From: a bacterium
GTDB lineage: Bacteria > Patescibacteriota > Minisyncoccia > UBA6257 > UBA9933
DNA length: 64,000 nt
NCBI GenBank assembly: GCA_021786355.1
Contig: JAJYNK010000009.1
Location: forward strand, 517 to 64,516
Reading direction: 5' to 3'
Made by a program: the position numbers and the translations under genes
Notes under the pieces: model-generated
The model's database searches: none
What the model was told of the DNA's origin: nothing
Seen by the model: the letters and a program-made list of their open reading frames with translations, nothing else
Part shown: in pieces, positions 1-64,000 of the stretch
How the letters are laid out: each line of letters opens with the position of its first letter
How positions within the stretch are numbered: the stretch's first letter is position 1

Positions 1-84
1 TTCAGACATTCGGATAAACCGGGCGGGAAAAATCCGGAATCAGAGCAATACCCCGGGCTTAGCGAAAAAGGAGCTGAAAAAGCT

Positions 85-837
85 ATGGAGCAAAAATCCA
101 GGGAAATAAAAGAAAATGTTGAAAACGCCCCTGACCGGGCTCTAATTTATATTGGAGGAGCCACGGAGCTCGCAAGAACCAAATCAACAGCCGTTGCCGT
201 GGGCGAAGGATTAAAAGCGTTGTACAAAGACGATGAAAACGTGCTGGTCTTAACCAAAGAGGAAATTTTAAGCCGAGCAGGAAAAACCGAATCACTTTCG
301 TCCACGATTAAAAAAATCGTTGAAATAATCGAAAGCGACGAAAATAAAAACAAAAAAATAGTGGTTGATTTTCCTCTGTTCGTTAAAGAACTTTCATTTG
401 GCCGCCGTTGGGACGCTAAAAAAGATAATTTTGAATATTTCGATTATCTGGATAAAAAATACGGCGATGACGAGGAAGGAGCTTTTGAAGAATGGTCTCT
501 TACCAAAGGAGAAAACATTGAAGGGGTAGAGGGTCCGAATCCGGAGACGGTAGCGGAGGAATATTTATTTGGTCTGGACAGAATTCATGAATTTGCAAAA
601 AAATATTTTCCTGACAGACCGGTGGTTATCGGCGCGGTTTCGCATCGCTGGGATTTGGACGCCGCCATTTTAAAATTGATAGCAGGCGAGGTTTCTCCTA
701 AAAGTTTTAAAGAAATTTCTAACGAAAAGCTTACAGACACCACGGAGGGCACGGCCATAACAATCGGCGAAGATCAGATGAAAATCGCGTGGAGGGGAAA
801 AGAATTTGAGATAAAAATAGAAGAACAAAATGAATAA
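85..837 (+). CDS. Histidine-phosphatase (phosphoglycerate-mutase-like) fold protein with a degenerate N-terminal catalytic motif; first gene of a 4-gene operon
   Basis: C-terminal motif VIGAVSHRWDLDAAILKL resembles the second His motif (VSHGG..) of histidine phosphatases. The N-terminal position LIYIGGATELARTKS aligns to LxxVRHGETxxN but has GGA in place of RHG. AAAGGAG RBS 8 nt before ATG 85. The stop overlaps the next ORF's start by 8 nt. Confidence 0.35.
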   Translation: MEQKSREIKENVENAPDRALIYIGGATELARTKSTAVAVGEGLKALYKDDENVLVLTKEEILSRAGKTESLSSTIKKIVEIIESDENKNKKIVVDFPLFVKELSFGRRWDAKKDNFEYFDYLDKKYGDDEEGAFEEWSLTKGENIEGVEGPNPETVAEEYLFGLDRIHEFAKKYFPDRPVVIGAVSHRWDLDAAILKLIAGEVSPKSFKEISNEKLTDTTEGTAITIGEDQMKIAWRGKEFEIKIEEQNE

Positions 838-1228
838 TTTAAACCCAAATAAATGGATACGGGATTATTCTGATGCCGTAAGTGATTTTACTTTCGGCGA
901 CCACGATCCGGCATCTCATCTGCCGTTCAATGCCTTTAAATTTTATCCTTTATATTTTAATCTTTGGATGGATAAAATTTATTCCGCTATCAAAATAATT
1001 GAAAGCGAAAAAATCTCCAAAAATAAAATCTTAACAATTCTCCCCAATTATGGCTCTATAAAATATATATTTTATACGCTTGTAAATATGGGCGCTTATT
1101 TTAATTATGACAAGGAAAAAGCAAAAACTATTTTTGACTTTTTTATAAAGTATATGTCTTGGTTAAGCAAAGACAAAAATTTATTTAATGAAAAAAGCTG
1201 TGTTTTAAGAACAAAAAAAAGAAATTAG
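830..1228 (+). CDS. Hypothetical protein, probable N-terminal part of a gene interrupted by a frameshift in an A8 tract
   Basis: The start overlaps the stop of the upstream ORF. The ORF ends at TAG 1226-1228, just after an A8 run at 1212-1220. Another frame is open from 1209 into the next ORF. Confidence 0.4.
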   Translation: MNNLNPNKWIRDYSDAVSDFTFGDHDPASHLPFNAFKFYPLYFNLWMDKIYSAIKIIESEKISKNKILTILPNYGSIKYIFYTLVNMGAYFNYDKEKAKTIFDFFIKYMSWLSKDKNLFNEKSCVLRTKKRN

Positions 1229-1427
1229 CAGGATTCTTCCAAAATTAAAGGTTGCCGACGAAAAGGAAAAGGCAAATATATCCAAATTAAGCGGTATTTT
1301 AGCGCTGTATAACCACGCGCTTTACAACGATTATTCAACCGAATACGGATATTCCAACGATGGCCCTTACAAATACAAAAATTTCTCTCTACTTGTAAAG
1401 AATTATCCCGATTTATCTCCTAAAGAA

Positions 1428-1895
1428 TTGTGGCCTCAATTAAAAAATTTTAAATTCAAAAAAATAATTATTTTTGTTTTGTATAAAAACACAAGGATCA
1501 AAATGCGTTTTGTAACTACCCATATTTTAGCGGATAGAAACTATGCCAAAAAATTGTTTAAATACCTGGTTTTTTTGGACGGAAAACCAGCGACTAGCTT
1601 TAAAATTGAAAAATTAATCCGGCAAATAGCTGATAAAATCGGCGAAATTTATCTTGAGGCAAAAAGGTATAATTTTGAAAAAACAAAATTAAAATTTTTG
1701 GAGCAACAATCTTATGAATTAAAAGGGTTATTTGCCTTGGCCGGTTTAAATTGGCGGCCGGAGAAAGCAATGATTAAAAAAGTAAAAAATAAGCGGTTAA
1801 AAACAGATTTTATAAAAATGTCCTACCCGAAAAATAAAAAGGAATACGAAAAATATATAGGAGTGGCATACTTGAAAAAGATTTACAATTTATGA
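1428..1895 (+). CDS. Hypothetical protein, probable C-terminal part of the same frameshifted gene (frame open from 1209; 1428 is a TTG codon)
   Basis: Hand translation of frame 0 from 1209 runs without a stop through 1428 into this ORF. No in-frame ATG lies upstream of the TTG at 1428. Its stop overlaps the ATG of the next gene (ATGA). Confidence 0.4.
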   Translation: MWPQLKNFKFKKIIIFVLYKNTRIKMRFVTTHILADRNYAKKLFKYLVFLDGKPATSFKIEKLIRQIADKIGEIYLEAKRYNFEKTKLKFLEQQSYELKGLFALAGLNWRPEKAMIKKVKNKRLKTDFIKMSYPKNKKEYEKYIGVAYLKKIYNL

Positions 1896-2215
1896 AAGAA
1901 ATAAAAGGGATCGTGGCAAACAAAGGAAAAGCCAGGGGTAGAGTAAAAATCATTAAAAACTCCGCGGACTTTAAAAATTTTAAAGAAGGAGAAATTTTAG
2001 TTGCGGAATTAACCAATCCCTCTTTCGCGGCAATTATTATAAAAGCAGCGGCTATAATTACGGATAAAGGAGGAATAACTTCTCATCCTGCTATCATAGC
2101 CAGAGAATTCGGCATACCTTGCCTTGTCGGCGCGAAAAACGCCACTAAAATTTTAAAAGATGGCGACAGGATTGAAATGGATTTAAACAAAGGAACTGTA
2201 AAAATTTTGAAATAA
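1892..2215 (+). CDS. Stand-alone PEP-utilising enzyme mobile (phosphohistidine swivel) domain protein
   Basis: Contains GGITSHPAIIAREFGIPCLVG, the classic phospho-His motif of PEP synthase/PPDK/enzyme I. Only 107 aa long, with no ATP-grasp or TIM-barrel domain. Confidence 0.8.
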   Translation: MKEIKGIVANKGKARGRVKIIKNSADFKNFKEGEILVAELTNPSFAAIIIKAAAIITDKGGITSHPAIIAREFGIPCLVGAKNATKILKDGDRIEMDLNKGTVKILK

Positions 2216-3154
2216 ATGTACACAAAGAATTTTAAGAAATTATCTAAAGAAAACACTGGCACTGCAGGAGGCAAGGGAGCGTCACTGGGAGAAATGACTC
2301 GAGCCGGTATTCCAGTGCCGCCCGGATTCGTAGTTTTAGCGCAAGCTTTTGACAATTTTTTAGAAGAAACCGATTTGGGCGTTGAAATTGAGGCGCTGCT
2401 TCATAAAGTAAAGGTTAAGGACATAAACCCCATTGAAAAAGTTTCCGAAGAAATCAGGAATTTAATTTTAAGCGCCAAATTTCCCAAAGATATCGCCAAA
2501 GAGATTTTGATTGAATTTTCCAAGCTAAAAGCAAAATACGTAGCGGTAAGAAGTTCAGCCACTGCCGAGGATTCCTTTACCGCTTCCTGGGCCGGAGAGC
2601 TGGAAACCTATTTAAATACCTCAAAGGAAAATCTTTTGGAAAATGTTAAAAAGTGCTGGGCATCGCTTTTCACTCCCCGAGCTATTTTTTACCGCTTTGA
2701 AAAAAAATTGAACAGGCAAAAGGTTTCCGTGGCGGTTGTTGTGCAGAAAATGGTCCAGTCGGAAATTTCGGGCATTACTTTCACGGTTCATCCGGTAACA
2801 AAAGATTATAACCAAATGGTGATTGAAGCCGGATATGGCCTTGGCGAAGCGATTGTTGGGGGCAAAATCACTCCGGATACCTATATAGTGCATAAAATTA
2901 AAAATACTATTTTAGACGCGAATATCTCCGAACAAAAAATGATGGTTGTCCGCCACGGAAACGGCACAAAAGAAGACGTCGTCCCTAAAGCCAAGCAGAA
3001 AAAGCAGAAGTTGTCTGATAAGTATATTTTAGAACTGGTAAAAATATGCCAGAATATAGAAAATTATTATAAAAAACCACAGGATATTGAATGGGCTTTG
3101 GAGAAAAATAAATTTTATATTGTTCAAAGCAGGCCGATTACAACATTAAAATAA
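2216..3154 (+). CDS. Stand-alone PEP synthase / pyruvate phosphate dikinase N-terminal ATP-grasp (PPDK_N) domain protein
   Basis: GTAGGKGASLGEMTRAGIPVPPGFVV matches the N-terminus of PpsA (GGKNASLGEM). At 312 aa it ends before any His domain. Its start codon directly follows the stop of the His-domain gene. Confidence 0.8.
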   Translation: MYTKNFKKLSKENTGTAGGKGASLGEMTRAGIPVPPGFVVLAQAFDNFLEETDLGVEIEALLHKVKVKDINPIEKVSEEIRNLILSAKFPKDIAKEILIEFSKLKAKYVAVRSSATAEDSFTASWAGELETYLNTSKENLLENVKKCWASLFTPRAIFYRFEKKLNRQKVSVAVVVQKMVQSEISGITFTVHPVTKDYNQMVIEAGYGLGEAIVGGKITPDTYIVHKIKNTILDANISEQKMMVVRHGNGTKEDVVPKAKQKKQKLSDKYILELVKICQNIENYYKKPQDIEWALEKNKFYIVQSRPITTLK

Positions 3155-3192
3155 CTTTGACTATATAAAAGTTTTTGCTATATTTACCGGAT

Positions 3193-3264
3193 GCGAGTGT
3201 AGCTCAGTGGTAGAGCACCGCCCTTATAAGACGGCCGTCGCAGGTTCGATCCCTGCCACTCGCA
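3193..3264 (+). tRNA. tRNA with anticodon UAU (Ile-AUA decoder)
   Basis: Hand-folded cloverleaf: acceptor GCGAGTG/CACTCGC, D arm GCTC-AGTGGTA-GAGC, anticodon loop CTTATAA, T arm GCAGG-TTCGATC-CCTGC. There is one C-A mismatch in the anticodon stem. No encoded CCA. Confidence 0.55.
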
Positions 3265-3288
3265 CTTTTTTTGTTATAATAAATACAT

Positions 3289-3897
3289 ATGGAATCTTTG
3301 TTTTTAAACCTCTCCGAAGTTCACCGAATACTCGCGTATCTGGCTATATTTATAGGAATGTTCATAGAAGGAGAAATTATTTTGGTGCTCACCGGGGTGT
3401 TAGTAAGAAGCGGGGCTATTAGTTTTTTCCCTTCGCTGTTAACGGCTTTTGTTGGAGTTATTTTGTGTGATCTTTTTTATTGGAGCCTGGGGAAAAGATT
3501 GGTTGAAAGCGGAAGAAAAAAATTTTTATTTTTCACAACCGAGAATACCGCGCCAATTTTGCGGAAGCTGGAAAAAAGAAGCGGTTTTTGGATTTTTATT
3601 TCTAAATTCGCTTGGAATTTAAACAGAGTGGTTTTGGTCTGCGCCGGTTATTCAAAAATTTCTCTTAAAAAACTTCTAAAATACAGCGCCACCGCCGCGG
3701 CCGTCTGGACAGCCTTATTAATTTCTCTCGGATACATTTTCGCCCACCAAACCGATATTCTTAAACACGACTTAAAACGCGCTGCTCTATTTTTGACGCT
3801 TTTAATAATAGGCGTTATATTCTTTGAGTACGCTCTTAAAAAAGTTTTTAATGCGTTAAGCAACGGCGGTAACGGAAATACGACTGAAACGCATTAA
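3289..3897 (+). CDS. DedA/SNARE-associated (VTT domain) membrane protein
   Basis: About 200 aa and multi-TM. Carries an IFIGMFIEGEIILVLTGVL..FFPSLLTAFVGVILCDLFYWSLGKR pattern typical of the DedA family. Confidence 0.7.
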   Translation: MESLFLNLSEVHRILAYLAIFIGMFIEGEIILVLTGVLVRSGAISFFPSLLTAFVGVILCDLFYWSLGKRLVESGRKKFLFFTTENTAPILRKLEKRSGFWIFISKFAWNLNRVVLVCAGYSKISLKKLLKYSATAAAVWTALLISLGYIFAHQTDILKHDLKRAALFLTLLIIGVIFFEYALKKVFNALSNGGNGNTTETH

Positions 3898-3926
3898 AAG
3901 CTCGTGGAAATAAAATTATAATTATC

Positions 3927-4000
3927 GGGCGATTAGCTCAGTTGGTTAGAGCGTCTCGTTTACACCGAGAAGGCCGGGGGTTCGAATCCCTCATCGCCCA
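3927..4000 (+). tRNA. tRNA-Val (anticodon UAC)
   Basis: Acceptor GGGCGAT/ATCGCCC, D arm GCTC-AGTTGGTTA-GAGC, anticodon stem TCTCG/CGAGA with loop TTTACAC, T arm GGGGG-TTCGAAT-CCCTC, discriminator A. Confidence 0.8.
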
Positions 4001-4024
4001 CAAATATTTAAACTCCTTAATTTA

Positions 4025-4053
4025 TTGTAATAATCGAACCCGTATGCTATATT
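4025..4053 (+). promoter_or_regulatory. Putative sigma70 promoter TTGTAA-N17-TATATT upstream of the 4085 gene
   Basis: Hexamers at 4025-4030 and 4048-4053 with 17-nt spacing, about 30 nt upstream of the ATG at 4085. Confidence 0.35.
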
Positions 4054-4084
4054 CAATATAGCAATTATCTTCACCAGTTCGATT

Positions 4085-4738
4085 ATGAAGCAAGATAAAA
4101 AACAAAAAGCGCGGGAACTCCGAGCTTATGGTTACTCTCTGAACGAGATTGCGAAAAACTTAAACGTTTCAAAAAGCAGCGCGAGTATCTGGGTCCGCAA
4201 CGTCGCCCTAACCAAAGACCAGGAGAAAACGTTATCAAGGCGTACCGCGAAACTCTCTGTTGTGGAAAAAAGACGCGCAACTCGACTAGCTCGGAAAATC
4301 GCCTCACAAGAAAACCTCTTAAACCAATCGCAAAAGCAAATAAAGAAAGTGACCCAAAATGAGCTCCGGCTAATTGGCTCGGTATTGTATTGGACAGGGG
4401 GAGGAAAAACCCAAAAAGGCCTTGTCCGGTTCTCAAACAGCGATCCAGAGACGGTTAAGCTAATGATGGCTTTTTTTAGGAGCGTTTGCGAGGTTCCGGA
4501 ATACAAATTTCGGGGCCATATTTATACCCAACCCCACATAAACCCGCGAAACGCAGAAAAATACTGGTCGGAAATTTCCGGCATCCCCTTAAAGCAATTT
4601 TTCAAACCCTCGGTAAAAAAAGCTACTAAATCCAAAAAAGGGTGGCTTTCTTATGGATCTTTTGAAATCTATATCTGTAATGTTGAGCTATTCTTAAAAA
4701 TCCAGGGGTGGGTTAAGGGCATTTTTGCCTTTTTTTAG
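4085..4738 (+). CDS. HTH-domain protein. The N-terminal helix-turn-helix is LNEIAKNLNVSKSSASIW. The C-terminal half is loosely reminiscent of a degenerate LAGLIDADG-type nuclease fold.
   Basis: RAYGYSLNEIAKNLNVSKSSASIWVRN is an HTH-like segment. The C-terminal part (LIGSVLYWTGGGK..) has no confident family match. Confidence 0.35.
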   Translation: MKQDKKQKARELRAYGYSLNEIAKNLNVSKSSASIWVRNVALTKDQEKTLSRRTAKLSVVEKRRATRLARKIASQENLLNQSQKQIKKVTQNELRLIGSVLYWTGGGKTQKGLVRFSNSDPETVKLMMAFFRSVCEVPEYKFRGHIYTQPHINPRNAEKYWSEISGIPLKQFFKPSVKKATKSKKGWLSYGSFEIYICNVELFLKIQGWVKGIFAFF

Positions 4739-5004
4739 TTCGGCAATTGCCGAACTAACCAATTGGCAAGTTGCCGAACTTTTTTATTAAAACACTAGAA
4801 AATGTTTATCAAGTTTTGATAAACATTTTCTAGCCTAATTTTAGACTAATCTGTCGTAAAAGATTGTTTATCAAAACTTGATAAACATTTTTTATACTTT
4901 AGACCCCTGAAATTTGTTTTAAAGTGTTTGTTGTCTACACAAGCCAGACATTTTAATTCGGCAAAGCCACTGTTTTAATTCGGCAATGGTCATTGCCGAA
5001 TTAA
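4737..5004. repeat. Palindrome-dense convergent intergenic region
   Basis: P1 at 4737-4756 is a 20-bp perfect palindrome (AGTTCGGCAATTGCCGAACT) followed by a GGCAA-GT-TTGCC hairpin and a T-run that acts as a terminator. P2 at 4795-4833 is a 39-bp palindrome around TGTTTATCAA-GTT-TTGATAAACA. P3 at 4865-4887 is the inverted copy TGTTTATCAA-AAC-TTGATAAACA. P4 at 4975-5004 is TTAATTCGGCAATG-GT-CATTGCCGAATTAA. The four are arranged with overall dyad symmetry. Confidence 0.7.
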
Positions 5005-5030
5005 AAAACCTATAAATAACGGTGGTAGAA

Positions 5031-5534
5031 TTAATCCTTAAACTTGTTTAAAAACCGTTCCTCGTCATAAATTCCCCATTTATAAAGCCGGTACAACGAT
5101 TTGTGCCTATCGGAAACATCCGGATCGCTACCGATTTTTTCAAGCCAATTAACGAATTGAGTCCCTTTATATCCATGTAATTTCTTATAAAATAGAGGAA
5201 TTATTATGTCTTTTAATTGATCAAATTCTCGCACTATTAAAGTAGCCCTTCTTCCGCGTTTTACTCCATCTCCTTGCCATGATTTATGATTATAAATTTT
5301 ATTTCTCAGACCTAACTTTTCCTTAACTAATCTAATAAGTTTCTCGTCTCTTTCGTGCATTGCCAGCACAAATGCCGGTTGTTTTTGCTTTCTCCCATCA
5401 CTTTTTTTATATCCTGGAGTAAATGAGAAACATCCCTCTCCATCAATAAGCCCTCTTATATAATCAAAGGTTAATGGATTTGTTTCAAATTGTTTCGCGG
5501 CCAACATTGGCACCATATTTTTATATTGTATCAC
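5031..5534 (-). CDS. LAGLIDADG homing endonuclease (single-motif, homodimer type)
   Basis: YIRGLIDGEGCFSF is a canonical LAGLIDADG motif. At 167 aa it is free-standing. Confidence 0.8.
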   Translation of the reverse strand: MIQYKNMVPMLAAKQFETNPLTFDYIRGLIDGEGCFSFTPGYKKSDGRKQKQPAFVLAMHERDEKLIRLVKEKLGLRNKIYNHKSWQGDGVKRGRRATLIVREFDQLKDIIIPLFYKKLHGYKGTQFVNWLEKIGSDPDVSDRHKSLYRLYKWGIYDEERFLNKFKD

Positions 5535-5566
5535 CGATTAACATTTAGTATAATTATATCATAATA

Positions 5567-5944
5567 ATGACTCTAAAATCTGAATTGGGTAATTATGGCG
5601 AAGATTTGGCTTGCGAGTACTTGGTTAACAACAAATACCGGATTATCGAGCGGAATTATAAAAAGCCGTGGGGAGAAATCGATATTGTAGCAATAGACCC
5701 TGACAAAACCCTTGTTTTTATAGAAGTCAAAACTCTCCGGCAATCTACTAATTTTGGCCTAAAACCTGAGGATCAATTAACCTCTTCTAAACTTAAAAAA
5801 GTGGCCAGGACCGCCTCTTTATATTCAAACGCTAACCAAGGCTTAATAAATAAGACGAGGGGATGGCGAATTGATTTGATCGCTATAACCCTGAATAACG
5901 CTGACAGCCCAACTATTTCTCATTATAAAAATATTTCTATTTGA
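5567..5944 (+). CDS. yraN: YraN family (UPF0102) endonuclease-like protein
   Basis: GEDLACEYLVNNKYRIIERNYKKPWGEIDIVA...LVFIEVKT fits the UPF0102 pattern. About 120 aa. Confidence 0.75.
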   Translation: MTLKSELGNYGEDLACEYLVNNKYRIIERNYKKPWGEIDIVAIDPDKTLVFIEVKTLRQSTNFGLKPEDQLTSSKLKKVARTASLYSNANQGLINKTRGWRIDLIAITLNNADSPTISHYKNISI

Positions 5945-5965
5945 CTGTATTTATAGGGTATTTAC

Positions 5966-6068
5966 CCCCACACCAAACGAGGATTAAATCAAATCCACAG
6001 CTTTGATAAAGCGAATTTATTCCGTCAACTGACGGAATAAATTAAAATATCCTCGTTTGGTGTGGGGG
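5966..6068. repeat. Hairpin repeat, family C copy 1. A 20-bp perfect inverted repeat (CCCCCACACCAAACGAGGAT / ATCCTCGTTTGGTGTGGGGG) encloses a nested 11-bp hairpin TTATTCCGTCA-AC-TGACGGAATAA.
   Basis: Read directly from the sequence. A second copy with a different but complementary inner stem lies at 39529-39666. Confidence 0.8.
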
Positions 6069-6134
6069 TTTACAAGATTTAAAAAATATGCTATTATTTA
6101 GTTAGATCGTAAAAAAATCTTTGAGGGGGTAAAA

Positions 6135-6317
6135 ATGTTCAACTACACGAACCAGAAGCACAACAGCAAAAGGAAGCGGAGTGACCGCTTCACTCGCAAG
6201 TTTTTCCAGCCGATATTCAGCGGAATGCTGGCCATGACCGTGTTCGCCTTCATGATGGTGATCCTGACCTCTCGCTATCCCGCTTTCATGAAGTCGATCC
6301 TAACATTCCATTACTAG
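6135..6317 (+). CDS. Small hydrophobic protein (60 aa) in a higher-GC cassette
   Basis: G-rich RBS GAGGGGGTAAAA before the ATG. One predicted TM segment (MLAMTVFAFMMVILT). Local GC is clearly above the surroundings. Confidence 0.3.
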   Translation: MFNYTNQKHNSKRKRSDRFTRKFFQPIFSGMLAMTVFAFMMVILTSRYPAFMKSILTFHY

Positions 6318-6336
6318 GAAAGGAAGGAGGTGCGCC

Positions 6337-6621
6337 GTGCTGGATGTCTGGGTTTTTGAAACAGGTAGGAAACTCGGCAACCCGAACATGGTTCAGATAT
6401 GGACAGAAGGTGTTATTATACCCTTCCGTCACAAGAAACACTTCGGCCGTCGCATAATAACGGCCGGCGGCGTAAACGAAAGGTTCAAGCCGGGCGCACA
6501 TACCCGCGACACTCACAACTACTTTGTCGCGCCGGCTGCTTTTGCCTTGGCCTGCGACAAAGCTAAAGAGTATTTCCGAAGAAACCCCCCAGAAAAGAAA
6601 GGAGATTGGGTCCCCGCATAG
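6337..6621 (+). CDS. Hypothetical 94-aa protein in a higher-GC cassette
   Basis: AGGAGG RBS directly upstream (GTG at 6331 or ATG at 6337). Followed by a rho-independent terminator. Confidence 0.35.
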   Translation: MLDVWVFETGRKLGNPNMVQIWTEGVIIPFRHKKHFGRRIITAGGVNERFKPGAHTRDTHNYFVAPAAFALACDKAKEYFRRNPPEKKGDWVPA

Positions 6622-6640
6622 GGACCCTTTTTTTTACGCA
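6608..6640 (+). terminator. Rho-independent terminator GGGTCCC-CGCATA-GGGACCC followed by T8
   Basis: A perfect 7-bp GC stem plus a T-run directly after the 6337 ORF. Confidence 0.75.
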
Positions 6641-6661
6641 AAAAGCGGGGTAAGCAAAATT

Positions 6662-8008
6662 TTATTTTAAAGCTTCTAATACTGTTTCTTTTTCATCCCA
6701 GTAGATTTTCTTACCATTTTTGATGCACATTGATACTTCTCCTCCTTTGCCGGTTAAAACCACGACATCGCCTTTTTTCGCAAAAGAAAAAACTTTTTGG
6801 ATCGCTTCTTTTCTGTCTATAATTTTATTTACGGTTGCGAATTTTTTCGGATTATTGCGAAGTCCGGCTCGAACGCCTTCTTCAATATCGTCTAGAATTT
6901 GATTTGGATTTTCGTCGTAAGGATCTTCATTCGTTAAAATTATCTTGTCACAATATTGAGCGGCAATATTTCCCATTTTCGGCCTCTTCCATCTGTCGCG
7001 TCCGCCGCCTTGAGCCCCTAATAAACAAATCAATGAGTTTTTAGCTGATAGCTTATAGCTTATAGCAGCTTTATAAACCGATTCCAAGCTAAACGGTTCG
7101 TGCGCGTAATCAATAATAACCGTAAATCCTTTTTTATTTTCCACTTTTTCCAATCTGCCGGGGGTTTGTTTTGCCTTGCCGATAATAGGCTTTATTTTAT
7201 CAAGCGGAACGCCCTGCGACATCGCAACGGCAATAGCGGCTACCGCATTGTAAACATTAAATTCTCCTATCAGGGGGGTTTTAAATCTCTCGCTTTTGAT
7301 TGAAAATTTCGATCCCTCCGGCCCCAGTTCAACTTTCTTAATTTCAATTATTTTATCAAGGTTTAATTTTAAATTTTTATTTTTAAATTTTAAATTTTCT
7401 ATTGTGTACCCTATTTTTGTTTTTATTCCAGGCTCCAAAAAATATTTAACATCCGAATCATCCAAATTATAAATTCCTATGCTATTTTCTTTTTTGGCCA
7501 GTTTTTCAAATAGTTTTACTTTAGCGCTTCTATAATTTTCAAAACCGCCATGGCGTTCAATATGTTCGGGGGATAAATTGGTAAAAACCGCCACATCGTA
7601 ATCTATAAACCGGTGCCTATATTGCAAAATACCCTCTGAGGACGTTTCCACAACAGCATACCGGCATTTTAACTCGTCGGCTTGGCTTAAAAATTTCTGG
7701 AGCTTAAACCGGCCAAGCATAGTTTGCTTATGCTCATTTTTCCATTCTTCATCTCCTATGCGCACTAGAGCGGTTGTAACGAGCGCGGTTTTATAACCGA
7801 ATGAATTTAAGATTTGAGCAATAAGGTCACAAGTGGTGGTTTTGCCTTTTGTCCCTGTAACTCCGATAATTATCATATTCTTTGACGGAGAACCATAAAG
7901 AAACGCGCCTAAAAAAGCCAGCATCCAATGGTAAGCTGGCTGAAAAAATTCAAAAACCGGTTTTGGAATAGCTTTTCTTCCTAAATTTAAAATTTTTTCT
8001 AAATTCAT
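6662..8008 (-). CDS. Mur ligase family protein, MurE-like
   Basis: GVTGTKGKTTT P-loop, Mur ligase middle-domain pattern, GGGRDRWKRPKMG and a TNEDPYDENP (DNPR-like) C-terminal motif. Assignment among MurE/MurF paralogs is uncertain. Confidence 0.65.
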   Translation of the reverse strand: MNLEKILNLGRKAIPKPVFEFFQPAYHWMLAFLGAFLYGSPSKNMIIIGVTGTKGKTTTCDLIAQILNSFGYKTALVTTALVRIGDEEWKNEHKQTMLGRFKLQKFLSQADELKCRYAVVETSSEGILQYRHRFIDYDVAVFTNLSPEHIERHGGFENYRSAKVKLFEKLAKKENSIGIYNLDDSDVKYFLEPGIKTKIGYTIENLKFKNKNLKLNLDKIIEIKKVELGPEGSKFSIKSERFKTPLIGEFNVYNAVAAIAVAMSQGVPLDKIKPIIGKAKQTPGRLEKVENKKGFTVIIDYAHEPFSLESVYKAAISYKLSAKNSLICLLGAQGGGRDRWKRPKMGNIAAQYCDKIILTNEDPYDENPNQILDDIEEGVRAGLRNNPKKFATVNKIIDRKEAIQKVFSFAKKGDVVVLTGKGGEVSMCIKNGKKIYWDEKETVLEALK

Positions 8009-8009
8009 T

Positions 8010-8290
8010 TTTTTAATACGCGATCAAGTATATTCTCGCTACCGTTCAGCCGCCCGGCGAGCGGCTTCACTGGCGCCACTCCTTCGCTCGTCCAGCCGCA
8101 AGTTCCGTAGAGCAGCTCTCGGAGGTATCGCAAGCTTGGTGTCGCCTTAGGCGACTTGCGATGCCGAGAGCGCAGGCGGGATTTGGCCGCTGGAGCCAAA
8201 GAACCGCCGGTGCTCATAGGAATTTGCGGCTGGACACCTTGCCCGCTCAGTCGCGGAGCCGCGCTACGAATATATTTGCTCGCGAATACA
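8010..8290. other. GC-rich, ORF-poor intergenic block of about 280 bp, flanked by imperfect inverted ends (AAGTATATTCTCGC ... GCGAGCAAATATATTCG)
   Basis: Conspicuous GC and nested hairpins (for example GTCGCCTTAGGCGAC) between the Mur ligase gene and ruvA. Only a 70-aa ORF overlaps it, judged spurious. Confidence 0.5.
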
Positions 8291-8294
8291 CTCC

Positions 8295-8873
8295 CTATCT
8301 TTTACTTAAAAATTTTAATGCCGTTCTTATTCTTTCTTCCGGTTTTTCAATTTTTGAAGAAATGGATTTTACGGCTTCTTTTACTTCGTTTTGCCTATAA
8401 CCCATTCTTTTGAGCGCTTCGGAAATATCAACGTCGATTTCCAGCATAGAAATAATTTCTTCGCTTTCTTTAACCGCTATTTTGTCTTTTAATTCCAAAA
8501 TTATGCGCTCGGCGGTTTTTTTGCCGACTCCGGAAATTTTTGTAAGAAGGTCGGAGCGTTTTTTGTTTACGGCGGACATTAATTCTTCCGGTTTTATGAC
8601 TGATAAAATTTTCAAAGCCATTTTCGGACCGACGCCGGAAATCGAGGTCAGCATTTCAAAAACATCCATTTCGGTTTTATCGTAAAATCCGTAAAGCTCG
8701 ATTCCGTTTTGATTGACGTGAGTATGGCAAAAAATTTTCGCTTTGGAATTTATTTTCGGAAGTTTATTAATCGTCCGCTTCGAAACAAAAACCTTAAAGC
8801 CTATTCCGCTTGTTTCAATAATAATAAAAAGTTTGGTTTTGACGGTGAGCGTGCCTGAGAGGGAATAAATCAT
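8295..8873 (-). CDS. ruvA: Holliday junction branch-migration protein RuvA (start taken at MIYSLSG; the ORF track extends to 8930)
   Basis: Contains the SISGVGPKMALKIL and ISGVGKKTAERIILELKDK helix-hairpin-helix pairs and the N-terminal OB pattern LFIIIETSGIGFKVFVS. Confidence 0.8.
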   Translation of the reverse strand: MIYSLSGTLTVKTKLFIIIETSGIGFKVFVSKRTINKLPKINSKAKIFCHTHVNQNGIELYGFYDKTEMDVFEMLTSISGVGPKMALKILSVIKPEELMSAVNKKRSDLLTKISGVGKKTAERIILELKDKIAVKESEEIISMLEIDVDISEALKRMGYRQNEVKEAVKSISSKIEKPEERIRTALKFLSKR

Positions 8874-8995
8874 TATGGATAGTATAAAATACAAAGCAAA
8901 AATTATAAAGGGAGGAAAATTGACAAACAAATTGGTTTTCTTTAGTCTATAGAAAGATATTAGAAAATAAATTAGGAATCAGGGGGGGGTGGACT

Positions 8996-9571
8996 ATGAA
9001 ACAGAGTCAGAAGAACCAAGAACTGAAAGACACGATTGAAATATTAGCGTTTAAAGGACTCGACTTCGGACTGGCGGTTTCGCTGCTTTACAACGCAAAA
9101 ATTATCTCCCAAGATTTTATTGATAGGCTTGAATTCGATCAATTAGTCAAAATTTACCGAGCAAATATTTATTCAGGTCACAAAATATTTATTTTGGACT
9201 TAATGGAAAAACGCGCTTCTGATTTTTGGCACTGGAAAACGATTTTTGACCTTACTCCGCGAGACGAATCAACCATTTCCACCTGCAAAAACCGTGATGA
9301 AATAATTTCCAAAATGAAAAAGGCGGCGATGGATGACTTTGATAAATTATACACGCTGTTTAAATTACTGGATGTATGTTATTATGAACTCCGTGACAAT
9401 ATCAGACGAGTCAAAAAAGAAGTGGAGGATAAAATTTGTCGCGATATTCAACTGACATTTAGTCAGTGCGTACAAATTCTAAACTCCGCCGACCCGAATA
9501 GTAATTTATATACTAAAGCATTTCAAGAAATCTCGGTTTATATATTGGATGAATTCAGACAAAAAACCTGA
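8996..9571 (+). CDS. Hypothetical protein (191 aa)
   Basis: ORF preceded by a G8 tract (AGGGGGGGGTGGACT ATG). A rho-independent terminator lies downstream. Confidence 0.45.
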   Translation: MKQSQKNQELKDTIEILAFKGLDFGLAVSLLYNAKIISQDFIDRLEFDQLVKIYRANIYSGHKIFILDLMEKRASDFWHWKTIFDLTPRDESTISTCKNRDEIISKMKKAAMDDFDKLYTLFKLLDVCYYELRDNIRRVKKEVEDKICRDIQLTFSQCVQILNSADPNSNLYTKAFQEISVYILDEFRQKT

Positions 9572-9584
9572 TTTTCTAAGACGA

Positions 9585-9616
9585 AATGCTATTGGTTGGC
9601 CGGAGCCTTGCTCCGG
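9585..9616 (+). terminator. Rho-independent terminator GGCCGGAGC-CTTG-CTCCGGCC followed by T6
   Basis: Seen directly, downstream of the 8996 ORF. Confidence 0.7.
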
Positions 9617-9654
9617 CCATTTTTTATTATTCATAAGTTTTTATAAATAAATCG

Positions 9655-9690
9655 TTGACAATTAATCTCTTATATAATAAGATGACGAAC
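9655..9690 (+). promoter_or_regulatory. Putative promoter for rpsT (TTGACA -35 with an AT-rich TATATAATAAG -10 region)
   Basis: TTGACA at 9655-9660. Several -10 candidates follow at 12-17 nt. Start codon at 9711. Confidence 0.35.
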
Positions 9691-9710
9691 ATAAACAAAT
9701 TTTAATTTAC

Positions 9711-9965
9711 ATGCCAAGAACAAAATCAGCAAAAAAAGCTTTAAGACAAAGCGAGCGGAAAAGAAAAATAAACGCGAAAAGAAAACTTGATTTGAGAAAA
9801 GTTCTCAAGGAATATAAAAATCTCCTTGAAACCAAGGACAAAGAAAAAGCGAAGGAACAGTTGAAAACCGTTTATAAAAAATTGGACAAGGCCGCGAAAG
9901 TTAAAATAATAGCAAAAAACAGAGCGGCCCGGCTCAAATCCCGCTTAACTAAAAAACTCGCCTAA
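9711..9965 (+). CDS. rpsT: 30S ribosomal protein S20
   Basis: MPRTKSAKKALRQSERKR...AARLKSRL is a typical S20 sequence. Confidence 0.9.
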   Translation: MPRTKSAKKALRQSERKRKINAKRKLDLRKVLKEYKNLLETKDKEKAKEQLKTVYKKLDKAAKVKIIAKNRAARLKSRLTKKLA

Positions 9966-9979
9966 AGGCGAGTTTTTTA
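9957..9979 (+). terminator. Terminator CTCGCCT-AA-AGGCGAG followed by T6
   Basis: Overlaps the last rpsT codons. Confidence 0.65.
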
Positions 9980-10029
9980 GTTATTCAACCGAATTAGTTT
10001 TCTATTTTTATTCTGACTTTTTTTGGTTT

Positions 10030-12180
10030 TTATTGCATTAGGGCTTTTATCGAAAGTCCGATTTTTCCGTTTTCAACTTTTATAATTTTTGCTTTTACAA
10101 TATCGCCTAATTTAAGGACTTCGTTAATATCTTTTACGAATCCGCTTTTTACTTCTGAAATGTGGATCATTCCGTCGTTACCGCCGCCCAAATCGACAAT
10201 GGCGCCGAATTCCAAAAGCTTGATAATTTTACCCTCAATAATTTCTCCGACTTCAAATTCTTTTGTTAAGGACTGGATGTACTGAATCGCCGCTTGAGCT
10301 TGTTCTGGGGTAGTTGCGGAAACAAATACTTTTCCGGTTTGTTCGATGTCTATTGTCGTAACGCCGGTGTCTTTAATTATCATATTAATAATTTTGCCGC
10401 CCGGACCGATAACCTCGCCGATTCTTTCGGGATTTATATCAAGGGTTAAAATAATCGGCGCAAATTCGGATAATTTCTCGCGCGGTTTATCGATAACTTT
10501 TTTCATAACTTCCAGAATTTCCAGCCGGGCTTTTTTAGCTTGAGCCAGCACGTCTTTTAAAATATCCGCCGTAACTCCTTCAATTTTCACGTCCATTTGC
10601 ATGGCGGTAATTCCGTCTGTCGTACCCGCAACCTTACAATCCATATCTCCGTAGTGATCTTCCGGCCCTTGAATGTCGGTTAAAACCTTGTATTTCTGTT
10701 TGTCGTTTGTAGTTTGTGGTTTCTCTGTGATTATACCCATTGCAATGCCTGCCACCGGCTTTTTAATAGGAACGCCCGCGTCCATCAAAGACAATATCGA
10801 AGCGCAGACAGTTGCCATAGAAGACGACCCGTTCGAAGACAAAATTTCTGAAACAACGCGGATAGTATAAGGAAATTCCTCTTTTGAAGGGATTATTGAC
10901 CTTATGGCTTTTTCCGCCAAAGCGCCGTGGCCGATTTCTCTGCGGCCGGGAGCGCCCATTCTGCCTATTTCGCCGACCGAATAGGGGGGGAAATTGTAAT
11001 GGAGCATAAATCTGCGTTTCCCTGAAACCTCCATTGTTTCTATCATTTGTTCCTGTCCTGGAGCGGCTAAAGTTGTAACTGCCAACGATTGAGTACTGCC
11101 CCTAAAAAATAACGCTGAACCGTGAAGCCGCTTGAACAAACCGACTTGGCCAAAAAGCGTCCTGACTTCGTCGAGTTTTCGAGAGTCGGGCCTCAAATCT
11201 TTTTCCAAAACATTTTTATGGATAAGCGCGTCGATTTCTTCTTCAATAATAGAGTCTATTCCGTCAGGAATCAGCCCCTCGGAAACCAAATATTCTTTCA
11301 AATCTTCTTTTAGTTTTCGTAAATTGTCGTTCTGCTCGGCTTTGTCGGAAACATAAACCGCGGCTTCCAATTTGGTTTTTCCCGACGCTTCGGTCGGGAC
11401 TCCGACTGTTTCACGTCGGAGCAAAAATTCCTGAACTTTATGCTTCAGATTCGGGTCCGGCTCCGTCAAAAGCACCTCGGATTTTGGTTTGCCGATTTTG
11501 GAAATTATTTCTTTTTGGAATTTAATAAGTTTTTTTATTTCTTCCTGGGCTGTTTCAAACGAGCCGATGGCTTCTTTTTCGGAAACTTCGTTTGCCGCCA
11601 GCTCTATCATATTTATTTTACTTTCATTTCCGGCGACAAAGGATTCGAATAAAAATTCCCCGCCGTTAATTTCCGTCTTGGTCGGGTTAATCATTAAATT
11701 TCCGTCTTTCATTTTTGCCAACCTAACGCCCGCGACCGGCCCGTTCCACGGAATATCGGAAATTGCCAAAGCAACAGAAGCGGAAAGAAGGGAAATAAAA
11801 TCCGGATCGTTTTCTTCGTCGTAAGAAAGAATGGTGATAACAATTTGAACATCGCGCCTCATTCGCGAATTAAAAAAAGGCCTTAGCACTCTATCTATCA
11901 TCCGGCCGGAAAGAATGGCTTCTTCTGAAGGCCGGCCTTCGCGCCGGATAAAACGGCTGCCGATAATTTTACCGGCGGCGTAAAATTTTTCTTCGTAATC
12001 AACTACTAATGGAAAATAATCCGTGGCGCGGTCATTTTTCCCCATCGTGGCGGTTACCAAAACCACAGTGTCGCCATACTGGCCTAAAACAGCCGAGTTG
12101 GCTTGCTCGGCTATTTTTGAAACTTTTAGACTAAGGGGCTTACCCTGAAAATCAATTGAAAATTCTTTGAATTCAAGCAT
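10030..12180 (-). CDS. pnp: Polyribonucleotide nucleotidyltransferase (PNPase)
   Basis: 716 aa with two RNase PH domains, KH and a C-terminal S1 domain (GKIIKLLEFGAIVDLGGG). Confidence 0.95.
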   Translation of the reverse strand: MLEFKEFSIDFQGKPLSLKVSKIAEQANSAVLGQYGDTVVLVTATMGKNDRATDYFPLVVDYEEKFYAAGKIIGSRFIRREGRPSEEAILSGRMIDRVLRPFFNSRMRRDVQIVITILSYDEENDPDFISLLSASVALAISDIPWNGPVAGVRLAKMKDGNLMINPTKTEINGGEFLFESFVAGNESKINMIELAANEVSEKEAIGSFETAQEEIKKLIKFQKEIISKIGKPKSEVLLTEPDPNLKHKVQEFLLRRETVGVPTEASGKTKLEAAVYVSDKAEQNDNLRKLKEDLKEYLVSEGLIPDGIDSIIEEEIDALIHKNVLEKDLRPDSRKLDEVRTLFGQVGLFKRLHGSALFFRGSTQSLAVTTLAAPGQEQMIETMEVSGKRRFMLHYNFPPYSVGEIGRMGAPGRREIGHGALAEKAIRSIIPSKEEFPYTIRVVSEILSSNGSSSMATVCASILSLMDAGVPIKKPVAGIAMGIITEKPQTTNDKQKYKVLTDIQGPEDHYGDMDCKVAGTTDGITAMQMDVKIEGVTADILKDVLAQAKKARLEILEVMKKVIDKPREKLSEFAPIILTLDINPERIGEVIGPGGKIINMIIKDTGVTTIDIEQTGKVFVSATTPEQAQAAIQYIQSLTKEFEVGEIIEGKIIKLLEFGAIVDLGGGNDGMIHISEVKSGFVKDINEVLKLGDIVKAKIIKVENGKIGLSIKALMQ

Positions 12181-12181
12181 T

Positions 12182-12697
12182 TTATTTTTTTATCATTATT
12201 CTGGGATTTTTTTCTAAATTAATAAAAAGATCGGCCGCTTCTTTTAATTTCGATGAAGTATTATAACTGAAAGCGGCAACTTCAACAATCCTGCCCATAC
12301 CCCATTGGATATATTCAACAAGCGGTTCGAAATCGCCGTCGCCGGTAACTAAAATTATGACATCCAAAAATCCCGACATTCTTAAAGCGTCAACGGCCAT
12401 TCCAACGTCCCAATTGGCTTTTTTAACGCCGCCCGGAAAAACTTGGATATCCTTCATCCTTAATTCAACGCCGGCTTTCTCTAGGGCCTCAAAAAAGGAC
12501 GCCTCGCCCGTAGGCGCGGACTTATCGGACGTTTCGCTTTTAACGACATAGCCCAAAGCTCTGATAAGCTGGCGACCGTCAACGAGCGTTTTAATAAGCT
12601 CCCGATAATTTACCTTGCCGCCGTAAAGATGCTTGGCTGAATGATAAAGATTTTGGACATCTATAAAAATGCCCACTCTTTGATTTTTATTTCTCAT
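12182..12697 (-). CDS. NYN/LabA-like (PIN-like) domain protein inserted between rpsO and pnp
   Basis: Contains VGIFIDVQNL and ILVTGDGDFEPLV, hallmarks of NYN/LabA. Confidence 0.75.
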   Translation of the reverse strand: MRNKNQRVGIFIDVQNLYHSAKHLYGGKVNYRELIKTLVDGRQLIRALGYVVKSETSDKSAPTGEASFFEALEKAGVELRMKDIQVFPGGVKKANWDVGMAVDALRMSGFLDVIILVTGDGDFEPLVEYIQWGMGRIVEVAAFSYNTSSKLKEAADLFINLEKNPRIMIKK

Positions 12698-12832
12698 GTG
12701 CCGGTTTTATTTAAATTTTACAAGTGGAGCGAAGTTAAATTTAACTTTAAAACCGAACACCCCGCCGCGGCGGGGCAAGGGTTTTGTGTCTGAATTTTGT
12801 TCGCTCGCTCTCCAAAATTCAGACAAAGCCCT

Positions 12833-13099
12833 TTATTTTTTAAGTCCGAGTTTTTTAACAATCTTGTCGTAAGAAGATTTCCTTTTGGTTAAAAGATAGT
12901 CAAGAAATCTTTTTCTCTTGCCAACCATTTGAAGCAATCCCCTTCTGGAAGAATGATCTTTTGGATTTTTTTTAAGATGGCCGGAGAGCTCGTTAATTTG
13001 CTTGGTTAAAAAAGCAACCTGGACCTCCACGGACCCGCTGTCTTTTTCGTGAATAGCGTGATCTTTGATCAAACTTTTCTTTTGAGTTTTAGTTAACAT
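12833..13099 (-). CDS. rpsO: 30S ribosomal protein S15
   Basis: [48 protein letters not shown]. Confidence 0.9.
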
Positions 13100-13223
13100 G
13101 ATTTTTAAAGGGTATCATTTAAAGCCTTGATTGTCAATTCTTAAATTTATTTTACGACAAATTAATGATATAATCAGTTAATTGGCTAAATAGAAAATTT
13201 GTTAATTATTAAGAACTATTTAT

Positions 13224-14186
13224 TTGTTCAGCAAATTAACTAATCAACTAATTAACCAGACTGCAACACGCATGGCTGATATAAATAAACTACTTAAAAA
13301 CTATCTCGACTATCTTGAGATAGAGAAAGGCAGAACCAAAGAAACGCGGGAGAATTACGAACATTACTTAAAAACGTTTTTTGAATTTGCCAGAATAAAA
13401 TCCGAAAGCGATATCAACGCTGACAACGTAAGAGATTTTAGAATCTATCTGGCGCGGCTCCATAATCTTCGAGATGGTGAAAATTTTAAGCGCACAACTC
13501 AAAGCTATTATATAATAGCGCTTAGAAACTTTTTGAAATTTTTGGCGAAAAACGACTATAAAGTTTTGGCTTCGGAAAAAATCGAGCTTCCCAGGATCCC
13601 AAAACAACAAATAGACATAATGGAATACTCGGATTTGGAGCGGCTTATGGCGGCGCCCAAAACAACCGATTTAAAAGGGCTGCGCGACAAGGCGATTTTG
13701 GAAGTTTTGTTTTCAACCGGACTTCGAGTGTCGGAATTGTGCGCTTTAAACCGATATTTTGACTTGAATAGGGGAGAAATTTCCGTACGCGGTAAAGGCG
13801 GGAAAATACGAGTGGTATTTTTAGCCGACTCCGCTAAAAAAGCCATTAAAAATTATCTGGATAAACGAACCGACGCCGAAGAAGCTTTATTTGTGAGCTT
13901 AACCAAAGCAAAAAATCCAAAAGTGCTTGGAAGAATTATTCCTCGCACAGTCCAACGCTTGATAGATTTTTATGGAAGAAAGGCAGGCATCTCACAAAAA
14001 ATCCATCCGCATTTAATCCGACACAGCTTTGCCACTGATTTATTAATAGGCGGAGCGGATTTAAGGTCAGTACAGGAACTTTTAGGCCACAGCAATATCT
14101 CCACAACCCAGATTTATACGCACTTGACCAATAAAGAGCTTAAAGAAATACATAAAACTTTTCACGGGAGACGCAGGAGCGAGTAG
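13224..14186 (+). CDS. Tyrosine site-specific recombinase, XerC/XerD-like (true start possibly MADINK at 13272)
   Basis: Catalytic signatures LIRHSFATDLL (HxxR) and LGHSNISTTQIYTHL (Tyr) plus an N-terminal SAM-like core-binding domain. Confidence 0.85.
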   Translation: MFSKLTNQLINQTATRMADINKLLKNYLDYLEIEKGRTKETRENYEHYLKTFFEFARIKSESDINADNVRDFRIYLARLHNLRDGENFKRTTQSYYIIALRNFLKFLAKNDYKVLASEKIELPRIPKQQIDIMEYSDLERLMAAPKTTDLKGLRDKAILEVLFSTGLRVSELCALNRYFDLNRGEISVRGKGGKIRVVFLADSAKKAIKNYLDKRTDAEEALFVSLTKAKNPKVLGRIIPRTVQRLIDFYGRKAGISQKIHPHLIRHSFATDLLIGGADLRSVQELLGHSNISTTQIYTHLTNKELKEIHKTFHGRRRSE

Positions 14187-14239
14187 AAGCAACCACCAAC
14201 TAATAAGATTTAGGACATAAATAAAAAACGTAGAAGTGT

Positions 14240-14263
14240 CGTTGTATAGTATACTATACAACG
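14240..14263. repeat. Palindrome CGTTGTATAGTATACTATACAACG, one of five copies of the TATAGTATACTATA-core palindrome
   Basis: Other copies at 16889-16912, 32445-32466, 43175-43200 (inside a CDS) and 54896-54923. Confidence 0.85.
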
Positions 14264-14303
14264 CAAGAGGAAACGTACTTTAGTGATTAAATAAGTTTTT
14301 TGT

Positions 14304-14324
14304 TTTGTGTCCTCGGTGGGAGTC
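14304..14324. repeat. 21-bp direct repeat TTTGTGTCCTCGGTGGGAGTC duplicating the tRNA-Leu 3' end (att-like). Second copy at 14483-14503.
   Basis: Identical 21-mer at both positions. The second copy includes the last 17 nt of the tRNA. Confidence 0.8.
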
Positions 14325-14486
14325 CTCTTCCCCCGTAATTTTTCGTTCATAAATAAACATGAAAAATTACTCCTCCAGAGCCGGGGTTTTAAAAAAGCAA
14401 AGCAGTTTGCTTTTTTAAATACCCTTCTCCTCCCTTGTGATGTAAAAACTATAAATCCCTTTGAAATCAAAGGGATTTATAGTTTG

Positions 14487-14568
14487 TGTCCTCGGTGGGA
14501 GTCGAACCCACAACCCTTACGGGATAGCGTCCTAAGCGCTACGCGTATTCCATTTCCGCCACGAGGAC
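14487..14568 (-). tRNA. tRNA-Leu (anticodon UAG), long variable arm
   Basis: Reverse complement folds as acceptor GTCCTCG/CGAGGAC, anticodon stem TAGCG/CGCTA with loop CTTAGGA, variable arm TCCCGTAAGGGTT, T arm GTGGG-TTCGACT-CCCAC. Confidence 0.8.
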
Positions 14569-14629
14569 ATATTAAACAAATAAATTATACATTATTAAAG
14601 TGTGCTTTTTAATAAACCCCCTTATTTTA

Positions 14630-14708
14630 CCCCGTAGTGAATTTTGACTTTATTAATTTTATAAATTAATGTCGCCTTTGGCGACTACAGTCAAAATCTA
14701 CTATAGTG
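14630..14708. repeat. Hairpin repeat, family H copy 1 (CCCCGTAGTGAATTTTGACT ... AGTCAAAATCTACTATAGTG) with inner hairpin GTCGCC-TTT-GGCGAC
   Basis: Seen in the sequence. Belongs with copies at 14831, 40933, 43802 and 56613. Confidence 0.8.
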
Positions 14709-14830
14709 TTGACTTTTAAATAATTTTATTGTATTATATCTCAATATTTTGGATTAGACAATCCCACACATAAATACTGTGTATGGGACAAACTATCCCA
14801 AAATTTGCTCTTATAAATAGTTTACGTCAA

Positions 14831-14909
14831 CCCGGTAGTGAAGCTTCGGCCGAAATAAATTTTATCCTCCGACGTAACGTCGGAGGAAAGCCGAAGTTCT
14901 ACTACGGGG
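14831..14909. repeat. Hairpin repeat, family H copy 2 (CCCGGTAGTGAAGCTTCGGCC ... GCCGAAGTTCTACTACGGGG) with inner hairpin CCTCCGACG-TAA-CGTCGGAGG
   Basis: Seen in the sequence, immediately upstream of the higher-GC operon starting at 14953. Confidence 0.8.
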
Positions 14910-14952
14910 TCAATAATTCTGATATCTTAATCCTGAAAGGGGGACGACAACC

Positions 14953-15669
14953 ATGGCAGAAGAAAAGAAAGCTGATTTCAGCGCCGGAGAAGTTGGAAAA
15001 GAGCTCGGGATAACGGCAGGAGGTATTGCTGTTTTTGAACTCCTCAGAAAAGCCTGGGGGCTTATGAAGGTGGGGTCAAGAACCGCTGCCGCTGAAGTCA
15101 TTCGCGAAGTCGGGAGCAAGGCGGCCGCGGAAACGGCCAAAAAAGTGCAGGCGAAGATGAGCGATCATTACCGCGCCAAACTTCTTGTTTTTCTACAGAA
15201 GATGGAGTCTTCAACGGAACCGAGGCAGCAGAGCGCGGCAAAAACCATCAGAAAGAGGCAAGAGGACCGACAGTTTTGCCGGCCCCGGTCTTATTCTGAC
15301 GGCGGAAATTATCGACCCGGCGAAGAAAACCTTCTCGTGAATTGCCTCGGAAAAGTTCTAATACTCAAAGAACCTGAGAAAGAAGTAGCGGCAGAGGCGG
15401 CGGCGACAGAAAAAGAAACCATCAATTTCTTCGTCTGGCTCGGCGAACTCCCGCCTCAAGAATTCGACAGCGCGATTGAGTTTCTCAACCATGACATAGT
15501 TATGCAGTGGTTAAGAATGCTCGGCATTCGTTTCAACGAAATATTCGGTATCGTCGGTTCAGAACTACGTCCTTTCAACGATAAATGGGTTAAGTGGCTC
15601 AACAATCGCCGCACAGCACGCGGTCGGAGGACTGTAGAATATCAAAAGGAGGGCCCTCCTCATGCGTGA
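14953..15669 (+). CDS. Hypothetical protein (238 aa) in a higher-GC island
   Basis: GC visibly higher than the backbone. The stop overlaps the next start (ATGCGTGA), which suggests translational coupling. Confidence 0.5.
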   Translation: MAEEKKADFSAGEVGKELGITAGGIAVFELLRKAWGLMKVGSRTAAAEVIREVGSKAAAETAKKVQAKMSDHYRAKLLVFLQKMESSTEPRQQSAAKTIRKRQEDRQFCRPRSYSDGGNYRPGEENLLVNCLGKVLILKEPEKEVAAEAAATEKETINFFVWLGELPPQEFDSAIEFLNHDIVMQWLRMLGIRFNEIFGIVGSELRPFNDKWVKWLNNRRTARGRRTVEYQKEGPPHA

Positions 15670-16612
15670 AACTCTTAGTGAAATACTCCTAACGCTGCGG
15701 CTCATTCTCGACACAGTCATCACCGGCGCCGCGGACGCCGCCGAGGTCCTTGCCTTTGTCAGGGGCGAAAACAGAACCGATCTTGAAATATATCGGATCG
15801 GACTTTCACGGCTCGCGATTGCAGCGGCGCTTCTGCCTATACCAATCCTGCTTCTGGGAATTTTCGGATTCTCGATGTGGATTTCAATTGCGGGACTTAT
15901 TTGGGCGTTCTTCACGATCTTACTCTCTTTGCTGGCCGCGCCGATTGCGTTGATAATCGACGCGGTCTGGCACAGAACAACAGTAGGACTTGGAGAACGT
16001 TATGTTCGATTAACGCTACATGTTATTTTCGCCGAGTTATCGTTCGCAATAATGCTTATAGTCATTCCTATCGAGAAAAGACCTGAGTTGATCCCGTTGC
16101 TACTGCTCTTGGCCCTTATCATTTTTATTGGGACTCGTCTTTTTGGGGGCGCTTTCATCTTTAACGGAAGGGCAATAACGGTTGTTGCATCAATGATTTT
16201 CATCGCAATCGTCATTTCGTTGTTTCTCCCCCGCACAACGGCTCTCGCGAGAACCGCGGCGAGAGGAATCGATAATAATGTCGTTGCAGTATTTTCCTTA
16301 AATTCTCCTACGAAACCAACGGAAATAGGAACCAACCAGAAAATCCTCGTTGGGATGGAATTCCCGATCAAGCCAGGGGAGGATAATTATCTCTTCGCAA
16401 CTTCGGTCAAGGGAAAACGAACCGAGTACAAGTTGGAGGCCAACCAGCCCATCATCATTCGCTCAGCCCAACCCGACGGTTCTTTAAGGGATTTTCGACT
16501 GGGACCCGGAAGGTTTGGCTGGGAGGTTTTAAGAGATCAACAGGCTGGGCAGCTTCGGGTGCGAAGCGAACAGCCTGCGGTTCTCCGAATTATTGACGTG
16601 AACGAAAGTTGA
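15662..16612 (+). CDS. Polytopic membrane protein (about 6 TM helices) with a C-terminal soluble domain, in a higher-GC island
   Basis: Long hydrophobic stretches (LLLGIFGFSMWISIAGLIWAFFTILLSLLAAPIALII, LLLLLALIIFIGTRLFGGAFIF, VVASMIFIAIVISLF) followed by a 110-aa hydrophilic tail. Confidence 0.5.
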   Translation: MRETLSEILLTLRLILDTVITGAADAAEVLAFVRGENRTDLEIYRIGLSRLAIAAALLPIPILLLGIFGFSMWISIAGLIWAFFTILLSLLAAPIALIIDAVWHRTTVGLGERYVRLTLHVIFAELSFAIMLIVIPIEKRPELIPLLLLLALIIFIGTRLFGGAFIFNGRAITVVASMIFIAIVISLFLPRTTALARTAARGIDNNVVAVFSLNSPTKPTEIGTNQKILVGMEFPIKPGEDNYLFATSVKGKRTEYKLEANQPIIIRSAQPDGSLRDFRLGPGRFGWEVLRDQQAGQLRVRSEQPAVLRIIDVNES

Positions 16613-16618
16613 TCTTTG

Positions 16619-16738
16619 CCCCGTTAGAGAAAAGTCGCCGCGAGCGACTGAAGTCGTGCTCTTAGCACGGCGTTCTCTAATGGGGTTTGCCCCGTTAGAA
16701 GTAGGACGCGTACGATGCGTCCGCGACTTCTAACGGTG
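16619..16738. repeat. Two tandem hairpin repeats of family B: CCCCGTTAGAGA...TCTCTAATGGGG (16619-16685) and CCCCGTTAGAAGT...ACTTCTAACGGTG (16690-16738)
   Basis: Each arm pair is complementary apart from single G-T and C-T mismatches. The inner parts hold small hairpins. Confidence 0.75.
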
Positions 16739-16742
16739 TTTG

Positions 16743-16793
16743 CCCCACTTGTACTTCAGCGCAAGAGCGCTGAAGTACAAGTGGGATTTTTTT
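16743..16793 (+). terminator. Terminator in the same hairpin style: CCCCACTTGTACTTCAGCGC-AAGA-GCGCTGAAGTACAAGTGGG followed by T7
   Basis: A 19-20-bp perfect stem plus a T-run ending the island. Confidence 0.8.
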
Positions 16794-17029
16794 ATTTATT
16801 ACAGTTTCATACGAATTATAAATACACACGGATTGGTGCGTATAAAAAAATAAAATAGTTTGCAAAATTAATTCGGAAATAAATTTTTAGTGGTATAGTA
16901 TACTATACCACTTAACCGTTTTATATCGCATATAAAAATTATTTATTGTAAGAATATTGATTATAGGAAAAATAATAAAAAACACCCCAGTAAATCGGAG
17001 TGTTTTTTTAAATCACTAAATAAATAAAT

Positions 17030-17413
17030 TTATAAGTTTCCGGCAATTCCTCTTATTGCTGCGACTAGCCCTTTAGCAAGCAAGCCAACCGCGACAGATA
17101 CAAGAGCCCAGAGTATATGATTTCTTGCCGCTTTGGTTTTTGCTTCATCTCCGCCGGAAGTTAAAAACTGAAACGCTCCCCAAACAATAAAAACAACCGC
17201 CAAGGCAATTAATAATCCCAATAAATAATTAGCCACTGTATCTAGCGTATCGTACACATTAGAAAGGCCGGTTATGGGGATATTTCCGGGTTGTCCTTGG
17301 CCTGGCGGAGTAAATATCGCGGCAAACGAAAATACCGGCAACGCGAGCGATAAAATCGCTCCTGAATAAATAATACTTTGTAAAACTTTTTTCATTTTTT
17401 TGTATCGTATCAA
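17030..17413 (-). CDS. VirB2/TrbC-like pilin-family protein A (signal peptide, then two hydrophobic helices joined by TSGGD)
   Basis: YLLGLLIALAVVFIVWGAFQFLTSGGDEAKTKAARNHILWALVSVAVGLLAKGLV is the characteristic two-helix hairpin. Confidence 0.5.
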   Translation of the reverse strand: MIRYKKMKKVLQSIIYSGAILSLALPVFSFAAIFTPPGQGQPGNIPITGLSNVYDTLDTVANYLLGLLIALAVVFIVWGAFQFLTSGGDEAKTKAARNHILWALVSVAVGLLAKGLVAAIRGIAGNL

Positions 17414-17442
17414 TTCGACCTCGACCTTTTTCTTTATATTTA

Positions 17443-17853
17443 TTATAACGTTTGTATTATTCCGTACAACGCGCCGATGATTCCTCGCGCGAGTAAAATT
17501 ACTAATAATCCGATTGCGGCGTATAAAACTGTTTTTTGGCCTTCCTGGAATTTTTTAGGGTCGCCTGACGCGGTCATCATTTTCCAAGCGCCGTAGATAA
17601 CTATTATCACAGCCACAGAAACCGAAACGCCGATAAAATAATCGATTATTTTGGAAAGGACGCTATCAAGAGTCGAGCCGGATCCAAAATAATTAAAAAG
17701 CTGGCCGCTCCCGCCGCTAGCAGAAGGACTTGCTCCAGTTGGCTGACCGCCGCTTGTTGTCGGCTGACCTCCGCTTGTTTCGGCTAATTGATAAAAAGCA
17801 AACAAAGGCGCGACTTTAAGCCAATTCAAAATTTTTTTAATGTTTTTTCTCAT
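17443..17853 (-). CDS. VirB2/TrbC-like pilin-family protein B, with a low-complexity TSGGQPTTSGGQPT repeat
   Basis: DYFIGVSVSVAVIIVIYGAWKMMTASGDPKKFQEGQKTVLYAAIGLLVILLARGII has the same architecture as A and C. An imperfect 21-bp tandem repeat in the DNA encodes SGGQPT twice. Confidence 0.5.
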   Translation of the reverse strand: MRKNIKKILNWLKVAPLFAFYQLAETSGGQPTTSGGQPTGASPSASGGSGQLFNYFGSGSTLDSVLSKIIDYFIGVSVSVAVIIVIYGAWKMMTASGDPKKFQEGQKTVLYAAIGLLVILLARGIIGALYGIIQTL

Positions 17854-17994
17854 CCCAGTACTACAACTTCGATTATTTTTGTGTTAATTCTCGAGGTTGT
17901 GATTTATTGATTATTCTTATTTTTATTACCCAATATCAACTTAATTCAGGTTCTCAAAAATTTATAGAGAATGTATCGAAGTTGTAGTACTGGG
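17854..17994. repeat. 20-bp perfect inverted repeat CCCAGTACTACAACTTCGAT (17854-17873) / ATCGAAGTTGTAGTACTGGG (17975-17994) flanking a 101-bp AT-rich segment. The left arm abuts the ATG of pilin gene B.
   Basis: Arms verified base by base. The start codon of B (reverse complement of CAT 17851-17853) is immediately adjacent. Confidence 0.85.
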
Positions 17995-18026
17995 CATTTT
18001 TAAAATTATAAAAAATTTTTAACTGC

Positions 18027-18377
18027 TTAGCAAGGAAATTTATTCCATGGACCTAAACTGCCGCCGACAAGAACTTTCAAAACCAAATCAACTATGAACC
18101 CGGCTAAAAGAAGAATGGCTATGCCGATTAAGATAGTTCTTATTTTTCCAACCGCTTCTTTGTACTTTCCGGGATCTCCGGCAGAAGTCATTATTTTAAA
18201 CCCCGCCCAAACCAAAGCGCCGAGCGCCAAAACAAACGCGAAAACAATGACAAAATTATAAATATTTTGAGCTAACTGGAATAAATCGCAAATAGTACAT
18301 TCGAGCTTAGCCGTTCCCGGACCGCACTGAACTAAAGGGGTCAAAGCCGCATTGGCAATATTAACTAAATTAATCAT
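18027..18377 (-). CDS. VirB2/TrbC-like pilin-family protein C
   Basis: FVIVFAFVLALGALVWAGFKIMTSAGDPGKYKEAVGKIRTILIGIAILLLAGFIV. Confidence 0.5.
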   Translation of the reverse strand: MINLVNIANAALTPLVQCGPGTAKLECTICDLFQLAQNIYNFVIVFAFVLALGALVWAGFKIMTSAGDPGKYKEAVGKIRTILIGIAILLLAGFIVDLVLKVLVGGSLGPWNKFPC

Positions 18378-18388
18378 GGTTTTTCGTT

Positions 18389-18442
18389 GTCATCCCGAGC
18401 GTGGCGAGGGATCTCGAGATTCTTCGCTTCGCTCTGAATGAC
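18389..18442. repeat. Repeated 5'-UTR element D copy 1 (GTCATCCCGAG...AGGGATCTCGAGATTCTTCGCTTCGCTCTGAATGAC)
   Basis: A near-identical copy at 33201-33262 overlaps the holB start codon. Short terminal inverted ends GTCAT/ATGAC. Confidence 0.75.
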
Positions 18443-18476
18443 TCTTTGTTGTTGGTTGTAGGTTGTTAGTTATTGG

Positions 18477-19760
18477 TTATTTAAATAAATTATTTATCTG
18501 CGCGCCGGCTTGGTCAAGCGCTTGCTGGGAATTTGTTTTTCCGTTCAATACTGATTCGACCGCGTTTGAAAAAATCTGACTGGTTTGGTCGGGGTCCGGC
18601 TGATACCAGGAATCAGCAGAAAGTGCTTGGTTTGCGAAAACATTCAAATCCGGATCATTTTGATATTGCTTGATTAAAATTTTTAAAGCCGGCGGGCGTT
18701 TTGTCGCCTGAAGATATGTAAGAGAATTTTGCGGGTCGGTTGTCAGATATTTTATAAAATCCCAGGCAAGATCGGAGTTTAAACTTTTAGAAGAAACCGC
18801 CAGACCCCAATAAGCGGCGTAATTTTTAGGATTCGAAGAATCGACTTGCGGCATAGAAGCAACCGTAAAATTCAAAAGCGGATTTTTTTGTTTGAGATAC
18901 GAAATCTGATTAGCATAACCGAAAATCATCGCGGCCTGCCCCTGACTAAATAAATCAAATGAATTGCCCAGATTCTGATTCCAAACATAGTTACTGCTGG
19001 CTGGCTTGGCAAAACCTGTATAAAAATCAAATGCGTTAGTTGCTTTGCCACTAAAATCGGCTCGCATAAAGGATGGGTCGACCATCAAAGAACCGTATTG
19101 AATCATTAGCGTATTTAAAATATCGGTTCCGTTTACAATATTTTTATCAGAGCTGCCGATAGCGGCGCCTGCTTGAAAAATCTGGCCGTTGGCTTGTTTT
19201 TTTGTAAGCCGTGTCGCCAAATTCGTAAAATCACTCCAATTATCGGGCGGAAAAACAACGGCATTGGCATTAAAAATATCTTTGTTGTAAAAAAGAGCGA
19301 GCGAGTCGAGGTAAAGCGGCGAACCATAAACTCTGCCCTGATAAGTAAAATCTTTTTCAACAACCTGCGGAAAAAGTTGGCGAATATTTGCCAAAGAAAT
19401 TTGAGCGTCAGCGGCTGGCATTAGAAGATCGCCTTGCTTTAAAAGCCAGGAGTTATGGAACATCAAAATATCCGGACCCTGATTTTTCGCCATCGCTCGA
19501 ACAAATTCATTTTCAAAATCCGCTTCGGGAATTTGTTGGTATTGAATTTGAACTTTGCGGTCGTAAAGCTTGCTATAGTTGTCTATAGTGGCCTGAAAAG
19601 CGGAAACATTATCAACTCCCCAGAAAACCAGTTTTCCCGACACGGAAGTTTTGGAGCAATTTTTGGTTATAGGGATAACGCAAAAAATACTTAAGACAAC
19701 TAAAATAAGAACAATTATTCCGACCCCGAATAAAACTATTTTTGAGCGATTATTATACAC
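18477..19760 (-). CDS. Extracellular solute-binding protein (ABC-type family 1, sugar-binding-like) with an N-terminal membrane anchor; no adjacent permease or ATPase
   Basis: About 427 aa with an N-terminal TM segment and typical SBP length and composition (..WGVDNVSAFQATIDNYSKLY..). Confidence 0.65.
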   Translation of the reverse strand: MYNNRSKIVLFGVGIIVLILVVLSIFCVIPITKNCSKTSVSGKLVFWGVDNVSAFQATIDNYSKLYDRKVQIQYQQIPEADFENEFVRAMAKNQGPDILMFHNSWLLKQGDLLMPAADAQISLANIRQLFPQVVEKDFTYQGRVYGSPLYLDSLALFYNKDIFNANAVVFPPDNWSDFTNLATRLTKKQANGQIFQAGAAIGSSDKNIVNGTDILNTLMIQYGSLMVDPSFMRADFSGKATNAFDFYTGFAKPASSNYVWNQNLGNSFDLFSQGQAAMIFGYANQISYLKQKNPLLNFTVASMPQVDSSNPKNYAAYWGLAVSSKSLNSDLAWDFIKYLTTDPQNSLTYLQATKRPPALKILIKQYQNDPDLNVFANQALSADSWYQPDPDQTSQIFSNAVESVLNGKTNSQQALDQAGAQINNLFK

Positions 19761-19770
19761 GAGTTAATTT

Positions 19771-22257
19771 TTATAGCGTAACCGCGCCAGCCAATTTGTC
19801 TCCTCCTTTTAACGTCATTATTTTTACTCCGGAGGTGGCGCGTCCCGCAGTCCGCACGCTTTTCAAGGTCGTTTTAATAATTTGTCCTTTTGTCGAAAGC
19901 GCCAAAAGCTCGGCTTCTTCAAAAATCACTTGCGCGCTGACTATTCTCCCAGTCTTGGAATTAATCTTAGCGGTTTTTATCCCTTGGCCGCTTCGCTTTT
20001 GAACTTTGTATTGCCCAAGTGAAGTTTGTTTGGCAAAACCATTTTCCGTAACAACCAAAACTTTCAGCTTGGAAAGTTTTTCCTTCGACTCTGTATTTAT
20101 TATATCAAGTCCAACGACAAAATCATCCTTTCTTAATTTTATCGCTTTAACGCCGGTGGCAATTCTCGACATCGCCCGAAGCTGGCTTTCTTTGAATCTT
20201 ATCGATTGTCCCAGAGCGGTTACGATTAAAACTTCGTCTTTGCCCGAAGACGATTTAACCCAATGAAGCACGTCGCCTTTCTGCAAATTAATACCGATGA
20301 TTCCGGTGCGTCTGATATTGGTAAAATCCTCAAGCGGAGTTTTTTTAATGACTCCATATTTAGTAGCCATTACCAAAAATTGTCCTTCCTGGCCTTTGCT
20401 TTTAGCGGGATAACTGACTATGGCGCTGACTTTTTCTTCGGGCGGAATTTCCAAAAAGTTTTGGATGACTTTGCCTTTGGCTTGCCGCGACGCCGCTGGG
20501 ATTTCATAAACCTTCGTTTGAAACACTCTTCCTTTTTCCGTAAAAAACAAAATATTGTCGTGGCTATTGGCCGCGATAAAATGCGAAATTAAATCCTCTT
20601 CTCCGACTTCAGAACCAATCAGACCTTTGCCGCCTCTTTGCTGGCTTCTAAAAACATCGGGATTTCCTCTTTTTATGTAGCCGTTTTGGGAAAGAGTGAT
20701 AACAACTTCTTCTTCGGTGATCAAATCTTCTTCTTTAAATTCCGTGAGGCCGCCTGCGACAATTTTAGTGCGCCTTTCGTCGCCGTAATTTTTTTTGATT
20801 TCCGAAAGTTCGTCTTTTATGACTTTTAAAATTTTCTGCGGACTATGTAAAAGAGCTTCCAATTCGCTTATTAACTTTTTCTTTTCTTTAAGCTCATCTT
20901 CTATTTTCTGCCTTTCCAGCGCCGCCAAAGTCGAAAGTTTCATTTCTAAAATCGCTTCGGCTTGAATTTCGGTAAGCTTGAAACGGGAAACCAAATTTTT
21001 GCGCGCTTCTTCTTTATCCTTTGATTTCTTAATCGTCTCGATGACTTTATCTATAACCGAAAGCGCTTTCGCAAGACCCTCTAAAATATGCGCCCGCTCT
21101 TTGGCTTTGCGAAGTTCAAACTCGGCTCTTCGGCGAACAACTTCTTTTCTGTGTTCGATATACTGGGCTAAAAATTCTTTCAGCGAAAGAAGCTGGGGCT
21201 GAAGTCCGCCAACCAAAGCGATTGTGTTCAAATTAAAATTCTTTTGAAGGTCCGTGTGCTTATAAAGCTGGTTTAATATTTTTTGCGCGGGCACATCGTT
21301 TTTAAGCTCAACGACAATTCTTAGTCCGTCGCGATCGCTTTCGTCGCGCAAATCTTTTATGCCTTGAATTTTTTTGTCGGTAACAAGGCCGGCCATTTTT
21401 ATCAGAAGCTCGGACTTGTTAACTTGATAGGGGATTTCGGTGATTATTATATTGAAATTATCCTTTTTTCTTTCTTCAATTTCCGCCACCGCCCTAACTG
21501 GTATGGAACCGCGGCCGGTAGAATACGCCTCGGCTATGGATTTTTTATCGTAAATAATGCCGCCGGTCGGAAAATCAGGACCTTGAACAAACTTCAGCAA
21601 GTCCTCGGTTGTGGCTTTGGGCGAATCAATCAAATGAAGAGTAGCGTCAATAACTTCGGAAAGATTGTGCGGGGGAATGCTGGTCGCCATACCTACCGCG
21701 ATACCCGAAGAACCGTTTAAAAGAAGGTGGGGGAGCTTAGAGGGAAGCACCGACGGTTCTTTTGTGGTGCCGTCATAATTGTCCAGCCAATTAACCGTAT
21801 CCTTTTCTATATCAATAAGAAGCTCTTCGGCTATTTTTGATAAACGGCACTCAGTGTATCTGTAAGCAGCCGCTGAATCTCCGTCCTGGCTGCCGAAATT
21901 GCCTTGGCCGTCAATTAAAGGATAACGAAGAGAAAAGTCCTGGGCCATTCTAACCAACGCGTCGTACACGGAAATATCGCCGTGCGGGTGATAGCTTTTT
22001 AACGTATCTCCGATAACCGAGGCGGATTTCCTATATTTGGCGCTCGCTCTTAGTCCGCTTTCCCACATTGCCCAAAGAATTCTTCGCTGAACCGGCTTTA
22101 AGCCGTCTCTGACATCCGGCAAAGCTCGCGAAACAATAACCGACATCGCGTAATCAAGATATGACTCTTGAAGCTCGTCGGATATTTCTCGCTTTTCAAT
22201 TCCTGAGCCGACGCGAGAACTGCTTTGATTATTTTCCGGTAATTTATCTTTTTTCAT
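19771..22257 (-). CDS. gyrA: DNA gyrase subunit A
   Basis: Contains [14 protein letters not shown] and the active-site region [11 protein letters not shown]. The C-terminal GyrA box QRGGKG is present. Confidence 0.9.
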
Positions 22258-22267
22258 ACGCTTTGCT

Positions 22268-22576
22268 TTACTGATTTTGTATATTTATAATTCTTTCGCC
22301 GCCGATTTTTGGTATTTTTGAATATAAATCGGAAGTTAATTCGCTAAATTTATATTTAATTGATTGGCCGATAACTGCCGCGCCGTTTTTAAAAACCGGC
22401 CAAAACGAAGTTTCGCGAGTTTCGTCCGCTTTGGAAGTCCCCACTTCTTTAATATAGGAACTCATATACCAAATCCAAAAAAAAATAACAATAATCATTG
22501 AAACCGCGCTTAAAAAAATAATCGCTTTTTTCTTTTTTTCTTCATTGGAATGCCTTATTTTACTTAACCAACTCAT
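22268..22576 (-). CDS. Small membrane protein (hypothetical)
   Basis: One TM segment ([21 protein letters not shown]). No recognisable family. Confidence 0.35.
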
Positions 22577-22585
22577 AAATCATTG

Positions 22586-23212
22586 CTAAATCGTCAATAC
22601 TACGACTTTTGTAGGCTTAATTTCCTCGATGTCTTTTTTCTTTATAACCAGCTTGTCCGTTTTTTCAACTTTCGCGGTATCTATTTCTTCCAAAAACTTT
22701 TTAATGTCGTCCGCCTTCCTTTTTAATCCGGGAACCTTATAAAAGGCGGGGATAACTATTTTCGGCTGAATCTGCTTTATCAATTTAACTGCGGTTTTTT
22801 GATCCAAAAACGGCTCGCCTCCCGCAGGCACAACCAAAATATCGATTCCGTTTAACCCTTCCATTATTTCCGGGGAAAGCGCTTGGGAAATATGCCCCAA
22901 AAAACAAAAATTTATCCCTTCCATTTCTGCCCAATAAATGGTTTTTAAAAATTTTTCAGATGATTCTTCCGCGACAAAAAAACCCTTAACGTTTACGCCG
23001 TTAAAATCATATTCTCCGGCTCCTAAAACTTCCGCGGCAGCTTCCTTGTCGGAATTATAAGACAAAGGAAAGGCGGTTAAAGTTTTTAAAACCGCGTCGT
23101 ATTTAAAACGCGGAGCTGTCAAACCGCTAGAGGACTCAATCGGATCTATTAAAATAACTTGGTCGCCGGATTGCAATTTTAAGCATCCTTCGCCGTAATA
23201 AGAAATAACCAT
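22586..23212 (-). CDS. MBL-fold (Lactamase_B_3-like) metal-dependent hydrolase family protein
   Basis: About 200 aa. The N-terminal pattern MVISYYGEGCLKLQSGDQVILIDP is typical of this family. Confidence 0.5.
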   Translation of the reverse strand: MVISYYGEGCLKLQSGDQVILIDPIESSSGLTAPRFKYDAVLKTLTAFPLSYNSDKEAAAEVLGAGEYDFNGVNVKGFFVAEESSEKFLKTIYWAEMEGINFCFLGHISQALSPEIMEGLNGIDILVVPAGGEPFLDQKTAVKLIKQIQPKIVIPAFYKVPGLKRKADDIKKFLEEIDTAKVEKTDKLVIKKKDIEEIKPTKVVVLTI

Positions 23213-23361
23213 AACAAAAGAATATCGCGTAGCCTTTAGGCGAAGCCTATATCGCGCCGAAGGCGCATTTATCCATAAATATCAGGAGGATACTTATAGA
23301 TATAGTTGATATTTGCTCGCTGACGCTCGCGATACTATAATTCACTATACCAGAGAAGCCC

Positions 23362-24519
23362 TTGCTTTTCAATTCCTTTTTGATTACAATTTTTCTCTAT
23401 ACTATATATATGACCGAAACTACAACGTTGCAAAACGATAAACAACTATCGGCAATGAACCAGCTTGCCAAAGCAGCCCCTAACATACTGAGCTTTTTAA
23501 AGCAGGGCGACCTGATAGAAGCCAAACTTTTGGCCCGGACACCGAAAGCGGTTCATTTTGATTTAGGCAAATACGGAACCGGCATCGTATACGGAATCGA
23601 ACTTTTAAACGCCAAAACCATAATTAAAAATCTTAAAGTTGGCGATCCGGTTAACGCCAAAATATCCGAAATAGAAAACAGCGATGGCTTTGTGGAACTG
23701 TCTTTGGCAAACGCCCATCATCAAAAAAATTGGCAGGAACTGGAGGATTTAAAGGAAAAAAACGAGCCCATCGCAATAAAAATAACCGGCGCCAACAGCG
23801 GCGGACTGGTGGCGGAACTTTTGGGAATCAAAGCGTTTTTGCCGGTTTCCCATCTTTCGTCCGAACATTACCCGCGGGTGGAAAAAGCGGACAAAGGCAA
23901 AATTTTGTCTGAATTAAAAAAATTATTGGGCCAGGAATTAAACGTTAAAATAATCGACCTGAACCATCGAACCAATAAATTAATAATATCCGAGAGGGAG
24001 GCGGTTGAAGGAAGCGCCAAAGACTTAATAGCTAAATATAAGGTGGGCGACGTTATTAACGGAATAATTACCGGCATCGCCGATTTCGGAGCTTTTGTCC
24101 GGTTCGCCGACAACCCGGCTATTGAAGGGTTGATACACGTTAGCGAACTTGACTGGCGACTAATAGACAATCCCAAAGAAATAGTCCAAATAAATGAAGC
24201 TGTTGCCGCGAAAATAATAGAAATAAAAGAAGACCGGGTTTTCCTTTCTTTGAAAGCGCTAAAAACCAATCCATGGGAAGAAGCCGCCGGCAAACTTAAA
24301 GAAGGTCAGGAGATTACGGGCGCTGTCCATAAATTCAATCCGTTCGGCGCTTATGTGGATTTAGAAGACGGCTTATGGGGACTGATACACGTTTCGGAAT
24401 TCGAATCGCTCGAAAAAATGAGAGACGAACTTGAAATCGGAAAAAAATACAACTTTATAATCGAATCCATAAAATCGGACGAAAAAAGAATCGTTCTGAA
24501 ACTAAAAAAAGAAGAGTAA
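23362..24519 (+). CDS. rpsA: 30S ribosomal protein S1-like (multiple S1 domains)
   Basis: Four S1-like repeats (GDLIEAKLL.., GDPVNAKISEI.., GDVINGIITGIADFGAFV.., EITGAVHKFNPFGAYV). Confidence 0.75.
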   Translation: MLFNSFLITIFLYTIYMTETTTLQNDKQLSAMNQLAKAAPNILSFLKQGDLIEAKLLARTPKAVHFDLGKYGTGIVYGIELLNAKTIIKNLKVGDPVNAKISEIENSDGFVELSLANAHHQKNWQELEDLKEKNEPIAIKITGANSGGLVAELLGIKAFLPVSHLSSEHYPRVEKADKGKILSELKKLLGQELNVKIIDLNHRTNKLIISEREAVEGSAKDLIAKYKVGDVINGIITGIADFGAFVRFADNPAIEGLIHVSELDWRLIDNPKEIVQINEAVAAKIIEIKEDRVFLSLKALKTNPWEEAAGKLKEGQEITGAVHKFNPFGAYVDLEDGLWGLIHVSEFESLEKMRDELEIGKKYNFIIESIKSDEKRIVLKLKKEE

Positions 24520-24525
24520 ATAAAA

Positions 24526-24552
24526 ACGGTCGCCTAAGGCGACCGTTTTTGT
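24526..24552 (+). terminator. Rho-independent terminator ACGGTCGCC-TAA-GGCGACCGT followed by T5
   Basis: Directly downstream of the S1 gene. Confidence 0.8.
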
Positions 24553-24587
24553 GTTGGAATTATAAATATAAAGTTGTAAAATAGTTA

Positions 24588-25949
24588 TTGATGAAATTAA
24601 CTTTTTGCGGCGGGGCCGGTGAAGTAACTGGCGCCAATTATTTATTGGAAAGCGAAGGCGCGAAAGTTTTGATTGACTGCGGGCTTATTCAAGGCGGAAC
24701 TTTTTGCGATCCAAAAAATTTCGAGGACTTTCCTTACGACCCGAAAACCATCGACGCGGTTTTTGTTACGCACGCGCATATCGACCACACCGGCCGGTTG
24801 CCGCTTTTGTATAAAAGAAATTTTAAAGGAACTATTTATTCTACGCCGCCGACAAAAGATTTTGCCGAACATCTCCTGATAGACTCGGAGGGTATTTTAA
24901 GAAAAGAATTTTTGAGAGAGAAAAAACCTCCGCTTTATTCCCTTTCCGATATAAACGAAACATTGAAGCTTTGGAAAAAAATCAGTTATCACGAAACTCT
25001 TCGCGTCAAAAATTTGATAATCGAATTTTTCGACGCCGGCCATATTTTGGGCTCTTCTTTTATTTCCATAACTTCCGACAGCGGAAAAAAAATCGTTTTT
25101 TCCGGAGATCTGGGAAACTACTCGGCGCCGATGATTAAGGACACGGAGCCAATACCGGCCGCCGATTACGTATTGATTGAATCCACTTACGGCAACCGCT
25201 TGCACGGAGATTTTTCAAAAAGAAAAGATGAACTGGAAGACGCCATTGAAGAAACGGTAAAAAATAACGGCGTGCTGTTAATTCCGGCTTTTGCGATGGA
25301 AAGAACGCAAGAACTTTTATATGAATTGAACGATCTGGTCGAAAAAGGGAAAATTCCGAGAGTGCCGATTTTTATAGACAGCCCGCTGGCCATAAGACTG
25401 ACTGATGTTTATAAAAAATTCTCCCAAAATCCCCTTTATTTCGATACCGAAGCCATTAGCCGGCTTCAAGGGGGCGACGCTATTTTCGATTTTCCGGGGC
25501 TAAGAACATCGCTAACCGTCGAACAATCCAAAGAAATCAATTTCATAAAACCGCCGAAAATAATAATTGCCGGCTCGGGAATGAGTAACGGCGGAAGAAT
25601 AATTTTTCACGAACAGCTTTATTTGTCAGATCCCAGAAACGCGATTTTGTTTATCGGCTACCAAGGCAAAGGAACTTTGGGAAGAAGCATCCAAGACGGC
25701 GCCAAGAAAGCAAAAATTTTCGGACAAAGCGTGGATGTAAATTGCAAAATAAAAGAAATAAGCGCTTACTCGGCGCACGCCGACCAGGCAAAACTTTTGG
25801 GGTGGATAAAACCGATCCGCGAATCTATACAAAAAGTTTTCATCGTACAGGGCGAAGAAGAAGAAATGATTCCTCTTGCCAATAAAATAAAAAACGAGAT
25901 GACGATCGACACATTAATCCCCAAAGAAGGAGAGTCTGTTGTGTTATAA
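24588..25949 (+). CDS. MBL-fold beta-CASP family RNA-metabolising hydrolase (RNase J/CPSF-like)
   Basis: VTHAHIDHTGRLPLL motif 2 plus a downstream beta-CASP-like region. 453 aa. Confidence 0.7.
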   Translation: MMKLTFCGGAGEVTGANYLLESEGAKVLIDCGLIQGGTFCDPKNFEDFPYDPKTIDAVFVTHAHIDHTGRLPLLYKRNFKGTIYSTPPTKDFAEHLLIDSEGILRKEFLREKKPPLYSLSDINETLKLWKKISYHETLRVKNLIIEFFDAGHILGSSFISITSDSGKKIVFSGDLGNYSAPMIKDTEPIPAADYVLIESTYGNRLHGDFSKRKDELEDAIEETVKNNGVLLIPAFAMERTQELLYELNDLVEKGKIPRVPIFIDSPLAIRLTDVYKKFSQNPLYFDTEAISRLQGGDAIFDFPGLRTSLTVEQSKEINFIKPPKIIIAGSGMSNGGRIIFHEQLYLSDPRNAILFIGYQGKGTLGRSIQDGAKKAKIFGQSVDVNCKIKEISAYSAHADQAKLLGWIKPIRESIQKVFIVQGEEEEMIPLANKIKNEMTIDTLIPKEGESVVL

Positions 25950-25956
25950 TTAAATA

Positions 25957-26970
25957 ATGCTTAATAAAGAAATACATCTCTCTTCTAAAATTTTTGAAAA
26001 TCATAACGAAAAGGCGCTTCGAGACGGATTCGGCGAAGGCTTAATGGAGCTCGGGGAAGAAAATAAAGACGTGGTTGTCTTGTGCGCGGATTTAAAAGAA
26101 TCAACACGTTGCCACTGGTTTGCCGATAAATTTCCCGAAAGATTTTTCGAAATCGGCGTCGCGGAACAAAACATGGCGACAATCGCCGCCGGACTGGGAG
26201 TAGCCGGAAAAATTCCTTTTATTTCTTCTTATGCGGTTTTTTCTCCTGGCAGAAATTGGGAGCAAATAAGAACTACAATCGCTTACAACGATTCGAACGT
26301 AAAAATTGCGGGACATCACGCCGGAATTTCAACCGGAGCTGACGGCGCAACCCACCAGGCAACCGAAGACATCGCCACAATGCGGGCGATGGCAAATATG
26401 AAAGTAATCGTTCCGTTTGACTATGAAGAGGCAAAAAAAGCGACTATAGCGGCTGCCAAAATCTGGGGCCCGGTTTATATAAGATTGGCGCGAGAGAAAA
26501 CTCCGGAAATAACAACAAGCAAAACCCGTTTTGTTCCGGGAAAATCCTATATCTTATGGGAATCAAACCCTTCGACGAGCTCAGGACGGAGAAAACCGCA
26601 GGCGGTAATTATCGGCGCCGGACCGTTGCTCTATAACGCGCTTTTGGCGGCAAAAGAACTGGAAAAAGAAAAAATCGGGGTGGTAGTTTTAAATTCTCAC
26701 ACCATAAAACCTCTTGATGAAAATAAAATCGTTGAATTGGCAAAAAAATATCGGGCAATCGTAACAGTTGAAGAACATACTATAATAGGAGGGCTGGGAT
26801 CGGCCGTAGCCGAAGTTTTGGCAAAACACGCGCCAACGGCAATGGAGTTTGTGGGCATACAAGATGTTTTTGGCCAAAGCGGAGAGCCAAAAGAATTGAT
26901 TAGCAAATATGGCATGGGAACAAAAGACATAGAAAATGCCGTTAAAAAGGTTTTAAAAAGAAAAAGATAA
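25957..26970 (+). CDS. Transketolase C-terminal subunit (pyrimidine-binding plus C-terminal domains); no N-terminal subunit gene adjacent
   Basis: FFEIGVAEQNMATIAAGL, GISTGADGATHQATEDIATMRAM and HTIKPLD motifs of transketolase C-terminal sections. Confidence 0.85.
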   Translation: MLNKEIHLSSKIFENHNEKALRDGFGEGLMELGEENKDVVVLCADLKESTRCHWFADKFPERFFEIGVAEQNMATIAAGLGVAGKIPFISSYAVFSPGRNWEQIRTTIAYNDSNVKIAGHHAGISTGADGATHQATEDIATMRAMANMKVIVPFDYEEAKKATIAAAKIWGPVYIRLAREKTPEITTSKTRFVPGKSYILWESNPSTSSGRRKPQAVIIGAGPLLYNALLAAKELEKEKIGVVVLNSHTIKPLDENKIVELAKKYRAIVTVEEHTIIGGLGSAVAEVLAKHAPTAMEFVGIQDVFGQSGEPKELISKYGMGTKDIENAVKKVLKRKR

Positions 26971-26990
26971 TCAAAACACTGGGGAGTTGA

Positions 26991-27298
26991 CCCCGCACCT
27001 TTTAAGCTCACAATCGTTTTTTGAAAATGTATTACATGTATATACTAAAAAGCAAGGTTAATGGTGAATTGTATATAGGAAGCACCGGTAACATCAAAAA
27101 ACGATTAGAAGAGCATAATTTGGGAAAGGAAAAAGCTACCAAAAGTTATAAACCTTGGAAAATCGTTTATCTAGAAGGCTATTTTTCTGAAAATGACGCC
27201 AGAACCAGAGAACACAATCTTAAACACTTCGGCAAGGTTTATTCCCAGCTGAAACGAAGAATTAAAAATAGCCTTCAAGAGTCTTAAAAGGTGCGGGG
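26991..27298. repeat. 16-bp perfect inverted repeat CCCCGCACCTTTTAAG (26991-27006) / CTTAAAAGGTGCGGGG (27283-27298) bracketing the GIY-YIG ORF
   Basis: Verified base by base. The right arm begins at the ORF's stop codon. Confidence 0.85.
27021..27287 (+). CDS. GIY-YIG nuclease domain protein (88 aa, homing-endonuclease-like)
   Basis: YMYILKSKVNGELYIGSTGNIKKRLEEHN matches GIY-YIG. Confidence 0.8.
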   Translation: MKMYYMYILKSKVNGELYIGSTGNIKKRLEEHNLGKEKATKSYKPWKIVYLEGYFSENDARTREHNLKHFGKVYSQLKRRIKNSLQES

Positions 27299-27346
27299 TT
27301 GATGATATAATAAAAGCGACAAAACGGGCGATCAGGAGAAAATAAT

Positions 27347-28387
27347 ATGTTCGACATAATCACCATAGGAACCGCGACTCAAGACGTTTTTTTGACCGGC
27401 AAACTTTTTAAAGTCATAAAAGATCCAAAACACTTGGAAAAAATCGGAATCTTAACCGGAGAAGCCGAGTGTTTTGCTTTGGGCTCGAAAATAGAAATAG
27501 AAAAACCGGTTTTTTCCATCGGCGGAGGAGCGGCAAACGCGGCCGTAACCTTTAGCCGACAAGGATTAAAAACAGCTTCTTTGATAAAGCTGGGGAAAGA
27601 CCCGGAAGCCGAATCTATTTTGAAAGAATTGAAAAGGGAAAAAGTTTTCCCGCTTCCTATTTATGACAAAAAGTTGAGCACTGCTTATTCAGTCGTGCTT
27701 CTTGCGCCGTCAGGAGAAAGAACCATTTTGGTTTACAGAGGCGCCTCAAAATATTTAAAAATAAGCGAAATTCCTTTTAATAAAATAAGATCCCGCTGGG
27801 CTTACATTTCTCCGGGAAACATTCCGTTTCCAACACTTCTAAAAATTTATTCACACCTGAAAAAACAAAATACGCTTATCGCCATAAATCCATCAAAACA
27901 TCTTATGGAAATGGGCATTAAAAAACTTGAGCCGATCTTATCGAAAAGCAAAGTTGTGATTTTAAACCGCGAAGAAGCGTCTTGTCTTACGAAAACTAAA
28001 TACCAGAACGAAAAAGAAATTTTCCGGCGACTGGACAAAGCCGTTTTAGGAATAGCGGTGATGACCGACGGACCAAAAGGAGTTATCGTTTCGGACGGAA
28101 GAAAAATATATCAAGCCGGAACTTTTAAAAACAAAAAAGTTGTCGACGAGACAGGAGCGGGCGATTCTTTCGGAAGCGGATTTGTTTGCGGGCTAATTCG
28201 CAAAAAAGAAAGATGCGATAAAAATAAATGCGTACCCGCCAACATCACTTACGCGATACGGCTCGCTACGGCAAACGCAATTTCAAATCTTGAAAAAATC
28301 GGGGCCACGGAAGGGCTGCTGACAAAAAACGACTTTGAAAAAAATCCAAGGTGGAAAACCTTAAAAATAAAGATTAATGATATTTGA
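27347..28387 (+). CDS. PfkB-family carbohydrate kinase (ribokinase-like)
   Basis: GGGAANAAVTF near the N-terminus and the DETGAGDSFGSGF anion-hole motif. Confidence 0.8.
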   Translation: MFDIITIGTATQDVFLTGKLFKVIKDPKHLEKIGILTGEAECFALGSKIEIEKPVFSIGGGAANAAVTFSRQGLKTASLIKLGKDPEAESILKELKREKVFPLPIYDKKLSTAYSVVLLAPSGERTILVYRGASKYLKISEIPFNKIRSRWAYISPGNIPFPTLLKIYSHLKKQNTLIAINPSKHLMEMGIKKLEPILSKSKVVILNREEASCLTKTKYQNEKEIFRRLDKAVLGIAVMTDGPKGVIVSDGRKIYQAGTFKNKKVVDETGAGDSFGSGFVCGLIRKKERCDKNKCVPANITYAIRLATANAISNLEKIGATEGLLTKNDFEKNPRWKTLKIKINDI

Positions 28388-28460
28388 ACTTCGCGCCTAA
28401 TTATTTTTCTTTTGCAATTTGGAATTTAACTTTTTTTAGTGTTAAATAGATAAACAATGA

Positions 28461-28580
28461 ATCCCGTTAGAAATAATGAACAATATGACTTTATGTTATC
28501 AAATACTTTAATTTATAAAAACGTCGATTATTTAGCATTATTTAACTTTGGCACATTTTTTGTGCAATTTCTAACGGGAT
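28461..28580. repeat. Hairpin repeat, family B copy (ATCCCGTTAGAAAT ... ATTTCTAACGGGAT). The right arm overlaps the ATG of the next gene. Inner hairpin GCACA-TTTTT-TGTGC.
   Basis: 14-bp perfect arms about 92 nt apart. A motif ATGAACAA(T/C)AT occurs after both arms. Confidence 0.8.
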
Positions 28581-29163
28581 GAACAACATAGAAAATTATC
28601 GAAAACCTAAAATCTGCGTTTCCGGAACCGCAGAATTAAGCGATTTCAGCGAAAATACTAATTTAATCGCCGAAAAATTAGGCGAGGAAATAGCCAAACA
28701 AGGCGCGATTTTGGTTGATGGAGCAACAACCGGTTTTCCGCAATGGGCGGCAAAAGGCGCAAAAAATGTCGGGGGCTTTGTAATCGGATTTTCGCCGGCG
28801 GACACGGAAAAAAACCACGTTGAATTATTCGGACTGCCGACCGATTACCACGATATGATAGTTTATACCGGCTTCCATTATTCAGGGCGGAATTTAATTC
28901 TTACTCGATCTTCCGATGCGGTTATTGTCGGTCCGGGAAGAATCGGCACAATCAACGAATTCACCATAGCTTTTGAAGACAACAAGCCTTTGGGAATTTT
29001 ACAAGGCGATTGGGACACGGACGAAACTTTTAAAATGCTTATTGAAAAATCTCACCGCGCCCAGGAAAGGAAAGGAAAAATATTTTTTGATTCTAATCCT
29101 AAATCGTTGGTTGAAAAAATAATCGAAGCTATCAATAAAGAGACTTTAAAATACGAAAAATGA
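28579..29163 (+). CDS. LOG/TIGR00725-like Rossmann-fold protein
   Basis: VDGATTGFPQWAAKGA and VGPGRIGTINEF resemble the GGGxGxMG and PGGxGTxxE motifs of the LOG family. Confidence 0.6.
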   Translation: MNNIENYRKPKICVSGTAELSDFSENTNLIAEKLGEEIAKQGAILVDGATTGFPQWAAKGAKNVGGFVIGFSPADTEKNHVELFGLPTDYHDMIVYTGFHYSGRNLILTRSSDAVIVGPGRIGTINEFTIAFEDNKPLGILQGDWDTDETFKMLIEKSHRAQERKGKIFFDSNPKSLVEKIIEAINKETLKYEK

Positions 29164-29220
29164 CCCCAATTATTCGATGATCTTAAAAGGTCGAGAATAA
29201 ATTCATCGGGACAAATAAAA

Positions 29221-29481
29221 ATGGCCAATTCAAAAAAAGAAAAACCGATCGGCAAAGTAACCCACTATTACGGCAATATCAACGTGGCAATAGTTAAATT
29301 CAACAAAAACGTAGACGTCGGCGCAAAAGTCCATTTTAAGGGCGCCCACACCGATTTTGAACAAGAAATCGGCTCTATGCAGTTTGACCACAAAGATATT
29401 TCTTCCGCTAAAAAAGGCCAAGACGTGGGCATAAAAGTGAACGAAAAAGTTCACGAAAACGACGAAGTTTTTGAAGCTTAG
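29221..29481 (+). CDS. Hypothetical small protein (86 aa)
   Basis: ORF with a plausible RBS. No confident family. Confidence 0.35.
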   Translation: MANSKKEKPIGKVTHYYGNINVAIVKFNKNVDVGAKVHFKGAHTDFEQEIGSMQFDHKDISSAKKGQDVGIKVNEKVHENDEVFEA

Positions 29482-29506
29482 CCTTTAAATTTCTTAATAT
29501 CAAAGC

Positions 29507-30640
29507 ATGATGTTCTTTTTGTTGTCCACCGGACTCCTGGTCGGGTCAATTATCGGGGCGGGAATATTTTCTCTGCCGTATGTTTTTTCAAAATCCGGAT
29601 TTCTCGCCGGAATTATTTATCTTTTAGTTTTAGGTATTTGTACTTTTTTAGTTCATCTAATGTACGCGGACATTATCGCGAGAACCAACGAAACACACCA
29701 TCGTTTTCCGGGATACGCCAAAATTTATCTGGGAGAAAAATCCGGACAACTGGCCGGAATCATAGTGTTTCTGGCAAACTTTTTAACACTGACGGTTTAT
29801 TTAATCCTTTCAATAAGTTTTTTTAATTTAATCAGCCCGCAGTTTCCGCTTTATTATAAATTTTTAATATTTTGGATTCTCGGCTCACTGACTATTTTTT
29901 TGAAAATAGAAAAGGCGGCGTTTTTTGAAATACTGACAACCTCGCTGACAATCGCGGTCATTGTCGCGGTTTTTTTGGCCGGGTACTTTTACGGATTGCC
30001 GGCGGTAAATTCGCCGTCCACGACTTTAAATAATTTAACCCTGCCTTTCAGTCCGACTTTATTTTCTTTATTGGGGCTTGGAGCAATTCCCGCGCTTCTG
30101 GTTTATTTTCGGGAAAAAAAATTGCCTTTTAATAAAATCAAGCGGGTTCTTTTGTGGTCAACGCTAATTGTCGTTATCGCCTATATTTTATTTGTTTTAG
30201 GAATAAGTCGACTTTCGGGAACGGTTTCCGAAGACGCGGTCTCGGGACTGATAGGAAATATCTCTCCGACGATTTTATTTTTCCTGGGAATTTTCGGAAT
30301 TGTTTCGCTTTTAGATTCCTATATGTCGGTGGCTTTTGACGTGGAAAAAACAATGCACTACGAATGGAAGCTGCCGAAGTGGCTTTCTAAAAGTTTCGTG
30401 GTTTTTCTTCCGCCATCCCTTTATTTTTTGGGATTTCAAAATTTTCTTTCTTCAATCGGCGTTGTCGGCGGAATCTTATTTGGCTTGTGGGGGATAATGA
30501 TAATTCTTGTCTGGCGGAAAACCTCGGCTTCATCCTGCCCCACGCAGATTGTCGAAAAAATCCCCAACTGGCTTATTTATTTTCTTTTTGCCGTCTTTAC
30601 CGCAGGAATCGTTTATGAGATTATTTACGCGTTAGCGTAA
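29507..30640 (+). CDS. Amino acid transporter-like polytopic membrane protein
   Basis: About 11 TM segments. The N-terminal GAGIFSLPYVFSKSG resembles Aa_trans/tyrosine-tryptophan permease families. Confidence 0.55.
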   Translation: MMFFLLSTGLLVGSIIGAGIFSLPYVFSKSGFLAGIIYLLVLGICTFLVHLMYADIIARTNETHHRFPGYAKIYLGEKSGQLAGIIVFLANFLTLTVYLILSISFFNLISPQFPLYYKFLIFWILGSLTIFLKIEKAAFFEILTTSLTIAVIVAVFLAGYFYGLPAVNSPSTTLNNLTLPFSPTLFSLLGLGAIPALLVYFREKKLPFNKIKRVLLWSTLIVVIAYILFVLGISRLSGTVSEDAVSGLIGNISPTILFFLGIFGIVSLLDSYMSVAFDVEKTMHYEWKLPKWLSKSFVVFLPPSLYFLGFQNFLSSIGVVGGILFGLWGIMIILVWRKTSASSCPTQIVEKIPNWLIYFLFAVFTAGIVYEIIYALA

Positions 30641-30665
30641 ATTAGCCACTAGAAAAAGAAAAATT

Positions 30666-30737
30666 GCGCCCGTAGTTCAACGGATAGAATACATCCCTCC
30701 GAAGGATGAGATCGAGGTTCAATTCCCCGCAGGCGCA
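30666..30737 (+). tRNA. tRNA-Arg (anticodon CCG) with two C-A mismatches (acceptor 6-67, T stem 51-63)
   Basis: Acceptor GCGCCCG/CAGGCGC, D arm GTTC-AACGGATA-GAAT, anticodon stem CATCC/GGATG with loop CTCCGAA, T loop TTCAATT. Confidence 0.55.
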
Positions 30738-30782
30738 CAAAGGGAAGATTTTACCTAGCACCACCGCTGCCCATTACGAGGG

Positions 30783-31817
30783 TCAAAACCTCGCAATGTC
30801 CTTGATGGTTATCAGTAGCATCAAAGCAAGAAGCAATGCCAAACCAACAGCGTTGGCGTAACGTTCAAACTTAACAGGCAATGGAGAGCCTTTTATTTTT
30901 TCAATTAACAAAAACAAAATTCTTCCGCCGTCCAAAGCCGGAAACGGAAATATGTTTATCGCCGCCAAGTTCAAAGAAATCAGGGCTAGAAGCTGAAATA
31001 AATAAACTATACCTAATTTACTGACCTCGCCGGTGATTTTTACGATCCCGACCGGCCCGGTTAGTCCTGCTAAACTGCCCTCGCCCAAAATCGCGGTTTT
31101 AATAAGATTAAATATCGCCACATAAATCATTGAAAAAATTTCAAACGCGCTTTTTAAACCCTCCCAAACAGCTTTGAACACGTTCATTTTAGGCTGGCCC
31201 GCGTCTATCAAAGCCACTCCCAAAGCGCCTTCGCCAACAGGCGGATTTTTTCTAGGCGTTGATTTTATTTCAATTTCTTTTCCGGCGCGCTCTATTTTTA
31301 AATTAACTTTTTGCCCGCGATGCTGGTCTATAAAACTTATAAAATCTTTAGTTGTTTTAAAATCAACCAGCTTGTCATTAGATAAAATACCGCTTTCAGC
31401 GGCCGGGCTGCCCGCCTTAACATCGGTAATAAAAACCGCCTGCGGCACGCCAATCGAAAAAACAATCGCGATAAGTATCCAGCCGAGGATAAAATTCATC
31501 ACCACTCCGGCGGCGATAATAATAATTCTTTTCCAAACCGGCAAAAATGAAAAATTCCTCGATTTATTCTCTTTTGAAAGAATTTCGTCTTTATCTTCCT
31601 GGTCTTCTCCGTAAATTTTCACGAACCCGCCAAAGGGAAGCGCGTTGATACTATAAACAGTTTCTCCTTTTTTCTTTCCCCAGATTTTGGGGGGTAAGCC
31701 GAATCCGAATTCCTGAATCCAAAGCCCGAATTTTTTGGCAGTCAAAAAATGCCCTAATTCGTGGACTATAATAAAAACGGAAATAAAAATTACAACCACT
31801 ATAATTCCTAGCAACAT
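30783..31817 (-). CDS. rseP: RIP metalloprotease RseP (site-2 protease) with a PDZ domain
   Basis: HELGHFLTAKKFG zinc motif, PDZ region and C-terminal LDGG. Confidence 0.85.
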   Translation of the reverse strand: MLLGIIVVVIFISVFIIVHELGHFLTAKKFGLWIQEFGFGLPPKIWGKKKGETVYSINALPFGGFVKIYGEDQEDKDEILSKENKSRNFSFLPVWKRIIIIAAGVVMNFILGWILIAIVFSIGVPQAVFITDVKAGSPAAESGILSNDKLVDFKTTKDFISFIDQHRGQKVNLKIERAGKEIEIKSTPRKNPPVGEGALGVALIDAGQPKMNVFKAVWEGLKSAFEIFSMIYVAIFNLIKTAILGEGSLAGLTGPVGIVKITGEVSKLGIVYLFQLLALISLNLAAINIFPFPALDGGRILFLLIEKIKGSPLPVKFERYANAVGLALLLALMLLITIKDIARF

Positions 31818-31822
31818 AAATG

Positions 31823-32374
31823 TTATTCTTCTATTTCTTTAATTTTCTGTTCCAATATTTTTTCGATTTCTTCATTGGCTTTGTCGGTTGCTTCCTGAAT
31901 TTTGTCTTTTGCTTTGAATTTACCGTCTTCGGTGATTTTGCCGGCCTCGAATTCATTTTTGCTTTCTTTTATGGCTTCGTCTCTGTGGCTTCTTATTCCG
32001 ATGCGCGCTGATTCGCCTTCTTTTTTAACAATTTTAATAAGCTCTTCGCGGCGCTCTTGCGACAAAGGAGGCAGATTTATATGAATCACATTTCCGTCAA
32101 CCGAGCTGGAAACGTTTAAATTGGAAGATTCAATGGCTTTAGCGACAATATTAACCGCGTTTTTATCCCAAATTGATATTTGAATTTCTCGAGGCGGGAC
32201 AACGCTAATAGCGCCAACTTGCTTGACAGTTAATTTCTGGCCGTAATACTCCACTGAGATGTCTTCCACGAGCTTAGGAGAAGGCCGGTTGCCGCGAACC
32301 GTGCCAAGTTCCGATTTCAAATGTTCCATATTTTGTTTTAACCCAAGCTCGAGGTTTTTTAAGATAATATCCAT
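31823..32374 (-). CDS. frr: Ribosome recycling factor
   Basis: LKSELGTVRGNRPSPKLVEDI..., 183 aa, typical Frr. Confidence 0.9.
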   Translation of the reverse strand: MDIILKNLELGLKQNMEHLKSELGTVRGNRPSPKLVEDISVEYYGQKLTVKQVGAISVVPPREIQISIWDKNAVNIVAKAIESSNLNVSSSVDGNVIHINLPPLSQERREELIKIVKKEGESARIGIRSHRDEAIKESKNEFEAGKITEDGKFKAKDKIQEATDKANEEIEKILEQKIKEIEE

Positions 32375-32497
32375 TGGGTTATTTTAGCATTTAAGATCGG
32401 CGCGCGAAAGCACTATTTTATAATTAATCAAAATTCTGCGCCGCGCACTATAGTATACTATAGTGCCATCAGCTAATCCAGGGTTGTCTTCGCTTAA

Positions 32498-33205
32498 TTA
32501 TTTTTTAGCGTTTTTTAAAAGACTTTCAACCAGTCGAACTTGGAGTTTTTTGTTTAAATTAAAACGCTTCATTAAAGAAAGACGGTTAAGAGCCTCTTTT
32601 AACACGAGGTGATTTTTTTTAACGTCCTTTGCCAGTTTGGCGATTATTTCGTTAAGTTTTTCTGTTTGGTCATCGCCATTTGATTCTTTTTTTTCTTTTT
32701 CTGATTTTTCAGGATGGGGACTCGCCCTCCGAAGCCTTGGCGAAGGAGGGAAATAAATTTTCTGGAAACGCGAAGAAACGGTTGGTAAAAGATTTTCCGG
32801 ATTTTGCCCTATTAAAATTATCAAGGACTGCTTGGGCGGTTCTTCAACTATTTTTAATATCGCGCTTTGAGCTTCAGAAGTTAATTTTTCGGCTCCGGTG
32901 ATTATAACTGTTTTTCTTTTAGCCACAGCCGGCCGATAATAAAGAAATTTTTGCAGATTGCGAATTTCATCTATGCCGATACTACCCTTTTCATTGGGGC
33001 CGATAACGGACAAATCCTGCAGCAGCTTGCTTGAATCGCCAAACTTTCCGATTTCCAAAAAATTCGCCAGCTTTTTGGCAAAATTAAAAATTTCTTTTTG
33101 GCTTTCTCCGAAAAAAAAATAAGAATGGGAGAGATGGCTGTTTTCGGCAAGCGATTTAAAATTTTGTTCGGCTTCTTTGAAAAAATCCATTGGTTTATTT
33201 GTCAT
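32498..33205 (-). CDS. holB: DNA polymerase III delta-prime subunit-like (AAA+ clamp-loader lid)
   Basis: SHSYFFFGESQ (Walker A-degenerate, delta-prime-like) and the TVSSRFQKIYFPP sensor region. Confidence 0.65.
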   Translation of the reverse strand: MTNKPMDFFKEAEQNFKSLAENSHLSHSYFFFGESQKEIFNFAKKLANFLEIGKFGDSSKLLQDLSVIGPNEKGSIGIDEIRNLQKFLYYRPAVAKRKTVIITGAEKLTSEAQSAILKIVEEPPKQSLIILIGQNPENLLPTVSSRFQKIYFPPSPRLRRASPHPEKSEKEKKESNGDDQTEKLNEIIAKLAKDVKKNHLVLKEALNRLSLMKRFNLNKKLQVRLVESLLKNAKK

Positions 33206-33262
33206 CCCGAGTCGCCTTAGGCAACGAGGGATCTCTCGATTCTTCGCTACGCTCAGAATGAC
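33201..33262. repeat. Repeated 5'-UTR element D copy 2. Its end (GGGATGAC) supplies the holB ATG.
   Basis: Shares GTCATCCCGAG and AGGGATCTC..GATTCTTCGCT.CGCTC.GAATGAC with copy 1 at 18389. Confidence 0.75.
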
Positions 33263-33281
33263 AGACGCAGCCTAAATACGA

Positions 33282-33689
33282 TTATCTCTTTTTCATTTTA
33301 ATTATTTTCAAAACGTCTTTACCGCTTAAAATTTCCGCGTTAGACCCGATAACTTTGAGTCCGTTATATTCCTTAGGGTCGTGGGAAGCGGTAATTATCG
33401 CGCCCGGAGCTTTGAATTTATTAGCACAAAAGTTGAGCATAGGCGTTGTAGAAAGACCGATATCGATTATATCCAATTCACCTTTACTTCCTTCAATAAG
33501 GCCTTTCACGAAAGATTTTTTAAGTTGCGGGGAGCTCAAGCGGACATCCTGGCCGATAAAAAATTTTTTATTTTTATTTTTGGTAAAATATTTTCCGAGA
33601 GCAGAGCCAATTTCAAAAAAAGTTTTTGAATTAACATCGGAAGGATATTTTCCTCTGATATCGTAAGCTCGAAAGATACCTTGGTTCAT
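33282..33689 (-). pseudogene. Phosphohexomutase (PGM/PMM/GlmM family) fragment: domain I only, 135 aa
   Basis: Contains the catalytic-Ser loop ITASHDPKEYNG (compare TASHNP) but ends after domain I. Full enzymes are about 450 aa. Confidence 0.6.
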
Positions 33690-33690
33690 T

Positions 33691-33718
33691 GGTTAATTAG
33701 TTAATTGGTTGATTAGTT
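33691..33718. repeat. Octamer-repeat motif M (GGTTAATTAGTTAATTGGTTGATTAGTT) immediately upstream of the start codon of the 33689 gene
   Basis: Related copies at 13234-13257, 54811-54840 and 62110-62146. Confidence 0.75.
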
Positions 33719-33815
33719 CAATAATACAGAAGTAGGTCACGGATGGCAATTTTACTTTACAAAAAAACTATATCTGCTACTTTTAAGACAGCACAAATCC
33801 AGCGAGGAGGCGATT

Positions 33816-34028
33816 ATGAGACTTTCAGTCGAATGCCTAGAGGCGGCCATCACAAGATTACACAACCTTCGGGCTGCTCAGATCATCGCAGAAAACCCAG
33901 CCGTTGCCAGTCTCGTAGCGGAAGAAACCCGGGATGCTGATTACTTATTAAAAAATATCAATGGGCTCCTGCGGGAAAGAATCACCCTCGATCTGATCTT
34001 TGACAAGATAGTCAACCCCGGTAACTGA
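33816..34028 (+). CDS. Hypothetical 70-aa protein in a higher-GC insert (33740-34260)
   Basis: GGAGG RBS 7 nt before the ATG. GC clearly above the backbone. Confidence 0.35.
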   Translation: MRLSVECLEAAITRLHNLRAAQIIAENPAVASLVAEETRDADYLLKNINGLLRERITLDLIFDKIVNPGN

Positions 34029-34257
34029 ACGCCGAGATATAGTCACAGAGAAAGAGAGGCGAAAATGTGTTGGCGAGATGATGTTCACACGAACAGAGTT
34101 TGTTCTTTTTGCCACCAACCCTATTACGGAGATCTTGGCCACAGAAACTGTCCAGCGCTTCGCAAGGAAAAGTCACCGGACAAGCTGAAGAAAATTTCCG
34201 CCGCCTCCAAACATCAAAAGAAGAGTTGTTAAAAATCGATTTCGATTGGACGAAAAA

Positions 34258-34285
34258 GCAGGCCCGGCGCCTGCTTTCTTTTTTA
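34258..34285. terminator. Bidirectional terminator hairpin GCAGGCCCGGCGCCTGC with T-runs on both strands
   Basis: TTTCTTTTTT follows on the plus strand and TTTTTCG follows on the minus strand (glyQS 3' end). Confidence 0.7.
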
Positions 34286-35692
34286 CCCTATTTTTGCTTT
34301 TATATATTCCGCAAGCTCTTCTATTTTTACTCTTTCCTGTTTCATCGTGTCGCGGTCGCGCACGGTAACATCTCCTTTTTCTAGAGTGTCGTAATCAACG
34401 GTTATGCAAAACGGAGTGCCGATTTCGTCCTGCCTTCTGTAGCGCTTGCCGATATTTCCATTGTCGTCAAACTCGCACATAAAATTTTGTTTTAAATTAT
34501 CAAAAATTTCTTTTGCTTTGCCAACCAACTCCGGTTTATTTTTCACCAAGGGGAAAACCGCAACTTTAACCGGCGCTAATTCGGGCTTGAATTTCATCAC
34601 GATTCTAGTTTCTTCCTTGCCGTCTTCGCCCTTGATGGTTTCTTCGGTATAAGCCTCCGCAAGCACCGCTAAAAGAGTGCGAGTTAATCCGAAAGACGGC
34701 TCGATGCAGTGCGGAACAAACTTACTGCCGTCCTCGTCGGCATAACTTAAATCCACTCCGGAAAATTTAATATGCTGGCTCAAATCGTAATCGGTCCGGT
34801 ACGCAAACCCATGAAGCTCTCCCCAGCCCAAAGAAGGGAATTTATACTCCACATCATAAGTGTCTTTTGAATAAAACGAGCGTTCATTGTCGTCGTGGCG
34901 GCGCCATCTCATATTTTCATCGGATAATCCCAAATTTTCTTTGAAAAAACTTTTTATGTCTTCCATCCATTTTTCAAACGGAGCCCGCCAATCTTTTTCG
35001 GTTTGAGGGGGTTTAATAAAATATTCGATTTCCATCTGCTCGAATTCCCGGGTCCGAAAAATAAAATTACCCGGCGTGATTTCATTTCTAAACGCCTTGC
35101 CGATTTGAGCGATGCCAAACGGAAGCTTGGGACGCATGGTGTTTAAAATATTTTTGAAGTTGATAAAAATCCCTTGCGCTGTTTCGCCTCTTAAATAGGC
35201 AATGCTTTTTGAATCCGCCACCACGCCAATGTGGGTTTCGAAAAGAAGGTTGAACTTGCGCGCGTCGGTCCAGTCAGACCCGCCGCAATCAGGACAAACG
35301 ATTTTTAATTCGTTCATTTTTTGCCCGATTTCTTCAAACTTAAGCTTGGCGGTTTCGTCCACGCCGATTTTTTCTTCGAGCAGTTTGTCGCCACGATGCC
35401 TTGTTTTGCATTTTTTGCAATCAACCAAAGGATCGTTGAAATTGCTGACATGACCGGACGCTTCCCAAACTTTCGGGTTGGTGATAATAGCCGAATCGAG
35501 ACCAACAACGTCGTCCCGTTTTTGCACGAAAGTTTTCCACCAGGAAGAGGCGATGTTATTTTTTAATTCCGTTCCGTAAGGTCCGTAATCCCAGGCATTG
35601 GCCATTCCGCCGTAAATTTCCGAGTCAGGAAAAACAAAGCCTCGCCTTTTGCAAAGCGAGACGATTTTCTCCATTGTGAGTTCTTCTTTCAT
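34283..35692 (-). CDS. glyQS: Glycine--tRNA ligase (dimeric class II type)
   Basis: N-terminal FVFPDSEIYGGMANAWDYGPYG and class II motifs. 469 aa. Confidence 0.9.
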   Translation of the reverse strand: MKEELTMEKIVSLCKRRGFVFPDSEIYGGMANAWDYGPYGTELKNNIASSWWKTFVQKRDDVVGLDSAIITNPKVWEASGHVSNFNDPLVDCKKCKTRHRGDKLLEEKIGVDETAKLKFEEIGQKMNELKIVCPDCGGSDWTDARKFNLLFETHIGVVADSKSIAYLRGETAQGIFINFKNILNTMRPKLPFGIAQIGKAFRNEITPGNFIFRTREFEQMEIEYFIKPPQTEKDWRAPFEKWMEDIKSFFKENLGLSDENMRWRRHDDNERSFYSKDTYDVEYKFPSLGWGELHGFAYRTDYDLSQHIKFSGVDLSYADEDGSKFVPHCIEPSFGLTRTLLAVLAEAYTEETIKGEDGKEETRIVMKFKPELAPVKVAVFPLVKNKPELVGKAKEIFDNLKQNFMCEFDDNGNIGKRYRRQDEIGTPFCITVDYDTLEKGDVTVRDRDTMKQERVKIEELAEYIKAKIG

Positions 35693-35694
35693 TA

Positions 35695-37557
35695 TTATCT
35701 TACGATATCAACGGTTTGAAGAGAATCCGTTCCTGAGTTCACCGGAAGACCGGTAAATTCATCGGTCGCCGTAAGCTGAACAGCTGACAAAATCGGAAGT
35801 AGCGCGTTAGCCTGCGAAATACTGGGCGCTATTTCAACTTCAAACGTTGTTTCTATCGGTTTTCCTGTTACGCCTTTATTGGCTATTATCCGTCCGATAT
35901 TCCAAGAAACTTCTTGAGTTCGTTCATTATAGGTAGGCAGGCCGTCAGTGTCAATATTAGCGGCGACGGTCCCGGTCCACGAAGCGCCGGATTGCAAAAC
36001 CGCTTTGATTTTCGCGTCTTTTTTGTCGGTTGCGTAGTTTTTGATAATCCAATGGACAAGATACCGAGTGGGCTTATTAACTTGGGGCGGATAGGGCCCC
36101 TTTTTATTGTATTCGGCATAAGCGCTTATTTCGGTTCTTCCTCCGATTTTTGTTTCGGAACTGTTAACGCCTACTGTTTTGTCGCTGGAAATATAATAAG
36201 GAACGGTGGGCGAGGAAATTTCTCCTTCGGCTTTTAAAGAAAAATTTTTGTCGGATAATTTTTTTATCGGATAAATCGTTTTTGTTTTAAAAGAAAATGA
36301 AACCGTTCCTTTAGCGCCTTGGGAAAGATTTTTTAGCCCCGGTTCCTGCGAAGCATTCCAGATAACAGTATTGCTGTTCGAATCGAAAAACCCGTTACCC
36401 CGATAACTCGCAAAATCAAACATCGCGCCGGAAACTTTTACCTTTATAACCGCGTCCGCTAAACTATCTTCGGTGTTATTGCCATAGATGACGCTATAAT
36501 TTATCGTGTCTCCCGGAAAAGCCACGAAATTAGGATCGTTATTGGGGATGATGCTTAGAGAAAGAGGCGAGGAAGCAATGCCGAGATTGGCGGTTTTTTC
36601 ACCAAGAGGATATTCTTTGCCGTCTAATTCGATAAAAATTTTAGCCCTCACATCAAAAAACATACTATCCGGCCCAACAATGCTTCCTTTTATGGAAACG
36701 TTGTTTTCCATTCCGCCGGGCATTAAAGTTGTCCATATATTATTGCCGCTTGCGGGAGCCGGAGACGCTTCTTTGAATTTAAATGCAGCCGGATAAGCCA
36801 TTTCTAAACGGACTTTTGAAAAATTATAGTCGGAAAAATTTTTGTAGCTTGCGGTTATTTCAAATTGTTCGCCGGAAAAAACTTTTTGCGGAGCGCTCAA
36901 ATTAATGCCAACCGCCGGCTGGTCGGCAAAAATTTCAATGGTTTGTTTTTTTTCAAATTTAGTATTTAAATTCGGAGGTAAATACGAAAAGTAAACATCT
37001 ATTTTTTTTGCCGGATCGTTTGTGTCTAAAATCGCCAGCGAAAAAGATTTTTGATAAGAGTCGCCGCTTTCCAAAATTCCTATATTTTCTTCGATAACCT
37101 GCCTATCGCTATATTTGCCTAATCCGGCAACTCCTTCAGGAATCTGAATATCGATAAGCGAATCCCGCATTGCGCTTTTCGATTTGTTTTCTATGTTTAT
37201 TTTTACTTCAAACGGCTGGCCGGCTAAAACTTTACTTGGCGCTTTGGCTTCGAAAATAAAATCCTTGGTTTTTAAATATTGCGATAAATAATAACCGGCA
37301 AATGATCCGGCAATTATAAGCGTGGCAACAATCAGCCAAAAAATAACTTTTGAAAACTGGCTGACTTTTAAAAAAATCGATGAACTTGTCATTTGGCTTA
37401 TTTTATCGGAAACTCCGCTCCATTTCGGAATTGTTTGTTTTTCTTCCGGCGCTGAAATTTTTTTCTCTTCTTGCTTGGAAATTTTTGGAGTTTCTTTTTC
37501 CGATTCTTTTTTACTTCCCAAGCCGTATAAATTTTTTTCGAGATCTTCTAGACTCAT
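35695..37557 (-). CDS. Large N-terminally membrane-anchored hypothetical protein (620 aa), beta-rich repeat-like ectodomain
   Basis: A TM segment (VIFWLIVATLIIAGSFAGYYL) follows a Lys/Glu-rich N-terminus. No confident domain match. Overlaps recO and glyQS by 4 nt each, which suggests an operon. Confidence 0.45.
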   Translation of the reverse strand: MSLEDLEKNLYGLGSKKESEKETPKISKQEEKKISAPEEKQTIPKWSGVSDKISQMTSSSIFLKVSQFSKVIFWLIVATLIIAGSFAGYYLSQYLKTKDFIFEAKAPSKVLAGQPFEVKINIENKSKSAMRDSLIDIQIPEGVAGLGKYSDRQVIEENIGILESGDSYQKSFSLAILDTNDPAKKIDVYFSYLPPNLNTKFEKKQTIEIFADQPAVGINLSAPQKVFSGEQFEITASYKNFSDYNFSKVRLEMAYPAAFKFKEASPAPASGNNIWTTLMPGGMENNVSIKGSIVGPDSMFFDVRAKIFIELDGKEYPLGEKTANLGIASSPLSLSIIPNNDPNFVAFPGDTINYSVIYGNNTEDSLADAVIKVKVSGAMFDFASYRGNGFFDSNSNTVIWNASQEPGLKNLSQGAKGTVSFSFKTKTIYPIKKLSDKNFSLKAEGEISSPTVPYYISSDKTVGVNSSETKIGGRTEISAYAEYNKKGPYPPQVNKPTRYLVHWIIKNYATDKKDAKIKAVLQSGASWTGTVAANIDTDGLPTYNERTQEVSWNIGRIIANKGVTGKPIETTFEVEIAPSISQANALLPILSAVQLTATDEFTGLPVNSGTDSLQTVDIVR

Positions 37558-38132
37558 ACTTTTATCAATATTAACTCTTTTTTACTTTCTTTTGAAGAAT
37601 GCTCTCTGCACAAAAAATTTTGGTTTTCTTTATTAAAAAATTCCGGATTTTCTTTCTGGCAAATTTCACAGACCGCGAACCGCGGATCAAATCCCAGATC
37701 GCGTAAAATTATTTTATAAGCATCTTCCAGTTTCGGGTTTGTTTTAAAAATATCCACAATCGAATGCCAAAGTTGCTGATCCGGCTGAAATTCAAAAGCT
37801 GTTTCATTGATAAAATTCGCGATTGTTAAAAACTTCGCCAGTTTTTCGGCTGAAGTTTTAATTCCTTGAAAATTATTCCTTTGAGAAGGCAGAGCGTCCA
37901 CCACTTGCATGCGCCCGTTTCCAACAAGGCGGATGTTTATAAAATTAAGCGGCTCCAAGTACGCGCTTAATTTTGATTTTATTCTTTTTAATCCTTTGGC
38001 CTTGGCAACGACTCTGCCCAGTTTTTCGGAATAAATATGGACTGTTGCGTCAGCTTCTCCGTTTTCTTTTTTCGCCAGCACCAAAGCTTCGGTAAAATAT
38101 TCAGTCATTTTATAATCCATAAATCTTAACAA
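37554..38132 (-). CDS. recO: DNA repair protein RecO
   Basis: N-terminal OB region (ALVLAKKENGEADATVHIYSEKLGRVVAKAKG) and a C-terminal Cys cluster CEICQKEN...CREH. Confidence 0.75.
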   Translation of the reverse strand: MLRFMDYKMTEYFTEALVLAKKENGEADATVHIYSEKLGRVVAKAKGLKRIKSKLSAYLEPLNFINIRLVGNGRMQVVDALPSQRNNFQGIKTSAEKLAKFLTIANFINETAFEFQPDQQLWHSIVDIFKTNPKLEDAYKIILRDLGFDPRFAVCEICQKENPEFFNKENQNFLCREHSSKESKKELILIKV

Positions 38133-38160
38133 AAATATTCTTATAGCTAAAGACGTTTGA

Positions 38161-38208
38161 CCCCGTTAGAAGTCGCGAACGCATCACGCGCGTCCTATTT
38201 CTAACAGG
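38161..38208. repeat. Hairpin repeat, family B copy (CCCCGTTAGAAG ... TTTCTAACAGGG), flanked by GTTTGAC on both sides
   Basis: Shares CCCCGTTAGAAGT with the 16690 copy. Confidence 0.75.
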
Positions 38209-38283
38209 GTTTGACTTGGGTTTATTTTTTGTGGTAAAGATTTATTAGTAAATACAAAAAATCAAACGAAGGAGGGCGCCGCG

Positions 38284-39495
38284 ATGAAGCTCAAGTTTGA
38301 CGAAGAGCGAGCGCTCGCGGTATTCCAAGCGCTCGAAAAACCGTACGTCGACGAAAGCGGAATTTACAAAACAGCTACTTTACCCCAAAACCGTTTCCAA
38401 CCAGAGGTGGGAGCACGCGAATACGCAAATTGGCTCTTCTTCCTGTCTCTGTTCGAAAGAGGCGGAATAGTAAGCGGCGACACTATGAAGTTCTTGTGGC
38501 AACTTCACCAGGATCTGCCTGAACTCTACGAGCCCCAAATTGTATCCACCAGCTGGACCCCGCAAAAGATTGAGGATGCATTTAAGACGGTCGCACCCAA
38601 AATCCTCAATGGCAACGGTACCGGTGAAGTCGGCGCAGGTTCCTTAAGCTACAAGCTCAGCGAACACACCGCCGCCTGGTACCGCAACGCGGTCACGCTC
38701 CACAAACACTGGGGTGGCGACATCCGCAATGTTTTCTGGGGCGTCACAGAATTCGAAGAGTCTTTCCGTAGGGTGGATTATCATAACAACCCGGCTGGCT
38801 TCAATGGCATGAGGCGTAAGATTTTTTCCCTATTGGTTATCTGGCTACAGGAAAAAAACTTCATCCCTCTTTTCCCTGGACCTATTCCGGTGGACTTCCA
38901 TGCTATGCGGGTCCTCTGGGAAACAGACATTCTTCGGCTTAACGGTTTCGCCAAACCATTCGAACCCAAGGAAGGAAAACACAGCCCGGCTCTCGCAGGC
39001 AAAATCTCAATGCGCGTCAGCGAGAAATTTATGGATACTATTGCAAAATGGTCCCAAAAATTTCTCCTGAAACACAAAATGAGTCATATGGTTATCAACC
39101 CGGCCCTGTGGCTGCTCTCTCGCGATCTTTGCGCGGAGCAGTTTCAAAACATCACCTTTGCCCAGAAAGCTGAAAATTCAATGGCGCCCGGCAATGAAAG
39201 CGCAGTGCCAAAAACCGGTTCTCGCATGCGTCATTTCCGCAAAGCAAAAGAGGCTATGCGCTTCACCGAGGCGGAAGATCTGCGCCAGAACCACGCTTTA
39301 TGGTCCGCCGGCTACAAGGATCCCTGCGGCCACTGTCCTATTGAAAAGTGGTGTTCGTGGTCCATACCGGCTGCCCCTTATTACACTTGGGGCATCATGG
39401 TTCGTTCCGGTCCCCGCGTTCCCTACCATTCTCCGCTGATTCCTGGAATGTTATGCCCTTCCAGCTATCAATCCCGTAAACGTTCACGCAAGTAG
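38284..39495 (+). CDS. Hypothetical 403-aa protein, clearly higher GC than the backbone
   Basis: GGAGGG RBS. No family recognised. Has a C-terminal Cys cluster (CGHCPIEKWC). Confidence 0.5.
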   Translation: MKLKFDEERALAVFQALEKPYVDESGIYKTATLPQNRFQPEVGAREYANWLFFLSLFERGGIVSGDTMKFLWQLHQDLPELYEPQIVSTSWTPQKIEDAFKTVAPKILNGNGTGEVGAGSLSYKLSEHTAAWYRNAVTLHKHWGGDIRNVFWGVTEFEESFRRVDYHNNPAGFNGMRRKIFSLLVIWLQEKNFIPLFPGPIPVDFHAMRVLWETDILRLNGFAKPFEPKEGKHSPALAGKISMRVSEKFMDTIAKWSQKFLLKHKMSHMVINPALWLLSRDLCAEQFQNITFAQKAENSMAPGNESAVPKTGSRMRHFRKAKEAMRFTEAEDLRQNHALWSAGYKDPCGHCPIEKWCSWSIPAAPYYTWGIMVRSGPRVPYHSPLIPGMLCPSSYQSRKRSRK

Positions 39496-39528
39496 CCCCG
39501 CTGTTTTTCCAGGCGGGGCGTTTTTTTA
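39496..39528 (+). terminator. Rho-independent terminator CCCCGC-(11-nt loop)-GCGGGG followed by CG and T7
   Basis: Directly after the stop at 39493-39495. Confidence 0.7.
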
Positions 39529-39666
39529 CCCCCACACCAAAGAAAGATCTAAATTTTTTCGAAGTCAAAAATATTTAAGAAATAACAGTAATTATTTAAC
39601 AAAACAATATAAAAAACCACTAACAAAGAAATTTAATCGCTTCGCAATCTTTCTTTGGTGAGGGGG
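39529..39666. repeat. Hairpin repeat, family C copy 2 (CCCCCACACCAAAGAAAGAT ... ATCTTTCTTTGGTGAGGGGG, one A-A mismatch) enclosing about 98 nt of AT-rich DNA
   Basis: Same CCCCCACACCAAA terminus as the copy at 5966. The inner stem differs but stays complementary. Confidence 0.8.
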
Positions 39667-39786
39667 TTTATTAACACCTTACGAACAAAATCTCTTGCTT
39701 TAAAACGCCGATTACTGATAATATGCCTTTAGAACACTGCTAATTTAAAATTCTGAGCTTATATAAAATTTGAGGAGGTGTTTGGG

Positions 39787-40803
39787 ATGAAGAAAATCGG
39801 TCCGATTCCATTAGAACAACTTGTCAAAGACGATGTTAACCGAGTAATCCAACATGCTTCAATAATTATTTCGCTCACGCCCGAAGGACCTATGATTTTC
39901 GCCAACCCGAAGCCGACGTTAAATGTACTGGCGGTTATTGGACCCGGAATAGGAACTCCTTTTAAACGCTTTTTTGAACGAGCCCTGCTTTTGGAAGTGG
40001 GCATTGGAGTTGGACGGCCTTACCACGAAGCAAAAAGTTCGATTGAAAAAACATCCAGCGGCAAGCCAAAAAGCATCCCAAAACGCCGTAAATGGTTTCG
40101 TCTTACCGAACAGCAATATATCCAGGTGGCTTCGTGGATTTTCCCCTGTTTGCAAGAAATCACCAACCAGAAAGTAGCGAATTGGAAATGCAATCATGAA
40201 AGTCCGTTTTTTATTCCGACTTCCCGCCACTACTTTTCTCGCCATCAAAAAACCCTTTTCATCGAAGAGGGGTACAAATCGTGGCCGCGGGGGACGCGCT
40301 TTGCCGTATCGCTTGAAGACCGCTTCTTGCTCTCCGATATTTACTGGGCGGAAAAACACAACCCCGACTTGCGCCGGCGCCTGAAAGGTCTCGCTAAATT
40401 TATAGATCTGCGGCTTAATTTCTCCGGCGCCAAAAAAACAAAAAGTCGTCCTCGCAAAGAATTCCGGGAGCTAAAACGTTTTGTACAAGTTGCCGGAATA
40501 CTTGAGAAACGCAACTTGCCGGTCCGGCACATTGTTGACCTCCTTGATTTTCTGCCGCTGAAAAATGGTCGCAGCCGCAGCCTGTATTACTACGAGATTT
40601 CTCACTTACTCGGCTATACCGGCGAAGAATTTAGGGAGGAAAAATTCGTCCATCAGGCATTGGCCAACCCGAGCCAACGACTCAACGGCATTAAGCTCCG
40701 AATCACTACTGGCCTCTCATGCCGGGACCATATTGTTTTTGAAATATCCACCAATCTCCCCGTGGGAGAAGAGATGCCTCTTCCCGCGCCTGTCCCCAAA
40801 TAG
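39787..40803 (+). CDS. Hypothetical protein (about 339 aa from ATG 39787; the ORF track starts at GTG 39778)
   Basis: GAGGAGG RBS 8 nt upstream of ATG 39787. Basic, moderately GC-rich. No family recognised. Confidence 0.5.
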   Translation: MKKIGPIPLEQLVKDDVNRVIQHASIIISLTPEGPMIFANPKPTLNVLAVIGPGIGTPFKRFFERALLLEVGIGVGRPYHEAKSSIEKTSSGKPKSIPKRRKWFRLTEQQYIQVASWIFPCLQEITNQKVANWKCNHESPFFIPTSRHYFSRHQKTLFIEEGYKSWPRGTRFAVSLEDRFLLSDIYWAEKHNPDLRRRLKGLAKFIDLRLNFSGAKKTKSRPRKEFRELKRFVQVAGILEKRNLPVRHIVDLLDFLPLKNGRSRSLYYYEISHLLGYTGEEFREEKFVHQALANPSQRLNGIKLRITTGLSCRDHIVFEISTNLPVGEEMPLPAPVPK

Positions 40804-40932
40804 CATAAATTGCCGGGGGTGGGCGCTTTTTTTGTGATTGCGGGTTTTTTGAGTAATATTTGCTAACCCCTTGACACCAACAACCGCCATGATAAAATGG
40901 ATTATTATCGCTTAACAGGCGATTTTTTGTTT

Positions 40933-41009
40933 GCCCTGTAGTGAATTTTGGCTTGATAAAATCTGATTTTATTCGCTTTTGGCGAAGACAGCCAAAATCT
41001 ACTACTGGG
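40933..41009. repeat. Hairpin repeat, family H copy 3 (CCCTGTAGTGAATTTTGGCT ... GCCAAAATCTACTACTGGG)
   Basis: Seen in the sequence. A half-copy (ATATGCCCGGTTAGTGAAAAAACGATTGATT) follows at 41024-41059. Confidence 0.8.
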
Positions 41010-41023
41010 TTGAAAAATCAAAA

Positions 41024-41059
41024 ATATGCCCGGTTAGTGAAAAAACGATTGATTTCTAC
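41024..41059. repeat. Left member of a 36-bp inverted-repeat pair (AAAATATGCCCGGTTAGTGAAA[A/C]AACGAT[T/C]GATT). The partner lies at 43690-43725 in reverse orientation.
   Basis: About 33 of 36 bases identical after reverse-complementing. The pair flanks a 2.7-kb segment. Confidence 0.7.
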
Positions 41060-41180
41060 AGCTTTTTTCCAACCAAACCGTCGCTGGGCATAAATTAACT
41101 AAAAACATAATTTTAGGTAAAACAGAGGCGAAACAAATTAAAATCTTATTTTAATTTAGATCGTTTTTCTACTACCGGGT

Positions 41181-41696
41181 ATGGGTAAACGTCTAGCTTT
41201 TTTACTTGCTTTAACCAGTATAAACCTGGTTTTTGCCGCAGAGGAGCTTACATTCGCAAACCCTAAAACTAACGGGTTTGACAGTAAAAAATTGGCTTCG
41301 AGTGAATCTACAGTGATGATTTTTGACGGCGCAGTGGCGTCAAAATCAGCTCTGGCAAACACAAAACAGCTGAAAACCGCGATTTCTTATGAAGTTGCGG
41401 ATGTGGATAGAGTAACCGTAACCGGTTATTCCAGCACCGAATCCGAAACCGACGAAACGCCGTTTATAACCGCTACCGGCAAATATGTTTTCCCGGGAGT
41501 GGCGGCCAGCAATGTCCTGCCTATCGGAACCAAATTCCGCTTGCCAAGTCTCTTTGGCGACAGAATTTTCGTTGTCGAAGACAGAATGCATTCAAGATAT
41601 AACGGCAAAAAATGGGTAGATGTCTGGTTTGACAGTCAGGACAAAGCTCTAAAATTTGGCAAGAGATTTTCATCGATTGAAATTTTAGAGGGCTAA
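41181..41696 (+). CDS. Secreted 3D-domain (MltA/RlpA-like double-psi barrel) protein
   Basis: Signal peptide MGKRLAFLLALTSINLVFA. C-terminal segment VTVTGYSS..DETPFITATGKYVFPGVAASNVLPIGTKFRLP..VVEDRMHSRY..VDVWFDS. Confidence 0.6.
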   Translation: MGKRLAFLLALTSINLVFAAEELTFANPKTNGFDSKKLASSESTVMIFDGAVASKSALANTKQLKTAISYEVADVDRVTVTGYSSTESETDETPFITATGKYVFPGVAASNVLPIGTKFRLPSLFGDRIFVVEDRMHSRYNGKKWVDVWFDSQDKALKFGKRFSSIEILEG

Positions 41697-41741
41697 TTCC
41701 TCAGAATATTCCTTCGGAACTAGTCGAATAGAATCGACCAA

Positions 41742-41773
41742 CCCCGCCAGTCTATGGACTGGCGGGGTTTTTT
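41742..41773 (+). terminator. Rho-independent terminator CCCCGCCAGTC-TATG-GACTGGCGGGG followed by T6
   Basis: Directly after the 3D-domain gene. Confidence 0.8.
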
Positions 41774-41967
41774 ACGCGGGCGACCATGATTTTCACTACT
41801 CGCGCGCGCCTCGCTAAGCTCGGCACGGCTGCGTTCTAAAACCCTGCGGTTTTAGTATTTCCGCAACGGGAAAACGAGTTTTCCCGACCCCTTTCTTGGC
41901 GGTTCAAATCCGCGATTCACATCAGAAAAATAAAACAACAGTTTCGACTGTTGTTTTATTTTTCTTG

Positions 41968-42041
41968 CGCGGGCGACCGGATTTGAACCGGCGACCTCTG
42001 CCGTGACAGGGCAGCGCTCTACCAGACTAAGCTACGCCCGC
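41968..42041 (-). tRNA. tRNA-Asp (anticodon GUC)
   Basis: Reverse complement folds as acceptor GCGGGCG/CGCCCGC, anticodon stem CTGCC/GGCAG with loop CTGTCAC, T arm GCCGG-TTCAAAT-CCGGT. The 5' end overlaps the last 15 nt of the LAGLIDADG ORF. Confidence 0.8.
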
Positions 42042-42695
42042 TTGCCGGTATATATTATATTTTCTCCTTAAATAAATCAACTTTTCTGGATTACGCTCGT
42101 ACATGAACATAAATAATTTTCCTGAGTCCCTAATAGAATAATTTAGATACCAAGAATTATCGCTTTTTTTAAAAAGTGATCCTGTAAGATTTATCGAATC
42201 CGATAAGGCCTTTTTTAACTCCTTGATAAAAACTTCGCTTCCTGAAGTAAACCGGCTAAGAAGTACTCGCGATTTGTTTTTTCGATCCGCTTTTTTAAAA
42301 AACCCGAATGAAACATTTCCGCCTCCATCAAAATAACCTCGCACAAAGTGGCAAAAATATTTACTTGGGACGCGTGGTAATTTTATTGTTTTGCTTTTTG
42401 CCGGAGTAAGACCTAATTTTATTAAGTCACAAAACATGGCCTTACTCCCTATTTGCAATCTATAAACGGTCTTGTGCTTTTTATCTCTTTGAATAATCGA
42501 AATTTTATGGTTTGATTCAAGAGTTTTTTGAATTTCTCTTAATAAATCCGCGTCTGTAATTTGAAACTCTATAAAATGCGCGCCTCTTTTGTTTTTAAGC
42601 ATATTCCCATCCGCCGTGAAAAACCCCAAAATATACGCCATTTCCGGAGTCCATTTTTTGAAAAAATTTTCGTTTTTTGTTTTATAAATCGGCAT
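42027..42695 (-). CDS. LAGLIDADG homing endonuclease (two-motif, monomeric type)
   Basis: Motifs AYILGFFTADGN and HFVRGYFDGGGNVSF. Confidence 0.8.
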   Translation of the reverse strand: MPIYKTKNENFFKKWTPEMAYILGFFTADGNMLKNKRGAHFIEFQITDADLLREIQKTLESNHKISIIQRDKKHKTVYRLQIGSKAMFCDLIKLGLTPAKSKTIKLPRVPSKYFCHFVRGYFDGGGNVSFGFFKKADRKNKSRVLLSRFTSGSEVFIKELKKALSDSINLTGSLFKKSDNSWYLNYSIRDSGKLFMFMYERNPEKLIYLRRKYNIYRQAGVA

Positions 42696-42729
42696 TTATA
42701 CCAATTTTACCACAAAAAACATGGATTTT

Positions 42730-43563
42730 TTACTTCGGTTTTATAACTATAAATCTTTTCTTCCACCCTTTTTTAAATTCCTCTGTTGTGGCTTTTCTCT
42801 CAATAAGATTTGGATTGTTTATGTCGGGATCGGCGAATAAAACAATGTCGCCGTCTATCCCAAAAATAACCACCAAATGTCCGCCGTTTTGCGGATTTAG
42901 ATTCTTATATATGGAAGCTATGACCGGCCCGTTTTTTAACTCTTCAATCATTCGTTCAAAAGCGGTTTCCGTTTCTTCTTTCGCGAAATCAAATCTATTG
43001 CCCCTTAAACCAAAGTGTTTTACTGCGGCGTCTATTAATCCTTGATGCAGCCACCCTATGTTTTCTACATAAGCTTTGTTTTTGACCCCGTCGGAAATTA
43101 TAAAGTCAACTAAAAATTCGGAAAGTTTTTTCATCTTATCTTCGTCTACGTTTTTTGTCGGCCAAGCTCTTTCCAAGTGGTATAGTATACTATACCACTT
43201 GACTGAGTCGTGTTCGTCTAATAATTCGTTGAGTTTGTTTGTTTCGTTGCTTATCCAGTTTGCGTCATTTACGCTAGAAATAATCTTTGAATCTTTTAAA
43301 AGTTTTTTAATCGCTTTAACTACGTTTGGATCTTTTTTTGAAACACAATAAATCACAATCATCGCCAAAGAAGCGGGACCGCAGACTCTTTTTGCCCAAA
43401 ATTCGTTGCAGCCGTCGCCTTCGCAAAGCCCCTGTCCGTCCGGCAGGCGGGCATACCCGCTTTTGCCGATATCCAAATGCTGAGAAATGTTAACCGGAAG
43501 ATGGTGGCGAATTAAGAATTTTTTTTCCCGTCTTTTGTCCTGTTTTTTATTTATCGTATTCAT
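42730..43563 (-). CDS. Papain-like cysteine peptidase, C39-like family (Peptidase_C39_2-like)
   Basis: Cys box RVCGPASLAMIVIY and a C-terminal GGHLVVIFGIDGDIVLFADPD His/Asp region. The CDS contains a 26-bp perfect palindrome encoding KWYSILYHL. Confidence 0.5.
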   Translation of the reverse strand: MNTINKKQDKRREKKFLIRHHLPVNISQHLDIGKSGYARLPDGQGLCEGDGCNEFWAKRVCGPASLAMIVIYCVSKKDPNVVKAIKKLLKDSKIISSVNDANWISNETNKLNELLDEHDSVKWYSILYHLERAWPTKNVDEDKMKKLSEFLVDFIISDGVKNKAYVENIGWLHQGLIDAAVKHFGLRGNRFDFAKEETETAFERMIEELKNGPVIASIYKNLNPQNGGHLVVIFGIDGDIVLFADPDINNPNLIERKATTEEFKKGWKKRFIVIKPK

Positions 43564-43771
43564 GCCCGGTAGTAGAACAACGATTTATAAATCAAATATT
43601 TCTAAATATTTGATTTATTCCGTTTATTTAAATTAGATTTGTTTATTTATAAATATCTTTATATTTTACCCTTCAATGATTTAATAACCAGAAAAGGAAT
43701 CGATCGTTGTTTCACTAACCGGGCATATTTTGTTAAATCTACTTGATATTGAAATTATTGCAATATTTTAC

Positions 43772-45971
<2,200 letters not shown>

Positions 45972-46102
45972 AAAAGAATGCCCCTGCCTGAGACCAGGCA
46001 GGGGCTTAAAAAAATGAAATATTGCCGTAAATACCTACCCTCCTTTCGGTGTGCTAATTAAAACTTAGCACAGTATACAAAATTTGTCAATACCCTTAAA
46101 AT

Positions 46103-47842
46103 GTGGTATTTTATAACCCTATTATGGCTTCCGCAACAGTAGAAAATTTAATAAAAATCTCCCGGGAAAAACGATTAACAAAATCAGTTGACGCGGCGCT
46201 TATTCAAAAAGCGTTTTCTTTTTCCAAGTCAGCGCACCAAGGACAAAAAAGAAAGTCCGGCGAGGAATATTTCAATCATTCGTACCAAACAGCCCTGCAA
46301 CTGGCCGAATGGGGACTAGACTCAAACACAATTTCAGCCGGCCTGCTTCATGATGTTGCCGAAGATACGCTTAAAACTCTTGATGATATAAAAAATACTT
46401 TCGGCGAAGAAATAGTTTTTTTGGTAAACGGCGTTACAAAGTTGGGTCGATTAAAATACCGAGGAACCCAAAGACAGGTGGAAAATTTAAGAAAAATGTT
46501 TCTGGCAATCAGCGAAGACCTTCGCGTGGTTTTAATAAAACTCGCGGACCGTCTTCATAATATGAAAACTCTCGGCGCGGTGCCTTTGCAAAAGCAAAAA
46601 AGAATAGCTCTCGAAACCGATGAAATTTACGCGCCTTTGGCATACCGGCTTGGAATGCAAAACCTGGCGGGCGAATTGGAAGATTTGTCCTTCCCATACC
46701 TTCATCCGCAGGAATACAAGTGGCTTAACGAAAACGTAAAAGAAAAATATGAAGAGCGGTTGAAGTATTTGGAAAAAGTAAAAATCGTTGTCAATGATTT
46801 ATTAAAAAAAATTGGTATTTCTCCGGCAGGAATAGATTTTCGCGCCAAACGCTACAGCAGTTTGTACAAAAAACTTATTCGCAACGAAATGAATTTGGAA
46901 CAGATTTACGACCTGGTCGCGTTCAGAATAATCGTTTCGTCCGTTGAAGAGTGTTACGCGACGCTGGGCGCTATCCACCAAATGTGGCCGCCGCTTCCGG
47001 GAAAAATAAAAGACTATATCGCTTTGCCAAAACCGAACGGCTACAGAAGCCTGCACACTACGGTTTTTTGCGTTGACAATAAAATTGTGGAATTTCAAAT
47101 CAGAACAAAAGAGATGCACGACGAAGCGGAAAACGGCATTGCCGCCCACTGGGCCTACCATGAAGCGAAAGAAAAAAACCTCGAAAATAAACCTGTTTTC
47201 ACCAGTAGAAAAGAACTGGAATGGGTTAATCAGCTAAAAAATTGGCAGGAAGAATTTTTAAATTCCGGAGAGTCTTTAGAGGCTCTTAAAATAGATTTTT
47301 TTAAAGACCGGATTTTTGCCATCACGCCGAAAGGGGAAGTGATCGACTTACCGGCCGGGTCCACGCCGGTTGATTTTGCCTATTCAATACACAGCAAAAT
47401 AGGGGACAATTGCGTCGGCGCGAAAATAAACAATAGAATTGTTCCGCTGGATTATCAAATTCAATCGGGCGATATGGTTGAAATACTTATTCAAAAAAAC
47501 AAAAAACCTTCCGAGTCGTGGGTGAGATTCGTGAAAACCGATATTGCCAAGAAAAGGATTCGTTCTTCTCTTAAAAAAGATCACTTGCCCGGAAGCCGAG
47601 AGCGTCTGCGCACGGAAATCAAAATCATCGCCGAAGACAGAATTGGCTTGTTAAAAGACATAACAAGCATTGTTTCTCGATCTCACATTAATATAAGTAA
47701 TGTTTTAACTGCCCCGACTTCGCCGATTTTAACGTCTATAAAATTTCTTTGCGACACAAACAACAAAGACAAAATCGAGAAAGTAATTTTGAAACTAAAA
47801 AAAATAAAAGAAATTAAGCAGATCGGCTCTAAACTTATTTAA
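46103..47842 (+). CDS. RelA/SpoT-homolog (p)ppGpp synthetase/hydrolase (start possibly MASATVEN at 46124)
   Basis: HD hydrolase motif LHDVAEDT, synthetase region (YKKLIRNE...DLVAFRIIV) and a C-terminal ACT-like tail. Confidence 0.8.
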   Translation: MVFYNPIMASATVENLIKISREKRLTKSVDAALIQKAFSFSKSAHQGQKRKSGEEYFNHSYQTALQLAEWGLDSNTISAGLLHDVAEDTLKTLDDIKNTFGEEIVFLVNGVTKLGRLKYRGTQRQVENLRKMFLAISEDLRVVLIKLADRLHNMKTLGAVPLQKQKRIALETDEIYAPLAYRLGMQNLAGELEDLSFPYLHPQEYKWLNENVKEKYEERLKYLEKVKIVVNDLLKKIGISPAGIDFRAKRYSSLYKKLIRNEMNLEQIYDLVAFRIIVSSVEECYATLGAIHQMWPPLPGKIKDYIALPKPNGYRSLHTTVFCVDNKIVEFQIRTKEMHDEAENGIAAHWAYHEAKEKNLENKPVFTSRKELEWVNQLKNWQEEFLNSGESLEALKIDFFKDRIFAITPKGEVIDLPAGSTPVDFAYSIHSKIGDNCVGAKINNRIVPLDYQIQSGDMVEILIQKNKKPSESWVRFVKTDIAKKRIRSSLKKDHLPGSRERLRTEIKIIAEDRIGLLKDITSIVSRSHINISNVLTAPTSPILTSIKFLCDTNNKDKIEKVILKLKKIKEIKQIGSKLI

Positions 47843-48170
47843 CTAAAAAAATTTCCTTTGAGATTATTTCAATTACTTCTTTTGCTTCGAGTTTAAAAAT
47901 TTTTGCCGCTGGAGAAATTAAAATATCAATTCCTTTTTTAGAGGTATTTTTTTCTTGATTTTTTCCTTGACGGAAATATTCAAAAATTATTCTTTTAACT
48001 CGGTTCCGCCGAACTGAACTTTTTTCTGTTTTTTTGCTTATGACTAAGCCGACGCGATCAAATGGAAGTTGATTGGCCAAATACCTGAAATAAAAATTGG
48101 AGGTTTTGATAATTTTCGGTTTTTTTGATAAAAATTCCTTAACCGGCAGACGAAATTTCTTTGCCAACAT
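47835..48170 (-). CDS. rnpA: Ribonuclease P protein component
   Basis: SKKTEKSSVRRNRVKRI matches the RnpA RNR motif region. 111 aa, immediately downstream of rpmH. Confidence 0.8.
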   Translation of the reverse strand: MLAKKFRLPVKEFLSKKPKIIKTSNFYFRYLANQLPFDRVGLVISKKTEKSSVRRNRVKRIIFEYFRQGKNQEKNTSKKGIDILISPAAKIFKLEAKEVIEIISKEIFLVK

Positions 48171-48185
48171 TGGTTTTTGAAAAAA

Positions 48186-48320
48186 TTAAGCCGAAATTCT
48201 TTTTCTTCCTTTTGCTCTTCTTCTAGAAAGCGTTCTTTTGCCGCCGGAGGTTTTTGATCTCTTTAAAAATCCGTGCGAGCGAGCCCTTTTTCTTTTTTTG
48301 GGTTTATAGGTTATAGACAT
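48186..48320 (-). CDS. rpmH: 50S ribosomal protein L34 (44 aa; not in the ORF track because it is under 60 aa)
   Basis: Hand translation of the minus strand gives [44 protein letters not shown], matching the L34 consensus (..KRTFQPS..RKR.HGFR.RM.T..GR.VL..RR.KGR..L). Confidence 0.85.
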
Positions 48321-48497
48321 TATTTATTATTGTAGTAAAATCTTTTTAAAAATACAAGGGGGGGGAGGATGGTTTTTCTTATGTTTTAAAAGCGTTTTAA
48401 AAGTTATCAACACTTAATTCACATTTCTATCTTTTGCCTGCATTTGACATCGCTTTTTTTACTTATAAACTTGAGTTATTAGTTTTACTTCTTTTTT
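48321..48497. other. Origin-proximal AT-rich region upstream of dnaA (candidate oriC part 1)
   Basis: Classic rpmH-rnpA / dnaA-dnaN arrangement. Contains TTATCAACA (one mismatch to the DnaA box) at 48394-48402, a duplicated GTTTTAAAAG, and a G8 tract followed by GGAGG ATG and a 6-codon mini-ORF. Confidence 0.55.
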
Positions 48498-49856
48498 ATG
48501 GATCACGAACAAGTTTGGAAACAGGTTTTAGCAGAGGTTGAAATTCAATTATCCAAGCCCAATTTTGTTACGTGGTTTAAAAACAGCCGCTTAATTGAAA
48601 AAAACGACGACGGTCGAGTCATTGTCGGGCTCGGAAATAATTTCGCCAAGGAATGGGTTGAGAATAAATACCATAAATTGCTTAGCGACATTTTTTATTC
48701 ACTTGATTCGTCGGTAAAAAAGGTGGAATACGCTGTTTTGACATTGCCTGCCGAACAAAGACCGCAACCTTATAGCCGAGCGCCCGCGGTTTCAAGCCAA
48801 CCGGCGCTTATAGAGGTAAGAATCGATCCGGAAACGAATCTTCATCCTCGTTATAATTTTAAATCTTTTATTGTTGGGTCTTCAAATGAACTTGCTTACG
48901 CCGCTGCGATGGGGGTTGTTAAAGAGGTTGGATCAAAATATAATCCTCTTTTTATTTACGGGGGCACGGGACTTGGTAAGACCCATCTTCTTCAAGCGAT
49001 CGGCAATGAAATTAAATTTAATTACAAAGAGCGGCTTAAAACAAAATATGTTCCTTCGGAAAAATTCGTAAACGATATTATTTCGGGAATTCGTAATAAA
49101 AGGATGGAGGATATAAAAGACAAATATCGAAGCGTCGACGTTTTAATTATTGACGACATCCAATTTATCGCCGGCAAAGAAAGAAGTGAGGAAGAATTTT
49201 TCCACACTTTTAATGTTTTATACGATAGCGGCAAACAAATAATAATCTCGTCAGATAGACCGCCAGCGGCAACACCAATTTTAGAAGAGCGCCTAAGATC
49301 TCGTTTTAGCGGGGGAATGATCGCGGATATTGGTTTTCCGGATTATGAAATGAGGGTGGCCATAATAAAATCCAAAATTCGAGAAAAAGGAATGGGCCTG
49401 GAAGATGCTTTATGCTCCTTAATAGCCTCTAAAATACAAAGAAATATAAGGGAATTGGAAGGGGTTTTGAATAAGATCGTTTTTTACCAAGAAGCTAAAA
49501 ATATAGAGCCGAGCCATGAATTAATTAATGAAATAATAGAAAAAAACATCAAACAAACATTTAAAAACGTTTCTCCGACTCAAATAATAAAAGCGGTTTC
49601 CGGTTTTTTTGAAATTACTGAAAAAGAAATTTCCGACCACTCGCGCCGAAAAGAATTAGTGGAGCCAAGACAGATTGCGATGTATTTATTGAAAGATATT
49701 TTGGGGATGTCCTATTCTGATATTGGGAATAAGTTGGGGAAAAGAGACCACTCAACGGTTATTCACGCGTGCGAAAAGGTCTCAAAAAAGATTAATAATG
49801 ACCAGAAATTAAACCAAAAAATTATTTTAGTTAGAGAAATCATCGAGAAGAATTAA
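48498..49856 (+). CDS. dnaA: Chromosomal replication initiator protein DnaA
   Basis: AAA+ Walker A GGTGLGKTHLLQAIGNE, DnaA signature and a C-terminal HTH (..IAMYLLKDILGMSYSDIGNKLGKRDHSTVIHA). Confidence 0.95.
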   Translation: MDHEQVWKQVLAEVEIQLSKPNFVTWFKNSRLIEKNDDGRVIVGLGNNFAKEWVENKYHKLLSDIFYSLDSSVKKVEYAVLTLPAEQRPQPYSRAPAVSSQPALIEVRIDPETNLHPRYNFKSFIVGSSNELAYAAAMGVVKEVGSKYNPLFIYGGTGLGKTHLLQAIGNEIKFNYKERLKTKYVPSEKFVNDIISGIRNKRMEDIKDKYRSVDVLIIDDIQFIAGKERSEEEFFHTFNVLYDSGKQIIISSDRPPAATPILEERLRSRFSGGMIADIGFPDYEMRVAIIKSKIREKGMGLEDALCSLIASKIQRNIRELEGVLNKIVFYQEAKNIEPSHELINEIIEKNIKQTFKNVSPTQIIKAVSGFFEITEKEISDHSRRKELVEPRQIAMYLLKDILGMSYSDIGNKLGKRDHSTVIHACEKVSKKINNDQKLNQKIILVREIIEKN

Positions 49857-49973
49857 TTTATCAACAGAATTTAAACATTATTTTTTTTGATTTTTTTATT
49901 TAATTAAATGAATTTTTGCGCTTATCCACAAAATTTCATTCCTCTACTATAACTACAATTTATATTTATTATT
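49857..49973. other. dnaA-dnaN intergenic region with a perfect DnaA box TTATCCACA (49922-49930); candidate oriC part 2
   Basis: Consensus 9-mer seen directly, embedded in very AT-rich DNA. Confidence 0.6.
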
Positions 49974-51089
49974 ATGAAATTAATAGTATTGAAAACTAAT
50001 TTAAGAGATGGGTTGGGTATTGTTGGAAAAATAAATTCAGAAACGCCATCACTCCCAATCTTAAAAAATTTTTTATTGGAAACAGTTGATAATCAAATTA
50101 AAATTTCCACAACTAATTTAGAACTGGCGATTACCGGGTATGTTTCCGGAAAAATAATTGAAAACGGAGGATTAACTATTCCGTTGAATATTTTTTCGGC
50201 TATTATTAACAATCTTCAAAGCGAAAGAATTGAGTTAGAAACCGAAAAAGATAATTTAATAATTAAAACGGAAAATTACGAAGCTAAACTTCAAGGAATA
50301 AAAAAAGAAGACTTTCCGCTTTTGCCAAAAGTGGAAAACAGTGAAAATTATATTGAGATTCAAAACTCTATTCTTAAAAAAACTCTAGCGTTGGTTATGA
50401 GCGCCGCCCAAGCTTCCAACGCGAGACCGGTTTTGAATAGTATTTTATTAGATTTCCAAACAAGTTTCATAAAGTTAGCCGCCACCGACGGTTTTAGATT
50501 GGCGGAGCAAACAATAAGCGAGAGTTATTATAAAACAAATCTTGAAAAAAACATAAAAATGGTTATCCCTCTAAAAACAATCCAAGAATTAATAAGAATT
50601 ATTCAAGACGAAGAAAACGGCAATATTAGGGTTTATTTCGATAATAATTTAATAATTTTTAAAAACAACAAATATGAGGTTATTTCAAGATTAATAAACG
50701 AAGAATTTCCAAATTACGACCCAATCATACCGAAGGTTATAAACACTGAAATAATAGTAAATAAAAACCAACTAATAAGCGCGCTGAAGTTAACTGGGGT
50801 TTTTAGCGACAGATTAAACGAAATAAAAATAAACATCCCAAAAGAGAGGAAGAATATCGAAATTTATTCATCCAACTCGTTTGTGGGAGAAAATAAATAT
50901 TTAATTCCGGCGAAAATAAAAGGAGAGCCGCTGGAAATAGTTTTTAATTGGCGGTTTATAACCGATGGAATAAAAAATTTAGAAACCGAAAATGTGTTTG
51001 TGGGGTTAACAAGCGATAAAAGCCCTGCGCTTGTAAAACCAGCAAGCGACTCCAATTATTTTTATATCGTTATGCCGATTAAGGCGTAA
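49974..51089 (+). CDS. dnaN: DNA polymerase III beta sliding clamp
   Basis: 371 aa. Position after dnaA plus a three-domain clamp-like pattern. Confidence 0.85.
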   Translation: MKLIVLKTNLRDGLGIVGKINSETPSLPILKNFLLETVDNQIKISTTNLELAITGYVSGKIIENGGLTIPLNIFSAIINNLQSERIELETEKDNLIIKTENYEAKLQGIKKEDFPLLPKVENSENYIEIQNSILKKTLALVMSAAQASNARPVLNSILLDFQTSFIKLAATDGFRLAEQTISESYYKTNLEKNIKMVIPLKTIQELIRIIQDEENGNIRVYFDNNLIIFKNNKYEVISRLINEEFPNYDPIIPKVINTEIIVNKNQLISALKLTGVFSDRLNEIKINIPKERKNIEIYSSNSFVGENKYLIPAKIKGEPLEIVFNWRFITDGIKNLETENVFVGLTSDKSPALVKPASDSNYFYIVMPIKA

Positions 51090-51095
51090 GAAAAT

Positions 51096-53198
51096 CTATT
51101 GTGTCCAAGAGCGAACTGGCGTTTCCCAATTTAGAAACTGAGGATCGTCATTTGGATTAGTGGGGGGTGGGCCAAGTGGGTCGTTTCTGTTTACGTAAAA
51201 AAGAATATTGTGGAATTGAGAATTGATATTGTACTGACCGTTCAGTATTGGTTTGGATTGGATTATAGGGTCGGGATTGTTAAATGGTTCATTAGGAAAT
51301 TTACTTATAACTTGTTTCATAAACGAACTCCAAATTGGGAGAGCCGCTAGTATGCTTCCAGCGCTTTTTTGCATTGGTTCTCTGTGGTTGTTTCCGGCCC
51401 AAACGCCAACAGCTAAAGAAGGCGTGTATCCAAAAGTCCAGGCGTCAACGTAGTCGTTGGTGGTTCCGGTTTTGAGCGCGACTTCTCTGTCGTCGAAAGT
51501 TGTCAGGTTGTAGCTGCTCTGATAAAGAGGTCGGCGGGCTTCGTTATCCGAAAGCACATCGTTTATAAGTCGAGCGTATTGAGAGTCTATGGCTTGGATT
51601 GGCTTATCAACAAAACTTTCCATGATCCTTCCTTTGGAATCTTTGATGTTTAAAATTATCGTTTGTTGATGTCGCGTTCCTTCTTGGGCAAAAACTGAAT
51701 AAGCGCCAACAAGTTCGGTAAGTTTTATTTCTCCGCCGCCGAGCACAAGCGAGAGTCCGATTCTATCGGCGTCGTTTAGAGTCGTGATGCCGAAATCTTC
51801 CGCTGTTTTTATGACATTGTTCAATCCGGCTAAGTATAAAACTTTTACCGCCGGCACGTTTATTGATTGGGCAAGGGCATTTCTTAAATTAACCGGCCCG
51901 CGGAAAATATGGTCGTAATTTTGGGGGTGATAACAAGGCGGGTTGCTTATTTGATAATTTATATTCGATAACGGGCACGACGGGTTGTTGGACGCGAATT
52001 CGGTTGGCAAATCAAAAACAACAGTGTCCGGAGAGTAACCTTCTTTAAATGCCGTTGCATAAACTAATGGTTTTATCGAAGAGCCTGGTTGGCGGACGCC
52101 TTGGCTTGCAACATTAAAATTGCCGTCTATAGATTTATCGAAATAATTTGCCGAGCCTACTAAGGCCAGAATTTGACCAGTTTTCGGGTCTTCGGCAACT
52201 AAAGCGGCATTTTTCCCTTTGTAGAGTTCAGCGTTTCGGCTGGCTCCTTCTCTTACGACCTTGTCTGCTGTCTGTTGTAGATCCCAATCAAGGGTTGTGA
52301 TAACTTCGAAACCGTTGGTATTTAAAGCTTCTTCCCCGTACTTATCTATTAAATAATCCCTAACCATCATTACGAAGTGGGGGGCTTTTATGCTGCCGAG
52401 GTTTTGTTGAGTAAATTTAGGCGTTGTTTTTTGAGCTAATTCTTTTTCTTTTTCGGAAATAAACCCCATTTTTTGCATTTGATCGAGAATATGATTTTTT
52501 CTCGCTAAAAGATCGTCACTGTGGTTGCCCCAAGGAGAATAATAAGGGGGTGATTTTGGCAGAACCGCCATTGTGGCGGCCTCGGCGAGAGTCAAATCTT
52601 TGGCTGATTTAGCCAAATAAAGCTGCGATGCGGATTCTATGCCGTAGGTATTCGATCCGTAGGAAATCTGGTTTAAATATAAATTCAAAATAGCATCTTT
52701 CGAATAATATTTTTCTATCCAGTAAGTTAAAATAAGCTCTTTGATTTTTCTCTGCAAAGTTTTTTCGTTTGTCAGAAAAGCATTTTTCGCCAATTGCTGG
52801 GTTATGGTCGAGCCTCCTTGGACAAATTTTCCGCTAAGGATATTTGCGAAAACCGCACGGGCGATTCCTTTCCAATCAAGGCCGGCGTGCTTGTAAAAAT
52901 TTTGATCCTCCGCGGCTATGGTCGCATTTCTCATGTTGTCGGGGATTTCGGTCGATGAAAGGATTGTGCGTCTGCCTTGGCCGCTTATTTCGTAAAGCAA
53001 AATTTTTCCGGTGCGGTCATAAATTTTTGTGGACTGGGCCACTTGCCACGCAACGGCTTTTTCGGGGTTGGGCAAGCTTTTGGCAATTTTTGCCGTTTCA
53101 AATAAGCCCCAAACCGCAATGGCCAAGAAAATAATAAAAAGAACTCCAGAAATTTTTAAAACTTGGTAAAGTTTTTTATTTTTTACCGGAAGAGACAT
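51096..53198 (-). CDS. Class A penicillin-binding protein (PBP1A-type transglycosylase/transpeptidase)
   Basis: N-terminal TM segment, glycosyltransferase motifs (EDQNFYKHAGLD, GGSTITQQLAKN) and a transpeptidase SxxK region. Confidence 0.85.
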   Translation of the reverse strand: MSLPVKNKKLYQVLKISGVLFIIFLAIAVWGLFETAKIAKSLPNPEKAVAWQVAQSTKIYDRTGKILLYEISGQGRRTILSSTEIPDNMRNATIAAEDQNFYKHAGLDWKGIARAVFANILSGKFVQGGSTITQQLAKNAFLTNEKTLQRKIKELILTYWIEKYYSKDAILNLYLNQISYGSNTYGIESASQLYLAKSAKDLTLAEAATMAVLPKSPPYYSPWGNHSDDLLARKNHILDQMQKMGFISEKEKELAQKTTPKFTQQNLGSIKAPHFVMMVRDYLIDKYGEEALNTNGFEVITTLDWDLQQTADKVVREGASRNAELYKGKNAALVAEDPKTGQILALVGSANYFDKSIDGNFNVASQGVRQPGSSIKPLVYATAFKEGYSPDTVVFDLPTEFASNNPSCPLSNINYQISNPPCYHPQNYDHIFRGPVNLRNALAQSINVPAVKVLYLAGLNNVIKTAEDFGITTLNDADRIGLSLVLGGGEIKLTELVGAYSVFAQEGTRHQQTIILNIKDSKGRIMESFVDKPIQAIDSQYARLINDVLSDNEARRPLYQSSYNLTTFDDREVALKTGTTNDYVDAWTFGYTPSLAVGVWAGNNHREPMQKSAGSILAALPIWSSFMKQVISKFPNEPFNNPDPIIQSKPILNGQYNINSQFHNILFYVNRNDPLGPPPTNPNDDPQFLNWETPVRSWTQ

Positions 53199-53231
53199 AA
53201 TTTTGTTAAATTATAACATTTTAAATAAATC

Positions 53232-53258
53232 CCGCCCCAACCTAAGTCGGGGCGGGTG
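53232..53258 (-). terminator. Terminator hairpin CCCGCCCCGACTTAGGTTGGGGCGGG followed by a T-rich run on the minus strand
   Basis: Downstream (minus sense) of the 53269 ORF. Confidence 0.6.
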
Positions 53259-53268
53259 ATTAAATTTA

Positions 53269-53538
53269 TTATTCTAAATTGCCGTCGCTGTATTCTTTTA
53301 AATAAGAATCGTCGACCGGAGGTTGGTAATTATCTTCAGAATCGCCTAAAAGATCATCATCGGTTTTCCGGGGCGACTTTTTAGCTTTTTCCGGGTCATG
53401 TTCTTCTTCTCCGGCGGAATCAAGAACGTCATCTTCTTTGCCTTGCGGTTCTATATCCGCTTCTAGTTCGTCGATTGAAAATGAAGACATTGTAAATTTT
53501 ACAAAAAACGACCTTTCTTTGCGCCGAATAAATATCAA
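53269..53538 (-). CDS. Small highly acidic hypothetical protein (possibly starting at MSSFSIDEL, 53490)
   Basis: ORF with a strongly Asp/Glu-rich composition. Confidence 0.35.
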   Translation of the reverse strand: MIFIRRKERSFFVKFTMSSFSIDELEADIEPQGKEDDVLDSAGEEEHDPEKAKKSPRKTDDDLLGDSEDNYQPPVDDSYLKEYSDGNLE

Positions 53539-53592
53539 ATTATGGCGCGGTTTGCTTAATTAGCAAAAGAATAAGTTATATATTTTTTTTGT

Positions 53593-53743
53593 CAATCCCG
53601 CACCTTTCGCGGATTGCGAAGCTATAAAATTCCAGAAACTAAAAAGATAAAAAGTCACCCACCTTTCTTAAAGAAAAACGGTTTGGATTTAGTTCGGCGG
53701 CTTCGAAAAGAATTTATATCCGCGAAAGGTGCGGGATCAATCG
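53593..53743. repeat. 19-bp perfect inverted repeat TCCCGCACCTTTCGCGGAT / ATCCGCGAAAGGTGCGGGA about 100 nt apart, spanning the ruvC 3' end
   Basis: The right arm encodes IDPAPFAD in the RuvC C-terminal tail. It shares the CCCGCACCTTT core with the GIY-YIG-flanking repeat. Confidence 0.75.
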
Positions 53744-54218
53744 TGGATAACCAACGTATTTGATTAGAGGCAACAATGGCAATCGCAATTGCATCCGAGA
53801 CATCGTCCAAAATATTTATTTTTTTTATTTTTAATATTTTAAAAATCATATCCGCCACCAATTTTTTATTGGCGTTGCCCAGGCCAGTAATATTTAATTT
53901 AACTTCCGACGGGGCCAGTTCGATAATCGGTATTTTTTGAGCCGTAGCCGTTAATATTAAAACTCCTCGCGATTGGGCGACCTCCAGGGCGGTTTTAAGA
54001 TTTTTCATAAAGAAAAGTTTTTCTATAGCAACAAAAGCAGGCCTCTGTTTTTTTAGAAGAGAGGCGAACGATTTTGAAAGTTCCAAGAGTCGAACATTTT
54101 TGTCTTGAGATGATATTTTTAACAAGCCGCTTTTTATAAGCTTTAAATCGCGGCCTTGTTTTTCTATTAATCCGTAACCGGCGCGAGTGCTGCCCGGATC
54201 GACACCTAAAATAAGCAT
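53655..54218 (-). CDS. ruvC: Crossover junction endodeoxyribonuclease RuvC
   Basis: MLILGVDPGSTRAGYGLIE catalytic N-terminus and the DAIAIAIVASN helix. The 30-aa basic C-terminal tail runs through the inverted repeat. Confidence 0.85.
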   Translation of the reverse strand: MLILGVDPGSTRAGYGLIEKQGRDLKLIKSGLLKISSQDKNVRLLELSKSFASLLKKQRPAFVAIEKLFFMKNLKTALEVAQSRGVLILTATAQKIPIIELAPSEVKLNITGLGNANKKLVADMIFKILKIKKINILDDVSDAIAIAIVASNQIRWLSTIDPAPFADINSFRSRRTKSKPFFFKKGG

Positions 54219-54276
54219 ATAATTTTCAATTTTTAATTTAAAATTTTCATTGAATTTTTAATGACTCAATTTAAAA

Positions 54277-54810
54277 TTATTTTAAGTCCGTGTTCGTTAC
54301 TATATTTTGTACATCATCGTGATTTTCTAGCGCTTCGATTAAAAAGTTTAATTTTTCTTTTCCGGCAGAAGTTGTTTCGTTTTTGAATTTCGCTGAATAG
54401 CCTTCGGCGGTTTTTTTAAAAGCCCATACAACGCTTCCCGGATCGGCCCACTTGGCTTCGTGGTCGGATAAAATTTTTTTAGTTTCCGCAACGGTCCGGT
54501 TTTTGCTGTCGGTGATGGCTTCTATTAAAATCGCGACGCCCTCCGGTCCGTAGGCCTCCATAATCAATTCTTCTAAATTGTCGGATTTTTCCGAAGCGCG
54601 TTTAATGGCTTTTTCAATATTGTCTTGCGGAACGTTGTTTTGTTTTGCTTTGTCGATCGCAGAACGAAGTGTCGGGTTGAATTGAGGATTGGGTTCTTTT
54701 TTGGCGGTAATAGTAACAACGTTTAAAAGTTTGGAAAACAAGGCGCCGCGTTTTTTATCGGTTGTTTCTTTTTTACGTTTTATTCCCGACCAGTGGGAGT
54801 GACCAGACAT
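54277..54810 (-). CDS. yebC: YebC/PmpR family transcriptional regulator (start at MSGHSHW; the ORF track extension to 54891 is rejected)
   Basis: MSGHSHWSGIKRKKETTDKKRGALFSKL matches the YebC N-terminus. Classic yebC-ruvC linkage. Confidence 0.8.
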   Translation of the reverse strand: MSGHSHWSGIKRKKETTDKKRGALFSKLLNVVTITAKKEPNPQFNPTLRSAIDKAKQNNVPQDNIEKAIKRASEKSDNLEELIMEAYGPEGVAILIEAITDSKNRTVAETKKILSDHEAKWADPGSVVWAFKKTAEGYSAKFKNETTSAGKEKLNFLIEALENHDDVQNIVTNTDLK

Positions 54811-55015
54811 GGTTGGTTGATTAGTTAATTGGTTAGCTGGCAAGAAGAGACAAGATAATAATAGAATAGAAACTAAGGAGATAAAAGTCAAAACCTAAGT
54901 TGTATAGTATACTATACAACTTAAACTTTCTTTTTTAGAGAATAATTTGTGTGTAAAAAACAGCCCGTTGGCGAAACGCCGCGGGGCTGGTGCAAAGAGC
55001 GAGAAAATCAGATGT

Positions 55016-55345
55016 TCAGGCGGTTTTGGAAAATTCCGAGGCGGGGTAGAAGGCGTAGAGTTGCATAATTTCGATGTCGATTTTGAGAGGCATCAATGCC
55101 TCTGCAATATCGTCCGCCCGACTGGTGTCTGTGTCGCAGATGCGGAGAAACGGCACGCGTTTCCCTTCAAGGTTGTGGCAATAACTGTCGTGAACTGTGA
55201 TAATCACATCCTTGGCAAAAGGGAAACGTTTCAGAATTTTTATGGCCGCGTTTTTAAGACGGGATTCTTCGATCAAGTTATGATGGGTGGTTTCACCGGC
55301 CATTCCGTATTTCCTACTCCAACCGTGAATCTCGATGTTCGGCAT
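55016..55345 (-). CDS. Hypothetical 109-aa protein beginning Met-Pro (possible tautomerase-superfamily-like), in a higher-GC block
   Basis: Starts MPNIEIHGW. Length and Pro1 are reminiscent of tautomerase/MIF folds. Weak call. Confidence 0.3.
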   Translation of the reverse strand: MPNIEIHGWSRKYGMAGETTHHNLIEESRLKNAAIKILKRFPFAKDVIITVHDSYCHNLEGKRVPFLRICDTDTSRADDIAEALMPLKIDIEIMQLYAFYPASEFSKTA

Positions 55346-55366
55346 AACGTCTCCTTTTAGTATGGG

Positions 55367-55816
55367 TTATCGATCGGATAGGTAAAATATTTGTGGTTGG
55401 CCGTCGAGGTGGATGTAAAAATTGAAAGTCCGTATCGTGTCCCAACTTCCGTAATATTGCGTCAAACGCTCAACACGCACTCGAACGGTGTGTTTCGCAA
55501 TGTCTTCGCGCCCTGAGTTTATGGGAAACGCAAAGCACTTCGATTTACCCGGAGGTAGATAAAATTTATATCGGTCATCAATCGTAATGTGAAGTTTGCG
55601 ATCTGTTGCGCTTGTAAAAGTTACAAGAGAAGGATCGCCGGCCACGGAATAGAAAGGATCGTCGGCTTTGATTGTCTGAAGAGGCGGATGAGTCGGTTCT
55701 ATTTGCGACGGATATTTTTTTATGACAAGCTGGGGGATTTCGGTTGCCGCGCATTCCGCGACTACTACGAGTAAAATGAAACAGAAAAACAGAGCGCAGG
55801 TTTTTGGAAGTTTCAT
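55367..55816 (-). CDS. Secreted hypothetical protein (signal peptide) in a higher-GC block
   Basis: MKLPKTCALFFCFILLVVVAECAA signal peptide. Confidence 0.45.
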   Translation of the reverse strand: MKLPKTCALFFCFILLVVVAECAATEIPQLVIKKYPSQIEPTHPPLQTIKADDPFYSVAGDPSLVTFTSATDRKLHITIDDRYKFYLPPGKSKCFAFPINSGREDIAKHTVRVRVERLTQYYGSWDTIRTFNFYIHLDGQPQIFYLSDR

Positions 55817-56376
55817 CGGAATAAGCTCCTTACGAAGTTCACGGCATCAGTTGCTATTCCGGTTGTTTGAATGTCTACAGTAGGCGATTGATAGTCGTAT
55901 TGCGGGATGTCGCCGGTGTAAATACTTACGCCCCAACCCCAATCTTTCCGCGTGTATTGGCGGTCGGAAAAGGCGCGCGGATCATTTCCAACCCAAACTC
56001 CGGCAGTGTATCGGTAAAGAGAAATGAGTTTGCGACTGGCCGGAAATATATAGTTCTGGTAGTAAAACGTTTCTATTTCCAATTTCCAACTGCCCTTGGG
56101 AAGAGCCGTAATATATACCCTTGTCGGAGCTCTGCCGTTGAAGGTGAGTGCCGGACTTTCGCCGCGGTCGCTCCATTCCATAAAGAGTTCGTTTGTGGTG
56201 GCGTTGATGAATTTGATTGTGCACGATGCCGCGCCTTCCAAAATCACCACGCCTTTTGCGGGGTCGGTGTTGAACTTGGGCCACATTTCGGCCTGGTTTA
56301 TCGGACGCGTGCCGGCGCACCCCAAAACAACTACCAGAAATCCTAAAATAAGCGCTTTTTTCGTCCTGGTTTTCAT
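55813..56376 (-). CDS. Putative lipoprotein (signal peptide with lipobox LGCAG) in a higher-GC block
   Basis: MKTRTKKALILGFLVVVLGCAGT. G-rich RBS AGAGGGGGGTG upstream. 4-nt overlap with the next gene. Confidence 0.45.
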   Translation of the reverse strand: MKTRTKKALILGFLVVVLGCAGTRPINQAEMWPKFNTDPAKGVVILEGAASCTIKFINATTNELFMEWSDRGESPALTFNGRAPTRVYITALPKGSWKLEIETFYYQNYIFPASRKLISLYRYTAGVWVGNDPRAFSDRQYTRKDWGWGVSIYTGDIPQYDYQSPTVDIQTTGIATDAVNFVRSLFR

Positions 56377-56572
56377 TTCGCACCCCCCTCTTTTGTCTTC
56401 TTTGTGATTTTCCAGCGTTTTTCAAATCATTTTCAGGCTATGTAAAGTTGGGAAAGACCAAAATTATTACCATACAATATCAAAAACACAATAATTTGTC
56501 AATTATAGGTGTTTTGATTTAAGAAAGAAAAGGAAAGGGAAAATTAAAAAATTTTTTGAGATTTAGTCAATT

Positions 56573-56601
56573 TTGATTTTAATTTTTTTAACACCTATAA
56601 T
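56573..56601 (+). promoter_or_regulatory. Sigma70-type promoter TTGATT-N17-TATAAT upstream of dnaE
   Basis: -35 at 56573-56578, -10 at 56596-56601, exact 17-nt spacer. Hairpin H5 starts about 12 nt downstream. Confidence 0.55.
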
Positions 56602-56612
56602 GAGAGCGATAT

Positions 56613-56756
56613 GCCCCGTTAGTGAAGCTTCGGCCGATTAAATTTTTATTGATAAATAGTTAACCAAAAATAACCAAACTTTAAAAAAATGAAAGAGTCG
56701 TTGATAATAAAATTTAATTTGCCTTCGGCAAAAAAGCCGAAGCTCTACTACGGGGT
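56613..56756. repeat. Hairpin repeat, family H copy 5 (GCCCCGTTAGTGAAGCTTCGGCC ... GGCCGAAGCTCTACTACGGGGT), forming the whole dnaE 5' leader. Its 3' end abuts the dnaE ATG.
   Basis: Seen in the sequence. Inner hairpin TGCC-TTCG-GCA. About 100 nt of AT-rich spacer. Confidence 0.8.
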
Positions 56757-59700
56757 ATGAAGTTTGTCCATCTACATACTCATTCTCATTTTTCTCTTCT
56801 TGATGGACTTATTAAAATAGATGAACTTGTTTCCCGCGCCAAAGAATTAGGCATGGAGGCCCTGGCTTTGACGGATCACGGCAATCTTTACGGAGCCGTT
56901 GAGTTTTATAAAAAAGCGACTAAGGCCGGGATCAAACCGATTTTAGGAATGGAGGCGTATGTCGCGCCGACAAGCCGCTTTGAAAAAAATGGAAAAGAAA
57001 ATAAATACCGCCACCTTACTTTATTGGCCGAAAATCAAACCGGATGGCAGAATTTAATAAAAATTTCCACCAAAGCGCATCTTGAAGGATTTTATTACAA
57101 ACCGCGCGCGGACAAAGAACTTTTAAAAGAGCACAGCGAAGGCCTTATCGCGATGTCGGGATGCTTGGGCGGAGAGATCCCCCAATTAATTTTGGAAAAT
57201 AAATTTATCGACGCGGAAAAAGTTGCGCGCGAATACCAAATTATTTTCGGAGAAAATAATTTTTTCCTGGAAGTTTGGCACCACCCGAATATCGAAGGAA
57301 TGGAAAAAGTTAAAAATGGAATAATCGAGCTGGGAAGAAAATTAAATATTCCTCTTGTCGCCACTCAAGACATTCATTACTTAAATCCCGACGACGGAAA
57401 ATATCACGATATTCTTTTGGCGGTGCAGACCGGAAACAAAGTCGAAGACGATGACCGCTTGAGTTTGCGAGCCGATGATTTTTCAATGCGGCCTCCGGAA
57501 ATTATGGCGGAACTTTTTAAAGATTTGCCGGAAGCGCTGGAAAACACGAATAAAATTTCCGATCGCTGCGACGTCAAATTAAGCATAGGAAAAATCCATC
57601 TTCCAAAATTTTCTTTGCCCGAAGGAGAAACTTGCAGCAATAAATTTTTAAGAAAATTAATCGGCGAACAGATTTCGCGAAGATTTCCGGAAATAAACGA
57701 AGAGATAAAAAACCGTTTCGAATATGAACTCGACGTTATTGAAAAAATGGGGTTTGCCGACTACTTTTTAATCGTTTCCGATTTTGTGAATTGGGCCAAA
57801 GCCCATGGGATTATGGTCGGGCCAGGAAGGGGTTCGGCTGCCGGAAGCATTATTTCTTATATTTTGGGAATTACGGATGTCGATCCTTTAAAATACGATT
57901 TACTTTTTGAAAGATTTTTAAATCCCGACCGCATACAGCTCCCGGATATCGATTTGGATTTTGCCGATACCCGCAGAGACGAAGTTCTGGATTATGTAAG
58001 AAATAAATACGGAGAAGACAGGGTTGCGCAAATAATCACTTTCGGGACAATGGCTGCCAGAGCCTCCATTCGCGACGCCGGAAGGGCTTTAGGCATGCCT
58101 TACAGCTTTTGCGACCAGATAGCCAAGCTGATTCCTTTCAATATGGATTTAACACAGTCTCTGGAGGCTGTTTCGGAGCTAAGACAATTATACGAAACCA
58201 GTCCGGACGCCAAAAACATAATAGACGCGGCAAAAAAATTGGAAGGAGTGGCTCGGCACGCTTCGGTCCACGCTTGCGGGGTGGTGATTTCAAATGAAGA
58301 ATTGACTTGCCATTTGCCGCTTCAGCGCTCTCCCCAGCAAGAGAATATAACTATCACACAATTTGAAATGCACAATGTCGAAGACCTCGGGCTTCTTAAA
58401 ATGGACTTCCTGGGCCTTAAAAACCTAACCATTATCGAAAACACAATGCGATTGGTTGCCGAAAGCGGAGGCGGTAAAATTAATTTGTCGGAGATTCCTT
58501 TTGACGACAAAGAAACTTTTTTGATTTTGCAAAAAGGAGATACGACCGGAGTTTTTCAATTGGAATCTTCCGGAATGAGAAGATATTTAAAAGAATTAAA
58601 GCCTACGGAATTTGAAGATATTGTCGTGATGGTCGCTCTTTACCGGCCGGGACCAATGGATCTTATTCCATCTTATATAGCCAGAAAATACGGCAAAGAA
58701 GAGGTTGTCTATTTGCATCCTCAACTCGAGCCGATTCTTAAAGGAACCCACGGAATAGGAATTTATCAAGAACAAATGATGAGAATCGCGCGCGACTTAG
58801 CCGGATTTACGCTTTCGGAAGCGGACACTTTAAGAAAAGCGATCGGGAAGAAAATCAAAGAGTTGCTAGATCAGCAGAGAGGAAAATTAATAGAGGGAAT
58901 GAAGGCTAGAGGGATTGAAGAAAAAACCGCGTTAAAAATTTGGGAATTATTCCCGCCTTTTGCCAGATACGGATTTAACAGAAGCCACGCGGTTTGTTAC
59001 GCGCTGATTGCGTATCAAACGGCTTATTTGAAAGCGCGATATCCTTTGGAATTTGCAACGGCGCTTTTCAACGCCGACAGCGGCGACGTGGAAAGGGCCG
59101 CCTTTCTAATAACCGAGGTGAAAAAAATGGGCATAGCGGTTTTACCGCCGGATATCAATTCTAGTTTTATGAATTTTACGCCCGAGGGAAAAAACATCCG
59201 TTTTGGATTATTGGCGATTAAAAATGTGGGATCAAACGTCGTTGAGGCGATTATCGAAGAAAGACAAAGAGGAGGGCCGTTTTTAGACCTAATCGATTTT
59301 TTAAAAAGAGTTACGCATAAAGATTTAAACCGAAAATCTTTGGAGAGTTCGATAAAAGCCGGAGTGTTCGATTCGTTTAAAATAAGCCGGGGAAAGCTTT
59401 TGGCCAACTTGGATGAAATTTTAAGATTCAGCCAGCAAAATAAAAAAAGCGCGGATACGACACAGAACAATCTTTTTGGCGACGCGTATTTCGGAGGAGG
59501 CTTGGACCTTAAAGCCGATATGCCGATTTCCAGCAAAGACAGATTGCTTTGGGAGAAAGAACTTTTAGGTTTATTTGTGTCAGGACATCCAATGAATGAA
59601 TACGCGGCGAAACTTGAAGAAAAAAACGTAAGATTTATAAGAGAACTTATTGCCAGTAGCCGAGGTAAAAATAATTTCCATAAAAGGCATAGAATCGCGG

Positions 59701-59927
59701 GGGTAATAACGAAAATACAAAAAATTTTAACAAAAGCCGGGCAACCTATGGTTTTTGCCAAAGTCGAGGATTTTGATTCGGAAATAGAAATTTTGGTTTT
59801 CAACAGCGCGCTTACAAAAACAACCGATATTTGGAAAGAAAACAATATTATAATCGGCGAGGGCCGGGTTTCCTGGAAAGACGACCAGCCGAAATTTATC
59901 TGCGAAGACGCGGCGATTCTCGCGTAA
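56757..59927 (+). CDS. dnaE: DNA polymerase III alpha subunit
   Basis: PHP domain HLHTHSHFSLLDG, polymerase core, HhH and OB. 1056 aa. Confidence 0.95.
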   Translation: MKFVHLHTHSHFSLLDGLIKIDELVSRAKELGMEALALTDHGNLYGAVEFYKKATKAGIKPILGMEAYVAPTSRFEKNGKENKYRHLTLLAENQTGWQNLIKISTKAHLEGFYYKPRADKELLKEHSEGLIAMSGCLGGEIPQLILENKFIDAEKVAREYQIIFGENNFFLEVWHHPNIEGMEKVKNGIIELGRKLNIPLVATQDIHYLNPDDGKYHDILLAVQTGNKVEDDDRLSLRADDFSMRPPEIMAELFKDLPEALENTNKISDRCDVKLSIGKIHLPKFSLPEGETCSNKFLRKLIGEQISRRFPEINEEIKNRFEYELDVIEKMGFADYFLIVSDFVNWAKAHGIMVGPGRGSAAGSIISYILGITDVDPLKYDLLFERFLNPDRIQLPDIDLDFADTRRDEVLDYVRNKYGEDRVAQIITFGTMAARASIRDAGRALGMPYSFCDQIAKLIPFNMDLTQSLEAVSELRQLYETSPDAKNIIDAAKKLEGVARHASVHACGVVISNEELTCHLPLQRSPQQENITITQFEMHNVEDLGLLKMDFLGLKNLTIIENTMRLVAESGGGKINLSEIPFDDKETFLILQKGDTTGVFQLESSGMRRYLKELKPTEFEDIVVMVALYRPGPMDLIPSYIARKYGKEEVVYLHPQLEPILKGTHGIGIYQEQMMRIARDLAGFTLSEADTLRKAIGKKIKELLDQQRGKLIEGMKARGIEEKTALKIWELFPPFARYGFNRSHAVCYALIAYQTAYLKARYPLEFATALFNADSGDVERAAFLITEVKKMGIAVLPPDINSSFMNFTPEGKNIRFGLLAIKNVGSNVVEAIIEERQRGGPFLDLIDFLKRVTHKDLNRKSLESSIKAGVFDSFKISRGKLLANLDEILRFSQQNKKSADTTQNNLFGDAYFGGGLDLKADMPISSKDRLLWEKELLGLFVSGHPMNEYAAKLEEKNVRFIRELIASSRGKNNFHKRHRIAGVITKIQKILTKAGQPMVFAKVEDFDSEIEILVFNSALTKTTDIWKENNIIIGEGRVSWKDDQPKFICEDAAILA

Positions 59928-60005
59928 CATTAATTAGTAATTTTAGCGGGGAATACAAAGCTAATTTATTGAAATTATCGCTTTTCTGGTATAAAGTGGT
60001 CTTTA

Positions 60006-61859
60006 ATGGCTCAAAATGAAGATAAAGATCTTGATAAAAAAAGGCACTCTTTGGCCCATATTTTAGCAATGGCGGTTTTGGACTTATGCGCGGATAAACG
60101 CGGACTAAACGCGGAACAACGCGGAAAAGGATCTGTTCAATTAGGAATCGGACCGACAATAGAAAACGGATTTTATTATGACTTTGACTTTTCGCAGACG
60201 AAAGCGGATCAACGCGGATCTAAACGCGGATTTACGCAGATAACAGCGGAGGATTTGCCGAAAATCGAAGAACGCATAAAAGAATTAGTCTCGCACGATT
60301 TGAAGTTTAAAAAAGAAGTTATAACATTTGAACAAGCGAAGAAACTTTTTAAAAACCAAAAATATAAACTTGAGCTTATCAAGGAGTTAAAAGATCAGAA
60401 AAAGGCGATTAATATTTACGGCACTTTCGGAAAAGACCCAAAAGAAACTTTTGTTGATTTATGCGCCGGGCCGCACGTCAAATCAACAAAGGAAATAAAC
60501 AAAGGCGCTTTTAGACTGACAAAGCTTGCGGGCGCGTATTGGCGGGGCAGCGAAAAAAATCCGATGTTAACCCGAGTTTACGGCGTGGCTTTTAACACTC
60601 CAGACGAACTTAAGGATTATTTAAAACTTTTAGAAGAAGCGGAAAAGCGCGATCACAGAGTTTTGGGCGAGAAAATGGATTTGTTTACGGTCGATGAGAA
60701 TATCGGAAAGGGTTTGCCGTTGTGGCTACCGAAAGGCTATCTAATACGCCGATTAATTGAAGATTATATTTATAAGGCGGAACAGGAAAACGGGTATCTC
60801 CATGTTTTAACTCCGGAATTAGCCAAAGAAGTTCTTTATAAAACTTCGGGACATTTGGCGCATTATAAAGAAGATATGTACTCGCCCATAGAGATTGAAA
60901 ACGAGAAATATTATTTAAGGCCGATGAATTGTCCGCATCACCACTCCATATATAAGCACAAATTAAGAAGCTATAAGGATTTGCCTTTAAGAATAGCGGA
61001 GTTCGGCACGGTTTACAGGCACGAAAGATCGGGGGTGTTAAGCGGACTTATAAGAGTGCGGGGATTTACGCAAAACGACGCGCATATTTACATAACTTCC
61101 GAAAAACTGGAAGCGGAGATTATAAAAATATTGGAAATCCACAAGAAAGTTTTTGATGATTTTAAAATCAGCGATTATTGGTTTAGATTATCGCTTCCGG
61201 ATTTCAAAAATAAAGAAAAATACGGCGACATAAAAAATCGGAAAATGTGGGAACAAGGAGCGGAGGTTTTAAAAAAAGTTTTGAACAAACAAAAAATAAA
61301 ATTTGTTGAGGGCGTCGGCGAAGCGACTTTTTACGGACCGAAAATCGACGTTCAAATAAAAAATATTTACGGCAAAGAAGACACAATTGCAACAATTCAG
61401 GTGGATTATTATTCCGCCGGAAGATTCAATTTAAACTATATAGATAAAGACGGCAAAGAAAAACCGGTTGTGATAATTCACCGGGCGATACTGGGATCTT
61501 TTGAAAGATTTTTCGCTTTCCTTTTGGAAAAAACCGGAGGAGATTTGCCTTTATGGCTGGCCCCGGCGCAGGTAAGGATTATAAATATCGGCGAGGGCCA
61601 CAGAAAATACGCCGAAGATATTTTAACCGAACTTATAAAAAATAAAATCAGGGCAGAGTTAAGCGATGAAGACTCGACGGTTTCAAAAAAAATTCGTGAA
61701 GCTGAACTTCAAAAAATACCTTATATATTGGTAGTCGGTGACAAGGAAATTCAAAATAAGACCGTTAACGTACGACACTATAAACGCGGCCAGGAAGGAG
61801 AAATGAGCTTAGACGCAGTTATTAAAAAAATCGAAAACGAAGTCGAAAGTAAAATATAA
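60006..61859 (+). CDS. thrS: Threonine--tRNA ligase (no N-terminal TGS domain)
   Basis: Second additional domain HSLAHIL..., class II catalytic motifs (RPMNCPHH, FRLSLPDF) and an anticodon-binding domain. Confidence 0.9.
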   Translation: MAQNEDKDLDKKRHSLAHILAMAVLDLCADKRGLNAEQRGKGSVQLGIGPTIENGFYYDFDFSQTKADQRGSKRGFTQITAEDLPKIEERIKELVSHDLKFKKEVITFEQAKKLFKNQKYKLELIKELKDQKKAINIYGTFGKDPKETFVDLCAGPHVKSTKEINKGAFRLTKLAGAYWRGSEKNPMLTRVYGVAFNTPDELKDYLKLLEEAEKRDHRVLGEKMDLFTVDENIGKGLPLWLPKGYLIRRLIEDYIYKAEQENGYLHVLTPELAKEVLYKTSGHLAHYKEDMYSPIEIENEKYYLRPMNCPHHHSIYKHKLRSYKDLPLRIAEFGTVYRHERSGVLSGLIRVRGFTQNDAHIYITSEKLEAEIIKILEIHKKVFDDFKISDYWFRLSLPDFKNKEKYGDIKNRKMWEQGAEVLKKVLNKQKIKFVEGVGEATFYGPKIDVQIKNIYGKEDTIATIQVDYYSAGRFNLNYIDKDGKEKPVVIIHRAILGSFERFFAFLLEKTGGDLPLWLAPAQVRIINIGEGHRKYAEDILTELIKNKIRAELSDEDSTVSKKIREAELQKIPYILVVGDKEIQNKTVNVRHYKRGQEGEMSLDAVIKKIENEVESKI

Positions 61860-61909
61860 AGCAGATTTTTGTTGACTTTTGAGGGCTATTTATATATTCT
61901 TTTAAAACT

Positions 61910-62107
61910 ATGGGTGGCGTGCCAATGAAGCATCATACAAAGTCAAAAGTAGGGAGACGGAGATCGCATCTCGCGTTAAAGCCCTCCTCTATTTTTGTTT
62001 GTTCAAATTGCAAACATCCGACGTTGCCCCATAGGATTTGTTCCAATTGCGGCTTTTACAAAGGGAAGCTTATGAAGGAGCAGAAAGTGAAGGTAAGAAA
62101 AAGCTAG
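61910..62107 (+). CDS. rpmF: 50S ribosomal protein L32
   Basis: HHTKSKVGRRRSHLALKP...CSNCKHPTLPHRICSNCGFYKGK is the L32 zinc-ribbon pattern. Confidence 0.75.
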   Translation: MGGVPMKHHTKSKVGRRRSHLALKPSSIFVCSNCKHPTLPHRICSNCGFYKGKLMKEQKVKVRKS

Positions 62108-62109
62108 CA

Positions 62110-62146
62110 GGTTAATTGGGGAACTGGTTGATTAGTTAATTGGTTT
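62110..62146. repeat. Octamer-repeat motif M copy (GGTTAATTGGGGAACTGGTTGATTAGTTAATTGGTTT) between rpmF and nusB
   Basis: Contains the shared core TTGATTAGTTAATTGGTT. Confidence 0.7.
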
Positions 62147-62175
62147 AAGAACATTTAAAAAAATATATTTGAAGC

Positions 62176-62628
62176 ATGGCTACTCGTCATTTGATACGCT
62201 CAATAGTTCTTCAATCGCTTTACGAATGGGACTTTTCCGGAAGAAAGGCCGATTTAATAAAGATCGTCGAGCATAATTTAAATGAGTTCGGATCCGGAGT
62301 GGATGAGCCGGAATTCGCCTGGCGGATAGTAAAGGGAGTAATTTCCAACATCGCTAAAATCGACGAGATAATCGGCAAGGTGGCGCCGCAATGGCCCATA
62401 AACCAGGTTTTTATAATCGATAGAAATATTTTAAGAATCGGCCTTTACGAACTTTTGTATGCAGATCACAGTGAAGTGCCGGAGAAGGTGGCGATAAACG
62501 AAGCGATCGAGCTGGCGAAAAATTTCGGCGGGCCGAATTCCGGAAAATTCGTTAACGGAGTTTTGGGAACAGTATACAGCCAAATGCAGGAATTAGGCGG
62601 CGACAAAGAAAAAAAAGAAAACAATTAG
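62176..62628 (+). CDS. nusB: Transcription antitermination factor NusB
   Basis: [14 protein letters not shown]...[14 protein letters not shown]. Confidence 0.85.
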
Positions 62629-62692
62629 GGTTTAGAATTTAGAGTTTATAAATAAAAATTTAAGCTTTGAATTCTAAGTCTTACAATTTAAC

Positions 62693-63379
62693 GTGGATCT
62701 TTCTTCGTTTGAAAAAAAAATAAATTATAACTTTAAAGATCAAAACCTTTTAAAAGAGGCTTTGACTCACCGTTCTTACATAAACGAAAATCCCGACTGG
62801 GGCGTTTCTCATAATGAGCGGTTGGAATTTTTAGGAGACGCGGTTTTGGAATTAACAGTGACCGAAATTTTATTTTTGAAATATCTCGAAATGCCCGAAG
62901 GAGAACTTACAAGTATTCGGGCGGCTTTGGTTAATTATCAAATGCTTGCCGAGATTGCTAAGATAATTGGTTTGGAGGAGGTTATTTTGCTTTCCAAAGG
63001 CGAAACCAAAGATACCGGACGAGCAAGGGAGGTTATTTTAGCGAATGCTTTAGAGGCGCTTTTAGGGGCTTTGTATTTGGATTCCGGATACGAAACGGCT
63101 AAAAAATTTGTCAGCGAAACTGTCTTGTCTCAGCTTTCCAAAGTGATGAAAGAAAAGCTTTATAAAGATCCAAAAAGTTATTTGCAGGAAATAACTCAGG
63201 AAAAAATGAAGCTTACCCCAACGTACGAGGTTTTATCCGAGGAAGGGCCTGACCACGCGAAAGTTTTTGAATCTGGAGTTTATTTCGGCAAGAAATTAAT
63301 CGCCGTAGGCAAAGGTTTTTCCAAGCAAGAAGCGGAGGTGGAAGCGGCCAAGAACGCGCTCGAAGAAATTAGCCACTAG
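62693..63379 (+). CDS. rnc: Ribonuclease III (GTG start)
   Basis: ERLEFLGDAVLELTVTEIL signature and a C-terminal dsRBD. Confidence 0.9.
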   Translation: MDLSSFEKKINYNFKDQNLLKEALTHRSYINENPDWGVSHNERLEFLGDAVLELTVTEILFLKYLEMPEGELTSIRAALVNYQMLAEIAKIIGLEEVILLSKGETKDTGRAREVILANALEALLGALYLDSGYETAKKFVSETVLSQLSKVMKEKLYKDPKSYLQEITQEKMKLTPTYEVLSEEGPDHAKVFESGVYFGKKLIAVGKGFSKQEAEVEAAKNALEEISH

Positions 63380-63399
63380 CCACTAATAATTATTTAGAT

Positions 63400-64000
63400 A
63401 TGCATTTAAAATCTTTAGAACTAAACGGATTCAAGTCTTTTGCCCAAAAAACAGTATTAGAATTTCCAAAAGGCATTACGGCTATTGTCGGGCCGAATGG
63501 TTCCGGCAAGTCAAATGTTATTGACGCTATACGATGGCTTTTGGGAGAAAGGGAAGCTAAAAATTTAAGAGGTGGCAAAACGGAAGATCTTATTTTCGCC
63601 GGCACTAATCAAAAACCGAGAATGGGGATGGCCAGCGTAGGCGTTTATTTTGACAATAATTCGGGTTTTTTTCCGGTAGAATTCGACGAAGTTGCAATAG
63701 TTCGCCAAATAGACCGAGACAGCAATTCTAAATACACGCTTAATAAATCGGAAGTTAGAGTAAAAGATATTATTGATTTTTTTGCGAGGGTTCGGTTAGG
63801 CACAAGAGGATTGACAATTATAAATCAGGGTTCGAGCGATCTGTTTGTGCGGGTTACGTCAGAAGAACGCCGAGCTATGATAGAAGAAATTTTAGGACTT
63901 AAAGAATACCAGCTTAAAAAATCAGAAGCTTCCAGAAAACTGAAAAATACCTCGCAGAATTTGGATAAAGTTAAAGCAATGGTTGACGAAGTTTTTCCGA
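63400..64000 (+). CDS. smc: Chromosome segregation protein SMC, N-terminal part (continues beyond the window)
   Basis: MHLKSLELNGFKSFAQKTVLEFPKGITAIVGPNGSGKSNVIDAIRWLLGE. Walker A plus a coiled-coil beginning. Confidence 0.8.
   Translation, partial: MHLKSLELNGFKSFAQKTVLEFPKGITAIVGPNGSGKSNVIDAIRWLLGEREAKNLRGGKTEDLIFAGTNQKPRMGMASVGVYFDNNSGFFPVEFDEVAIVRQIDRDSNSKYTLNKSEVRVKDIIDFFARVRLGTRGLTIINQGSSDLFVRVTSEERRAMIEEILGLKEYQLKKSEASRKLKNTSQNLDKVKAMVDEVFP

What the first reader, a model, noticed from the sequence alone, without database searches (positions are those of the whole stretch)
41024..43725. 2.7-kb segment bounded by 36-bp inverted repeats containing a 3D-domain secreted protein, tRNA-Asp, a LAGLIDADG endonuclease abutting the tRNA and a C39-like peptidase
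AAAATATGCCCGGTTAGTGAAA.AACGAT.GATT at 41024-41059 recurs as its reverse complement at 43690-43725 with about 3 mismatches. Inside, an 11-nt duplicate of the tRNA-Asp 3' end (CGCGGGCGACC at 41783 and again inside the tRNA at about 41967) lies 185 bp away. The two-motif LAGLIDADG gene overlaps the tRNA-Asp 5' end by 15 nt on the same strand. Inverted repeats flanking a tRNA-containing segment could allow inversion. The tRNA-adjacent homing endonuclease and the duplicated tRNA end point to past mobile-element activity at this tRNA.
Basis: partly seen in the sequence, partly recalled or inferred. Interest (0 to 1): 0.55.

Follow-up and report, generated by a model that had tools for sequence, protein, structure and literature searches.

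The report
Hairpin repeats, not an invertible segment
The two inverted repeats are separate copies of a small palindromic mobile-looking repeat that sits exactly on the start codons of two facing genes in a Wolfebacteria-like (candidate phyla radiation) bacterium, and the LAGLIDADG gene belongs to a widespread nuclease family that always lodges directly in front of tRNA-Asp; nothing indicates that the 2.7-kb stretch flips or moves as a unit.

Summary
The inverted repeat is real (37 nt, 92%, none expected by chance), but it does not bound a unit. Each arm is the outer end of a separate 150-160-nt palindromic, MITE-like element: E41 on the + strand and E43 on the - strand. Each lies between a duplicated (T)ATG on the start codon of a gene (the YuiC/3D-like gene and the C39-like gene). 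These genes converge, so the copies are inverted.

The 64-kb window holds at least 8 further relatives of this repeat. Two of them also sit on start codons, of dnaE and of a SLOG-family gene. Syntenic relatives show clean empty sites and the same gene order. All 37 same-species contigs have one orientation.

The LAGLIDADG gene is a separate insertion, absent from six syntenic relatives. Its family is Patescibacteria-wide. In about 78 of 80 species loci it ends within a few bases of, or 10-15 nt inside, tRNA-Asp(GUC). [quoted passage not shown] The window's copy alone has lost the catalytic Asp of motif 2.

The duplicated tRNA 3' end flanks a third insertion, a terminator plus a 149-nt structured module. 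That module recurs behind tRNAs in other Patescibacteria.

The inversion reading is not supported. Mobile-element activity at this tRNA is supported.

The parts
40934..41009 (+). S40: short (76 nt) palindromic repeat CCCTGTAGTGAA...TCTACTACTGGG in the leader of the 3D-like gene, flanked by TTG/TTG
   Evidence: (I6). Absent at the orthologous place in L014, L016 and L104.
41025..41183 (+). E41: long (151 nt) palindromic repeat 41029-41179 (CCCGGTTAGTGAA...TCTACTACCGGG) between direct repeats TATG (41025-41028) and TATG (41180-41183). The second ATG is the start codon of the 3D-like gene.
   Evidence: I1, I3, I9; fold z=-3.2. Empty site aaaaatatATGagtaaacg in L014. Orthologous copies in L107 and, degenerate, in L015.
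41181..41696 (+). 171-aa exported protein, weakly YuiC/3D-like
41740..41769 (.). G+C-rich hairpin (terminator T2) shared by the converging transcription units. In L015 it follows the tRNA-Asp 3' end directly.
   Evidence: (I25)
41775..41923 (-). 149-nt structured module that ends in an 11-nt copy of the tRNA-Asp 3' end (41775-41785). Together with T1 it forms a ~190-nt insertion behind the tRNA.
   Evidence: Absent in L015. Homologues lie behind tRNA-Asp or tRNA-Met in L067, L069 and L080. No Rfam match.
41924..41965 (-). Perfect 19-bp hairpin plus T-run (terminator T1) directly after tRNA-Asp
   Evidence: I5
41967..42041 (-). tRNA-Asp(GTC), uninterrupted
   Evidence: 71 bits
42027..42695 (-). 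Free-standing double-motif LAGLIDADG endonuclease gene (222 aa). The last 5 codons plus the stop lie inside the tRNA, and the tRNA's promoter-like TTGATT-15-TATAAT lies in its 3' end. Motif 2 reads DGGG instead of the family's DGDG.
42730..43563 (-). C39-like papain-fold peptidase gene (277 aa)
43561..43727 (-). E43: long (159 nt) palindromic repeat 43565-43723 between TATG (43724-43727) and CATG (43561-43564) on the - strand. The second ATG is the C39 start codon.
   Evidence: (I1, I3, I10). Empty sites aacaaaa(c/t)ATG in L014, L015 and L016. Orthologous copy in L107 with TATG/TATG.
43798..43875 (+). S43: short (70 nt) palindromic repeat 43802-43871 between AATA/AATA, inserted just after the -10 box of the ligA promoter
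   Evidence: (I2). Empty site gatggtATAATAaaacaaaaATG in L014.
56610..56759 (+). E56: third long copy (56614-55) between TATG/TATG on the dnaE start codon.
   Evidence: Empty sites in three relatives (alignment A7).
28457..28583 (+). Related palindromic element 28463-28578 between ATGAA(T)/ATGAA(C) on the start codon of a SLOG/LOG-like gene
14631..14908 (+). S14a (14631-~14705, 3' end degenerate) and S14b (14831-14908, TCAA/TCAA): two more short copies upstream of gene 14953

Best explanation
Three unrelated small insertions lie close together around a conserved converging gene pair. The first of them produces the inverted repeat.

(1) Palindromic repeats. E41 and E43 are two old copies of a non-coding, MITE-like repeat with these features:
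- terminal inverted repeats CCCNG(T)TAGTGAA / TTCTACTACNGGG;
- a variable A+T-rich interior;
- 3-5-bp target duplications.
The long subfamily has landed each time on the ATG of a gene whose empty-site configuration is '-10 box, 9 nt, ATG', meaning a leaderless or nearly leaderless start. The insertion duplicates the ATG, so the gene keeps a start codon behind the element. Because the 3D-like and C39 genes face each other, the two copies are inverted, and their matching ends read as a 37-nt inverted repeat 2.6 kb apart.
- Shown: copies, termini, duplications and empty sites.
- Inferred: transposition by an unidentified transposase, targeting of transcription-start or leaderless-start regions, and some RNA-level processing or an internal start that keeps dnaE and the other genes expressed.

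(2) The LAGLIDADG gene. It is a free-standing homing endonuclease gene of a Patescibacteria-wide family that occupies the spacer directly 5' of tRNA-Asp(GUC), typically between tRNA-Met and tRNA-Asp, and reads into the tRNA.
- It most likely spreads by intronless homing: it cleaves endonuclease-less tRNA-Asp loci, and repair from a donor co-converts the tRNA.
- It may also act in trans for the ORF-less group I intron found in the same tRNA in a quarter of carriers.
- The window's copy has lost one catalytic Asp and is probably a decaying or nicking remnant.
- Shown: insertion, family-wide position, substitution.
- Inferred: homing mechanism and target.

(3) The duplicated tRNA 3' end. It brackets a ~190-nt insertion (terminator plus 149-nt hairpin-rich module) at the 3' side of the tRNA. 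This is the footprint of a miniature integrative element or a small RNA gene that duplicates the local tRNA end.
For: Repeat family:
- Both ends of the two elements match in inverted orientation (I1, I3), and each element folds on itself (I9, I10).
- The core motifs are enriched in the window: 6 TCTACTAC against 0.37 expected, and 5 GTAGTGAA against 0.73 expected.
- A structural scan finds 9 distinct elements (18 hits counting both strands and overlapping start positions) against 0-2 hits in shuffles.
- Flanking duplications are TATG/TATG, TATG/CATG, TATG/TATG, ATGAA/ATGAA, AATA/AATA, TCAA/TCAA and TTG/TTG.
- Empty sites in syntenic relatives are seen for E41, E43, S40 and S43 and for E56.
- An E-like copy between TATG/TATG lies before an ORF in an unrelated Patescibacterium, L081.
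- 7 of 7 orientable copies are co-oriented with the downstream gene (p=0.016).

No inversion:
- Searches cover 37 contigs.
- L107, which has both copies, has the same order.

Endonuclease:
- PF14528.
- 1167 homologues and 363 species genomes.
- tRNA-Asp lies on the same strand within -24..+56 nt of the stop in 56/80 loci. It is interrupted by a group I intron in the other 22, which makes about 78/80 in all.
- tRNA-Met lies upstream in 41/80 loci, abutting within 10 nt in 12 of them.
- The gene is absent from L014-L016, L104, L107 and L109.
- A 58%-identical copy sits at the same junction in L108, while the flanking genes there are ~78-80% identical.
- DGDG is present in 80/80 relatives, against DGGG in every strain of this species.
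- The intron is enriched: 22/78 here against 3/95 in PMC13011429 (Fisher p=4e-6).

Module:
- Empty site in L015.
- Compensatory changes in three hairpins.
- Homologues exist whose 3' end copies the local tRNA: L069 twice, once behind tRNA-Met with ~60 nt duplicated, and L080.
Against: - No transposase with matching ends was found. 45 window ORFs scanned against Pfam gave none, so mobility is inferred from copies, duplications and empty sites only.
- The distribution is patchy against relatedness. E41 and E43 occur in the window and in the more distant L107 and L015, but not in the closer L014, L104 and L016. This requires precise loss, repeated insertion at the same site, or recombination.
- How a gene such as dnaE is translated behind a 146-nt hairpin with no Shine-Dalgarno sequence is unexplained.
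- The endonuclease family is unusually well preserved: 77/80 ORFs are intact and all keep their catalytic residues. That could also mean a domesticated function.
- Its target site is unknown.
- The 149-nt module's 3' end does not match the local tRNA in L067.
- All comparisons rest on metagenome assemblies.
Confidence: 0.8

Rival explanations
1. One reading: the 2.7-kb segment is an invertible (or otherwise IR-bounded) unit. Recombination between the 37-nt arms flips it and swaps the promoters of the 3D-like and C39 genes.
For: - The arms are real and 92% identical.
- Both lie between a promoter and a start codon, so an inversion would be tolerated in principle.
- A tyrosine recombinase gene exists 27 kb away.
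Against: - No recombinase lies in or next to the segment.
- 37 same-species contigs and L107, which has both arms, show one orientation.
- Relatives without the arms have the same order.
- The arms are parts of longer elements that recur elsewhere as single copies.
Confidence: 0.03
2. The two repeat copies form a composite transposon that moved the 3D-like gene, tRNA-Asp, the endonuclease gene and the C39 gene together.
For: Two related elements in inverted orientation flank a gene set.
Against: - Each copy has its own matched duplication (TATG/TATG and TATG/CATG), not one shared across the outer ends.
- The enclosed genes are in the same place and order in six relatives that lack one or both copies.
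Confidence: 0.02
3. The hairpin elements are primarily cis-regulatory leader RNAs that control translation or stability of the downstream gene, for example by sequestering the start codon. They are not selfish mobile DNA, or they are former mobile elements now kept for such a role.
For: - All orientable copies are co-oriented with the downstream gene.
- The base of the long hairpin pairs the region around both AUGs.
- Arms are 92-96% conserved between the window and L107. Interiors are 79% (E41) and 88% (E43) conserved.
- Copies sit in front of essential genes (dnaE, ligA), so they must be compatible with expression.
Against: - The elements show presence/absence polymorphism with target duplications.
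- The downstream genes are functionally unrelated.
- No Rfam family matches.
- The stem has only bulges and no G-U asymmetry, so the sequence gives no evidence for which strand, or for RNA rather than DNA.
Confidence: 0.25
4. The LAGLIDADG protein is a domesticated, vertically kept factor for the tRNA-Asp locus, such as an intron maturase or a WhiA-like DNA binder, rather than an active homing endonuclease.
For: - 77/80 ORFs are intact at a strictly conserved position.
- There is a weak WhiA-type LAGLIDADG hit.
- The gene is associated with an intron-bearing tRNA in 22/80 loci.
Against: - Catalytic Asp residues are kept in 80/80 relatives.
- The gene is present or absent among close relatives.
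- The two copies at the same locus are only 58% identical, against ~80% for the flanks.
- 56/80 carriers have no intron.
Confidence: 0.15
5. The 149-nt module is a genuine small RNA gene whose tRNA-like 3' end is functional (processing, CCA addition or mimicry). On this view it is not an integration footprint.
For: - Three compensatory pair changes and three wobble pairs favour the tRNA strand.
- Identity is ~90% where the flanking genes are 80-87% identical.
- The core AAAGGGGYCGGGRAAAC is conserved in distant genomes.
Against: - Only four close sequences support the fold.
- The repeat copies whichever tRNA lies upstream, including its terminator in L069, as an integration would.
- L015 has a clean empty site.
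- A strong terminator separates the module from the tRNA, and no promoter was seen.
Confidence: 0.4

Closest known systems
Correia elements (CREE/NEMIS) of Neisseria, and similar bacterial MITEs (ERIC, RUP)
   Same: - 70-160-nt non-coding elements with terminal inverted repeats.
- Short target duplications.
- Many dispersed copies in intergenic leaders.
- Co-transcription with neighbouring genes as long hairpins.
   Different: - Those duplicate TA and are not tied to start codons.
- Here the long subfamily sits on the ATG of leaderless-type genes in 4 of 4 window cases, plus one in L081.
- Duplications are 3-5 bp of varied sequence.
- No cognate transposase is known.
- The host is a Patescibacterium.
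REP/BIME sequences mobilised by RAYT (Y1) transposases
   Same: Short imperfect palindromes containing GTAG, sometimes in tandem at gene ends. The sister family at 16619-16738 looks like this.
   Different: - In REPs the GTAG lies 5' of the stem and there is no target duplication.
- Here GTAG is inside the stem and duplications are present.
- No Y1 transposase was found among 45 window ORFs.
Free-standing homing endonucleases: phage T4 SegB in the tRNA gene cluster, and F-CphI / MobE ('collaborative' or trans homing; review PMC3984707)
   Same: - The endonuclease gene lies outside any intron, wedged next to a conserved gene.
- The distribution is sporadic.
[quoted passage not shown]
   Different: - Those are GIY-YIG or HNH enzymes of phages.
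- This is a double-motif LAGLIDADG enzyme in cellular genomes.
- Its ORF fills the tRNA-Met/tRNA-Asp spacer and terminates inside the tRNA.
- Its cleavage site is untested.
Group I introns at position 35/36 of tRNA-Asp and tRNA-Asn in Patescibacteria (PMC13011429)
   Same: The same phylum and the same tRNA. I see these introns in 22 of the 80 endonuclease-bearing loci (RF00028 hits).
   Different: - The window's tRNA-Asp has no intron.
- That paper looked for endonuclease genes only inside introns and concluded that mobility is limited.
- It does not mention the endonuclease gene immediately upstream of the tRNA.
Integrative elements at tRNA 3' ends and their deleted derivatives (CIME-type remnants)
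   Same: - A direct repeat of the tRNA 3' end brackets the inserted DNA.
- A relative has an empty site.
- The region behind the tRNA is variable: different genes lie there in L016, L104, L107 and L108.
   Different: - Only ~190 nt lie between the repeats, with no integrase.
- The same small module recurs in distant genomes.
Site-specific DNA inversion switches (Hin/Gin, fim, shufflons)
   Same: Inverted repeats a few kb apart with promoters outside them.
   Different: - No adjacent recombinase.
- No orientation variants.
- The repeats belong to a dispersed family.

Membership tests
Invertible DNA segment (site-specific inversion switch) | Inverted repeats that mark the exact boundaries of the segment | tested here: not met
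   The arms are the outer ends of two complete ~155-nt elements, which also match at their inner ends (I1, I3). Single copies of the same element occur elsewhere.
Invertible DNA segment (site-specific inversion switch) | Recombinase gene inside or adjacent | tested here: not met
   Pfam on all ORFs of 39778-45971 gives no recombinase. The nearest tyrosine recombinase is at 13224-14186.
Invertible DNA segment (site-specific inversion switch) | Both orientations present in a population | tested here: not met
   24 + 13 assembled contigs from many samples show one orientation. Raw reads could not be examined.
MITE (non-autonomous inverted-repeat transposable element) | Terminal inverted repeats shared by all copies | tested here: met
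   CCCNG(T)TAGTGAA / TTCTACTACNGGG is present in 7 copies.
MITE (non-autonomous inverted-repeat transposable element) | Target-site duplication flanking each copy | tested here: met
   Matched repeats of 3-5 nt, with a different sequence at different copies.
MITE (non-autonomous inverted-repeat transposable element) | Empty sites in related genomes | tested here: met
   E41, E43, S40, S43 and E56.
MITE (non-autonomous inverted-repeat transposable element) | Small and non-coding | tested here: met
   The elements are 70-160 nt. No ORF of 40 aa or more lies within them.
MITE (non-autonomous inverted-repeat transposable element) | A cognate autonomous element or transposase with the same ends | tested here: inconclusive
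   None among 45 window ORFs.
LAGLIDADG homing endonuclease, double-motif monomer | Two LAGLIDADG motifs in one chain | tested here: met
   PF14528. The motifs are ILGFFTADG and VRGYFDGGG.
LAGLIDADG homing endonuclease, double-motif monomer | An acidic catalytic residue at the end of each motif | tested here: not met
   Motif 1 has Asp. Motif 2 has Gly at position 125, where 31/31 aligned and 80/80 genomic relatives have Asp. The window protein is therefore a family member by descent but probably not an active double-strand endonuclease.
LAGLIDADG homing endonuclease, double-motif monomer | Sporadic distribution, with the gene inserted at a conserved target | tested here: met
   The gene is absent from six syntenic relatives and present in L108. 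It lies next to tRNA-Asp in about 78/80 species loci.
LAGLIDADG homing endonuclease, double-motif monomer | Site-specific cleavage of the endonuclease-less allele | not testable with these tools
   Needs protein and substrate.
Intron-encoded homing endonuclease | ORF lies within a self-splicing intron | tested here: not met
   The window's tRNA-Asp is uninterrupted. No group I or II intron hit lies in 40700-44000 at E<=5. The ORF lies upstream of the tRNA.
tRNA-targeting integrative element (footprint) | Direct repeat of the tRNA 3' end at both junctions, and an empty site elsewhere | tested here: met
   The repeat is 11 nt, or 18 nt at 89% (D12). L015 is empty. In L069 and L080 the repeats copy their own tRNAs.
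tRNA-targeting integrative element (footprint) | Integrase associated with the element | tested here: not met
   Only ~190 nt lie between the repeats and there is no ORF.

The most novel reading that the evidence does not exclude
The long hairpin elements are a mobile element that homes to the first bases of leaderless genes (the transcription start and start codon) and regenerates the ATG. Essential genes such as dnaE survive the insertion only because the ~150-nt hairpin is dealt with at the RNA level. Possible routes are:
- it is cut away to recreate a 5'-terminal AUG;
- it is skipped by the ribosome after the 3-codon mini-ORF AUG-CCC-GGU/CGU-UAG, in a shunt-like way;
- it is replaced by an internal start.
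Such a start-codon-specific insertion element, with an obligatory RNA-level rescue, has no described bacterial counterpart that I know of.

A second, less exotic novel reading concerns the free-standing LAGLIDADG family. It may be the missing mobility factor, by trans or 'collaborative' homing, for the ORF-less tRNA-Asp introns of Patescibacteria. I put that at about 0.35.
Probability: 0.15. Interest if true: 0.85.

Novelty: new variant of a known kind. Interest (0 to 1): 0.5.

Why it matters
The finding as written, an invertible tRNA-containing segment, can be dropped. Two things found while checking it are worth a specialist's attention.

First, a palindromic repeat family in a Wolfebacteria-like genome lands precisely on the start codons of leaderless-type genes, including dnaE, and duplicates the ATG. 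This raises a concrete, testable question about how translation starts behind such a hairpin in organisms with reduced translation machinery.

Second, a LAGLIDADG endonuclease family with hundreds of members sits fused to the 5' edge of tRNA-Asp across Patescibacteria. [quoted passage not shown] A 2026 survey (PMC13011429) concluded that these introns have little mobility because they lack internal endonuclease genes. An adjacent free-standing endonuclease would change that conclusion and would give a natural example of trans homing in cellular genomes.

Tried and rejected
- Rfam at gathering score on the whole window, and at E<=5 on 40700-44000, found only tRNAs and chance-level hits. No ribozyme, riboswitch or intron appeared.
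- I first read the conserved GUAGUGAA/UCUACUAC mismatches as G-U pairs pointing to an RNA on the gene strand. Re-aligned, the stem is perfect with one bulged base (two in the long form). The sequence therefore does not say RNA rather than DNA, or which strand.
- Translational bypass of the T4 gene 60 type does not fit. Take-off and landing codons do not match in E56 (CGU against GGU), and the arms are complementary rather than identical.
- Integron attC sites do not fit. The R''/R' core (RYYYAAC/GTTRRRY) is not matched, and the neighbouring genes are essential housekeeping genes.
- An outward promoter in the element's 3' end is unconvincing. The best candidate, TCTACT-7 nt-ATG, lacks the key A at position 2. 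The promoter scan found nothing there.
- For the 149-nt module I considered tmRNA, SRP RNA, RNase P RNA, Y RNA, a group I intron fragment and a pseudo-tRNA. None fits by eye, ARAGORN or Rfam.
- A viral-contig scan with the module's core 17-mer gave three matches that look like chance hits in coding DNA.
- Assembly breaks inside tRNA-Asp in many Logan contigs at first suggested a polymorphic junction. They are better explained by co-occurring relatives that share an identical tRNA segment. L016 is 100% identical over 99 nt.
- The strain-level block of near-zero divergence (41697-43886) might be a homing conversion tract. Similar blocks occur elsewhere (relA-dnaA), so I do not count it as evidence.

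Full report
**What is there.** The window comes from a Patescibacteria (CPR) genome close to Candidatus Wolfebacteria. Its DnaE is 90% identical to that of a Wolfebacteria MAG. Near-identical contigs sit in GCA_027423115.1 and GCA_027447115.1 and in several groundwater metagenomes.

The features between 40.9 and 43.9 kb, in order, are:
- a promoter (40871-40898);
- the short hairpin repeat S40;
- the long hairpin repeat E41;
- a 171-aa exported protein gene on the + strand;
- a shared terminator;
- a 149-nt structured module on the - strand;
- a second terminator;
- tRNA-Asp(GTC) on the - strand;
- a LAGLIDADG gene on the - strand;
- a C39-like peptidase gene on the - strand;
- the long repeat E43 on the - strand;
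- the short repeat S43 on the + strand;
- ligA on the + strand.

**Checking the observation.**
- The inverted repeat exists: 37 nt, 92%, at 41021-41057 and 43695-43731. No match occurred in 100 shuffles.
- The 11-mer CGCGGGCGACC lies at 41775-41785 and 41968-41978, 193 nt apart (D12).
- The tRNA, the 15-nt overlap of the LAGLIDADG ORF with it, and the C39-like assignment hold.
- The '3D domain' label is weak. Pfam gives nothing. The only support is a full-length but marginal match to YuiC (E=0.21).

**Why the inverted repeat does not bound a segment.** The repeat finder reports a second, inner inverted repeat, 41157-41183 with 43561-43587 (I3). Each outer arm also pairs with its own inner arm 110-118 nt away (I9, I10). 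So there are two complete elements of about 155 nt, one on each strand, each a long hairpin. E41 folds with z=-3.2.

Their ends, CCCGGTTAGTGAA... and ...TTCTACTACCGGG, recur in the window:
- a third long copy in front of dnaE (E56);
- four 70-78-nt copies without the extra T (S14a, S14b, S40, S43).

A structural scan finds 9 distinct elements (18 hits counting both strands and overlapping start positions) against 0-2 hits in shuffles. It also picks up a sister family (16619-16738) and a further element at 28463-28578.

Every copy is flanked by a short direct repeat whose sequence differs from copy to copy: TATG, TATG/CATG, TATG, ATGAA, AATA, TCAA, TTG.

Syntenic relatives were fetched through the C39, 3D-like and DnaE proteins.
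- They keep the order ligA - C39 - tRNA-Asp - 3D-like - 340 aa - 403 aa - recO.
- They show uninterrupted sites where the window has E43, E41, S40, S43 and E56.
- L107 shares E41 and E43, and L015 has a decayed E41.

These are the features of a MITE-like repeat: terminal inverted repeats, target duplications, multiple copies, no coding capacity and empty sites. I found no transposase among 45 window ORFs. Mobility is therefore inferred, not shown.

**Inversion.** None of the 24 contigs with the exact C39 protein, nor the 13 with the exact 3D-like protein, has the alternative arrangement. L107 carries both arms in the same arrangement. No recombinase is adjacent. Each copy has its own matched duplication, which also excludes a composite transposon. 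Only assemblies were available, not reads.

**An unexpected regularity.** All three long copies, the element at 28463, and an E-like copy in an unrelated Patescibacterium (L081) sit exactly on a start codon, with the ATG duplicated. In the empty sites the ATG lies 9 nt after a -10-like hexamer:
- dnaE: TATAAT-GAAAGCGAT-ATG;
- C39: TAAATT-TAACAAAAC-ATG;
- the SLOG gene: TTAAAT-AGATAAACA-ATG;
- the 3D-like gene: AAAAAT-CAAAAATAT-ATG.

These look like leaderless or nearly leaderless genes; that is an inference from spacing. After insertion the transcript should begin at the first AUG, which opens a 3-codon ORF ending in the UAG of GTTAG. The real AUG lies 150 nt downstream at the foot of the hairpin, with no Shine-Dalgarno sequence. 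Since dnaE is essential, the element must be compatible with expression. How it manages this is unknown. All seven orientable copies point the same way as the downstream gene (p=0.016).

**The LAGLIDADG gene.**
- The protein has two motifs (PF14528), 1167 homologues and relatives in 363 species genomes, all Patescibacteria-type MAGs.
- In 80 species loci, 56 have tRNA-Asp(GTC) on the same strand starting between 24 nt before and 56 nt after the ORF stop. The commonest overlaps are 10 nt (14 loci) and 15 nt (11 loci).
- In the 22 loci where ARAGORN found no tRNA, the tRNA-Asp 5' half is present and breaks off after CYUGU into a group I intron. RF00028 hits were found in all five tested.
- tRNA-Met lies upstream in 41 loci and directly abuts the ATG in 12.

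The family therefore occupies the tRNA-Met/tRNA-Asp spacer and reads into the tRNA. The C-terminal ...AGVA-stop is encoded by the tRNA's first 15 nt. The conserved LIYLxRKYxIY is encoded by the promoter-like TTGATT-15-TATAAT.

In the window's clade the upstream neighbour is C39 instead.
- Six relatives lack the gene.
- L108 has a copy at the same junction that is only 58% identical, although the flanking genes are about 78-80% identical.
- The clade carries three different tRNA-Asp alleles. The window's allele is 100% identical to that of L016 over 99 nt.

This fits repeated gene conversion at the locus, as expected for intronless homing (concept: PMC3984707).

Every relative keeps Asp at the end of both motifs (80/80). 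The window protein has Gly in motif 2 in all strains sampled. By the established two-active-site mechanism of these enzymes it should be at best a nickase.

The intron frequency among carriers is 22/78, against 3/95 among complete Patescibacteria genomes in PMC13011429 (p=4e-6). The samples differ and are not phylogenetically independent. That paper searched for endonuclease genes only inside introns, and does not mention this adjacent gene.

**The duplicated tRNA 3' end.** Read on the tRNA strand, the order is: tRNA-Asp, terminator T1, a 149-nt segment ending in GGTCGCCCGCG, then terminator T2.
- In L015 the tRNA is followed directly by T2. The T1 + 149 nt + repeat stretch is therefore an insertion or deletion bounded by the repeat.
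- The segment is about 90% conserved in L014, L104 and L109. Three hairpins show compensatory changes, and three wobble pairs favour the tRNA strand.
- A covariance model finds relatives directly behind tRNA-Asp in L067, L069 and L080, and behind tRNA-Met in L069.
- In L069 and L080 the 3' end of the segment copies the local tRNA. In one case it also copies about 45 nt of terminator.
- Its 5' part contains the reverse complement of a T-arm.
- Rfam has nothing like it.

I read it as a miniature integrative element or a small RNA gene that duplicates its tRNA target, with no preference between the two readings. The region behind this tRNA is variable in the relatives in any case.

**Verdict.** The inversion interpretation is not supported, and the 'mobile activity at the tRNA' interpretation holds. 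The inverted repeat itself is ordinary: two copies of a dispersed palindromic repeat.

Two points go beyond that:
- the start-codon specificity of the repeat;
- the phylum-wide joining of a LAGLIDADG gene to tRNA-Asp, with its possible link to the ORF-less tRNA introns.

Noticed in passing
window 28463-28578 (gene 28579-29163): Another palindromic element (CCCGTTAGAAAT...ATTTCTAACGGG) lies between ATGAA(T) and ATGAA(C), exactly on the start codon of a SLOG/LOG-like gene, 9 nt after a TTAAAT box.
   Followed up: partly
window 16619-16788: Two tandem hairpins of a sister repeat family (CCCCGTTAGAGAA.. and CCCCGTTAGAAGT..), each preceded by TTTG, are followed by a terminator, right after the stop of ORF 15662-16612. 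A similar hairpin lies upstream of the 340-aa gene in L014.
   Followed up: no
window 5031-5534 (-): A second, unrelated LAGLIDADG ORF (167 aa, PF00961) lies between a hypothetical gene and a UPF0102/YraN-like gene.
   Followed up: no
window 13224-14186 (+): A tyrosine recombinase (Phage_integrase plus SAM-like N-terminal domain) lies next to tRNA-Leu (14486-14568, -) and the repeats S14a/S14b. It could be XerC/D or an integrase of a tRNA-targeting element.
   Followed up: no
window 17030-18377 (-): Three consecutive small ORFs with type IV secretion pilin (PF18895) domains.
   Followed up: no
L018 3658-3987: A GIY-YIG ORF overlaps the 5' end of a tRNA-Met by 10 nt, immediately upstream of the LAGLIDADG/tRNA-Asp pair. 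A second nuclease family thus shows the same layout, joined to the front of a tRNA.
   Followed up: no
L033, L040, L042, L046, L055, L059, L060, L064, L069, L070, L072-L076, L079, L083, L084, L087, L092, L094, L096 (just after the LAGLIDADG stop): [quoted passage not shown] RF00028 hits were found in the five loci tested.
   Followed up: partly
window 41966-42064 vs L016 8672-8770: tRNA-Asp plus 23 nt upstream is 100% identical to a relative whose flanking genes are only 81-84% identical. Other relatives carry two other tRNA-Asp alleles. This suggests allele exchange at the tRNA.
   Followed up: partly
window 41697-43886 vs L001/L004: Between strains, this block (module, tRNA, endonuclease, C39, E43, S43) has 1 mismatch in 2190 nt, while the flanking 3D-like gene (2.3%) and ligA (1.6%) differ. 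The pattern is a mosaic recombination tract, and similar zero-divergence blocks occur elsewhere.
   Followed up: partly
window 40907-40933: The leader of the 3D-like gene carries a terminator-like hairpin (ATCGCTTAACAGGCGAT) followed by a T-run. It is conserved in relatives and could be an attenuator.
   Followed up: no
L096 3520-3600: Two tandem 32-nt hairpins (GACCCGAAGTGAAC..GTTCTACTTCGGGTC) lie behind tRNA-Asp in another Patescibacterium. They share the AGTGAA/TTCTACT core of the window's repeats.
   Followed up: no

Follow-up and report, generated by a model that had tools for sequence, protein, structure and literature searches.

Genomes of the CPR/Patescibacteria are small and rich in unannotated genes. 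Surface proteins of Patescibacteria are thought to mediate an episymbiotic lifestyle and, to our knowledge, few of them have been characterised. The three-gene cassette studied here can be compared with several known systems. Polymorphic toxin-immunity cassettes share its layout, in which a small cytoplasmic protein comes after exported ones, and its fast-evolving locus; polymorphic toxins have a variable C-terminal toxin tip. Coupled bacterial lipoprotein pairs are similar to its first two genes in their lipobox signal peptides, ATGA overlap and probable complex at the membrane surface. LpoA and LpoB are regulators of peptidoglycan synthesis. For the third gene, the closest known systems are the two-unit ('fused') tautomerases, i.e. 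CHMI (PDB 3e6q, 1otg), fused 4-OT (6blm, 6vvw), cis-CaaD/Cg10062, MSAD and MIF/D-DT. DUF1904 (PDB 4m1a, 108 aa) and VC0714 (1u9d), which are tautomerase-fold proteins from structural genomics with no assigned function, are also close to it.

The window, i.e. the whole stretch of DNA that was analysed, comprises 64,000 nucleotides. According to the ORF list and the sequence, the cassette occupies the minus strand between yebC and dnaE, where its three genes are closely packed. On balance, we favour the interpretation that it is an envelope operon restricted to one clade and inherited vertically, in a Patescibacterium of the Wolfebacteria type, and that it combines a lipoprotein pair with a tautomerase-like gene. 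The features of the locus, in window coordinates and listed from the dnaE side, are:

56573-56601, promoter-like site on the dnaE side (consensus match)
56474-56502, minus strand, promoter-like site of the cassette: TTGACA, 17 nt, TATTGT, with TG extension; 10/12 consensus positions (consensus match alone)
56383-56388, minus strand, G6 Shine-Dalgarno run of gene 1, 6 nt 5' of the lipoprotein ATG (read from the sequence)
55813-56376, minus strand, gene 1, orphan lipoprotein of 187 aa; the protein begins MKTRTKKALILGFLVVVLGCAG
55816-55914, minus strand, conserved C-terminal tail of gene 1, residues 155-187, GDIPQYDYQSPTVDIQTTGIATDAVNFVRSLFR
55367-55816, minus strand, gene 2, orphan exported protein of 149 aa with a hydrophobic N-terminus
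55016-55345, minus strand, gene 3, small cytoplasmic protein of 109 aa, begins MPNIEIHGW
54955-54989, minus strand, predicted intrinsic terminator of the cassette: GC-rich hairpin (54961-54989), then U6 (54955-54960)
54897-54922, no strand assigned, palindrome AAGTTGTATAGTATACTATACAACTT, with a 12-pair stem (54896-54923) and a TATAGTATACTATA core

An earlier sequence-only reading had described the three genes as one operon, with a lipoprotein, a secreted protein and a small Met-Pro protein as its products. The coordinates it gave were exact according to the ORF list, and both the G6 run and the 4-nt ATGA overlap between genes 1 and 2 (55813-55816) were read directly from the sequence. The packing of the genes agrees with a single transcription unit, with predicted co-transcription. 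The AGGAG Shine-Dalgarno sequence of gene 2 is embedded in the last codons of gene 1, while gene 3 has its own Shine-Dalgarno sequence (AAGGAGA), 21 nt past the stop of gene 2. The candidate promoter of the cassette is located in an AT-rich spacer common to the divergent dnaE, and the promoter anticipated at the dnaE boundary was matched by the promoter-like site at 56573-56601. A single promoter in this spacer would produce a tricistronic mRNA, which would end at the hairpin and U6 run 27 nt past gene 3. The hairpin has a folding energy of -18.4 kcal/mol (z -2.7), and comparable hairpins were found 3' of the last cassette gene in three related loci (L009, L013 and L020). Homologues of all three proteins, together with dN/dS values of 0.08-0.39 in comparison with a close strain, imply that the minus strand is the coding strand. 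An antisense ORF of 137 aa (54947-55360) is spurious, because the homologues and dN/dS favour gene 3 on the minus strand.

The palindrome reported at the yebC boundary is real as well. Its 14-nt core had five exact copies in the window, against 0.01 expected. With the cassette terminator on one side and yebC on the other, it directly adjoins a -35-like hexamer (54886-54891); hence, an association with yebC is more likely than one with the cassette. Relatives carried a variant with the same arms (AGTTGTATAGTT and AACTATACAACT) 5' of yebC. A role of the palindrome as terminator of the cassette was ruled out by the canonical GC-rich terminator between the palindrome and the small gene. The Rfam scan of the region returned a chance let-7 match on the palindrome and nothing else.

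Orthologous cassettes were found at the same dnaE-yebC site in L001-L017 and in L018 (Candidatus Wolfebacteria S40-20), and 5' of yebC in L020, where dnaE is no longer adjacent. The same site 5' of yebC was occupied in at least five related lineages, with YebC identity down to 65%. Gene content varied between all three genes, the lipoprotein and small genes without the middle gene (L007), and the lipoprotein pair alone (L018, L020). The flanking proteins were 82-91% identical (DnaE 85-91%, YebC 82-88%), compared with 30-71% for the cassette (lipoprotein 42-71%, middle protein 30-66%, small protein 49-70%), and the histories of the cassette genes were incongruent. In the comparison with the close strain, dN of the cassette genes was 2 to 9 times that of dnaE. 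Conserved core-genome status and normal GC3 had been named as observations that would speak against the sequence-only reading; the cassette turned out to be conserved within the clade but not core beyond it, and GC3 was normal for one of the three genes.

The claim that none of the proteins has a recognisable family holds. Searches of the three proteins against Pfam, NCBIfam, PADLOC and PHROGs, and of their relatives against Pfam, gave scattered sub-threshold noise only. PDB sequence searches, and profile searches with five alignments, returned nothing relevant. No paralogues of any cassette gene were found within the 64-kb window, and a viral-contig scan using the family yielded no relatives. 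The remote-homology and structure check proposed earlier was negative at the sequence level for all three proteins, but yielded a predicted tautomerase-like fold for gene 3.

Lipoprotein signals were called with a PROSITE-style rule (PS51257-style) instead of a dedicated signal-peptide predictor; the rule consists of a positive n-region, a hydrophobic core and the lipobox [LVI][ASTVI][GAS]C. The lipobox claimed for gene 1 was borne out by this rule in the window copy, which reads MKTRTKKALILGFLVVVLG followed by C (lipobox VLG-C, Cys20), and in five of six orthologues. The lipobox Cys was aligned in five of the six, while in L018 it was shifted by one column. The protein would be exported and anchored by a lipid at Cys20. 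Its C-terminal tail was almost invariant among aligned orthologues whose overall identity is 57-94%. Over the final 30 alignment columns, the codon was unchanged at just 7 of 26 invariant residues, which points to constraint on the peptide rather than on the DNA. The body of the protein is predicted to be a beta-sandwich; the model was poor (pLDDT 51.5), so that the designation 'C2-like sandwich' is weak. Gene 1 would encode a beta-sandwich body and, at its C-terminus, a 33-residue tail whose peptide sequence is strictly constrained.

The window copy of gene 2 failed the lipobox rule, with Glu at the -1 position (VAE-C). Among its orthologues the Cys was invariant, a canonical lipobox (LAG-C or LGG-C) was present in four of seven, and the orthologue P0014 had Lys at -1. 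The product of gene 2 would be a lipoprotein in the relatives, whereas here, given the degenerate lipobox, signal peptidase I probably cleaves it, or the signal peptide is retained as its anchor. Translation of gene 2 is coupled to that of gene 1 via the ATGA overlap, and its product would also be exported. Comparison of genes 1 and 2 by hhalign aligned the signal peptides alone; therefore, they are not detectable paralogues. A search of 5.8 billion proteins yielded 4-5 clusters of homologues for the two proteins; the copies in L018 and L020 come in addition. Both proteins are functional, as indicated by purifying selection (dN/dS <1; 0.28 for gene 2 in comparison with the close strain). Most likely, the cytoplasmic membrane would carry on its outer face a complex of proteins 1 and 2 in roughly stoichiometric amounts. 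In contrast to known coupled lipoprotein pairs, both are orphans, and a fold (the C2-like sandwich) is available at low confidence alone. Rapid mosaic divergence inside conserved synteny would fit a module that is exposed at the surface and subject to host or phage pressure, and the alternative wording 'surface module' in the sequence-only reading is plausible.

Gene 3 belongs to a much larger family. The family search returned 418 matches, each representing a 50%-identity cluster; so far the family has been seen on low-GC contigs alone, and its named members are Patescibacteria. The Met-Pro start was present in 130 of 149 family representatives and the motif MPN[IV]E[ILV][HY] in 111 of 149. 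MP was invariant in seven full-length close homologues of gene 3, the eighth (P0008) being without its N-terminus. Conservation of P2 was at least 90% in the alignments of 61 and 132 sequences, with Ser, Thr, Leu or Ala at this position in about 10% of the family. Near-invariant residues were P2, N3, E5, G8, P65, R68, D90 and E92. The first eight residues were the best-conserved stretch, and column identity averaged 16-27% otherwise. No hydrophobic segment was found in the gene 3 protein.

The structural model of gene 3 (pLDDT 67.7) showed the order E-H-E-E-H-E, i.e. two fused units of the beta-alpha-beta type that is the building block of tautomerases. The top 50 Foldseek matches (probability ≤0.99) all belonged to the tautomerase superfamily, except for three chains of designed cages (8t6e, 4nwr), and the two fold-search methods both placed members of this superfamily first, almost exclusively. 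The modelled fold and the Pro-1 features agree with the hallmarks of the tautomerase superfamily described in PMC5818174. In contrast to the fused tautomerases, however, the gene 3 family had no detectable sequence similarity in Pfam or PDB, and it has a signature of its own (MPNIEIHG, PFLR and D-x-E). Gene 3 and 61 relatives matched none of the Pfam tautomerase families (Tautomerase, Tautomerase_2, Tautomerase_3, MIF, CHMI, DUF1904), gene 3 had no match in NCBIfam, and PDB sequence and profile searches with the family returned no tautomerase. The DUF1904 model was matched by 0 of 61 family members, and identity to DUF1904 and VC0714 was 9-14%. Comparison of the 132-sequence profile with 4-OT and human MIF by hhalign was insignificant, with probabilities <1%; the insignificant 4-OT match (E 0.11) puts MP..IH in register. 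The N-terminal and C-terminal halves of the family could not be aligned with each other either (hhalign, insignificant).

Gene 3 would most likely encode a trimeric enzyme of the tautomerase superfamily, with Pro-1 as general base or acid acting on a small substrate. Elsewhere, members of the family were widespread as a lone gene, without lipoprotein neighbours. This suggests that the link with the lipoproteins is probably one of co-expression rather than an obligate partnership, and gene 3 would have entered the operon in one sub-clade only. Tentatively, we propose that the MPNIEIHG proteins could be an unrecognised, sequence-isolated subgroup of tautomerases, Pro-1 enzymes with a new substrate, of which the Wolfebacteria copy has become wired into a hypervariable surface-lipoprotein operon. 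A non-enzymatic role seems doubtful. Gene 3 would then be a regulatory or scaffolding alpha/beta protein (DinI-like, KaiB/thioredoxin-like or of the ring-building-motif type), with Met-Pro serving stability or N-terminal processing. Against this, both fold-search methods put the tautomerase superfamily first, and conservation is strongest in the N-terminal eight residues, as expected of an active site made of Pro-1 and the first strand. The sequence-only reading had suggested a toxin-immunity cassette, in which the small cytoplasmic protein neutralises an exported toxin or delivery pair. The gene order, with two exported proteins ahead of a small cytoplasmic one, fits this suggestion, as do the fast evolution and variable gene content of the locus, and one of 61 members of the gene 3 family had an isolated sub-threshold Imm-NTF2 match (E 0.0018). 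Nevertheless, we consider a toxin-immunity cassette extremely improbable. No toxin, immunity or defence family was matched in Pfam, NCBIfam, PADLOC or PHROGs, and the C-terminus is the most conserved part of the lipoprotein, the reverse of polymorphic toxins. Moreover, the genes that would encode toxin and immunity protein are found apart from one another (L007, L018, L020 and distant relatives of gene 3), the locus is vertically inherited at a fixed chromosomal position, and gene 3 has an enzyme-like invariant N-terminal Pro with a predicted tautomerase-like fold.

The composition of the cassette had been described as deviating from that of its neighbours, which would imply a recently acquired genomic island marked by horizontally transferred DNA of higher GC between yebC and dnaE. 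The deviation was confirmed in part. GC was moderately raised (0.477, against a mean of 0.400 with sd 0.049 over the 56 other ORFs of the window), and so was GC3 of the lipoprotein gene (0.553, z 2.3) and the small gene (0.582, z 2.8), relative to a mean of 0.401 (sd 0.065) in the same 56 ORFs. GC3 of the middle gene, in contrast, was normal (0.433, z 0.5), and the excess was not unique: other Pfam-orphan ORFs of the window had a higher GC too, so that higher GC seems to be typical of this genome's lineage-specific genes. An island would also agree with the orphan status of the proteins and with the L018 allele, which was 42% and 30% identical while its flanks were at ~90%; such divergence is compatible with one or more recombination events that replaced the allele. 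Yet, although the host-unlike composition expected of an island was present, patchy presence was not, since the locus was the same in all relatives recovered. Position and GC excess were shared by five lineages, one of them at 65% YebC identity, and every orthologous cassette had the excess; hence the excess does not point to recent transfer, and the cassette appears to be old and vertically inherited. Furthermore, no tRNA adjoins the cassette (none within 12 kb), the flanking genes called in relatives had no integrase or other mobile-element domain, and viral contigs provided no relatives. A recent island is therefore highly unlikely. Only slightly less so is a lipoprotein pair that regulates peptidoglycan synthesis like LpoA/LpoB, a role suggested by linkage to the yebC-ruvC-PBP1a block. 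The order of the pair, yebC, ruvC, a small ORF and a class A PBP was kept from the window to L020, even without an adjacent dnaE. However, the more distant Patescibacteria that were covered (L022-L026, L033, L045, L047) have the yebC-ruvC-PBP block but lack the pair, the cassette has its own terminator, and no similarity to LpoA or LpoB was found. The favoured envelope-operon model does leave the persistent GC excess unaccounted for.

These results imply that neither a higher GC nor the layout of a secreted pair plus a small protein signals a toxin cassette or a recent insertion. The fixed position, quick evolution and strict C-terminal peptide make it reasonable to regard the orphan lipoprotein pair as a candidate module for host interaction or as a candidate phage receptor. 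Gene 3 defines a sizeable protein family that is not covered by Pfam and NCBIfam, and that combines both tautomerase hallmarks, the predicted fold and Pro-1, yet has no sequence link to the superfamily. If confirmed, this family would extend the well-studied tautomerase superfamily, and it would join the small number of candidate small-molecule enzymes that many of the reduced Patescibacteria have in common. If the proposed link with the surface-lipoprotein operon is true as well, gene 3 hints at the making or modifying of a small molecule tied to the envelope or to the interface between episymbiont and host.

Between yebC and dnaE, the ORF calls exactly matched the three minus-strand genes proposed in the sequence-only reading. 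The features of this cassette are:

55813-56376, minus strand: gene 1, lipoprotein, 187 aa, starting MKTRTKKALILGFLVVVLGCAG
55367-55816, minus strand: gene 2, middle protein, 149 aa, its N-terminus hydrophobic
55016-55345, minus strand: gene 3, small protein, 109 aa, starting MPNIEIHGW
56502-56474, minus strand: promoter-like site (TTGACA, 17 nt, TATTGT) in the AT-rich spacer between the cassette and the divergently oriented dnaE
54961-54989, minus strand: terminator, a GC-rich hairpin followed by U6, 27 nt past the gene 3 stop

The proposed overlap of genes 1 and 2 (ATGA at 55813-55816) and the G6 Shine-Dalgarno sequence ahead of gene 1 (56383-56388, 6 nt from the ATG) were likewise found. 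Gene 3 comes after gene 2 with a gap of 21 nt, preceded by an AAGGAGA Shine-Dalgarno site of its own. The terminator hairpin has a folding energy of -18.4 kcal/mol (z -2.7), and comparable hairpins stand behind the last cassette gene in relatives. An antisense ORF at 54947-55360 was rejected as spurious, since homologues were found for the minus-strand product only and that product is under purifying selection. In the 380-nt AT-rich spacer, a 10-nt inverted repeat, TATAGGTGTT ... AACACCTATA (56505-56514 and 56590-56599, arms 75 nt apart), flanks the promoter-like site of dnaE and may correspond to the structure previously called hairpin H5.

The palindrome reported at the yebC side was present at 54896-54923. 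Its 14-nt core, TATAGTATACTATA, has five exact copies in the window against 0.01 expected (14245-14258, 16894-16907, 32449-32462, 43181-43194 and 54903-54916). Beyond the core, every copy continues for 4-6 bases that differ from copy to copy yet remain complementary (cgttg/caacg, agtgg/ccact, gcac/gtgc, aagttg/caactt), which implies that the stem is maintained via compensatory changes. Four copies are intergenic, right behind gene 3' ends, and one lies within ORF 42730-43563. In seven loci of relatives (L007, L009-L011, L015-L017) the core reads TATAGTTAACTATA between identical arms, and yebC is preceded by one or two such copies. The element could be a global-regulator operator, a REP-like element or an AT-rich terminator working in both directions. 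Because the copy at 54896-54923 lies past the cassette terminator, directly next to a -35-like hexamer ahead of yebC, it more likely belongs to yebC than to the cassette. Calls in identical contigs place the yebC start at 54810, at the conserved MSGHSHW, and do not use the upstream TTG. The frame is open for 27 codons further upstream (54811-54891), to a TTG at 54891, and this extension resembles a signal peptide; it is probably untranslated, as it overlaps the promoter-like site there and is uncalled in public contigs.

The region recurs unchanged in the NCBI assemblies GCA_027330945.1, GCA_027423095.1 and GCA_027423035.1 and in several metagenomes. Among named species representatives, Candidatus Wolfebacteria bacterium S40-20 (locus L018; YebC 88% and DnaE 90% identical) is the closest. 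Among 5.8 billion proteins, we found eight homologous clusters for the small protein (own included), four for the lipoprotein and five for the middle protein (own included). All recovered copies with flanking genes on the contig were at one site, between dnaE and yebC (in L020, dnaE is not adjacent), with the following gene content:

Full three-gene cassette: window, L009-L013, L015-L017
Lipoprotein and small gene, middle gene cleanly lost: L007, L099
Two lipoproteins, no small gene: L018
Divergent lipoprotein pair directly 5' of yebC, no small gene, no adjacent dnaE: L020 (YebC just 65% identical)

More distant Patescibacteria retain yebC-ruvC-PBP1a, and their upstream genes are unrelated. 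The lipoprotein pair is thus the older core of the locus, confined to one clade, and the small gene was added later in a sub-clade. In the window, a very acidic 89-aa ORF (53269-53538, minus strand) without a Pfam match separates ruvC from the class A PBP gene; a gene of 73-89 aa was called there in all relatives, by position alone.

The cassette proteins were less conserved than their neighbours:

Protein identity among the window, L007, L009 and L018 (L013 replaces L018 for the small protein)
DnaE: 85-91%
YebC: 82-88%
Lipoprotein: 42-71%
Middle protein: 30-66%
Small protein: 49-70%

The non-synonymous rate of the locus was 2 to 9 times that of dnaE. Compared with a close strain (L182, L183; dS 0.27-0.60), identity dropped along the operon from 94% to 85% and 67%, and dN/dS values of 0.08, 0.28 and 0.39 for genes 1, 2 and 3 imply that all three are functional. 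L018 (8815-9806) stood out: its flanks match the window at ~90% identity, no farther from it than in any other lineage, but its lipoprotein at 42% and its middle protein at 30%, and the small gene is absent. At this locus of fixed position, a highly divergent allele seems to have been swapped in, or divergence came in a burst. L013 has the small protein nearest to that of the window (70%) and one of the farther lipoproteins (58%; lower only in L018 and L020). The histories of the cassette genes are incongruent. With its fast evolution and mosaic look, the locus shows what recombination at a variable locus for surface proteins could produce.

Family searches of both exported proteins gave no match, as the sequence-only reading had anticipated, and no paralogy between genes 1 and 2 was detectable. 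The last 33 residues of gene 1, GDIPQYDYQSPTVDIQTTGIATDAVNFVRSLFR, are nearly invariant, while the orthologues are elsewhere 57-70% identical. In the last 30 alignment columns the same codon is used at just 7 of the 26 invariant residues; these frequent synonymous changes show that the constraint is on the peptide itself. In L018 part of the tail survives (PTVDIQGTG), and in L020 it is gone. Most orthologues of gene 2 have the lipobox LAG|C. The -1 residue is Glu in this genome and Lys in one close strain, with the Cys invariant throughout, and lipidation of the window protein is uncertain.

A profile built from eight close homologues of the small protein matched 418 proteins at E 1e-3 or better, each representing a 50%-identity cluster (median 98 aa). 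Nearly all align from residue 1, and they are named solely 'hypothetical protein' in their sources. A Met-Pro start was present in 130 of 149 representatives, and MPN[IV]E[ILV][HY] in 111. Across alignments with 61 and 132 sequences, conservation was highest at M1, P2, N3, I4, E5, G8, V48, P65, R68, L84, D90, E92 and F99, at an overall column identity of only 16-27%. Pfam models gave no consistent match on 61 members. Fold matches include MIF, MSAD, DUF1904 and VC0714. Independent evidence came from Foldseek, whose top 50 matches were almost only of the tautomerase superfamily (E from 2e-3, probability up to 0.99). Members of this superfamily are built of beta-alpha-beta units, with fused two-unit monomers forming trimers, and have a catalytic N-terminal proline and frequently a second proline where unit 2 begins (PMC5818174). 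The small protein agrees with these hallmarks, P65 being the second proline. Three points speak against membership: significant sequence similarity to known tautomerase members was not found, its two halves could not be aligned to each other, and the fold scores were modest. We consider it reasonably likely that its family forms a new subgroup of the superfamily, isolated in sequence.

Across 80 loci from metagenomes plus two more contigs, family members neighboured varied housekeeping and orphan genes on low-GC contigs (including L21, GltX, RecR, UppS, GatB, MiaA and RNase HII). Lipoprotein homologues were absent from these neighbourhoods outside close relatives, which indicates that the association with lipoproteins is specific to this sub-clade.

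The compositional shift noted earlier is real, with a cassette GC of 0.477 versus a mean of 0.400 (sd 0.049) over 56 other window ORFs, but moderate: other window ORFs are equally high, and genes 1, 2 and 3 had GC3 z-scores of 2.3, 0.5 and 2.8. ORFs 14953-16612, 38284-40803 and 6337-6621 have GC 0.48-0.52 against 0.40 for the window and no Pfam match either; higher GC seems to accompany lineage-specific orphan genes generally in this genome. Orthologous cassettes (L007, L009, L018, L020) have GC 0.46-0.50 inside loci of 0.38-0.41, and a GC3 excess too. Since the excess recurs in every orthologous cassette, these genes have had their composition for long and have maintained it. No tRNA adjoins the cassette, no integrase or other mobile-element domains occurred among flank genes called in relatives, and no viral relatives were found. 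Recent horizontal transfer, refuted by synteny and composition common to relatives, is very improbable; within-clade allelic replacement by recombination is likely at L018. Elsewhere in the window (3193-3265), ARAGORN called a tRNA-Ile with anticodon UAU (tat). Such a tRNA is uncommon in bacteria, where AUA is usually read by a lysidine-modified CAU tRNA.

The sequence-only reading had likened the layout to toxin-immunity or surface-module cassettes. Toxin and immunity domains are absent, gene 1 has a conserved C-terminus and the components also occur apart, which makes a toxin-immunity cassette extremely unlikely. Linkage to the nearby PBP1a is the one observation pointing to an LpoA/LpoB-like role of the lipoprotein pair, and we regard such a role as quite improbable. 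That the small protein is non-enzymatic seems rather unlikely.

The cassette is instead an ordinary, wholly uncharacterised, lineage-specific envelope operon. Anatomy, conservation, rates, fold class and the Pro-1 signature are demonstrated in the best-supported picture; a single mRNA for all three genes, like lipidation, complex formation, a surface role and catalysis, is inferred. Proteins 1 and 2 would be synthesised in a coupled manner, as the ATGA overlap suggests, and then exported; anchored on the outer face of the membrane, they may form a complex and would serve as a surface module that evolves fast. The invariant gene 1 tail is probably a docking peptide for protein 2 or a conserved partner, and its retention in L007, which lacks protein 2, favours another partner. 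Protein 3 would be a cytoplasmic Pro-1 enzyme recruited to the operon, and its unannotated, tautomerase-like family is the noteworthy by-product of this analysis.
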